From the IMG/VR virus record IMGVR_UViG_2778261179_000010: 5,858 bases of DNA. One strand, 5' to 3'. The notes beneath the pieces are model-generated. The model saw nothing but the letters and a program-made list of their open reading frames with translations, was not told where the DNA came from and searched no databases. Positions within the stretch are counted from its first letter, which is position 1. Every line of letters starts with the position of its first letter. Below are positions 1-5,858 of this stretch, piece after piece. This stretch comes from a virus (lineage: Duplodnaviria; Heunggongvirae; Uroviricota; Caudoviricetes). Both the position numbers and the translations under genes were made by a program.

Positions 1-62
1 GTCGGGAAGATGCGTGATCTGATCCTTCAACTCAGCAAAAGTTCGATTTATTCAACAAAGCC
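1..62 (-). mobile_element. IS903-group (IS5 family) insertion sequence terminus, partial; IS body lies beyond the window start, terminus at base 62
   Basis: Bases 1-62 are the exact reverse complement of 5797-5858 (mismatch begins at base 63 vs 5796). The terminal 18 nt read GGCTTTGTTGAATAAATC into the element, continuing GAACTTTTGCTGAGTTGAAGGATCAGATCACGCATCTTCCCGAC, which I recall as the IS903 end that abuts aph in Tn903-derived cassettes. Identity is from memory, not a search. Confidence 0.75.
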
Positions 63-214
63 CCTTCAAATTACAGAGCACTTATAAATAACAGCAGTTA
101 ATATAAATTGGCTAATAGATTTATTTTTATTCAGCCAAGAGCCATGAATAGGATTCGATAGAAAAAAGTTCAGATAAAAATAGAGATCTACTTCACAAAT
201 CAAACGAGAAACCA

Positions 215-260
215 AAACTTACATCTTGAAATAATCACATTGATTAGATGAATATTTATC
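215..260 (+). promoter_or_regulatory. Candidate porin promoter region: TTGAAA -35-like hexamer (226..231), weak -10 candidates around 249..258, overlapping an OmpR-box-like motif
   Basis: AT-rich region about 60-90 nt upstream of the porin ATG. CTTACATCTTGAAATAATCA resembles the ompC C1 OmpR box (TTTACATTTTGAAACATCTA) as I recall it. The -10 hexamer is poor, so the call is tentative. Confidence 0.25.
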
Positions 261-307
261 GCGCAGTGACATCATTTTTTAATAATAGTTCAAAAAAAGG
301 GCTCACG

Positions 308-1390
308 ATGAAAAAATTAACAGTGGCAATTTCTGCTGTAGCTGCATCAGTACTGATGGCGATGTCTGCTCAGGCAGCTGAAATTTATAATAAAGACAGT
401 AACAAGCTGGATCTATATGGGAAAGTTAATGCCAAGCACTACTTCTCCTCTAATGATGCAGATGATGGTGATACTACTTATGCCCGTCTTGGCTTCAAAG
501 GTGAAACCCAAATCAACGATCAACTGACTGGTTTCGGTCAGTGGGAATATGAATTCAAAGGCAACCGCGCTGAATCTCAAGGCTCCTCCAAAGACAAAAC
601 CCGTCTTGCATTTGCAGGCCTGAAATTCGGGGACTACGGCTCAATCGATTACGGCCGTAACTACGGTGTAGCATATGACATCGGTGCGTGGACTGACGTT
701 CTGCCAGAATTCGGTGGCGATACCTGGACCCAAACAGATGTGTTCATGACTGGTCGCACCACTGGTGTTGCAACTTATCGTAACAACGACTTCTTTGGTC
801 TGGTTGATGGTCTGAACTTTGCTGCTCAGTATCAGGGTAAAAATGACCGCACTGACGTAACTGAAGCTAATGGTGATGGTTTCGGTTTCTCCACTACTTA
901 TGAGTATGAAGGATTCGGTGTAGGTGCAACCTATGCTAAATCTGACCGCACTAATAATCAGGTTATCTACGGTAACAACAGCCTGAATGCATCTGGTCAA
1001 AATGCTGAAGTATGGGCAGCTGGTCTGAAATATGATGCGAACAACATCTATCTGGCTACCACCTATTCTGAAACCCAGAACATGACTGTTTTTGGTAATA
1101 ACCATATTGCCAACAAAGCACAAAACTTCGAAGTAGTTGCACAATATCAGTTCGACTTCGGTCTGCGTCCGTCCGTTGCTTACCTGCAATCTAAAGGAAA
1201 AGACTTGGGTGCGTGGGGTGATCAGGACCTGGTTGAATATATTGATGTAGGTGCAACCTATTACTTCAACAAAAATATGTCCACTTTTGTTGATTACAAA
1301 ATCAACCTGATTGATAAGAGCGATTTCACGAAAGCATCTGGCGTTGCTACCGATGATATCGTTGCTGTAGGTATGGTTTACCAGTTCTAA
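308..1390 (+). CDS. nmpC: Outer-membrane general porin, OmpC/OmpF/PhoE family, prophage-encoded NmpC/Lc/OmpD-like; 360 aa with 23-aa signal peptide
   Basis: Same frame as track ORF 248..1390, but the real start is ATG 308 where a classic signal peptide begins ([23 protein letters not shown], then AEIYNKD). AAGGG Shine-Dalgarno about 8 nt upstream. Porin hallmarks: [82 protein letters not shown]-terminal VYQF. Position next to the Q gene matches nmpC in DLP12. Confidence 0.93.
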
Positions 1391-1400
1391 TTTGATTACT

Positions 1401-1440
1401 AAAAGATATGTTGTGGGAGGCTTTGCCTCCCCAACATATA
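1401..1440 (-). terminator. Long imperfect hairpin (ATATGTTGTGGGAGGC-TTT-GCCTCCCCAACATAT) followed on the - strand by CTTTT; candidate tR'-like terminator for the short transcript downstream of Q
   Basis: About 15-bp stem with one bulge at 1406..1440. On the - strand it is followed by a T-run (complement of 1401..1405). It lies about 140-170 nt downstream of the Q stop, where lambdoid phages place pR'/qut/tR'. Confidence 0.4.
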
Positions 1441-1526
1441 AGTGGCTCCCTCAAGCCACTTCCTTTAGAAGCACAACCTTGCTTCTAACTATATAAACCT
1501 TCTGTTATATATTACCCTTTATTTTT

Positions 1527-1556
1527 GGGGGCGTTTCAACGCCCCATTTTTAATAA
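1527..1556 (+). terminator. Rho-independent terminator for the porin transcript
   Basis: GC stem GGGGCG / CGCCCC (1528..1533 and 1540..1545) with 6-nt loop, followed by ATTTTTAATAATTTTT; about 140 nt after the porin stop codon. Confidence 0.6.
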
Positions 1557-1578
1557 TTTTTAGTAAACAATTGGCATA

Positions 1579-1962
1579 TTAATTAGAGTTATTAACAACG
1601 ATATCCATCTCTAACCGGATATCTAATGCCATTAACATCCCTTCAATTATGCCCTCAGCCTTCTGTAACCTTTTCCCGATATAACCATCAGAGCAGCAAT
1701 GCTTACCTGCCAGTGACATGAATGTCATACCGACTACATAATAATCTACTAATAAATCGTGCAAATCGCTGTTGTTCTTTTTCAGACGGGCCATGCACCC
1801 GCAAATGATCATCGCGTCATCGTCACAACATTGCGGGCGAGATTTTACTTTTGAAGGAATTAATCCCTTAAAACCGGCGGCAATGGACGACCAGGTCACA
1901 TCTTCATGATTATTAGCCGCCCACGCTCCCCAACGCTCAAGAACCATCTGAATATCACGCAT
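1579..1962 (-). CDS. quuD: Late-gene antiterminator Q (phage 82 / DLP12 QuuD family), 127 aa
   Basis: The track ORF 1579..1977 begins at a TTG. The ATG at 1962 ([24 protein letters not shown]...) has a GGAG Shine-Dalgarno about 9 nt upstream and gives 127 aa. Cys-rich core ([29 protein letters not shown]). Synteny rusA-ylcG-Q-porin as in DLP12. Confidence 0.88.
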
Positions 1963-2047
1963 CAACTTACTCCACAAAAATCAGACCAGAACGCCAATTA
2001 CAAGCAAAAATCAACGAAACAGTATTAGTTGATTGTTATCTCTGACT

Positions 2048-2188
2048 TCATACTCCTGCTCCTGTCAGGGTTTTGGCGTAATTCTTCAGTATTCGGTAAT
2101 CGGTCAAAACAGAACCGGGGAAACGATATAAGCGCAGACGCCCCCAGCGGTGGCGAAGACGTTCTGCCATATAAAACTCAAACATCAT
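2048..2188 (-). CDS. ylcG: Small prophage protein, YlcG-like, 46 aa ([46 protein letters not shown])
   Basis: Hand translation of the - strand. Its ATG (2188..2186) overlaps the rusA TGA stop (2187..2185) as ATGA. GGGGA Shine-Dalgarno 5-6 nt upstream. Length and position between rusA and Q match my recollection of DLP12 ylcG; the sequence identity itself is not verified. Confidence 0.5.
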
Positions 2189-2547
2189 TCATTCCCCATT
2201 TCGGTGATGGTCAGTTCCAGCCTCCCACCTTTGGTAACAGGCATCTTCACAACGCGGTAATCAACGACCTGAGCATCATCCAGCCAGAAACCTGCTTTAG
2301 TGAGTGCGTCAAAAGCGGCTTTTTGCAGATTATCCAGGTCACGGCGACGGCGATCCGGCATGTGGCACTCAATGCGGATTTTCACAGGCATAGCCAAGCC
2401 GATATCCAGCATTGCGTTTTTAATGATTCGGGCGACGTTATCGCGGTATGCCTGCCCCTCTGCGCTGACGTGCGTGCGCCCGCGATTATGGCGGTAATAG
2501 CGATTATTGCTCGGAGGCCAGGGTAATGTGATGCTGTAGGTATTCAC
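2185..2547 (-). CDS. rusA: Holliday junction resolvase RusA (crossover junction endodeoxyribonuclease), 120 aa, GTG start
   Basis: Track ORF 2185..2610 trimmed to the GTG at 2547 ([42 protein letters not shown]..., ending TITEMGNE), giving the 120-aa RusA length. GAGGGGG Shine-Dalgarno upstream. The GTG overlaps the ybcO stop as GTGA. Confidence 0.88.
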
Positions 2548-2834
2548 GCCTTGATTACCCCCTCTTTCAGCCAGATAACCTGCGTTCTCGCCATACCTTC
2601 CAGCGCGCATTCTTTTGCGTACTCAGCATCGACAAAATGCGTGCGGCGGTCGATTTCGTCGTGACAGGCAGAACAGGCAATGGTGGCAATAAGGTCTGGC
2701 GGTTTAATACCGGTGCCACACAGTCCAGCCAGCCGGATATGTGCCAGTACAGACGTTTCAGGGTTGCCATTGCATACGCCAGGGATTCTTACCTGGCATT
2801 CGCGACCACGCGCTGCTTTTCTCAAATCAGCCAT
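2544..2834 (-). CDS. ybcO: Prophage nin-region protein YbcO (DUF1364-type putative nuclease), 96 aa
   Basis: Track ORF 2544..2873 trimmed to the ATG at 2834 ([32 protein letters not shown]...), which has a perfect AAGGAGG Shine-Dalgarno. Cys-rich (CxxC-type) motifs. Position between ninE and rusA as in DLP12. Confidence 0.82.
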
Positions 2835-2997
2835 GATTCCTCCTTGCTGCCAGTCGCAACCATTTTTTATCAACCAGGCTGGCGGTATATCCGAGCAGTG
2901 TTGGTATTTCGGATGGTTTTAGCTCAGGCTTACGCTTACGACGATTTGGTACTCTGTAGATGTGTCCGTTCATGACACGAATAAGCGGTGTAGCCAT
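2827..2997 (-). CDS. ninE: NinE-like small protein, 56 aa ([56 protein letters not shown])
   Basis: Not in the ORF track (too short); found by hand translation. Its ATG (2997..2995) overlaps the ybcN TAA stop by 1 nt, and its 3' end overlaps the ybcO start by 8 nt. The sequence matches my recollection of lambdoid NinE. Confidence 0.75.
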   Translation of the reverse strand: MATPLIRVMNGHIYRVPNRRKRKPELKPSEIPTLLGYTASLVDKKWLRLAARRNHG

Positions 2998-3452
2998 TAC
3001 GCCTCCTGCTTGTCGCGCAGCAGCTGGAACTCGCAGCTCTGCGGAATAGTCAGGTGGCAGCCAATATTCATCGCCAAGGCTTCAACCTTACACAGGAAGA
3101 CATACATCTCTCCGGTATCAAGATCGGAGGTATGGCGTAACGACTGGATAGTAGTGATTTCGCCGGTTACGACATCAACCAGGTCCTTGGTTTCATAACC
3201 GAGGTATGTGTGTTTGAGAGCATCTTTTACCCATGCTGCGGTAGCGAACGATTTCCCCCTGCGGATAAGGTATTCACTGATTTCGCTGTACCACATGTGG
3301 CTAAGTGCATTCTGGGAAAGACTGCGTCTCTCGCGCCACGGTTTAAGCACCATGCGAAAGCACTTGCCGTCTTCCAAATAAGGCTGGAGCTGCTGACCGA
3401 TAGCGGTGAAGTTACCGCGATGCAGTTTGATGCCGTCTTGTGGGAGGTTCAC
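2997..3452 (-). CDS. ybcN: Prophage protein YbcN (DLP12 nin-region protein, reported DNA base-flipping protein), 151 aa, GTG start
   Basis: Track ORF 2997..3452; the first codon is GTG (complement of CAC at 3450..3452) with a GGAGG Shine-Dalgarno 7 nt upstream. Protein [30 protein letters not shown]... Synteny upstream of ninE. Confidence 0.82.
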
Positions 3453-3550
3453 GCTTCACCTCCGCAGAGGTCAAACGCTGGATAAAGAAAATCGCAGGTG
3501 CATTTCTGCATCTGTGACGGGAGAAGATAGTTTAGATTGTATGTGCGCAT
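3449..3550 (-). CDS. Small ORF, 33 aa ([33 protein letters not shown]), possible ylcH-like gene
   Basis: ATG at 3550 with a GGGGA Shine-Dalgarno-like element about 5 nt upstream. Its TGA stop overlaps the ybcN GTG start as GTGA, suggesting translational coupling. Size and position resemble what I recall of DLP12 ylcH; unverified. Confidence 0.35.
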
Positions 3551-3571
3551 AAACGTCCCCGTTTAGCGCAG

Positions 3572-3604
3572 AAGTCACCGGAGGAGTTCAAACTCCGGTG
3601 ACTT
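3572..3604. repeat. Perfect inverted repeat / stem-loop (AAGTCACCGGAG - 9 nt - CTCCGGTGACTT), 12-bp stem
   Basis: Seen directly in the sequence, in the intergenic region between the HEPN-cassette stop (3674) and the ylcH-like ORF. No T-run follows on either strand, so it is not a classic intrinsic terminator; it may be an operator, an RNA structure or a module boundary. Confidence 0.5.
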
Positions 3605-3673
3605 AATTATGACAAGTTGATTATTGAAAATCAAAAGTCATTTAAACAATAATGATACCCAGCAAGAGATTTC

Positions 3674-4075
3674 TTATTTTAACTCATAGATCAGACAGTC
3701 AACGATTTCTAAACCATTTACCATAGAATTAGAAACGCGAACTTTACCATCGTTGACTCTAGCAAATCCTTTTAACATTTTATAAACAAAAGCTGAATCC
3801 CCCTTAGCCTCAATTGCTTCTAATGGTATCGGCTTATACTTTTTTGATATGCTATTTCTATTTATCTCACTGATTTTTCTATATATTTCTGCCGGCCCAC
3901 GTTCTGAGAAGTCACTGATAACTAAAATATATCTCCAAGATAGATCTGGGTAATAAAACCACATTGCAGCATCAATAGTTAAATTCTGTAACTTGAGTTT
4001 TTTTAACAAAAATTGACCTGAGAATTCCATATCTTTTGTCAACTCTCTGCCGATTACCAGTGTGCTTTTACCCAT
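3674..4075 (-). CDS. Hypothetical protein, 133 aa, second gene of the HEPN cassette (candidate cognate partner)
   Basis: Track ORF. The ATG at 4075 has a GGAG Shine-Dalgarno about 10 nt upstream and lies 22 nt inside the 3' end of the upstream HEPN gene. AT-rich codon usage like its neighbour. I see no nucleotidyltransferase (GS...DxD) or other recognisable motif. Confidence 0.6.
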   Translation of the reverse strand: MGKSTLVIGRELTKDMEFSGQFLLKKLKLQNLTIDAAMWFYYPDLSWRYILVISDFSERGPAEIYRKISEINRNSISKKYKPIPLEAIEAKGDSAFVYKMLKGFARVNDGKVRVSNSMVNGLEIVDCLIYELK

Positions 4076-4470
4076 TTCAAAACTCCAGAATTTTGGTCAC
4101 CTACAGCATCAAACAATTGTTCGGCCATAGCTTTACTTATGTTATTGTCGTATCTAAATTGCTCGCTCCAGTCTTTAACGACCGACCAGTTAATCTCCAA
4201 CGAAACATCATTTTTTGCGTCAGCAATCAAAATTTGATGTAAGTTGGCAATTTTGAGAAGTTGCGACAAATCATGAGTATATGAATCATTTACGACTTTT
4301 TTGTTTGGAAACTCATGTTGTAAAAATGACTTGGCAATACAGGCCTTCAATGCACATTCAACTGCATACCCACAAAGATAATATGCACCATGAAAAAAGC
4401 CATGATCAAGCAAGCATTTGGCCTCATTAAGCCTAGTGTCAGATAATGCTTCAAGGTCGTTTTTATTCAT
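4054..4470 (-). CDS. HEPN-domain-like protein, 138 aa (candidate toxin/RNase or nucleotide-binding component)
   Basis: Track ORF. The N-terminal helix pair LNEAKCLLDHGFFHGAYYLCGYAVECALKACIAK, the HDLSQLLK segment and C-terminal FRYD fit the classic HEPN four-helix signature. No obvious Shine-Dalgarno. The region is markedly AT-rich relative to the flanking prophage genes. Confidence 0.62.
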   Translation of the reverse strand: MNKNDLEALSDTRLNEAKCLLDHGFFHGAYYLCGYAVECALKACIAKSFLQHEFPNKKVVNDSYTHDLSQLLKIANLHQILIADAKNDVSLEINWSVVKDWSEQFRYDNNISKAMAEQLFDAVGDQNSGVLKWVKAHW

Positions 4471-4715
4471 ACAATTATAACTTGAATTATCCTAATTTTT
4501 ATGATTATACCCTTATCAGGTATGATGTAGGAACTGAAAACAATATTGGATATCATTTTCGGTATTTCTCTGCAAATTCCAGCCCACAGGATCTCGGTGT
4601 ACAATCTGTCGCTGATCGCGCAAATTTAGGGTCAATCACTTCATTTTTTGCATCAAACCCTCACTAACATCGAACGATTATAGTACAAGTAGTGTTCTTG
4701 ACTTCTCATTAAACC
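4471..4715 (-). promoter_or_regulatory. AT-rich promoter region of the HEPN cassette with two perfect TATAAT hexamers on the - strand (4509..4504 and 4682..4677)
   Basis: About 300-nt intergenic region between the ant-like gene stop and the HEPN ATG. The proximal TATAAT is about 34 nt upstream of the ATG. The matching -35 elements are weak (for example AAGTCA). Confidence 0.35.
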
Positions 4716-4769
4716 GTCAGCATTCAATTAATTACAAAATACTAGCGGCATTTCTCTCCCGCAACTTTA

Positions 4770-5378
4770 TTACAGCCGTTCAGAACGTAAATGCGTCAAT
4801 ACTCGACTCCACTTATCATCCTGCCACGGCCGGAATTTTACATGTGCCGTTTCTCTGGCAAGGATTGCCTGTGCCTTATTGAGTATCCGGGGATATTCTT
4901 GTTCGATTGAAGTGAAGCGACCGGCTTCGCGGTGTTCTGCTACCTGAAGAAGCGGAGTGACGTTTTGGCAAGCGGTTAACATTGTGTCACTTGCCCGCCA
5001 TAACCAAGCAAGTGTGCAAAGTTCGTTATCAGTGAATTGTTTTGTGATTGGGGATTGTTGAATTTCTCGATCGAGAATATCCAGCACCCAGCGGCGGAAT
5101 TCTTTGGCCACAGGAGTGCGGGCGAACATGGCGATCAGATGGGCGCCACGGAGGGAGAAAATGCGAGTCTTCTTACGATAATTTCCTGAGGTCGTTGATT
5201 CGACGACCTGAGACATTCCGTCAGTAAACTCATCAATATTTTTGTTGTAGATGTCGGTTACTGCTTTGGTGCTGGCATATTTTAATGCTGCCGCCAATTC
5301 TTTGCTGGTAAACCAGATCTGGTTGTTGTGATTTATAGGAGTGAATTTTACATCGCGGAATGCGAGCTGAGTGACCAT
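4770..5378 (-). CDS. Phage antirepressor-like protein (Bro-N / AntA / P22 Ant N-terminal-type domain; Roi-like), about 202 aa
   Basis: Track ORF 4770..5615 begins at a TTG. The domain signature (LAFRDVKFTPINHNNQIWFTSKELAAALKY ... TRIFSLRGAHLIAMFARTPVAKEFRRWVLDIL) starts right after the ATG at 5378, so that start is preferred. The alternative ATG at 5513 cannot be excluded. Confidence 0.6.
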   Translation of the reverse strand: MVTQLAFRDVKFTPINHNNQIWFTSKELAAALKYASTKAVTDIYNKNIDEFTDGMSQVVESTTSGNYRKKTRIFSLRGAHLIAMFARTPVAKEFRRWVLDILDREIQQSPITKQFTDNELCTLAWLWRASDTMLTACQNVTPLLQVAEHREAGRFTSIEQEYPRILNKAQAILARETAHVKFRPWQDDKWSRVLTHLRSERL

Positions 5379-5540
5379 AGCGATAATCTCGTTTTGAATT
5401 TGAGCTATCACCACCGACGACGCCAATCGACTGGTGGTGGACTGTGCAAGGTTGGCGTAACCGGTCAAAACGAAATCCGGCGCTTCCGAAGAAGCCCTCA
5501 CACAGCCCACCATAATTTTTGTGTAGACGTGCACTGCGCA

Positions 5541-5562
5541 TAAAAAAACCGCGAACGCGGTT
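5541..5562 (-). terminator. Small GC hairpin (ACCGC-GAAC-GCGGT) followed on the - strand by TTTTTTTA; candidate intrinsic terminator or attenuator
   Basis: Seen directly. The stem is short (5-7 bp) but the T-run has 7 T's. It lies about 160 nt upstream of the preferred ant-like start. Confidence 0.45.
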
Positions 5563-5622
5563 ATGCGTCGTTTTGATGTCCGGGACGCCAATCCCGTGTG
5601 CCGATTTTGCGGCAACGCACAG

Positions 5623-5652
5623 AATATAGCGCCGGATAAATAATGTCGTCAA
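5623..5652 (-). promoter_or_regulatory. Candidate sigma70 promoter on the - strand: TTGACG (5652..5647), 18-nt spacer, TATATT (5628..5623)
   Basis: Hexamers match consensus at 5/6 each. The predicted start site near 5616 is about 55-75 nt upstream of the 5541..5562 hairpin. Confidence 0.35.
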
Positions 5653-5796
5653 CCCTTGCATATGGGGGGCGCGATGATCACTACTACCACCATAATCGCT
5701 CCAACTGTTGCAACTACTTTAGGCTAAGACATCACGATTTCCATATCACCTTTAGCCGCCAGACAAACAGAGACTCCCTGTTCTTGGCTGCCAAAA

Positions 5797-5858
5797 GGCT
5801 TTGTTGAATAAATCGAACTTTTGCTGAGTTGAAGGATCAGATCACGCATCTTCCCGAC
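5797..5858 (+). mobile_element. IS903-group (IS5 family) insertion sequence terminus, partial; IS body lies beyond the window end, terminus at base 5797
   Basis: Exact reverse complement of 1..62. Begins with the 18-bp terminal repeat GGCTTTGTTGAATAAATC reading into the element. Confidence 0.75.

Follow-up and report, generated by a model that had tools for sequence, protein, structure and literature searches.

Two inverted IS903B copies probably flank a 5.7-kb slice of a DLP12-like cryptic prophage in one bacterial isolate

The window, which is the whole 5,858-nt stretch of DNA analysed here, is best explained by two inverted copies of IS903B inside a resident DLP12-like lambdoid cryptic prophage of one bacterial isolate, a reading to which we assign a probability of about 80%. 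One IS903B copy would separate the porin gene from the lysis cassette, lying 246 nt upstream of the former, and the other would sit on the replication-gene side of the isrK/C4/antirepressor module, about 180 nt upstream of it. Passive accumulation of insertion sequences (IS) in a defective prophage is the most likely origin of this arrangement.

The window corresponds to the complete 5858-bp contig NLPS01000170.1 of the draft assembly GCA_002230635.1. The initial annotation had described its first and last 62 nt as perfect reverse complements that match the end of IS903. A repeat finder and a direct string comparison both confirmed that the two arms are complementary at 100% over 62 nt, which far exceeds what could arise by chance, and both arms were identified as the first 62 nt of IS903B. 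The repeat occupies the extreme termini of the contig, and its 62-nt extent marks where the contig stops. The two IS stubs and the predicted target sites next to them are as follows:

1–62, minus strand: IS903B stub, reverse complement of IS nt 1–62 (IRL, the transposase-proximal end), 100% identity; the rest of the element continues beyond the left contig edge
63–71, no strand: 9-bp sequence (CCTTCAAAT) predicted to be one target copy of the left insertion; breakpoint located by alignment, duplication expected from the known behaviour of IS903
5788–5796, no strand: 9-bp sequence (CTGCCAAAA) predicted to be one target copy of the right insertion; breakpoint located by alignment, duplication likewise expected
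5797–5858, plus strand: IS903B stub, IS nt 1–62 (IRL), 100% identity; the rest of the element continues beyond the right contig edge

Thousands of plasmids carry annotated IS903B elements that open with exactly this 62-nt sequence (100% identity), and a search of plasmids with this query gave a match of at least 99% in 3515 of the best 5000 records. In plasmid Rts1, it forms nt 1–62 of a complete 1057-bp IS903B (L012 1301–2357). The terminal 18-bp inverted repeat of the IS903 group (IS5 family), GGCTTTGTTGAATAAATC, begins both stubs at the junction with the cargo, and beyond this repeat the stubs (nt 19–62) likewise match the IS903B of Rts1, and that of thousands of plasmids, at 100% identity. 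Because the two ends of IS903B, IRL and IRR, have only their terminal 18 nt in common (the IRR stub sequence begins GGCTTTGTTGAATAAATCAGATTTCGGG), both ends of the window can be assigned to IRL. The two IS copies are thus inverted, and their transposase genes would read outward, away from the cargo; at each edge the contig breaks off after 62 nt of IS, ahead of the transposase start. Elements of the IS903 type are routine in E. coli: 1947 of the 5426 complete genomes searched carry them, at 4610 sites on chromosomes, and a single genome can hold as many as 47 copies.

Between the stubs, bases 63–5796 (a 5734-bp interior) gave one ungapped-length alignment to IS-free DLP12-like prophages of 140 complete E. 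coli genomes, at 99.3% identity. Homology to the IS-free prophage starts at base 63 and ends at base 5796, and each stub starts at base 1 of the IS. The interior is collinear with these prophages, base for base at both breakpoints, and the region 1295–5796 contains only two differences from the IS-free prophage. The genes and RNAs of the cargo are:

308–1390, plus strand: prophage porin gene (NmpC/Lc/OmpC-like), 360 aa (Porin_1, 510 bits)
1579–1962, minus strand: quuD-type Q antiterminator, 127 aa (Phage_antitermQ, 181 bits)
2048–2188, minus strand: ylcG
2185–2547, minus strand: rusA, Holliday-junction resolvase (RusA, 82 bits)
2544–2834, minus strand: ybcO, DUF1364 putative nuclease (YbcO, 145 bits)
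2827–2997, minus strand: ninE (annotated ninE; precomputed PF05322 match)
2997–3452, minus strand: ybcN, NinB/Orf-like base-flipping protein (W126L variant)
3674–4075, minus strand: 133-aa partner of the HEPN gene (phrog_5760; no function assigned)
4054–4470, minus strand: HEPN-domain protein, 138 aa (HEPN, 27.8 bits; PDC-M28A, E = 1.8e-7)
4770–5378, minus strand: Bro-N/P22AR antirepressor, 202 aa
5430–5517, minus strand: C4 antisense RNA, upstream of the antirepressor gene (RF01695, 82.5 bits)
5542–5614, minus strand: isrK-type small RNA (RF01394, 64.1 bits)

The cargo of porin, Q, nin module, HEPN cassette and antirepressor that the initial annotation had listed was recovered in full, as the porin, Q, YlcG, RusA, YbcO, NinE, YbcN, the HEPN protein with its partner and the Bro-N/P22AR protein. 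The NinE Pfam score of 23.4 bits lies under the 25-bit cut-off, and a tRNA scan of the window found no tRNA genes. The porin and QuuD alleles are very common (about 17,000–30,000 blocks), and the W126L variant of YbcN is private to this isolate. The cargo is without an obviously selectable gene.

DLP12-like prophages carry essD-rrrD-rzpD, the porin gene and quuD-ylcG-rusA-ybcO-ninE-ybcN in this order, followed by the replication genes P and O. In the window, ybcN-ninE-ybcO-rusA-ylcG-quuD are likewise followed by the opposed porin gene, with the essD-rrrD-rzpD neighbours lying outside. The cargo is a collinear slice of a widespread DLP12-like lambdoid cryptic prophage, and the prophage indicates that the isolate is almost certainly E. 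coli or a close relative. In K-12, the same region of DLP12 is disrupted by an IS, namely IS5 in nmpC. Gene content and order are those of DLP12 and DLP12-like prophages (ybcN-ninE-ybcO-rusA-ylcG-quuD-nmpC-essD); compared with DLP12, however, the window carries IS903B, at two intergenic sites, and its slot between P and ybcN holds the HEPN pair and the isrK/C4/antirepressor module.

Draft assemblies typically break at IS copies and leave stubs at the contig edges (PMC5343135). As the window spans an entire contig, the 62-nt repeat probably owes both its length and its perfection to a short-read assembly that broke within a collapsed multicopy IS, rather than to biology. The assembler would have collapsed the IS903B copies and broken the contig 62 nt into each of them, which would leave the 5.7-kb unique segment on a contig of its own, terminated by perfect inverted repeats of 62 nt; a length of 62 nt would fit k–1 for a de Bruijn assembler run at k = 63. 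The stubs at the edges of short-read contigs on which IS mapping of the ISseeker type is based arise in the same way, from a multicopy IS that is collapsed and a break inside it that leaves a short edge stub (PMC5343135). Nothing material sets the present case apart from these; its one peculiarity is that the left and right edges share the same IS end. A viral inverted terminal repeat, and with it a complete linear genome, was considered and rejected, as the ends are IS903B. The example serves as a caution: where a short contig ends in perfect inverted repeats, these can be stubs of an IS that assembly has left behind, rather than viral terminal repeats or the ends of a discrete mobile element.

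If the two copies reside in the prophage as proposed, the sequence on the essD side is expected to read GATTTAAATTGAA, CCTTCAAAT and then IRR, and that on the P side IRR followed by CTGCCAAAA and ACACCGAATGC, each copy being flanked by a 9-bp duplication. Only the inner 9-mers, CCTTCAAAT and CTGCCAAAA, fall within the window, with the outer IS flanks lying outside. Exact searches for the left junction gave no match in IMG/VR, the GTDB representative genomes (one per species) or JGI metagenomes, and those for the right junction gave none in IMG/VR; in BLAST searches with sequences spanning each junction, no record among the 5426 complete E. coli genomes covered at least 80%. A protein look-up returned no record of the 41-aa hybrid open reading frame (ORF) of IS and cargo, and its 44-aa edge version is on record in the source contig only. 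For the predicted 48-aa product of the outer right junction in situ, the protein collection held no full-length match, perhaps because so short an edge ORF was never called. This search matched only unrelated IS903B-stub fusions: 90 entries named 'hypothetical protein, partial' in public drafts share only 20 residues, which are encoded by the IRR stub of IS903B, and we count these entries in favour of the preferred reading. We count against the preferred reading that no second genome carries either junction, and hence that the arrangement has no independent confirmation.

Two insertions are not the only route to this geometry. A single IS903B insertion followed by intramolecular replicative transposition 5.7 kb away, which would duplicate the IS in inverted orientation and invert the segment in one step, is possible but unlikely. 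IS903 uses conservative as well as replicative pathways and makes adjacent rearrangements (PMC11708052). Such an event would yield two inverted copies with the same end toward the segment, as seen in the window. However, its four junctions would be those of two independent insertions, which leaves the contig unable to favour it over the simpler model, and simple insertion is the commoner outcome for IS903. Because two insertions followed by RecA-type homologous inversion would give these four junctions as well, a contig whose two stubs are identical does not reveal the orientation of the segment.

It is doubtful that the stubs are truncated IS903B remnants or solo ends that do not form a functional IS pair. 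Only 62 nt of each copy are visible, the 62-nt repeat being uninformative on the completeness or identity of the copies, and partial matches to IS903-type elements exist in complete genomes, for example with 33–46% coverage. Yet a break 62 nt into the element implies a sequence that is repeated in the genome, and 2175 of 2853 matching records hold at least one IS903-type copy that covers at least 80% of the element length. Under the preferred reading of two insertions in the resident prophage, both copies would be full length.

The arrangement invites comparison with Tn903, in which two IS903 copies enclose aph(3')-Ia. The Tn903-derived kanamycin cassette of pIS2 has the reverse complement of IRL at 1507–1568, aph(3')-Ia at 1673–2488 and IRL at 2549–2610, and in Rts1 IRL also faces aph, as the stubs face the cargo in the window. 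The inference of the initial annotation that two inverted IS copies flank the segment, with the same end facing the cargo as in Tn903 around aph, agrees with this geometry and, at the level of the stubs, with both junctions being IS903B IRL. At this level, the cargo lies between two copies of the same IS, inverted and with the same end inward, and the structure can formally be described as a Tn903-like compound arrangement. Tn903, however, carries a cargo of about 1 kb with a resistance gene, whereas that of the window is 5.7 kb of prophage backbone; unlike Tn903, the window arrangement is seen in one genome, with no second location observed and the IS visible as 62-nt stubs only.

The initial annotation went on to propose that the segment is mobilisable as a composite transposon and invertible, and this was not borne out. 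In principle, the transposase could use the outer IRR ends, and RecA could invert the segment. An active 7.8-kb compound transposon of IS903B, module and IS903B that has moved as a unit to a new site, such as a plasmid, is nevertheless very unlikely, although its geometry is identical to that of Tn903 and, as is established for Tn903, the identical 18-bp terminal repeats would make the outer IRR pair a valid transposase substrate. The cargo has no obviously selectable gene, and it begins and ends at arbitrary positions of a prophage that runs on without a break in the 140 genomes. The search of other genomes and plasmids for the same cargo, which the initial annotation had suggested, found it in these genomes in IS-free form and with no junction; of 72,556 plasmids, none carried the cargo intact, the best match reaching 66% coverage and 92% identity. 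The same order of IS, cargo and IS in a second context was found neither among the E. coli genomes (n = 5426) nor in IMG/VR, GTDB, JGI metagenomes or plasmids. That the 7.8-kb unit functions as a compound transposon or invertible cassette, which would carry its module of porin, Q, nin, HEPN and antirepressor genes from one replicon to another, or flip it and so couple and uncouple Q-dependent late transcription and the lysis genes, is highly improbable.

Finally, a pure assembly artefact, such as a hairpin or chimeric contig with no IS beside the cargo DNA in the cell, is extremely improbable even though the repeat sits exactly at the contig termini, because each stub begins at IS903B base 1 where prophage homology ends, at two different prophage positions, a pattern that genuine transposition junctions produce and a fold-back would not. 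The artefact that the initial annotation had allowed for is thus confined to the perfection of the repeat, a contig-end effect; the IS junctions themselves are genuine.

The finding is an ordinary one. If transposition of the unit were shown, this would add a further example to the IS903 compound transposons, marked by an unusual phage cargo and of modest interest. What the window records is two IS903B insertions in the cryptic prophage of one isolate. They would separate the P side from the ant/nin/Q region, and Q/porin from the lysis genes, by about 1 kb of IS each, and would probably cripple the prophage further.

The two ends of the window (1-62 and 5797-5858) form an inverted repeat with 62-nt arms that are 100% complementary and a spacer of 5734 nt, as established by a repeat finder and by string comparison. 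A perfect repeat of this length cannot have arisen by chance. The initial annotation had described these perfect reverse complements and assigned them to an IS903 end, correctly on both counts: the 62 nt are 100% identical to nt 1-62 of IS903B, the start of elements that thousands of enterobacterial plasmids carry under the annotation 'IS5-like element IS903B family transposase', and 3515 of the 5000 best plasmid records match them at an identity of at least 99%. The complete IS903B of plasmid Rts1 is 1057 bp long (L012, the Rts1 stretch, 1301-2357), starts with GGCTTTGTTGAATAAATCGAAC... and terminates in ...CTGATTTATTCAACAAAGCC. String comparison of its transposase-proximal end (IRL) and its opposite end (IRR) revealed that only the terminal 18 nt are common to both; both window ends are therefore IRL, the end preceding the transposase start. 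The window breaks off at IS nt 62 and so does not reach the GTG, at about IS nt 80, with which the transposase gene begins; in the Rts1 record the coding sequence is annotated from IS nt 33. IRL at both ends signifies two inverted IS copies, whose transposase genes point away from the cargo (63-5796).

In 140 complete E. coli genomes (O26, O111, O103 and others), prophages that lack the IS align to the cargo as a single piece of identical length at 99.3% identity, and the match ends exactly at 63 and 5796 in all alignments listed. Against NZ_CM132655.1, homology starts at the base after the left IS tip and stops at the base before the right IS tip. With IS base 1 set against uninterrupted prophage at two separate positions, the junctions bear the signature of transposition rather than that of a fold-back artefact, and are real. 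Ungapped mismatches to NZ_CM132655.1 are concentrated in 74-1294 (124 of 126), which takes in the porin gene and, upstream of it, a short frame-shifted stretch, with two in all of 1295-5796. The porin allele of the window is itself very common, and together with the clustering this suggests a recombinant, mosaic prophage.

In the IS-free reference, the left site is preceded by terminase, nohD, ..., and rzpD-rrrD-essD. Between the two sites lie porin (+), quuD-ylcG-rusA-ybcO-ninE-ybcN, a 33-aa ORF, the HEPN pair and the antirepressor, while P, O, YdaT, cro-like and cI-like genes follow beyond the right site. The host element is thus a DLP12-like lambdoid prophage, and Pfam and PHROGs bear out the cargo originally listed (porin, Q, nin, HEPN, antirepressor). 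The porin ATG lies 246 nt downstream of the left IS, and 183 nt separate the right IS from the downstream isrK/C4 small-RNA pair, which precedes the antirepressor gene.

Features of the right part of the cargo
3674-4075, minus strand: 133-aa HEPN partner (phrog_5760, function unknown)
4054-4470, minus strand: HEPN-domain protein (Pfam, 27.8 bits; weak PADLOC PDC-M28A match, E = 1.8e-7)
4770-5378, minus strand: Bro-N/P22AR antirepressor gene, directly downstream of C4/isrK
5430-5517, minus strand: C4 antisense RNA (Rfam gathering-level match, 82.5 bits)
5542-5614, minus strand: isrK small RNA (Rfam gathering-level match, 64.1 bits)

The isrK/C4/antirepressor group looks like a P1/P7 immI-like or Gifsy-1 isrK-anrP-like control module inside a DLP12-like prophage. 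The HEPN gene and its partner overlap by 22 nt and are candidates for a two-gene system of toxin-antitoxin or defence type; the partner had no Pfam or PADLOC match, and no MNT-type partner was detected. The P-to-ybcN slot, occupied in the window by the HEPN/antirepressor block, is highly variable in related prophages (L002-L011, L015-L024; about 13.1-17.3 kb in L002), where it holds AraC, PBP and a serine recombinase; AAA_21 and RloB; SNIPE/T5orf172; HipA-like and DUF3037; DUF4145; or IS21 or Mu-type transposases. Accessory (moron) or defence genes appear to have a hotspot in this slot. In IS-free genomes, a direct repeat about 90% identical to window 3473-3560 (the 33-aa ORF region) lies just outside the right site (L001 11734-11845), so that the HEPN/antirepressor block has a direct repeat of about 90 nt on either side. 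The right IS903B sits at the exact edge of the second copy.

The window is identical to the reverse complement of all of NLPS01000170.1 (assembly GCA_002230635.1; 5858 bp) and is therefore a complete draft-assembly contig. Its YbcN carries W126L (window 3076) relative to the nearest complete genome. This exact protein was found in only two contigs in the entire collection, the second being a 1631-bp Logan contig from run SRR3987998 that maps to window 1950-3580; the variant is private to this isolate. The QuuD allele with Pro36 (window 1857, quuD residue 36) is very common, with 29,855 blocks listed. Multicopy IS elements are typically collapsed in draft assemblies, where contigs break and leave stubs at their edges (PMC5343135). 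Two flanking IS copies alone would suffice for such breakage, and a de Bruijn assembler run at k=63 would be expected to produce a stub of 62 nt. An early concern that the repeat is an artefact is thus partly justified: its length and perfection are probably properties of the assembly, and so have no bearing on whether the IS copies are complete or identical, but the junctions, with IS base 1 abutting prophage, are real.

The Tn903-derived cassette of pIS2 has the same arrangement as the window, with the reverse complement of IRL at 1507-1568, aph(3')-Ia at 1673-2488 and IRL at 2549-2610; in Rts1, IRL likewise faces aph. The statement in the initial annotation that Tn903 turns the same IS end toward its cargo matches both layouts. 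The geometry is that of Tn903, but nothing found shows the segment acting as a unit. IS903 transposase could in principle use the outer IRR ends as a valid substrate, and RecA the inverted copies; to call the segment potentially mobilisable or invertible, as the initial annotation did, is therefore fair, but the findings go no further than that potential. The suggested search for the cargo elsewhere yielded no intact copy among 72,556 plasmids (the best match, 66% covered at 92% identity, is a record of chromosomal-looking size), and the 140 complete genomes hold it IS-free. A set of 5426 complete E. coli genomes contains neither IS/cargo junction; IMG/VR, GTDB representative genomes and JGI metagenomes lack the left one, and IMG/VR also lacks the right one. 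IS903-type elements are common in E. coli: they are present in 1947 of these 5426 genomes, at 4610 chromosomal places, a single genome having as many as 47 copies, and in 2175 of 2853 matching records a copy spans 80% or more of the element. Two copies 5.7 kb apart in a prophage are unremarkable.

Because IS903 transposes both conservatively and replicatively (PMC11708052), three in situ histories are possible: two independent IS903B insertions; two insertions followed by RecA-mediated inversion; or one insertion followed by intramolecular replicative inversion. Worked through, the three lead to one identical set of four junction sequences and are therefore indistinguishable in short-read contigs. 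Different outer junctions would be expected only of a unit transposed elsewhere. We probed the outer-right flank by running the 48-aa edge ORF predicted for the in situ junction against the protein collection, which held no full-length match. The 90 matches, each a 'hypothetical protein, partial' from drafts of Klebsiella, E. coli and Enterobacter, share with it solely the 20 residues that the IRR stub of IS903B encodes, illustrating how routine IS stubs are. The source annotation contains a comparable partial 'gene' of 44 aa, which begins inside the IS stub and continues into the cargo (window 5724-5858, minus strand; 1-135 of the source contig, L013); a look-up in the protein collection found its product nowhere outside that contig. 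This 'gene' and the 90 similar stub fusions are annotation artefacts.

Taken together, the original observation is confirmed and its interpretation partly supported; insertions of IS903B, and contigs that end in IS stubs, are already known in kind. The IS903B pair most likely reflects a defective prophage passively accumulating IS copies. With these insertions, the replication genes would be separated from the ant/nin/Q region, and Q/porin from the lysis cassette, by about 1 kb of IS in each case. Both separations would probably further impair any residual lytic programme.

Follow-up and report, generated by a model that had tools for sequence, protein, structure and literature searches.

The locus described here raises the question of whether the expression of a prophage porin gene is altered when an insertion sequence (IS) ends a short distance upstream of its start codon, either through the removal of upstream regulatory sites or through transcription read out of the element into the gene, and of what role an OmpR-box-like motif plays in the upstream region that has been retained. 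The window, that is the whole analysed stretch of 5,858 nucleotides from a virus of the Caudoviricetes (IMG/VR record IMGVR_UViG_2778261179_000010), begins in the IS end, continues through the porin gene and its flanking regions, and closes in a second IS end, as shown in Table 1. Sequence identity, coordinates, the orientation of the IS and the pattern of conservation come from the present analysis, while the transcription start site (TSS), the occupancy and repression by OmpR, the dependence on CRP and the promoter deletion are transferred from the K-12 literature on identical sequence.

Table 1. Coordinates of the features in the window; numbers with a sign are relative to the mapped TSS.
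Feature	Position	Strand	Details
IS903B-type end (IS5 family), terminal 62 bp, transposase-start (left) end	1..62	-	62/62 identity
First 9 bp of prophage DNA	63..71		CCTTCAAAT; presumed inner copy of the target duplication
Proximal CRP site	180..200		core AGAGATCTACTTCACA at 182..197, centred at -73.5; equals PA-2 misc_binding 'CRP'
OmpR-box-like 20-mer	218..237	+	CTTACATCTTGAAATAATCA; -45..-26, overlaps the -35 hexamer; probable repressor operator
Sigma-70 promoter of the porin	226..263	+	-35 TTGAAA 226..231, 18-bp spacer, -10 GAATAT 250..255, TSS G263
5' UTR, 45 nt	263..307	+	ribosome-binding site AAGGG at 297..301
Porin gene, nmpC/lc type	308..1390	+	360 aa; signal peptide 308..376; C-terminal Phe
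Structured 3' UTR ending in an intrinsic terminator	1391..1551	+	corresponds to the nmpC/lc downstream region
Second IS903B end	5797..5858	+	exact reverse complement of 1..62; 62/62 identity

The porin gene was found to be complete, in agreement with the first-pass annotation, which had described an intact gene with a signal peptide and a C-terminal aromatic residue. The Pfam profile Porin_1 spans the open reading frame fully (E 3.1e-153, profile positions 1–337 of 337), the NCBIfam OmpC subfamily model gives 518 bits against a cutoff of 484, the N-terminal 23 amino acids are the same as the sig_peptide annotated for the lc gene of phage PA-2, and the protein ends in ...VYQF. Residues 24–360 align end to end with the solved chains of OmpK37, OmpC, PhoE and OmpF, a correspondence drawn from sequence alignment only. 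The start codon is the ATG at position 308, not 309. The closest relative compared is the porin of the O26:H11/O111 prophages (annotated as 'ompC', WP_000737278.1), which shares 358 of 360 residues and whose prophages carry no IS at either boundary. The comparisons with NmpC of K-12, from which IS5 was removed in silico, and with Lc of PA-2 each gave 330 identical positions out of 366 (90%), with the differences grouped in a few short stretches and the first 148 residues the same as in K-12. The K-12 gene is broken by IS5 near its 3' end, whereas the copy in the window is intact, and the Lc protein has 365 amino acids against 360 here. PA-2 lc (J02580) further resembles the porin of the window in gene family, signal peptide, a promoter region with a CRP site and the downstream region, while it keeps the complete intergenic region with a second CRP-like site.

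The surroundings of the gene are likewise familiar. As in the cryptic prophage DLP12 (qsr') of K-12, where nmpC lies next to quuD, the porin is directly followed by a convergent late antiterminator gene Q (Phage_antitermQ, quuD type; 1579..1962, minus strand). The other side differs, as K-12 has the holin gene essD upstream of the porin and the window has IS903B; the holin side has been taken over by the IS, and in IS-free relatives the holin is located 588 bp upstream. In the public collection, 17,488 blocks are indexed with the exact porin protein, the arrangement holin-porin-Q in a prophage was observed in 10 of 10 contexts inspected for it, all of them IS-free, and the locus (at least 80% coverage) occurs in 2,473 of 5,426 complete E. 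coli genomes. Because of these frequencies and contexts, the gene is, judged by its sequence, the common nmpC/lc porin of DLP12/PA-2-type lambdoid prophages, which is already well studied. It is an ordinary, intact general porin carried as a 'moron' by lambdoid prophages, in which it lies between Q and the holin and is encoded on the opposite strand.

A genuine IS terminus at base 62, about 245 bp before the start codon, had been proposed, and it is borne out by the comparison with annotated elements. Positions 1..62 are identical at 62 of 62 positions to the annotated IS903B end in p4M18F, including the terminal inverted repeat GGCTTTGTTGAATAAATC, and the annotated transposase gene, on the minus strand, starts with a TTG at base 30 and is read to the left, away from the window interior. 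The distance from the IS terminus to the porin ATG is exactly 245 bases (63..307), and the IS end stands at -201 relative to the mapped TSS. The IS-free relatives run through the 62/63 junction without a break, and O26, K-12 and PA-2, all IS-free there, read ...TTGAA followed directly by CCTTCAAAT... across it. Insertion of IS903 duplicates 9 bp of its target. The same IS end matches more than 5000 plasmid records, and IS903B is overwhelmingly plasmid-associated in the collection searched.

What remains between the IS and the start codon is nearly the same as in well-characterised relatives. A comparison of this upstream region with IS-free prophages, which the first-pass annotation had put forward as a check, showed positions 63..307 to be about 99% identical both to the nmpC upstream region of K-12 and to O26, and identical to K-12 from 100 to 307. 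The 245 bp that K-12 shares with the window at this level include the TSS, the -35 and -10 hexamers, the CRP site and the OmpR-bound stretch, and the identical first 148 residues and the nearly identical 3' UTR further downstream extend the likeness. For K-12, a genome-wide table of start sites (Kim et al. 2012, PMC3415461 supplement) places the TSS of nmpC at 576093 of NC_000913.2, counts 331 reads for it, and gives a 45-nt 5' UTR and a 51-nt promoter string, and 5'RACE identified the TSS as 'G' (PMC11677980). The published 51-nt string equals window 213..263 exactly and ends at the TSS, so the start site is placed at G263. From this mapped TSS we infer the -35 and -10 hexamers given in Table 1. 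Some phage records annotate another in-frame ATG, at 248, as the porin start, but this codon precedes the TSS and so cannot serve as the start codon.

The proximal CRP site has the same sequence as a misc_binding feature 'CRP' annotated at 1363..1383 in J02580, the record of PA-2 lc, and is invariant in eight IS-free relatives, in whose alignment the whole stretch 165..300 is almost invariant. In K-12, nmpC was recovered among the CRP targets in genomic SELEX (PMC3105977), and the promoter PnmpC was reported to have CRP as its activator and OmpR, IHF and MprA as its repressors; a knock-out of PnmpC, which deletes the equivalent of approximately window 111..307, abolished the contribution of the promoter (PMC11677980). 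Transferred to the window, these observations suggest that the porin would be expressed from its own sigma-70 promoter with the TSS at G263, that cAMP-CRP bound at about -73.5 would help this expression, and that small RNAs would modulate the porin after transcription. Coll and colleagues reportedly mapped, in 1994, cis-acting pH-regulatory sequences of nmpC.

The OmpR-box-like motif, which had been noticed near 217..238 for its resemblance to the C1 site of ompC, requires a distinction between the similarity and the site. The sequences of the OmpR sites C1–C3 and F1–F3 were confirmed in the K-12 genome before the comparison, and 218..237 matches C1 at 14 of 20 positions. Within the window, however, seven 20-mers reach 14/20 to one of the six sites, the box at 218..237 being fourth by PWM, and among dinucleotide shuffles of 63..307, 53% reach at least 14/20 to some OmpR site and 7% reach this level to C1 on the plus strand. 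The shuffle test shows a similarity no better than chance, and the resemblance to C1 was dropped as evidence in itself. No other plus-strand 20-mer in 63..307 reaches 13/20 to the OmpR sites, and on the opposite strand matches of 13/20 were observed at 147..166, 153..172 and 203..223. Three tandem 20-bp OmpR sites of the ompC/ompF type are not present in this region, which holds a single C1-like 20-mer at -45..-26. The box is invariant in the eight IS-free relatives, which vary elsewhere in the region.

The site itself gains credibility from binding in vivo. In the OmpR ChIP-exo experiment in K-12, a peak for nmpC was recorded at 576106..576166 and classed as repression, and nmpC was up 2.4-fold in the ompR knock-out (PMC5438342 and its supplement). 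The coordinates belong to genome version 2, as the ompF entry fits that version and the ATG of nmpC is numbered 576048 there, against 576825 in version 3; they convert to 58..118 bp upstream of the ATG, that is window 190..250, centred at -43, with the box inside. Since the peak converts to this interval, binding of OmpR at the box is credible, and OmpR very probably binds the indicated stretch. The nmpC peak is weak, with a signal/noise of 2.26, and the table gives a peak-to-TSS distance of +43 where its coordinates give -43 (PMC5438342 supplement), which we treat as a slip of sign. The alternative TSS at window 177 that +43 would imply was rejected, as this base is not the G found by 5'RACE and has no promoter, and the TSS table gives 576093 with a 45-nt UTR.

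The claim of an OmpR box is thus retained in part: a 14/20 match to C1 does exist at 218..237 and falls within the K-12 peak, while its similarity to C1 is at chance level and the effect reported for OmpR is repression. The arrangement would be that of one operator covering the -35 hexamer, as fits a repressor, and not that of an activating site like C1 of ompC. At the ompC promoter, three tandem OmpR sites (C1-C2-C3, about -100 to -40) are activating, whereas the window has one box over -35, at the counterpart of K-12 DNA that is occupied by OmpR in vivo and for which repression is reported. OmpR would repress the porin by occupying this one box, presumably through occlusion of the -35 hexamer.

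With the promoter unit defined, the consequences of the IS can be considered. The IS-free holin-porin intergenic region measures 588 bp, of which the IS displaces the distal 343 bp; the -35 and -10 hexamers, the OmpR box, the proximal CRP site and the knock-out stretch of about 111..307 are all retained downstream of the IS. In the alignment of the eight IS-free relatives, the porin-proximal block (165..300) and a holin-proximal block are each nearly invariant, and the most variable stretch, 80 columns with 25 variable positions, holds the IS junction. The insertion point of IS903B lies 200 bp before the TSS, where the 588-bp region is least conserved, and the element separates the porin from the lysis genes and the distal conserved block, with the promoter unit left untouched. 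A mosaic module boundary at the IS site (base 63) was considered and ruled out, only a local peak of variability being found there: every porin-bearing phage found keeps the entire 588-bp intergenic region, and in porin-less phages homology is lost about 16 bp upstream of the holin ATG. Since the porin-bearing phages carry the full 588 bp and the porin-less ones break near the holin ATG, no module boundary lies at base 63.

The first-pass annotation had suggested that the IS might remove upstream regulatory sites, and a change of porin regulation by the loss of such elements (a distal CRP-like site, an IHF/H-NS-dependent region or pH-response sequences), which would leave the porin mis-regulated or de-repressed, is in our estimate unlikely. 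The displaced 343 bp do include the CRP-like site CTGTGTGACGAAGTAACCACT, which is predicted in the PA-2 record, stands in IS-free relatives 159–179 bp past the point of the IS junction (about -367), and is absent from the window. The displaced stretch is almost invariant among the eight relatives, so that a long-range role is conceivable, nmpC is reportedly also under IHF and MprA (PMC11677980), and the region 63..307 is AT-rich, with 29% G+C. However, a position of about -367 is far from those from which CRP usually activates, the site matches 7 of 10 core positions, and the displaced conserved block also holds a strong hairpin and a recorded minor TSS of essD, the divergently oriented holin gene. 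Because the hairpin and the essD TSS lie beside the distal site, its conservation may serve the lysis side and not the porin. The window keeps the promoter fragment used in experiments, together with the proximal CRP site and the interval of the OmpR peak. No site with experimental support is therefore lost, and only the predicted distal CRP-like site is displaced.

Read-out transcription from the IS had also been envisaged, and a supply of transcripts to the porin by the element, whether through read-through or from an outward-facing or hybrid promoter in its end, appears highly improbable. IS elements of several families do drive neighbouring transcription, and the native TSS is only 200 bp from the IS end, but here the porin-facing end is the transposase-start end, so that transcription from the transposase promoter is directed away from the gene. 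A consensus scan of positions 1..110 on the plus strand found no outward promoter-like site, within 1..62 or beyond it, and a literature search of titles and abstracts yielded nothing relevant on IS903B as a promoter donor beside porin genes. The native promoter, moreover, is intact and its K-12 counterpart is active, as seen from the 331 reads at its TSS. Because the promoter unit is intact and the transposase gene points away, the IS most likely has little or no effect on the expression of the porin, and the insertion can be regarded as probably neutral for the porin.

Transcription of the porin would end at 1528..1551, after a structured 3' UTR. The intrinsic terminator consists of GGGGCGTTTCAACGCCCC followed by ATTTTT (1528..1551), with 161 nt from the stop codon to its T-run; it lies outside the interval 63–1390, and the claim that the porin has its own terminator is correct. 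The 3' UTR differs from the downstream regions of K-12 nmpC and PA-2 lc at a handful of positions over approximately 210 aligned ones, and its predicted fold comprises four hairpins and the terminator, with -61.5 kcal/mol and z = -8.6. This structured 3' UTR is common to nmpC and lc and was absent from the first-pass annotation. The Rfam search gave no match in the porin UTRs; its only hits, C4, isrK and c4-a1b1, are distant from the gene, at the other end of the window. PMC3333887 cites Castillo-Keller et al. 2006 for an action of IpeX on ompC mRNA.

The gene lc of phage PA-2 is the classic case of lysogenic conversion by a porin, and the 3' UTR would offer a more specific basis for the idea of lysogenic conversion here, one that is already known; an RNA activity of this region in the window is putative. 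We take the 3' UTR region to be ipeX, whose RNA is said to lower OmpC and OmpF in K-12 and PA-2, as Castillo-Keller and colleagues reportedly described in 2006.

The porin is part of a longer prophage segment. Lambdoid prophages in 140 complete E. coli genomes, O26:H11 and O111 among them, match positions 63..5796 colinearly at 99.3% identity and have no IS at either boundary. The segment carries the porin, Q, ylcG, rusA, ybcO, ninE, ybcN, a HEPN gene and an unknown gene overlapping it, and a Bro-N/P22AR_C antirepressor-like gene. Of the 42 nucleotide differences from the O26/O111-type prophages, 40 fall in 63..1549, which indicates a porin allele of partly different ancestry. The mirror-image IS end at 5797..5858 had been missed by the first-pass annotation. 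Both IS copies show the same end to the segment and are thus inverted relative to each other, and three origins are compatible with the window alone: two insertions in situ, an IS-mediated inversion, and a transposed composite element. The candidate inner copies of the 9-bp duplication at the two IS junctions are CCTTCAAAT and CTGCCAAAA.

That the inverted IS903B ends delimit a composite transposon of Tn903 architecture, by which the porin-Q-nin-HEPN-antirepressor block was moved out of the prophage, for example to a plasmid, is a reading that we consider doubtful. The resemblance to Tn903 (IS903 - aph(3')-Ia - IS903) is real insofar as both have two inverted IS903-type copies with the same terminal 62 bp facing the centre: the 62-bp ends of the window are identical and inverted at 1..62 and 5797..5858 with the transposase-start ends inward, 26 plasmid records show this IS903 end directly next to the central aph(3')-Ia region of Tn903-derived modules, and the plasmid association of IS903B fits such a vehicle. 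The cargo of Tn903 is a resistance gene, while that of the window is 5.7 kb of prophage DNA, and intact prophages match this inner segment colinearly from end to end, as insertions in situ or an inversion would also give. The IS/porin junction was found in none of 72,556 plasmids and 5,426 E. coli genomes (megablast of 1..260), nor, by exact junction patterns, in species-representative genomes, metagenomes and viral contigs, so that none of the plasmid, genome, metagenome and viral collections searched contains it. That both stubs measure 62 bp suggests that the window is a contig whose assembly stopped in a repeat; it includes 62 bp of each IS copy, with the outer flanks beyond it. The record pRAx was set aside as a natural example of Tn903, being an engineered construct.

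It is improbable that a functional Tn903-type transposon captured the porin with its porin-silencing 3' UTR, Q, the nin genes, the HEPN pair and the antirepressor under C4/isrK RNA control and carried this block out of a prophage. If this were true, outer-membrane remodelling would be transposon- or plasmid-borne, and the IS-bracketed block would be modestly interesting for porin mobilisation only if the transposon lies outside a prophage. The porin, its promoter, its control by CRP and OmpR and its downstream RNA region have long been known from nmpC of K-12 and lc of PA-2. What is useful here is the role of the OmpR box, which would be that of a repressor operator, the placement of the IS outside the promoter unit, and the assignment of the start codon to the ATG at 308; beyond annotation the locus is of little importance.

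The 62-bp IS903B end at window 1..62 recurs as an exact inverted copy at the opposite window end, 5797..5858, and the 5.7-kb prophage segment is therefore wholly bracketed by inverted IS copies, both of which have the end bearing the transposase start pointing inward to the prophage DNA. The arrangement resembles that of Tn903 in that an inverted IS pair, seen here at the window ends only, surrounds a central segment, which in this case is the 5.7-kb prophage DNA. The equal lengths of the two stubs suggest that the window is a contig broken in the repeat. Insertions were also observed in related prophages, such as a 768-bp insertion in the holin-porin intergenic region of another E. coli genome with an identical porin (CP049179.1; about 6843..7610 of locus L009), which lies ~385 bp upstream of the ATG and has the size of IS1 and an 8-bp overlap; and an IS1-family transposase located somewhere inside the match of strain PEC240 to the 5.7-kb segment, indicating that IS hits recur in and around this part of the prophage.

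In the intergenic part displaced by the IS, as represented by the IS-free O26 prophage locus L001 (3790..3845), a conserved hairpin, AAAAACCCGCTCGACGGCGGGTTT, adjoins the distal CRP-like site, and directly after the hairpin K-12 has a recorded minor TSS (7 reads) for the divergent holin gene essD. On the phage late strand the hairpin has the look of a terminator or of a processing site preceding the lysis genes. A 494-bp stretch of a record named 'Bacillus thuringiensis CT-43 plasmid' (HM037272.1, 58002..58495) is annotated as NmpC precursor and is 98.8% identical to the upstream region and 5' end of E. coli nmpC; this probably represents E. coli contamination or chimerism of the record.

In some phage records (PhiR49_1 and ev017) the porin is annotated from an in-frame ATG 60 nt upstream, giving a protein of 380 aa (CDS starts of L019 and L021; window 248..307), and these starts are probably wrong because the upstream ATG (248) lies 5' of the mapped TSS, G263. 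The porin 5' UTR opens with GCAGTGAC (window 264..271), which is similar to the motif GCAGTGGC of the ompC and ompF leaders, and the nmpC mRNA is reported to be targeted by RybB in E. coli (PMC3333887). The 3' UTR (window 1391..1551) displays strong predicted structure, with four hairpins and a terminator (folding z = -8.6), and an Rfam search returned no family for it. The regions downstream of K-12 nmpC and PA-2 lc are nearly identical to it and have been described as the region of the porin-repressing RNA ipeX.

Other genes and RNAs of the segment.
Feature	Window position	Strand	Match
C4 antisense RNA	within 5430..5629	minus	Rfam 82.5 bits
isrK	within 5430..5629	minus	Rfam 64.1 bits
c4 a1/b1 target	within 5430..5629	minus	Rfam 40.6 bits
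HEPN-domain protein gene	4054..4470	minus	Pfam E 3e-06
133-aa protein gene, downstream of HEPN gene	3674..4075	minus	no family match

The three RNA matches, which scored above or near the Rfam gathering score, are located just upstream of a Bro-N/P22AR_C antirepressor-like gene (4770..5378), and this layout resembles an immI-like antisense system of the P1/P7 type that controls an antirepressor, here within a lambdoid prophage. The HEPN gene and its neighbor are small, overlapping genes of the nin region (window 3674..4470), the latter with no family found in Pfam and NCBIfam scans; the two may be partners in a toxin-antitoxin or defence system.

Differential divergence from the O26 prophage was observed along the segment. 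The porin gene and its flanks (window 63..1549 against L001 4001..5487) contain 40 of the 42 differences, most of them spaced by multiples of three, whereas the remaining 4.2 kb contains two, indicating that the porin allele has a recombinational history different from that of the rest of the segment.

Follow-up and report, generated by a model that had tools for sequence, protein, structure and literature searches.

What does a small HEPN protein do when it travels, in an AT-rich cassette of a lambdoid prophage, with a partner that has no annotation, and do the two genes make up a toxin–antitoxin (TA) or abortive-infection module, as an earlier note made from the DNA letters had proposed? The window, by which we mean the whole stretch of 5,858 nucleotides that was analyzed, is part of a DLP12-like lambdoid prophage at the tRNA-Arg site adjoining fimZ, and its sequence is identical in E. 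coli O26:H11 strain 11368 and in many further STEC genomes. The features on which the argument turns are these:

3635..4763, no strand assigned: acquired insert of ~1.13 kb, GC 0.353, in conserved prophage backbone
3674..4075, minus strand: partner gene, 133 aa, WP_000520500.1, a RefSeq 'hypothetical protein'
4054..4470, minus strand: HEPN gene, 138 aa, WP_001038620.1, classical PF05168 type
4054..4086, minus strand: translational-coupling junction, with a 22-nt overlap of the HEPN and partner genes
4471..4763, minus strand: AT-rich upstream non-coding region of the insert, 293 bp, GC 0.362
4770-5378 (RefSeq CDS), minus strand: antirepressor-like gene (P22AR_C and Bro-N)

The RefSeq CDS annotation contains the same two genes as the ORF calls at 4054-4470 and 3674-4075, in agreement with the earlier note's description of two minus-strand genes of 138 and 133 codons overlapping by 22 nt. 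According to RefSeq and Pfam the order on the minus strand is antirepressor-like gene, HEPN, partner, ylcH-like, ybcN, ninE, ybcO, rusA, ylcG and quuD, and the cassette does indeed lie between the antirepressor-like gene and the ylcH/ybcN nin module. Just upstream of the antirepressor gene are a C4 antisense RNA (5430-5517, minus strand; Rfam, 82.5 bits) and the Hfq-binding sRNA isrK (5542-5614, minus strand; Rfam, 64.1 bits). Because these two RNAs overlie its upstream part, the 281-aa ORF at 4770-5615 is over-extended relative to the RefSeq CDS, and the same Rfam matches place ant behind a P1/Gifsy-type RNA switch. Beside quuD the prophage carries an intact ompC/nmpC-like porin gene (248-1390, plus strand; Porin_1, E 3.7e-153), the K-12 DLP12 counterpart of which, nmpC, is broken by IS5. 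Outside the window, the immunity/replication region of the same prophage (L001:16838-17377) has a gene for a 'toxin YdaT domain-containing protein' adjoining a small transcriptional regulator, and these two may be a second TA-like pair.

The cassette differs from its surroundings in composition and in distribution. The insert at 3635-4763 has a GC content of 0.353, against 0.492 in the nin genes and 0.473 in ant, so the AT-richness noticed on first reading is real. A megablast search of 5,426 complete E. coli genomes with the cassette found it intact in 186 (3.4%), nearly all at ≥99.5% identity, and the carriers include O26, O103, O111, some O157:H7 and other STEC. In another 101 genomes the match is confined to the backbone flank at window positions 3560-3634 and the cassette is lacking, and in ~680 other genomes with antirepressor homologs the alignment begins only at ~4764. 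Since the flank-only and the antirepressor-only matches stop at these points, we place the insert at ~3635-4763, including a 293-bp AT-rich upstream region of its own. The slot itself is variable: ybcL/ybcM occupy it in K-12 DLP12, as stated in the earlier note, an unrelated gene for a 169-aa hypothetical protein fills it in strain SCU-313, and in STEC409 the cassette is present with a different upstream neighbor. Taken together, the boundaries, the differing cargo and the presence in 186 of 5426 genomes establish the cassette as a horizontally acquired moron in a variable cargo slot, low in GC and far from universally conserved across these prophages. In strain UTME-10 (L143, locus 4275-6368) an IS3 element lies at a distance of 84 nt from the HEPN ATG, on its upstream side, and the prophage has lost its replication and immunity region; the cassette and the nin/lysis genes are intact in this decayed prophage remnant left by the IS3-mediated deletion. 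Downstream of the partner gene there is a perfect 10-bp inverted repeat, GTCACCGGAG ... CTCCGGTGAC (3574-3602, minus strand), with no T-run behind it; because it sits in backbone DNA common to the 101 cassette-less genomes, it is not a terminator of the cassette.

Does the cassette bring its own promoter? The private intergenic region had been credited with two perfect TATAAT boxes, and we find three on the minus strand of the 299-nt upstream region (4682-4677, 4509-4504 and 4479-4474), compared with a mean of 0.30 in mononucleotide shuffles (P(≥3) = 0.0026). The boxes are therefore there, one more than claimed, but none of the three has a good −35 and a consensus promoter scan of the region scored no higher than dinucleotide shuffles. 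Likewise, a promoter/terminator scan gave neither a convincing sigma-70 promoter nor an intrinsic terminator belonging to the cassette. The hexamer at 4509-4504 is kept, as G(G/T)GTATAAT and 33-40 nt before the HEPN ATG, in the E. coli, Klebsiella and viral-contig copies, the DNA further upstream being unrelated in the Klebsiella and viral-contig copies that have it, and it is still present after the IS3 insertion in UTME-10. This lends modest support to its being a candidate −10 element carried by the cassette. The pair in the Klebsiella prophages follows straight on the gene before it, as part of the nin operon, and lacks a private intergenic region.

That the upstream gene encodes a HEPN protein, as first proposed, is borne out by a Pfam PF05168 match over residues 12-118 that scores 27.8 bits (cutoff 22; E 3e-6) and by a predicted all-alpha up-down helical bundle that superposes on solved HEPN domains; RefSeq already has the HEPN annotation. 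The nearest structures are uncharacterized classical MNT-associated HEPNs and sacsin, and the family profile matched no PDB sequence even at E ≤ 10. The residues that never vary among 101 homologs are R13, L20, Y31, Y35, E38, C39, K42, F54, P55, H66, L71, W101, R106, Y107, G129 and W133. The Rx4-6H RNase motif is absent from these homologs: no His lies 4-6 residues past the invariant R106, and positions +4 to +7 after it are variable, with an indel; Y107 and the distant H66 are invariant. The residues E38-x3-K42, H66 and R106-Y107 fit the classical 'nucleotide-binding' HEPN signature. Absence of the canonical motif makes 'RNase toxin' an assumption for this protein, so that of the earlier claim of a HEPN RNase toxin the HEPN identity holds and the catalytic motif does not. 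In the PF05168 'HEPN-T' group another residue often stands in place of the motif His, and a His conserved at a different site has been speculated to contribute, while HEPN domains without catalytic residues are considered probably inactive (Anantharaman et al., PMC3710099). Judged from its residues, then, nuclease activity of this HEPN protein is plausible but not assured.

The partner had been said to have no recognizable domain, and searches of Pfam, NCBIfam, PADLOC and PDB, made with the single sequence and with profiles of 24 and 122 sequences, returned nothing meaningful. PHROGs contains both HEPN and partner only as families of unknown function. An exhaustive HMMER search (E ≤ 1e-3) collected 798 partner clusters at 50% identity and, among 150 listed, nearly all are single-domain proteins of ~130 aa. 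Only W39, G60 and Y130 are invariant throughout the family; L12, G20, L27, W47, Y65, R113 and D126 are nearly so. The earlier statement has to be qualified in one respect, since a confident model predicts an alpha/beta fold that is weakly MNT-like, with MNTs and other Pol-beta-fold NTases, MntA (5yep_A) among them, as the best fold matches. A Foldseek search of PDB with the model gave nothing significant (best E 0.086, to a de novo design). The predicted structure has no GS-loop/helix element between its first two strands, the family has neither a GS...DxD motif nor a conserved acidic dyad, and none of 122 members gives a Pfam NTase match. Homology to MNTs was put to a profile comparison and not supported: hhalign against an MNT profile purpose-built around 2rff (from PDB MNT sequences retrieved with a bait consensus, the profile itself consisting of real sequences only) returned a probability of 0.35%, which is not significant, with the sole aligned segment in the register that the fold predicts. 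We regard the partner as an unannotated family with a weakly MNT-like predicted fold that lacks an NTase active site; it may descend from the MNT antitoxins that are the usual companions of HEPNs of this class.

The two genes are joined in an exact manner. The GGAG that had been assigned to the partner is found at 4086-4083 as its Shine-Dalgarno sequence, inside the HEPN Gly129 codon and 7 nt before the ATG; this ATG (4075-4073) sits in the HEPN Trp133 codon, and the TGG-TAA end of the HEPN gene doubles as the invariant Leu6-Val7 of the partner. Across phyla, 70 of 81 loci have an overlap of precisely 22 nt, 41 of the 42 viral contigs have an ATG at −22, and the Gly129 codon supplies GGAG or GGGG as Shine-Dalgarno sequence across loci. 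With both start codon and Shine-Dalgarno sequence encoded there, the coupling is written into conserved HEPN codons. We also observed a few variants. At L022, L146 and similar loci the Trp133 TGG is TGA, giving a HEPN protein five codons shorter and a 4-nt ATGA overlap. A Bryobacterales MAG (L083:6001-6777) has one extra T (AAATTGGG versus AAATGGG in L044 and L045) and consequently a fused 258-aa HEPN-partner ORF; a natural fusion and a sequencing error are both conceivable, and we give it little weight. In a Desulfobacterales MAG (L014:6332-6565) a second, partial partner-like ORF (E 1e-21) follows just past the complete partner and may be the remnant of a tandem duplication.

Pairing is equally strict. 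The partner gene lies directly downstream of the HEPN gene and on the same strand in 80 of 80 genomic loci and in 42 of 42 IMG/VR viral contigs, and where loci were seeded with the partner instead, a HEPN gene was upstream in all that had sufficient upstream sequence (three distinct loci of five, plus a duplicate contig). Distances among HEPN proteins and among partners co-vary, with a Mantel r of 0.69 against a permutation maximum of 0.145. Mean pairwise identity is 49% for HEPN and 34% for the partner, HEPN being the higher in 98% of pairs, as one would expect if a regulator evolves faster than its effector. At unsaturated dS both genes have a dN/dS of 0.03-0.12, which means purifying selection on the two proteins. 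Such selection at the protein level, along with the confidently predicted protein fold, excludes that the downstream gene acts only as an RNA of the abiV2 kind. Two small, adjacent and co-oriented genes that are inherited together, with a patchy and mobile distribution, are also what is generically expected of a TA module. On the strength of these comparisons HEPN and partner are an obligate, ancient and translationally coupled unit.

To see how far this unit extends, one genome per species was scanned with a back-translated pattern, and the 80 genomic loci discussed here were retrieved as the best matches. A HEPN relative is encoded in at least 577 species, among them Bacteroidota, Chloroflexota, Acidobacteriota, Desulfobacterota, Planctomycetota, Verrucomicrobiota, Nitrospirota, Spirochaetota and many Proteobacteria, as well as in one archaeal MAG. 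A Pfam census of 147 immediate neighbors at the 80 loci yielded 178 families, none of which occurs in more than three loci; the neighbors are mostly housekeeping genes (Ddl, EF-P, PrmA, epimerases), and AAA_15/AAA_21 ATPases occur beside the pair at only 3 of the 80. Single copies were found between purM and purH and beside a PIN toxin gene. With no third gene conserved and no general association with defense islands, the pair behaves as an autonomous TA-like cassette, and its housekeeping neighbors outside prophages favor 'selfish TA' over 'dedicated defense'.

Within the Gammaproteobacteria the pair is accessory-slot cargo in three unrelated prophage types. An unrelated lambdoid prophage of Klebsiella has it in the corresponding slot, ahead of NinG and Q, and in Acinetobacter (L092-L094; L093:9884-11233) it lies at a prophage end by umuDC-like, SRAP-domain, AbiH-family and integrase genes, in a group of cargo genes of accessory or defense type. 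Among 50,697 deposited phage genomes, megablast with the cassette gave no match and tblastn with the partner gave one, Klebsiella phage Kp4864-1. The description of the pair as a prophage moron is thus correct for E. coli and too narrow overall, the pair being an ancient and widespread two-gene module beyond prophages too. Searches of the literature for the HEPN and partner accessions, the PHROG identifiers and PDC-M28 found nothing, nor did we find a paper or a defense-system model covering the pair, which agrees with the earlier suggestion of an undescribed HEPN-based system. What appears to be undescribed before is the obligate, phylum-spanning pairing and hard-wired coupling of a HEPN protein with this unannotated partner.

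We give about an even chance to the reading that the cassette is a self-contained module, TA-like or for phage defense, of a HEPN effector and an inhibitor that binds it. Its anatomy, HEPN identity, pairing, coupling, selection on both proteins, mobility and position as prophage cargo are established, and toxicity, neutralization by binding, an RNA target and a benefit in defense are inferred. The HEPN protein, most likely a toxin that targets or binds RNA, would be the effector and would be kept inactive in a stable complex of ~1:1 by its obligate, translationally coupled partner. Because NTase catalytic residues are absent, the partner probably acts by binding and not by enzymatic modification. 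Loss, displacement or titration of the partner, on phage infection or on loss of the element, would free HEPN to hit a cellular target that is highly conserved and most probably RNA, and lead to growth arrest or abortive infection. The module would move horizontally as a selfish TA-like unit; in Enterobacteria and Acinetobacter it has become prophage cargo, and there it would be expected to provide the lysogen with abortive infection or superinfection exclusion, or to stabilize the prophage. The HEPN identity, the strict pairing and coupling, co-divergence, purifying selection on both genes, a patchy distribution in E. coli with nearly identical copies in several STEC serotypes, the lack of a third gene, accessory slots that include one with an AbiH neighbor, and weak matches to the PADLOC model PDC-M28A (described below) all suggest such a module, for which the toxin-first systems RnlAB and LsoAB and the prophage-borne HepS (also below) are precedents. 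Counting against it in the comparisons are the missing Rx4-6H His, the housekeeping surroundings, the lack of a convincing sigma-70 promoter and the position of the Klebsiella pair inside the nin operon. Furthermore, classical type II TA systems need an excess of labile antitoxin, and strict coupling here would give a roughly equimolar partner. A bolder form of the same idea, which we hold tentatively and think rather doubtful in full, is an undescribed, phylum-spanning branch of HEPN conflict systems in which the AMPylating MNT antitoxin has given way, by replacement or by degeneration, to a catalytically dead, MNT-like pseudoenzyme that inhibits a non-canonical HEPN (R...Y or distal His) by binding alone, the 22-nt overlap acts as a lock, and the outcome in STEC and Klebsiella prophages is abortive infection.

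The strongest competing explanation, which we nonetheless consider unlikely, is that the two proteins form a non-toxic regulatory or ligand-binding complex in which an inactive HEPN and its partner bind nucleotide or RNA. The HEPN protein itself lends this some credence: its canonical His is missing, as in domains considered probably inactive (PMC3710099), and its closest structures are uncharacterized classical HEPNs and sacsin, the latter being, with the C-terminal domain of kanamycin nucleotidyltransferase and with MtlR, one of the analogous inactive HEPN domains. Environmental copies amid housekeeping genes would suit a regulator, and so would the resemblance of E38-x3-K42, H66 and R106-Y107 to 'nucleotide-binding' HEPNs. 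On the other hand, patchy and mobile distribution, random insertion sites and capture by prophages are unlike a housekeeping regulator, no conserved neighbor is available to be regulated, and HEPN proteins that stay ~50% identical from phylum to phylum imply that the target is universal.

An improbable alternative is enzymatic neutralization resembling type VII systems, in which the partner would be a divergent but active NTase (or another enzyme) that modifies HEPN, for instance at Y107, as MntA AMPylates HepT. The predicted fold of the partner, with MntA among its best matches, the MNT-associated HEPNs nearest in structure to the HEPN protein, the invariant Y107 adjoining R106, and the retention by the partner of near-invariant R113 and D126 and invariant Y130 all speak for it. 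Against it, only W39, G60 and Y130 are invariant in the partner family, neither GS...DxD nor a conserved acidic dyad is to be found, Pfam NTase matches number 0 of 122, the hhalign probability is 0.35%, the modeled strands lack the GS-loop/helix, and the gene order is opposite to that of MNT-HEPN operons (PMC3710099). We consider it least probable of all that the pair is expressed with the nin/delayed-early operon to serve the phage in its lytic cycle (host RNA takeover, counter-defense) and not the lysogen, for although the pair lies in the nin region on the strand of the early-right operon, abuts the preceding gene in Klebsiella with no private intergenic region, and has no strong predicted promoter, the 80 genomic loci (best matches of the scan of at least 577 species) are chromosomal with mostly housekeeping neighbors, a partner homolog occurs in only one of 50,697 deposited phage genomes, an IS3-mediated deletion has left the cassette whole in a decayed prophage, and the cassette-borne TATAAT is conserved.

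If the reading of a HEPN effector held by a binding inhibitor is confirmed, the repertoire of HEPN toxins would gain a large family, present in at least 577 species and with ~800 unannotated partner clusters at 50% identity, together with an effector in which the textbook Rx4-6H is missing and a protein inhibitor of a new type. It would bear on whether classical PF05168-type HEPNs are nucleases and on how HEPN toxins can be controlled without AMPylation. It would also give a function to a cargo cassette of O26, O103, O111 and some O157 STEC prophages, which matters for how stable prophages are in these pathogens and how susceptible the pathogens are to phages. Testing the hypothesis would cost little, since a pair this small and self-contained is readily cloned.

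Finally, we compared the pair with known systems. HepT/MntA, of type VII, is the closest family, likewise consisting of two genes with a small single-domain HEPN, of mobile and patchy distribution, and related in structure on both sides, the HEPN being nearest to classical MNT-associated HEPNs and the partner, by its predicted fold, to MNTs. The likeness fails on the Rx4-6H motif, on the NTase motifs of the partner and on gene order. In MNT-HEPN operons the MNT gene is upstream of the HEPN gene (PMC3710099), whereas here the HEPN gene comes first in 80/80 genomic and in 42/42 viral loci; there is no Rx4-6H, and the partner is devoid of NTase motifs, matches no Pfam NTase family and shows no significant similarity to an MNT profile, which makes AMPylation unlikely as the means of neutralization. 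AbiV of Lactococcus is a HEPN RNase with the RNA antitoxin abiV2 (bioRxiv 10.1101/2024.05.05.592566); in both cases a HEPN effector is followed by a small downstream gene needed for control, as we would predict for our pair, and both share the closest structural neighbors AF0298, TT1696 and sacsin. HepS, a solo HEPN abortive-infection protein of the Gifsy-1 prophage that cleaves tRNA and is triggered by phage structural proteins (PMC13043305), is also a small HEPN protein in a lambdoid prophage accessory region near an antirepressor; however, HepS has a canonical R100-H105 and no partner gene, in contrast to the obligate pair without the motif described here.

Among defense-system models, a check of the locus with PADLOC, which the earlier note had called for, gave a match of HEPN to PDC-M28A and none of the partner. 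All 24 HEPN family members that we tested match PDC-M28A, weakly (best E 7.5e-12, on a 138-position model), and the partner family matches neither the PDC-M28 components nor any other PADLOC model; canonical MNTs match PDC-S09 and PDC-M05A. We therefore rejected identity of the pair with PDC-M28, an untested candidate system, and from the weakness of the matches regard PDC-M28A as a sibling HEPN family.

The order of genes and the proposed mode of inhibition recall a different group. RnlAB and LsoAB are toxin-first HEPN systems. RnlA-RnlB and LsoA-LsoB are described as anti-phage TA systems of E. coli, each with a HEPN toxin and a small antitoxin protein (PMC8266594). With these our pair shares the toxin-first order, a small downstream binding inhibitor (predicted here), a mobile-element context in E. 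coli and a putative link to phage defense. By this analogy the module would work most like the toxin-first HEPN systems with a small protein inhibitor, of which RnlAB and LsoAB are the examples.

Follow-up and report, generated by a model that had tools for sequence, protein, structure and literature searches.

An E. coli prophage carries a strictly ordered, overlapping gene pair for a HEPN protein and a partner from an unannotated family

How does a small HEPN protein encoded next to a second small gene relate to the HEPN systems already described? The protein analysed here is of the same class as AF0298 (2hsb), TT1696 (1ufb) and ST0689 (1wol), classical HEPNs of the PF05168 'HEPN-T' class (Anantharaman et al., 2013). 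For AF0298/2hsb-type HEPN-T and for AbiV, Anantharaman et al. (2013) described an 'alternative active site' pattern in which helix 2 supplies an acidic residue and the insert between helices 2 and 3 supplies an alternative His. According to the literature, absence of the Rx4-6H motif is typical of the AF0298-like HEPN-T class, and the HEPN of sacsin, a relative, is regarded as a binding domain. Lactococcal AbiV cleaves rRNA, possesses an Rx4-6H string of its own and is inactivated by the R91A substitution; the antitoxin of this abortive-infection RNase is an RNA encoded upstream of it (type III). In dyads of a HEPN and a minimal nucleotidyltransferase (MNT), the MNT gene occupies the 5' position. 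The rnlAB pair is HEPN-first and has an anti-phage role, and RnlB binds the canonical RnlA HEPN dimer directly. Finally, HepS, encoded by the Gifsy-1 prophage, is a solo HEPN anticodon nuclease that acts by abortive infection; phage structural proteins activate HepS and also Tha, another HEPN nuclease from a prophage. We propose, with about even confidence, that the gene pair described below is a mobile toxin-antitoxin (TA) or abortive-infection cassette that consists of a HEPN RNase and a directly binding protein inhibitor or regulator.

The window, by which we mean the whole stretch of 5,858 nucleotides that was analysed, belongs to a lambdoid E. coli prophage that resembles DLP12 (Table 1). 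Its minus-strand genes follow the order antirepressor-like, HEPN, 133-aa partner, ybcN/NinB-like, ninE, ybcO, rusA, ylcG and the Q antiterminator quuD. The HEPN and partner genes, hereafter the cassette or module, have a GC content of 32-37% versus 50-54% in the adjoining prophage genes, and because of this difference we regard the cassette as an acquired insert (a 'moron') in the nin region. At the cassette's upstream side, the antirepressor-like gene is a mechanical ORF of 281 aa with a TTG start, whereas RefSeq calls a 202-aa 'P22AR C-terminal domain-containing protein'; residues 13-92 of the longer ORF match phage transcriptional-regulator PHROGs, and RefSeq annotates a truncated pseudogene directly upstream. 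The junction suggests a rearranged or fused remnant. At the other end of the window, the porin gene is oriented opposite to the late and nin genes, and its RefSeq start lies 20 codons downstream of the longest-ORF start.

Table 1. Positions of genes and sequence elements in the window.
Feature	Position	Strand	Details
OmpC/NmpC-like porin gene, prophage-borne	248-1390	plus	Porin_1, E = 3.7e-153
Perfect 12-bp inverted repeat, 9-nt loop	3572-3604		AAGTCACCGGAG / CTCCGGTGACTT; about 70 nt past the partner stop
Partner gene, 133 aa, alpha/beta protein family, second in cassette	3674-4075	minus	RefSeq 'hypothetical protein', WP_000520500
Dual-coding overlap, 22 nt	4054-4075	minus	HEPN stop 4056-4054; partner ATG 4075-4073
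HEPN gene, 138 aa, PF05168/HEPN-T class, first in cassette	4054-4470	minus	ATG start
GGAG Shine-Dalgarno-like element, within HEPN Gly129-Val130 codons	4083-4086	minus	7 nt upstream of the partner ATG
Arg106-Tyr107 codons ('FRYDNN', residues 105-110)	4150-4155	minus	R106 102/103, Y107 103/103
His66 codon ('SYTHDL'), helix 2-3 insert	4273-4275	minus	103/103 modules
Ex3[KR] motif, codons E38-C39-A40-L41-K42 ('AVECALKAC'), helix 2	4345-4359	minus	E38 102/103, K42 103/103
AT-rich spacer upstream of HEPN, 299 bp	4471-4769	minus	TATAAT hexamers 4682-4677 and 4509-4504, both perfect
BRO-N/P22AR_C antirepressor-like gene	4770-5615	minus	

The initial annotation placed a HEPN-like protein in this window without giving a strand. 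The ORF is real, lies on the minus strand and is called identically by RefSeq (WP_001038620, 'HEPN domain-containing protein'). Over residues 12-118 its product scores 27.8 bits (E=3e-6) for Pfam PF05168, above the gathering cut-off of 22, and the PF05168 match is precomputed for most of its homologues. The confident AlphaFold model (pLDDT 93.9) predicts an all-alpha HEPN helical bundle with a helix at residues 26-46, an insert at 47-77 and a second helix at 78-98. A search of PDB sequences with the family profile returned nothing at E<=1 and one chance match at E<=10. In comparison to AF0298, TT1696 and ST0689, the subfamily has a longer helix 2-3 insert and adds the invariant or near-invariant residues C39, C44, W95, W101, W133 and W138; in addition, its C-terminal tail doubles as the translation-initiation region of the partner, and it is not paired with an MNT.

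As first noted from the sequence, the protein contains no canonical Rx4-6H: R-x(4-6)-H occurs nowhere in its 138 residues, among which R13 and R106 are the only arginines. Within FRYDNN, which was named as the nearest equivalent, R106-Y107 is conserved throughout the family. That survey overlooked H66 in 'SYTHDL' and E38-x3-K42 in 'AVECALKAC'. Across 103 non-redundant modules K42, P55, H66, W101 and Y107 are invariant, while R13, E38 and R106 are each present in 102. The residues at +4 to +6 from R106 (110-112) are variable in the same modules, with no conserved His among them. Among 115 HEPN homologues, Rx4-6H anchored on R106 was found in just two and RX4HXY in none (0/115); the Rx4-6H strings present elsewhere in the homologues fall at scattered, non-conserved positions. 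By contrast with the missing motif, Ex3[KR] is present in 115 of 115. In the predicted structure, E38 and K42 fall in the helix at 26-46 and H66 falls in the insert at 47-77, in residue-for-residue agreement with the published description of the alternative site.

Since the class typically lacks Rx4-6H, its absence does not bar membership in PF05168/HEPN-T. A control is provided by one of the module's own neighbourhoods (locus L070), where a genuine MNT (PF01909) followed by a classical PF05168 HEPN lies beside the module. The MNT-associated HEPN reads AAEKALKG ... KTHDL ... FRYPGD; in an alignment it shares R13, E38, K42, F54, P55, H66, L71, R106 and Y107 with the present family, and by sequence it matches 1ufb (AAEAALKG ... 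H ... TRYP) with an E-value of 0.016. Thus, absence of Rx4-6H is the norm of the class, including HEPNs paired with a true MNT. We know of no AF0298/TT1696-type HEPN for which RNase activity through the alternative His has been demonstrated. A missing Rx4-6H is ordinary for PF05168, the literature explained the variant site in 2013, and on its own the absence matters little. A spatial cluster of H66, R106 and E38 is predicted from the analysis of 2hsb in the 2013 paper. Separately, we note that the near-invariant C39 and C44 flank the Ex3K motif (E38-C39-A-L-K42-A-C44) and that C33 is common (codons at about 4372-4337, minus strand). Such cysteines are odd for a cytoplasmic helical bundle, and a redox or metal role is conceivable.

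What is the partner? The second protein matches phrog_5760 alone, a PHROG with no function assigned to it, whereas searches of Pfam, NCBIfam, PADLOC and the PDB sequences returned no match; a profile of its family likewise matched no PDB sequence. An exhaustive profile search collected 799 clusters at 50% identity, all of them single-domain and about 125-140 aa long (a word-indexed search collected 32 clusters). In an alignment of 122 members W39, G60 and Y130 are invariant, L12, G20, L27, W47, Y65, R113 and D126 are conserved in at least 90%, and E/D44, R/K48 and R/K131 are conserved by class. The AF2 model (pLDDT 91.9) has the order alpha-beta-beta-alpha-beta-alpha-beta-beta, and with this model Foldseek returned no match at E<=1e-3. 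By Pfam, no HTH, RHH or AbrB domain is present in either protein of the pair.

The initial annotation is supported in part: the variant active site that it offered as one option agrees with the residue pattern that is present, but its assumption that the partner is an MNT is not borne out. NTase Pfam domains are found in none of the 122 partner members, hhalign against an MNT profile built for this comparison gives a probability of 0.15%, equal to that of the HEPN negative control, and the motif GSx(8-14)Dx[DE] is present in 1 of 168 partners versus 117 of 120 real MNTs. In the predicted structure beta1 and beta2 are linked by a tight turn of five residues, which would leave no room for the NTase G[SG] loop. 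Because the motif, Pfam, hhalign and Foldseek tests are all negative, we have not classed the partner among the MNTs, though its fold may be a catalytically inactive remnant of an NTase. The pair does resemble the type VII system HepT/MntA (DUF86 HEPN plus an MNT of PF01909/PF18765) in that it consists of two genes for a small HEPN and a partner of ~130 aa, is mobile and very widespread, and has a Tyr near the motif Arg. However, the family lacks RX4HXY, GSX10DXD is found in 1 of 168 partners, the gene order is the reverse, and the partner has no detectable MNT homology. Indeed, the genuine MntA-HepT and MNT-HEPN dyads that lie beside the module at two loci are readily distinguished from it. 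A reading in which the partner has decayed far from a typical MNT but can still modify the HEPN, for example at Tyr107, and in which the pair is a divergent HepT/MntA, is highly improbable in view of these motif, profile and fold comparisons, the short beta1-beta2 turn and the order of the genes.

The arrangement of the two genes is itself strictly conserved. As had been noted at the outset, the HEPN gene comes first in the operon, 5' of the partner, and this holds in every locus examined. The ATG of the partner takes its A from the end of HEPN codon 132 and its TG from the Trp133 codon (4074-4072). We surveyed the overlap in 80 sequences, the window and 79 further loci. The register is shared by 77 of the 80, in which the partner starts with ATG (61), GTG (10) or TTG (6), and a purine motif resembling a Shine-Dalgarno (SD) sequence is found at the equivalent position in 61 of the 80. 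The invariant Gly129-Val130 codons (GGN GTN) supply this GGAG-like SD, 7-8 nt upstream of the partner start. The overlap is also present in viral loci. With a sensitive partner profile, the partner was found directly downstream of the HEPN gene at 77 of the 80 genomic loci, and at the other three the contig ends 220-320 nt past the HEPN stop. Likewise, the partner is present in 42 of 42 IMG/VR loci, including one in which the HEPN is just 27% identical, and searches started from two partner homologues found a HEPN upstream in all five places returned. Since register, start codon and SD are all conserved, we infer that translational coupling is probably obligatory and fixed in the HEPN C-terminal tail.

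This tail (G129-V-L-x-W133-h-K-x-h-W138-stop; 4054-4086, minus strand) is dual-coding and holds both the SD and the start of the partner, and for this reason the conservation of G129 and W133 may partly reflect a constraint on partner translation initiation. We note two departures from the common layout. At two loci (L013 and L025) HEPN codon 133 is an in-frame stop (TGA or TAG) instead of Trp, with the partner frame open; a pseudogene, an assembly error or a shortened HEPN that retains partner expression could each account for this. At a third locus (L058, 3953-4777) a single ORF of 274 aa contains a HEPN (17-151) and a partner (158-273) joined within the usual overlap. If natural, the fusion would speak for physical interaction of the two proteins, but a 1-nt indel in the overlap would produce the same ORF. 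As the locus stems from a long-read MAG, we discounted it as Rosetta-stone evidence.

The two proteins differ in their rates of change. Mean pairwise identity is 48% for the HEPN versus 29.5% for the partner, and the HEPN is the more conserved in 98.3% of comparisons; the two sets of distances are correlated (Pearson r = 0.74). This difference bears on the reading in which the HEPN has no catalytic activity and serves as an antitoxin or adaptor that binds RNA or nucleotides, with the partner acting as effector or toxin, following an antitoxin-first logic. The 5' position is usually the antitoxin's, the canonical Rx4-6H is absent, the sacsin HEPN is treated as a binding domain, and the partner has conserved polar residues of its own (E/D44, R/K48, R113, N120, D126 and R/K131). 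We nevertheless consider this reading quite unlikely, because the HEPN is far more conserved than the partner and its His/Arg/Glu/Lys/Tyr set matches the predicted alternative site, a set that would be unusual in a mere binding antitoxin. Moreover, toxin-first HEPN systems such as rnlAB are known, and searches with the partner gave no match to a known family of toxins or enzymes.

How widely is the module distributed, and in what surroundings? The HEPN family comprises 438 clusters among 5.8 billion proteins, nearly all of its members being 137-138 aa long, and when GTDB species representatives were scanned with a sequence pattern, at least 585 HEPN loci were recovered, from many bacterial phyla and one archaeal MAG. 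Of 5426 complete E. coli genomes, 190 contain the 1.1-kb cassette, at >=99% identity and always on the chromosome. O26 and O103 are among the E. coli carriers listed, in which RefSeq labels the two genes 'HEPN domain-containing protein' and 'hypothetical protein'. Prophage carriers belong to Shiga-toxin-type E. coli lineages (O26, O103), Klebsiella and Acinetobacter. Among deposited phage genomes near-identical DNA was not found, and at the protein level there was a single match, Klebsiella phage Kp4864-1. In four Acinetobacter prophages (L124-L127) the module lies at the prophage end, with holin and lysozyme genes to one side and the integrase to the other. As this slot differs from the E. 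coli nin region, unrelated temperate phages have captured the module independently.

The flanks of the module are unrelated from locus to locus: 150 neighbours represent 175 Pfam families, and there is no recurrent third gene. No defence-island enrichment was detected among the immediate neighbours, which are mostly housekeeping genes. Three loci have a TA pair adjoining the module, namely MntA(PF01909)->HepT-like(PF01934) at L019 (3109-3745), MNT->PF05168 HEPN at L070 (4921-5706), where a frameshift breaks that HEPN in two, and DUF433->DUF5615 at L128 (2984-3546), which suggests TA-rich islands. The module itself has the generic layout of a type II TA system, a compact bicistron for two small proteins that are co-inherited in variable contexts. 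Taken with its patchy occurrence, foreign composition, carriage by prophages, lack of a conserved neighbourhood and position beside TA pairs, we regard it as a mobile selfish or defence cassette. The housekeeping neighbours, the lack of defence-gene enrichment and the very strong conservation of the HEPN sequence across phyla would also be expected of a heteromer with a housekeeping role outside any conflict, such as a regulatory complex binding nucleotides or RNA, that just happens to travel on prophages. The same patchiness, with all of the E. coli copies at least 99% identical, together with the composition, prophage carriage, shifting neighbourhood and adjoining TA pairs, makes such a role very unlikely.

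Does the partner restrain the HEPN or switch it on? As a sensor or activator it would recognise a phage product and turn on the HEPN RNase, and the pair would be a two-component abortive infection system and no classical TA. The fast evolution of the partner is as expected for a protein facing variable phage triggers, the cassette occupies accessory slots of E. coli and Acinetobacter prophages, HepS and Tha offer a precedent for activation by phage structural proteins, and the partner lacks the DNA-binding domain typical of antitoxins. On the other hand, most carriers of the module are chromosomes of environmental bacteria without phage context, strict coupling downstream of the effector better fits stoichiometric neutralisation, and other TA pairs adjoin the cassette, so that activation by the partner seems unlikely to us.

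We propose instead that the partner is an inhibitor or regulator, and the following sequence of events would fit the TA or abortive-infection cassette. The first gene would encode a classical HEPN acting as a metal-independent RNase, with a catalytic centre in which His66 as general base, Arg106, Glu38, Lys42 and possibly Tyr107 would replace the Rx4-6H dyad. The second gene would be translated by coupling to the first through the conserved 22-nt overlap, and its product, a folded alpha/beta protein, would bind the HEPN directly and keep it inactive or gate it in the manner of RnlB and RnlA. AMPylation, the type VII mechanism, is unlikely, since nucleotidyltransferase motifs are missing from the partner. 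If the partner were lost or titrated away, or if a phage cue arrived, the RNase would be freed and translation arrested, and the outcome would be stabilisation of the prophage and/or abortion of infection by other phages. Against this explanation stands the apparent lack in the partner of a DNA-binding domain, which is common though not universal in type II antitoxins. The rule of an acidic antitoxin and a basic toxin shows no consistent pattern of pI in the family and is reversed in the E. coli pair.

Among described systems, the anti-phage E. coli pairs RnlA/RnlB and LsoA/LsoB, each a HEPN toxin with a protein antitoxin, are similar in that the gene for a HEPN effector comes first and is followed by that for a small folded alpha/beta protein. 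Like the present HEPN gene, the gene for HepS occupies an accessory-gene position within the replication/antirepressor/nin region of a lambdoid prophage, but HepS is solo, has a canonical R100-H105 and lacks a conserved partner. In contrast to AbiV, the cassette has a strictly conserved protein partner, and no structured upstream RNA was found. An RNA antitoxin in the 299-bp spacer was sought by tests that are weak, and these gave no Rfam match, no tandem repeats and a fold z of -1.1. Finally, PDC-M28A, the PADLOC HMM for component A of the candidate defence system PDC-M28, whose profile length is also 138 positions, was matched by 47 of 47 HEPN members tested. These matches are weak (best E 7.5e-12; 1.8e-7 over residues 11-111 for the HEPN of the window), and the partner gave no consistent PADLOC match, so that both components of PDC-M28 were not found together. 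We found no mention in the literature of the two accessions, the PHROG ids or PDC-M28.

Expression of the cassette may depend on its host prophage. A promoter scan of the minus strand upstream of the HEPN gene found no sigma-70 consensus, and the cassette may be transcribed by read-through from the prophage early-right transcript. At its other end, the inverted repeat lies where the low-GC cassette gives way to the high-GC prophage backbone. Since no T-run follows it on either strand, it does not qualify as a canonical terminator, and it could be an insertion-boundary or operator-like element.

What this follow-up adds, at the level of sequence, is a strictly ordered HEPN module, predicted to be translationally coupled and spanning phyla, whose partner family is unannotated and has no recognisable MNT character. 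Tentatively, and with some doubt, we suggest that it represents an undescribed HEPN conflict system, very widespread with its 585 or more genomes at species level and about 800 partner clusters, that combines an RNA-cutting insert-His/Arg-Tyr/Glu-Lys site, a non-MNT binding regulator and a Trp-embedded start codon, and that serves STEC as an abortive-infection or exclusion module. If so, the partner family would be new, unrelated or only vestigially related to MNTs, the stoichiometry of HEPN and partner would be set by a start codon within an invariant Trp codon of the effector, and STEC of the O26/O103 type would carry a prophage-encoded abortive-infection or exclusion module.

With candidate residues that are 100% conserved and a native E. 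coli host, the HEPN family is a convenient test system for the alternative site. A result obtained with it would bear on the RNase potential of MNT-associated PF05168 HEPNs and of sacsin-like HEPNs. The partner, in turn, is a large family without annotation, for which a new antitoxin, a sensor and a dead nucleotidyltransferase are the candidates. Finally, if the module excludes phages or stabilises prophages in E. coli O26/O103, Klebsiella and Acinetobacter, it would bear on phage therapy and on prophage biology.

Follow-up and report, generated by a model that had tools for sequence, protein, structure and literature searches.

What does a 133-aa ORF contribute when it begins inside the 3′ end of a HEPN gene, and could its product hold that HEPN protein in check? 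The question arose from a stretch of viral DNA of 5,858 nt, referred to here in its entirety as the window, in which an initial annotation had described the ORF as an orphan partner of the HEPN protein and suggested a new type of antitoxin, sensor or effector. The gene pair and its junction comprise the following features.

3674..4075, minus strand: partner gene, 133 aa (ORF call and family alignments)
4054..4470, minus strand: HEPN gene, 138 aa, HEPN-T (PF05168), AF0298/UPF0332-like subgroup
4054..4075, minus strand: 22-nt out-of-frame overlap of the HEPN 3′ end and the partner 5′ end (ORF coordinates)
4083..4086, minus strand: putative Shine-Dalgarno-like element GGAG within the HEPN coding sequence (read from the sequence)

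The partner is a real gene of a large, unnamed family

The partner starts out of frame within the HEPN coding region, at an ATG (4075-4073, minus strand) near its 3′ end; the GGAG element (4086-4083) precedes this ATG with a spacing of 7 nt. RefSeq lists the partner as a hypothetical protein (WP_000520500.1, 100% identity in E. coli O26:H11 11368) and the HEPN gene of the same strain as a ‘HEPN domain-containing protein’ (WP_001038620.1). The ORF first called at 3674-4075 was confirmed as a minus-strand gene of 133 aa that has kept its length, start position and motifs in different phyla, and the alpha/beta fold predicted for it was recovered in an AF2 model as one compact domain (pLDDT 89.3). 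Its description as lysine-rich holds to the extent of a mild enrichment (14/133 residues, 10.5%; net charge +5) and no further.

For identification of relatives, an exhaustive profile search was run over 1.84 billion cluster representatives (50%-identity clusters), which returned 798 representatives at E<=1e-3, of which 120 reached E<=1e-10. The length was 125-140 aa for nearly all of them, and they came from many bacterial phyla, so the protein is no orphan. A word-indexed search gave just 32 relatives, from Enterobacteriaceae and Acinetobacter. Family alignments revealed the motifs AAxWFY...W(R/K)L, GPxxxY and (I/V)RFxxNxINGxxIEDAYIYR. W39, G60 and Y130 are invariant across the family and L12, G20, L27, W47, Y65, R113 and D126 nearly so; the conserved residues found in the window partner are W39, W47, G60, Y65, R113, N116, N120, D126 and Y130. 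Judged from this conservation, the partner ORF is real, far beyond chance. The reading as a spurious, non-translated ORF overlapping the HEPN end, which had the absent annotation as its only point, is ruled out by conservation (798 clusters of homologues with a conserved length, plus a start position and an SD-like GGAG that are kept across relatives), by the confident AF2 model and by a partner ORF that stays unbroken even at loci with a disrupted HEPN gene, and we give it practically no weight.

The statement that no recognised family motif is present agreed with our library searches: the window partner matched nothing in Pfam, NCBIfam or PADLOC, and its sole library match was phrog_5760, annotated as ‘unknown function’. 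Nor did any of 124 family members match an entry in Pfam or PADLOC. Sequence and profile searches of the PDB with the partner gave nothing meaningful (best match, pyruvate oxidase, E 0.13). The structural search recommended in the initial annotation, run on the predicted model as Foldseek against the PDB, gave no significant match. Most type II antitoxins carry a DNA-binding domain; no such domain (HTH, RHH, AbrB or similar) was detected by Pfam in the 124 family members. One protein from the eukprot set (P0015, 178 aa) shares 99% identity with the E. coli partner across 77% of its own length and is most likely bacterial contamination of the eukaryotic dataset.

The partner is an obligate companion of this HEPN type

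Co-occurrence of the two genes, which had been proposed as a check, was analysed from both sides. The partner-anchored scan, with one genome per species and an 18-sequence query alignment, yielded 80 loci, which were distributed over Acidobacteriota, Chloroflexota, Desulfobacterota, Chlorobi, Nitrospirota, Planctomycetota, Deinococcus, Proteobacteria and one Aenigmatarchaeota MAG; 3 of the 80 lay at a contig edge. A HEPN homologue or its remnant was found directly upstream on the same strand in 76 of the 77 informative loci. Conversely, in the HEPN-anchored scan of 80 metagenome loci the partner was present wherever downstream room existed. Both genes were also present on all 42 related IMG/VR viral contigs; megablast of the INPHARED phage collection gave no match, whereas the IMG/VR contigs do have the cassette. 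Even in Catalinimonas and a Woeseiaceae MAG, whose HEPN homologues are distant, an overlapping gene clearly belonging to the partner family follows. The linkage was thus borne out, and the partner is an obligate companion of this type of HEPN protein in hosts that range from E. coli with its prophages to bacteria of the soil.

The genes overlap in 152 of 153 distinct intact pairs, and the overlap is exactly 22 nt in 130 of the 153, from many phyla, which suggests coupled and roughly stoichiometric synthesis of the two proteins. No third conserved gene accompanies them: apart from antisense shadow ORFs over the pair, no neighbour family occurred in more than 5 of 160 loci, and a motif-based search for minimal nucleotidyltransferase (MNT) genes near partner-family members found 0 in 85 loci. 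HEPN and partner are a self-contained two-gene cassette in varied contexts. [quoted passage not shown]

Several loci depart from the simple layout. At L149 (2501-3700), HEPN, partner, a HEPN C-terminal remnant and a second partner copy follow in that order, which suggests tandem duplication and then toxin loss. At L013 (2602-3402) and L077 (2593-3399), HEPN and partner form a single ORF of 267-269 aa, through natural fusion or as an artefact of a frameshift. The Candidatus Aenigmatarchaeota MAG (L019, 1000-1796) carries an intact pair with the 22-nt overlap, which reflects either cross-domain transfer or a binning contaminant.

The HEPN gene is disrupted more often than the partner gene

The HEPN protein scored above the gathering threshold of Pfam PF05168, and its four-helix up-down HEPN fold is present. 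The RNase motif Rx4-6H is absent from the window HEPN sequence. For AF0298-group HEPN proteins an alternative RNase site has been proposed in place of Rx4-6H (PMC3710099). Little or no variation is seen at R13, E38, K42, H66, R106 and Y107, and the arrangement of the invariant R106-Y107 and H66 fits that alternative site. The HEPN profile matched none of the PDB sequences. The protein has a net charge of -4, complementary to the +5 of the partner.

Among the 77 informative partner-anchored loci, 13 combined a full-length partner with a broken HEPN gene, through in-frame TAG/TAA codons (5 nonsense loci: L015, L020, L032, L050, L070), frameshifts (4: L023, L036, L053, L074) or survival of a C-terminal remnant only or deletion (4: L028, L045, L057, L065). 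An aberrant partner was found in 2 of 69 HEPN-anchored loci (L109, L123). HEPN thus decays more often than its partner (Fisher exact p=0.006), in a comparison that spans two different collections, mostly of MAGs and metagenome contigs, in which assembly errors may add frameshift cases. This asymmetry fits a HEPN protein that would be the costly component of the pair.

The premature HEPN stops of L020, L070 and L095 fall at about codons 48-50, just past the conserved ‘ACIAK’ segment, and L015, L032 and L050 also have independent in-frame TAG/TAA codons in otherwise well-conserved HEPN genes. The clustered stops may reflect recurrent C-to-T changes at CAA/CAG Gln codons.

Median identity to the window proteins was 24% for the partner versus 49% for HEPN, showing that the partner diverges faster, and the divergence of the two was correlated (r=0.64). 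Faster change in one protein, in step with the other, would be expected from the usual antitoxin and toxin pattern.

The partner lacks the catalytic features of minimal nucleotidyltransferases

The initial annotation had failed to detect the GS-x(9-13)-DxD signature of an MNT antitoxin, and our scan for G[SG]-x(8-14)-DxD in the window partner was likewise negative. In the AF2 model, strand 34-42 passes through a 3-residue turn directly into strand 46-53 with no GS helix between them. The strand equivalent to MNT strand 2 reads S-W-R-Y-I-L-V and contains the nearly invariant W47; hhalign placed a gap opposite ‘RARGDY’ and aligned W47-R48 to the DxD positions. Strand 88-91, where the third carboxylate was sought, has no acidic residue conserved across the family. 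At the level of profiles, 0 of 124 family members matched PF01909 or PF18765 at E<=0.1, no MNT appeared in the PDB profile search with the partner, and hhalign of the partner family against an MNT alignment gave a probability of 0.27% (E 0.23). That alignment, assembled from 2rff relatives together with 1wot and 5yep fragments, is narrow and draws mostly on Sulfolobales; a profile of wider scope could perform better. AMPylation of the toxin is unlikely because every nucleotidyltransferase catalytic motif (GS helix, carboxylates) is absent.

The folds closest to the partner model were nonetheless nucleotidyltransferases and RelA/SpoT synthetases, none of them significant by Foldseek against the PDB. 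In the model, the order of secondary-structure elements is that of an MNT minus the GS helix, and for this reason the partner may be a degenerate, catalytically dead MNT descendant, a proposal whose chances we put slightly below even. The wider scenario, in which such a descendant took HEPN neutralisation from an enzymatic mode (type VII, by AMPylation) to a stoichiometric one (type II-like, by binding) and the result serves as a hitherto unrecognised two-gene abortive-infection defence of EHEC prophages, appears doubtful as a whole.

The pair is carried in a variable slot of a DLP12-like prophage

A segment of a DLP12-like lambdoid prophage in E. coli O26:H11 strain 11368, integrated beside a tRNA-Arg gene (annotated next to intD), is identical to the window, whose sequence also turns up in many O26 and O103 STEC genomes. 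Of 5426 complete E. coli genomes, 287 carry a 1-kb stretch with both genes, in each case in the chromosome, and strains of O26 and O103 give the top matches. Reading along the minus strand, the isrK and C4 RNAs come first, then a P22AR/Bro-N antirepressor-like gene, HEPN, the 133-aa ORF, a 33-aa ORF and ybcN (NinB-like), followed by ninE, ybcO, rusA, ylcG and quuD. Within this backbone the pair lies in a segment of different composition.

3638..4769, no strand: low-GC cargo cassette, about 1.1 kb (from the composition and homology break; approximate bounds)

The cassette, with a GC content of 32-38% versus 50-54% in the flanks, consists of both genes and about 300 nt of AT-rich upstream DNA between the antirepressor-like gene and the ybcN block. 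Homology to K-12-type DLP12 ends near window position 3637, about 37 nt past the partner stop codon. A simple scan for sigma-70-like promoters in the minus-strand DNA ahead of the HEPN gene was negative. In other strains the slot is bounded by the 33-aa ORF/ybcN on one side and an antirepressor or recombinase gene on the other, and the cargo is unrelated; the antirepressor-ybcN slot looks like a cargo hotspot. Two other E. coli prophages carry in it a 169-aa hypothetical protein (WP_000990010.1; L208 1248-1757) and an alpha/beta hydrolase (L209 1501-2544). The low GC content, the variable slot and the occurrence in 287 of 5426 E. coli genomes support mobility of the cassette.

Comparison with known HEPN systems

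In the HepT/MntA modules of Shewanella (SO_3166/3165), Aphanizomenon and Legionella, MntA AMPylates HepT, which defines a type VII TA system (PMC7641770, PMC11586414). The HEPN protein there belongs to DUF86, whereas the one studied here is HEPN-T (PF05168, AF0298-like) without Rx4-6H. The gene order mntA-hepT is reversed here, with HEPN first. The partner has no significant sequence or profile similarity to MNT and, without GS, DxD or the GS helix, would be an implausible AMPylating enzyme.

The solved HEPN-T proteins 1ufb, 2hsb and 1wol probably have MNT partners, a pairing reportedly described by Anantharaman in 2013; 2rff, 1ylq and 1wot are MNT structures. In contrast to these archaeal and thermophile pairs (PF05168 with PF01909), the partner described here has none of the sequence-level features of MNT.

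RnlA-RnlB and LsoA-LsoB consist of a HEPN RNase toxin and a downstream protein antitoxin that inhibits it by binding (PMC8266594). The pair resembles them in the proposed direct binding, the toxin-first order and the anti-phage association on mobile DNA. RnlA, however, is a large multidomain protein with the canonical HEPN motif, whereas the HEPN protein here is small, and the likeness of the partner to RnlB is one of proposed mechanism, the family searches having detected no homology between them.

Further HEPN nucleases belong to prophage-encoded defences and are accessory cargo of temperate-phage genomes, which is the likeness to the present pair. HepS and RemAIN occupy Gifsy-1 accessory slots in lambdoid prophages, RemAIN comprising the HEPN nuclease RemN, a small immunity protein RemI and, as three genes in total, an ATPase (PMC13043305); in S. 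aureus, prophages encode the HEPN defence Tha (PMC11087260). HepS acts alone and has the canonical R-x4-H, whereas the present pair has two genes and lacks Rx4-6H, and the RemAIN genes (840, 309 and 663 bp) differ from it in size. Membership of RemAIN or HepS was set aside on gene number and sizes rather than sequence comparison. All 20 HEPN relatives tested matched the PADLOC model PDC-M28A, remotely (E 1.8e-7 to 7.5e-12), and 0 of 124 partner-family members matched any PDC-M28 component. PDC-M28 was therefore rejected as the identity of the pair and represents a related HEPN protein with a different partner.

No description of the HEPN-partner pair was found in the literature searched or in curated libraries. 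We regard it as a HEPN TA/defence-like module in which an unnamed, non-catalytic and possibly MNT-derived family stands in for the usual MNT partner. Because HEPN proteins are already known with many partners, this is a solid lead and not a surprise. It means that in a HEPN-T subfamily of hundreds of clusters in many phyla, the place of MNT is held by an uncharacterised protein unnamed in curated libraries. The family is large, strictly linked, experimentally tractable and present in the prophage of an important pathogen. Characterising the pair would give annotation pipelines a new antitoxin or immunity family, now a ‘hypothetical protein’ in those 287 E. coli genomes, and possibly a compact prophage-borne defence module of about 0.8 kb. 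It would also test whether AF0298-type HEPN proteins without Rx4-6H are RNases, and show whether a pseudo-nucleotidyltransferase neutralises HEPN by binding alone.

A proposed HEPN-inhibitor cassette and alternative explanations

With a probability of roughly 0.6, the pair is a horizontally mobile, TA-like HEPN-inhibitor cassette carried as low-GC prophage cargo, in which neutralisation would proceed by binding and not by AMPylation. The potential for harm would lie with HEPN, presumably an RNase in which R106 and H66 serve instead of Rx4-6H. The partner would be made from the HEPN mRNA through the conserved 22-nt overlapping start and would keep HEPN inactive by direct protein-protein contact, as RnlB does with RnlA. 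The cassette would travel as cargo of the variable antirepressor-ybcN slot in the DLP12-like prophage of EHEC O26/O103, and HEPN could be released by turnover of the partner (addiction or stress) or by a phage trigger (abortive infection). By analogy with RnlB, and given the complementary charges, inhibition through direct binding appears the most economical model. The lack of Rx4-6H, the partner without a recognisable DNA-binding domain and the toxin-first order are sequence features that speak against a TA-like reading. A defence role is plausible because of the prophage setting and the precedents of HepS, RemAIN and Tha. HEPN toxicity, its neutralisation by binding, the anti-phage or addiction role and the MNT descent of the partner are what we infer. 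Of the roles first suggested for the partner, novelty was supported in the form of an unnamed family with obligate HEPN linkage, and the function would be antitoxin-like.

Alternatively, the pair could be an abortive-infection system of two genes in which the partner mainly senses phage or confers specificity; its complex with HEPN would be inert up to the point where a phage product binds or displaces the partner and so frees the RNase. This possibility, which we consider unlikely but worth attention, partly overlaps the TA-like reading and differs from it in the trigger, phage sensing as opposed to antitoxin lability. A prophage accessory slot of the kind that houses HepS and RemAIN in Gifsy-1 is consistent with it, as are the 42 of 42 related viral contigs with both genes, the remote match of HEPN to the defence candidate PDC-M28A, and a partner that evolves as fast as an arms-race component would. 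However, most relatives reside in ordinary chromosomal contexts of environmental bacteria without recurrent defence neighbours, and the partner itself matches no PADLOC model.

Returning to inhibition by binding, the conserved residues that could form the interface also lend themselves to a catalytic interpretation. With a non-canonical site made of R113, N116, N120, D126 and Y130, the partner might be an active enzyme that modifies HEPN covalently or makes or degrades a small-molecule signal. These polar residues are near-invariant across phyla and lie in the C-terminal hairpin motif RFxxNxINGxxIEDAYIY, and the nearest folds are nucleotidyltransferases and RelA/SpoT synthetases. But no family resemblance is significant, the GS motif with its helix and the DxD carboxylates are all missing with W47-R48 in the DxD positions, and the hairpin residues could equally be a binding interface, which makes an enzyme improbable in our estimation.

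A slightly lower likelihood still is given to a pair outside any conflict system, with HEPN as a non-catalytic nucleotide or RNA binder and the partner as an RNA- or ribosome-associated adaptor in phage or cell regulation. The invariance of R106 and H66 in the proposed alternative RNase arrangement, the patchy and mobile distribution with low GC and varied genomic contexts, and the recurrent recent HEPN nonsense mutations with the partner kept, as fits a costly gene, all argue against it.

Other features of the window

The surroundings of the cassette contain an inverted repeat and two RNA genes.

3572..3604, no strand: inverted repeat, perfect over 12 bp, 9-nt loop; 70 nt past the partner stop codon
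5430-5517, minus strand: C4 antisense RNA (Rfam, 82.5 bits)
5542-5614, minus strand: isrK Hfq-binding sRNA (Rfam, 64.1 bits)

The inverted repeat is situated between the partner stop codon and the 33-aa ORF, outside the cassette and in backbone common to K-12 DLP12. The 126 nt around it have a folding z-score of -4.1, and no U tract adjoins it on either strand; it could be a candidate transcript-end or stabilising hairpin. The C4 and isrK RNAs lie just upstream of the P22AR antirepressor-like gene, a layout that we take to resemble P1/P7-type c4-ant immunity or Salmonella isrK-antQ. RefSeq places the antirepressor-like gene at 4770-5378, whereas the mechanical ORF of 281 aa runs from 5615 to 4770; the N-terminal part of the latter is probably noncoding because it crosses the C4/isrK RNAs. 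A porin gene on the plus strand (248-1390), named ompC in RefSeq, occupies the nmpC position of DLP12 opposite the Q antiterminator gene, and the DNA immediately preceding it is very rich in AT (31% GC).

Follow-up and report, generated by a model that had tools for sequence, protein, structure and literature searches.

The region upstream of the antirepressor-like gene in the analysed window (the whole 5,858-nt stretch of phage DNA) is very probably an RNA immunity module of the P1/P7 c4 (immI) kind, in its Gifsy-1 IsrK form, which guards a Bro-N/P22AR antirepressor gene. The region belongs to known IsrK and C4 RNA families, it carries six complementary sites that covary in a three-way manner among relatives, its terminator and C4 helices are conserved, and the gene is identified by its domains and protein families. 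The elements of the module, from upstream to downstream, are as follows:

5652..5647, minus strand: -35 hexamer TTGACG (consensus scan), with TTGAC or TTGAT in the same column in most of 49 aligned leaders
5628..5623, minus strand: -10 hexamer TATATT (consensus scan), at an 18-nt spacer from the -35 hexamer
5616..5542, minus strand: IsrK-type leader or short sRNA (Rfam RF01394), its start placed by inference
5592..5585, minus strand: site a1, AUUGGCGU, in the loop of IsrK hairpin 2, complementary to a'
5576..5568, minus strand: site b1, UCAAAACGA, single-stranded between hairpin 2 and the terminator, the exact complement of b'
5562..5542, minus strand: intrinsic terminator, made of the hairpin AACCGC-GUUC-GCGGUU (5562..5547) and T7 (5548..5542)
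5517..5430, minus strand: C4 antisense RNA, 88 nt (Rfam RF01695)
5513..5511, minus strand: conserved AUG, located in the C4 closing stem on its 5' strand
5473..5465, minus strand: site b', UCGUUUUGA, in the loop of C4 hairpin 2
5458..5452, minus strand: site a', ACGCCAA, single-stranded, 3' of C4 hairpin 2
5439..5409, minus strand: a2 hairpin (fold), a CACCACC/GGUGGUG stem with a2 in the loop
5427..5420, minus strand: site a2, AUUGGCGU, in the loop of the a2 hairpin, the same sequence as a1
5397..5385, minus strand: site b2, UCAAAACGAGAUU, covering a weak Shine-Dalgarno-like GAGA
5378..4770, minus strand: antirepressor-like gene, 202 aa, with a Bro-N domain (Pfam PF02498) and a P22AR C-terminal domain (PF10548)

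The promoter scores 10/12, the joint best in the window by consensus scan, and a strict TTGAY-N17-20-TANNNT pattern was matched by 73 of 101 relatives. Its -10 hexamer is aligned with the start of the Rfam c4-a1b1 model, is identical to that of Gifsy-1 PisrK and in the alignment likewise lies 6 nt from the RNA start. Transcription would begin near 5616, a position placed through the +1 of the aligned Gifsy-1 IsrK, because A107 of the published numbering (PMC4825925) corresponds to the ATG in C4. The consensus scan revealed no further promoter-like site on the minus strand of the leader and none on the plus strand of 5379..5660, while an operator search found no clear inverted repeat at the promoter, only a 70% palindrome at 5661..5694. 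Downstream of the promoter, the RF01394 isrK model is matched end to end at 5614..5542 (64.1 bits against a gathering score of 50, E = 1.9e-12), and the parts of IsrK follow in order: hairpin 1, hairpin 2 presenting a1, the single-stranded b1 and the terminator. The RF03163 c4-a1b1 model scores 40.6 in the window, below its gathering score of 46.7, and the isrK model covers the same sequence above threshold. All three IsrK hairpins are present in both the minimum-energy and the centroid folds, and hairpins 1 and 2 are 89% paired in relatives, with pairs changed on both sides; folded alone, IsrK is no better than shuffles (z = -1.1). The terminator (6-bp GC stem, 4-nt loop, U7 run; -8.1 kcal/mol) lies at +55..+75 relative to the putative start at 5616, and a hairpin followed by at least five T's occupies the same place in 101/101 related leaders.

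These results bear on a sequence-only reading of the same DNA, which had described a near-consensus minus-strand promoter (TTGACG, 18-nt spacer, TATATT) without a strong alternative in the leader, a GC hairpin plus seven T's 55-75 nt later, and a leader of roughly 160 nt before the ATG. All of these elements were recovered, with 163 nt between the end of the T run and ATG 5378. The suggestion of controlled read-through or a short regulatory RNA was right in that an IsrK-type RNA is found above the Rfam gathering score, but the C4 RNA, which would be the main regulator, went unrecognised. The check that it had proposed, folding for terminator/antiterminator alternatives, turned up none: the fold of the full leader holds no structure alternative to the terminator and retains the terminator hairpin. 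Consensus scans alone do not exceed chance (7 promoter-like sites in the window versus 11.8 +/- 3.6 in shuffles; 9 terminator-like sites versus 5.3 +/- 2.2), and it is because of homology and covariation that the finding stands above it.

The C4 RNA matches RF01695 with 82.5 bits (gathering score 45, E = 1e-15) and folds with a minimum free energy of -42.4 kcal/mol (z = -5.0). Its helices are 98-100% paired across relatives, with many changes on both sides; when the IsrK hairpins, the terminator and C4 are counted together, both-sided changes occur in 22 of 43 helix pairs, and the helix covariation score reaches 0.354, as compared with 0.04-0.08 for slid partners. The conserved C4 ends, UUAUGGUGGG...CCACCACC, align, as a matter of homology only, with the ends of mature P1 c4 in its GenBank record, and by analogy with P1 the mature C4 would comprise 79 nt, 5511..5433. 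The imperfect palindrome CACCACC...GGTGGTG reported earlier in the leader is present where it was placed, as a perfect 7-bp complement on the minus strand (CACCACC at 5439..5433, GGTGGTG at 5415..5409). It is no antiterminator, though: CACCACC is the C4 closing stem's 3' strand and GGTGGTG a conserved complement further downstream, which presents a2, and the palindrome belongs to C4 and a2. The a2 hairpin has an energy of -16.8 kcal/mol (z = -2.3), and its outer helix is 89.8% paired in 49 leaders. A tRNA/tmRNA scan found nothing.

All six pairing sites are matched in the window, and b2 contains the b1 sequence, UCAAAACGA. Thirteen contiguous pairs, two of them G-U, are possible between b' and b2, and seven between a' and a2. 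Across 99 distinct leaders, from viral loci gathered by a pattern that fixes both C4 ends and hence a sample biased towards this subfamily, we counted 40 b' variants, 18 a' variants and 51 a/b combinations. The a' of the window, ACGCCAA, is the commonest type (51/99), and its b' occurs, among the 99, in this prophage alone. The cognate sites retain at least seven contiguous pairs in 89% (b1), 92% (b2), 94% (a1) and 98% (a2) of the 99 leaders, as against 24-38% of non-cognate combinations for the b sites (37% for b2) and 12-33% for the a sites. In the 49 aligned leaders, a1:a' is 97.4% paired with 6/7 pairs changed on both sides, and b1:b' 81.6% with 9/9; a':a2 is 83-91% paired in aligned leaders, with 5/5 pairs changed on both sides. 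On MAFFT columns b':b2 is only 35% paired, because that alignment shifts the variable loops out of register, and support for b2 was therefore taken from the alignment-free count of contiguous pairs. Duplex and co-fold energies were not used as support, since thermodynamics computed on one sequence have no discriminating power: pairing of b' with b2 (-15.2 kcal/mol) falls just under the lowest value among 500 shuffled loops (minimum -14.9, mean -8.8), a'/a1 (-14.9), a'/a2 (-10.0) and b'/b1 (-10.4 kcal/mol) all lie within their shuffle ranges, and co-folding of C4 with IsrK and with the downstream target predicted zero intermolecular pairs.

The gene product matches PHROG "anti-repressor Ant" families. 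The start that had been preferred, ATG 5378, is the one from which RefSeq annotates the CDS in an identical prophage; the Pfam domain positions also fit it, Bro-N beginning at residue 15 of the 202-aa protein, and the ATG forms a conserved column of the alignment. The interval from C4 to this ATG is only 54 nt long and holds both a2 and b2, the latter ending 6 nt ahead of the start codon; the Shine-Dalgarno sequence of ant is the weak GAGA. The gene lies in the interval from replication gene P to ninB, in the nin region of a lambdoid E. coli prophage. The other conserved AUG, at 5513, lies 45 codons upstream of ant in the same frame, with no intervening stop; in Gifsy-1, orf45 has its first start codon at the counterpart of this AUG, and in P1 the 5' end annotated for c4 separates the U of the corresponding AUG from its G. 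The distance from this AUG to ant is a multiple of three in 73/96 leaders but in only 7/16 distinct distances, and we rejected frame conservation as coding evidence, the excess being due to two large clades.

In the scheme that we infer, which takes in partial termination, RNase P processing, the directions of regulation and the target of the Ant-like protein, the sigma-70 promoter at 5652..5623 would start an RNA near 5616, and the majority of transcripts would stop at the modest terminator, giving an IsrK-type RNA of about 75 nt, on which a1 is exposed in the loop of a hairpin and b1 as a single strand. Read-through transcripts would carry C4, from which, by analogy with P1, an RNase P cut at the 5' end may release an RNA of about 79 nt. 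Its a' and b' would pair with a2 and b2 of the same or another transcript, covering the ribosome-binding region of ant and blocking translation, and C4 could act in trans against incoming phages of the same specificity. The a1 and b1 sites of IsrK would pair with the same a' and b' sequences, rivalling a2 and b2; hence, we propose that a high level of short IsrK competes with a2/b2 and so turns ant translation on, an effect measured in Gifsy-1.

For the isrK-orf45(STnc1160)-anrP locus of Salmonella Typhimurium (Gifsy-1), Hershko-Shalev et al. (2016; PMC4825925) attribute activation to an mRNA that changes between two structures and to orf45 translation, and not to titration of a processed C4 repressor. 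Transferred to the window, their model would give processed C4 no repressor role: a1 and b1 of IsrK would pair in cis with a' and b' in an inactive mRNA, and short IsrK acting in trans would displace this helix and open AUG 5513, from which translation would run into ant, as an in-frame extension and not a separate orf45, since this AUG is in frame with ant. We consider this possible but somewhat doubtful. It is a published model with reporter, native-gel and toeprint data, constitutive STnc1160 made IsrK toxicity stronger, not weaker (PMC4825925), and in the window the AUG is conserved, in frame and followed by no stop, while the weak ant Shine-Dalgarno sequence means that upstream translation could help. 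However, the switch leaves unexplained both the covariation of a2/b2 with a'/b' and the retention of the C4 fold by compensatory changes, and IsrK and C4 are separate domains in the minimum-energy fold of the window leader. The uORF arrangement is also variable: it stops 17 nt before ant in the closest relative (L005) and 12-118 nt before it in others, the AUGA overlap occurs in only 2/99 leaders, and P1-like RNase P processing, if it occurs, removes AUG 5513. The mRNA switch and repression by C4 are largely compatible, and both may hold. A quite improbable variant would join them as two exclusive RNA fates, in which either C4 processing destroys AUG 5513 or translation into an N-terminally extended Ant of 247 aa unfolds C4, the choice being made by short IsrK; if this were true, the frequent open ant frame (more than 600 nt in SfV-like phages) would reflect translation through an RNA gene. 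The P4 type of control, in which a C4-like RNA acts mainly on transcription, pairing with a1/b1 (seqA-like) and a2/b2 (seqC-like) to cause premature termination, and the hairpin at 5562..5542 is a regulated terminator, is unlikely here. The Gifsy-1 authors name P4 CI/seqA as a structural homologue and found that IsrK in trans raised a transcriptional fusion 8-fold (PMC4825925), and the C4 and isrK models are reported to find CI/seqA relatives (PMC10111431). Against this, b2 lies over the ant ribosome site, as in P1, where the primary target is translation (reviewed in PMC12197685), and the translational effect in Gifsy-1 (139-fold) is far above the transcriptional one.

The remaining explanations dispense with the RNA module. 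It is very unlikely that the leader is simply coding sequence, in which the ant-like gene would begin at 5513 or TTG 5615 and would match a promoter and a hairpin by chance. Such a gene could explain why the ant frame is open from just past the -35 hexamer, within which its closing in-frame TGA sits, to ant, why the translated leader matches PHROG "transcriptional regulator" families, why this frame is open for at least 250 nt upstream in 57% of related leaders (14% and 6% for the other frames), and why long ORFs are annotated in some phage records, e.g., SfV orf37. Frame openness carries little weight, because a second frame (ORF 5233..5661) is also open across the window leader; moreover, the variation obeys RNA rules, with compensatory helix pairs and three-way loop covariation, in-frame stops occur in the closest relative, and both the Bro-N position and the RefSeq start favour ATG 5378. 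The Gifsy-1 authors observed that in the orf45 region nucleotides are conserved and amino acids vary (PMC4825925). The terminator between promoter and gene and the P22AR C-terminal domain of Ant might also suggest a classical attenuator, with a signal-sensing terminator/antiterminator, or a P22-type immI with a sar-like antisense RNA and arc/mnt, and either would be extremely improbable: no riboswitch or leader family of Rfam was matched with an E-value of up to 1, the full-leader fold keeps the terminator hairpin, the palindrome is part of C4 and a2 without competing with the terminator, the plus strand of 5379..5660 lacks a promoter-like site, and no arc- or mnt-like genes are annotated nearby.

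An RNA immunity module of the c4 kind explains the unannotated 290-nt gap ahead of the antirepressor gene. A DLP12-like prophage carries the gene in about 170 complete E. coli genomes, among them those of O26, O103 and O157 strains; the RefSeq record of the identical prophage carries no annotation of the module, and a search of the literature for it in E. coli or Stx phages brought up general mentions only. The isrK-C4 tandem precedes ant-like genes in 9/9 fetched phage loci, Gifsy-1 included. Gifsy-1 IsrK and P1 c4, often handled separately, prove to be one module, with IsrK as the a1/b1 leader and the "orf45"/STnc1160 region as C4. Given the many a/b specificities and the b type of its own, the module may be regarded as an address label between prophages, with a bearing on cross-immunity or cross-induction among co-resident prophages in pathogenic E. 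coli. What is new here is this b specificity; the mechanism is already known from P1 and Gifsy-1.

Comparison with the immI regions of P22-like phages, which had been suggested earlier, proved less apt than comparison with P1/P7 immI. The window shares with P22 an RNA-controlled antirepressor gene, and what is P22-like in it is the Ant C-terminal domain alone (PF10548); P22 immI relies on a sar antisense RNA from the opposite strand and two protein repressors, none of which was found in the window, arc/mnt-like genes being absent both from its ORFs and from the RefSeq annotation nearby. P4 CI, with seqA and seqC, is likewise a processed immunity RNA between two complementary target copies, a likeness drawn from description only, and relatives of CI and seqA are reported among the hits of the Rfam C4 and isrK models (PMC10111431). 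CI causes premature transcription termination of the replication operon, whereas the downstream target in the window lies over a ribosome site.

The immI operon of P1/P7, with c4, icd and ant1/ant2, was reportedly described by Citron and Schuster in 1990. In common with it, the window has a promoter, a1, b1, a terminator-like hairpin, c4, a2, b2 and a first gene, with a' on the single-stranded 3' side and b' in the hairpin 2 loop; a1, b1, c4, a2 and b2 are annotated in the P1 record in the same order and relative places, and the P1 leader, from the c4 promoter to c4, scores 51 bits with c4-a1b1 and 35 bits with isrK. Both the a and b specificities differ from those of P1, the closing stem ends in CCACCACC in the window and in CUGCCACC in P1, and b2 lies 6 nt from the start codon instead of 10 nt. 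Unlike P1, the window has no icd gene, so that b2 stands directly ahead of ant and the frame of AUG 5513, overlapping C4, is the sole ORF upstream; the C1 operator (Op51) and second promoter of P1 were not found, and the 202-aa Bro-N/P22AR protein replaces Ant1/Ant2.

In Gifsy-1, anrP transcription is driven from PisrK, the terminator is partly read through into the antirepressor gene, IsrK binds Hfq, and short IsrK in trans increases anrP translation more than 100-fold (139-fold; 8-fold for the transcriptional fusion); STnc1160 was found in Salmonella as a stable processed RNA downstream of IsrK (PMC4825925). The locus differs from the window in its b specificity (CGGUGAU, versus UCGUUUUGA), in its Shine-Dalgarno sequence (GGAGG, versus the weak GAGA), in the end of orf45, which overlaps anrP in an AUGA whereas the window AUG is in frame with ant and meets no stop, in its position in the prophage (after Q, versus between replication gene P and ninB) and in the isrJ that follows the gene, which an Rfam scan did not find in the window. 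Both are carried by lambdoid prophages and share the TTGAC...TATATT promoter, a three-hairpin IsrK with its terminator, a C4-type RNA 25 nt further on, a2/b2 and a Bro-N/P22AR gene. Moreover, their a1, a' and a2 sequences are identical, and by position count the residues of the compensatory Gifsy-1 mutants G28A/C162U and G31A/C159U (PMC4825925) fall in a1 and a'.

A search against all Rfam families returned three matches, all on the - strand. The module before the ant-like gene is a real, well-conserved regulatory element of known kind, in which the hairpin with its T run is the IsrK terminator. The C4 RNA had been missed by the sequence-only reading. C4 folds at -42.4 kcal/mol (z = -5.0), while IsrK shows the three hairpins of its family, yet with z = -1.1 is no better than shuffles.

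Features of the module (a1/b1, target copies in the IsrK-type leader; a2/b2, copies before ant; a'/b', complements in C4)
5652..5623, - strand: promoter TTGACG-18-TATATT, seen in the sequence
5629..5577, - strand: c4-a1b1 (RF03163), 40.6 bits, below the gathering score of 46.7, E = 7.4e-08
5614..5542, - strand: isrK (RF01394), 64.1 bits, gathering score 50, E = 1.9e-12
5592..5585, - strand: a1, AUUGGCGU
5576..5568, - strand: b1, UCAAAACGA
5562..5547, - strand: terminator hairpin, then T7 ending at 5542
163 nt, - strand: leader
5517..5430, - strand: C4 antisense RNA (RF01695), 82.5 bits, gathering score 45, E = 1e-15
5473..5465, - strand: b', UCGUUUUGA
5458..5452, - strand: a', ACGCCAA
5439..5433 and 5415..5409, - strand: CACCACC and GGTGGTG, the proposed 'palindrome'
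5427..5420, - strand: a2, AUUGGCGU
5397..5389, - strand: b2, UCAAAACGA

The promoter, hairpin with T7, leader and CACCACC/GGTGGTG elements were all found as first described, and the leader holds no second - strand promoter-like site, in line with the earlier statement on alternative promoters. The suggestion of a small RNA and controlled read-through was on target. The arms of the 'palindrome' are the C4 closing stem's 3' strand and a complement located downstream of it. Since consensus scans by themselves were not above chance (7 promoter-like sites in the window vs 11.8 in shuffles), the case rests on homology. The terminator has an energy of -8.1 kcal/mol, and a hairpin with a T run precedes C4 in 101 of 101 leaders. 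A search at the module promoter found no operator.

In P1, hairpin 2 of C4 has b' in its loop and a' as the single strand on its 3' side, and the window sites were located at the same places. The b2:b' pairing can be extended to 13 pairs, ending 6 nt before ATG 5378. Interaction energies from the single sequence gave no usable support for pairing. Further copies were gathered from viral contigs by a pattern anchored on both C4 ends, giving 99 distinct leaders, among which b' occurs in 40 variants, a' in 18 and the two combined in 51, and cognate pairing (at least 7 contiguous pairs) was compared with two non-cognate controls.

Leaders with cognate and non-cognate pairing
b1: cognate 89%, non-cognate 24-26%
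b2: cognate 92%, non-cognate 37-38%
a1: cognate 94%, non-cognate 30-33%
a2: cognate 98%, non-cognate 11-12%

Column pairs counted on an alignment of 49 sequences were paired in 97% for a1:a' (both sides changed in 6/7 pairs), 82% for b1:b' (9/9) and 83-91% for a':a2 (5/5), and the C4 helices in 98-100%; b':b2 reached only 35%, since these columns are out of register in the alignment. The hairpin around a2 (CACCACC/GGUGGUG) shows about 90% pairing but is nearly invariant, its 5' arm being fixed by the search pattern. The window b' is unique among the 99 leaders, and novelty is confined to a new specificity variant without annotation.

Blastn of phage records found 247 records, including Stx phages, phiV10, SfV, Yersinia and Enterobacter phages and Gifsy-1, and all nine fetched loci carry the isrK + C4 tandem before an antirepressor-like gene. 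The P1 leader, with its hairpin and U run, matches c4-a1b1 at 51 bits and isrK at 35 bits, and the annotated P1 immI operon (promoters, a1, b1, c4, a2, b2, icd, ant) has the same order as the window. Hence, IsrK is the leader that carries a1/b1 in an immI-type operon. The proposed comparison with immI of P22-like phages was wrong, P1 immI being the match; besides a P22-type immI, the readings as a classical attenuator and as a coding leader were rejected. One viral contig (IMGVR_UViG_2671181028_000005, reverse strand, ~1380..3360) holds three tandem 656-bp units, each with its own promoter, IsrK and C4, differing in a/b specificity and lying within 219-220-codon ORFs that abut via ATGA overlaps; the units form an immunity-module array bearing three 'addresses'.

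In Gifsy-1, the antirepressor gene anrP is transcribed from PisrK, with some transcripts continuing past the IsrK terminator; the long transcript is translationally silent, short IsrK in trans raises anrP translation 139-fold, and STnc1160 is a stable processed RNA downstream of IsrK (PMC4825925). In P1/P7, c4 represses the immI operon at the level of translation (P1 record; reviews). Counting from the published numbering, with A107 as the ATG in C4, the Gifsy-1 compensatory pairs G28/C162 and G31/C159 appear to fall in a1 and a', whose sequences are the same in Gifsy-1 and the window. In the proposed scheme, the promoter would fire near 5616, most transcripts would end at the terminator as a 75-nt IsrK-type RNA, and read-through transcripts would give rise to C4, which would cover a2/b2 and block ant translation; abundant IsrK, with decoy copies of the same targets, would relieve the block. 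Such a scheme would accommodate both published views, that of c4 as a repressor and that of IsrK as an activator.

The window is a lambdoid-prophage nin region, reading on the - strand through the RNA module, the ant-like gene (5378..4770), a HEPN gene pair, ninB/ybcN, ninE, ybcO, rusA, ylcG and the Q antiterminator, with a porin gene on the + strand. From 5796 downwards it is 100% identical to E. coli O26, O103 and O157 chromosomes. The top 62 bases (5797..5858) form the end of an IS5-like insertion sequence of the IS903B family; 1938 of 5426 complete E. coli genomes have identical, multiple copies of these bases. None of the 5426 contains their junction with prophage DNA at 5796/5797, located 145 nt upstream of the -35 hexamer, and the source strain thus has a private IS insertion just upstream of the module. 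The overlapping pair directly downstream of ant (3674..4470, - strand) encodes a 138-aa HEPN-domain protein (PF05168) and a 133-aa protein (phrog_5760, unknown function, no Pfam match), and is possibly a moron-borne toxin-antitoxin or defence pair. In one identical chromosome, RefSeq starts the ant-like CDS at the ATG equivalent to 5378 and lists no RNA gene over the preceding 290 nt; in the identical E. coli prophage of NZ_AP018808.1 (6001..6420), IsrK and C4 have no ncRNA annotation. In several phage records, both RNAs are instead overlaid by CDSs, small or extended, labelled 'hypothetical protein', such as VT2-Sakai orf34, three in IdasGreatGrand and SfV orf37.

The ant frame tends to remain open well upstream, across C4, IsrK and even the promoter, in about 100 leaders: for at least 250 nt in 57% (vs 14% and 6% in the other frames) and at least 600 nt in 24% (vs 0%), the latter mostly SfV-like phages (SfV, 821..1657). 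In the window it is open over 5379..5646 and closed by a TGA within the -35 hexamer. Either inheritance within clades or genuine translation across the RNA genes could account for this. The IsrK/C4 region, translated over 5379..5615, matches PHROG 3960, 821 and 995 (E = 8e-12 to 2e-8), so that these families partly consist of ORFs called over conserved RNA genes; their label 'transcriptional regulator' is doubtful.

RNase P processing and Rho-dependent polarity were reportedly described by Hartmann et al. in 1995 and Biere et al. in 1992. The annotated 5' end of mature P1 c4 (GenBank; P1 record 8342..8344) lies between U and G of a conserved AUG, equivalent to window 5511..5513 and to the start of Gifsy-1 orf45; thus, P1-like RNase P processing would destroy this start codon. 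Unlike in Gifsy-1, the window AUG at 5513 shares the reading frame of ant and no stop lies between them, an arrangement not kept in the closest relative (L005). The window Shine-Dalgarno sequence is weak and, unlike P1, the window has no icd gene, which places the C4 target b2 right on the ribosome-binding region of ant.
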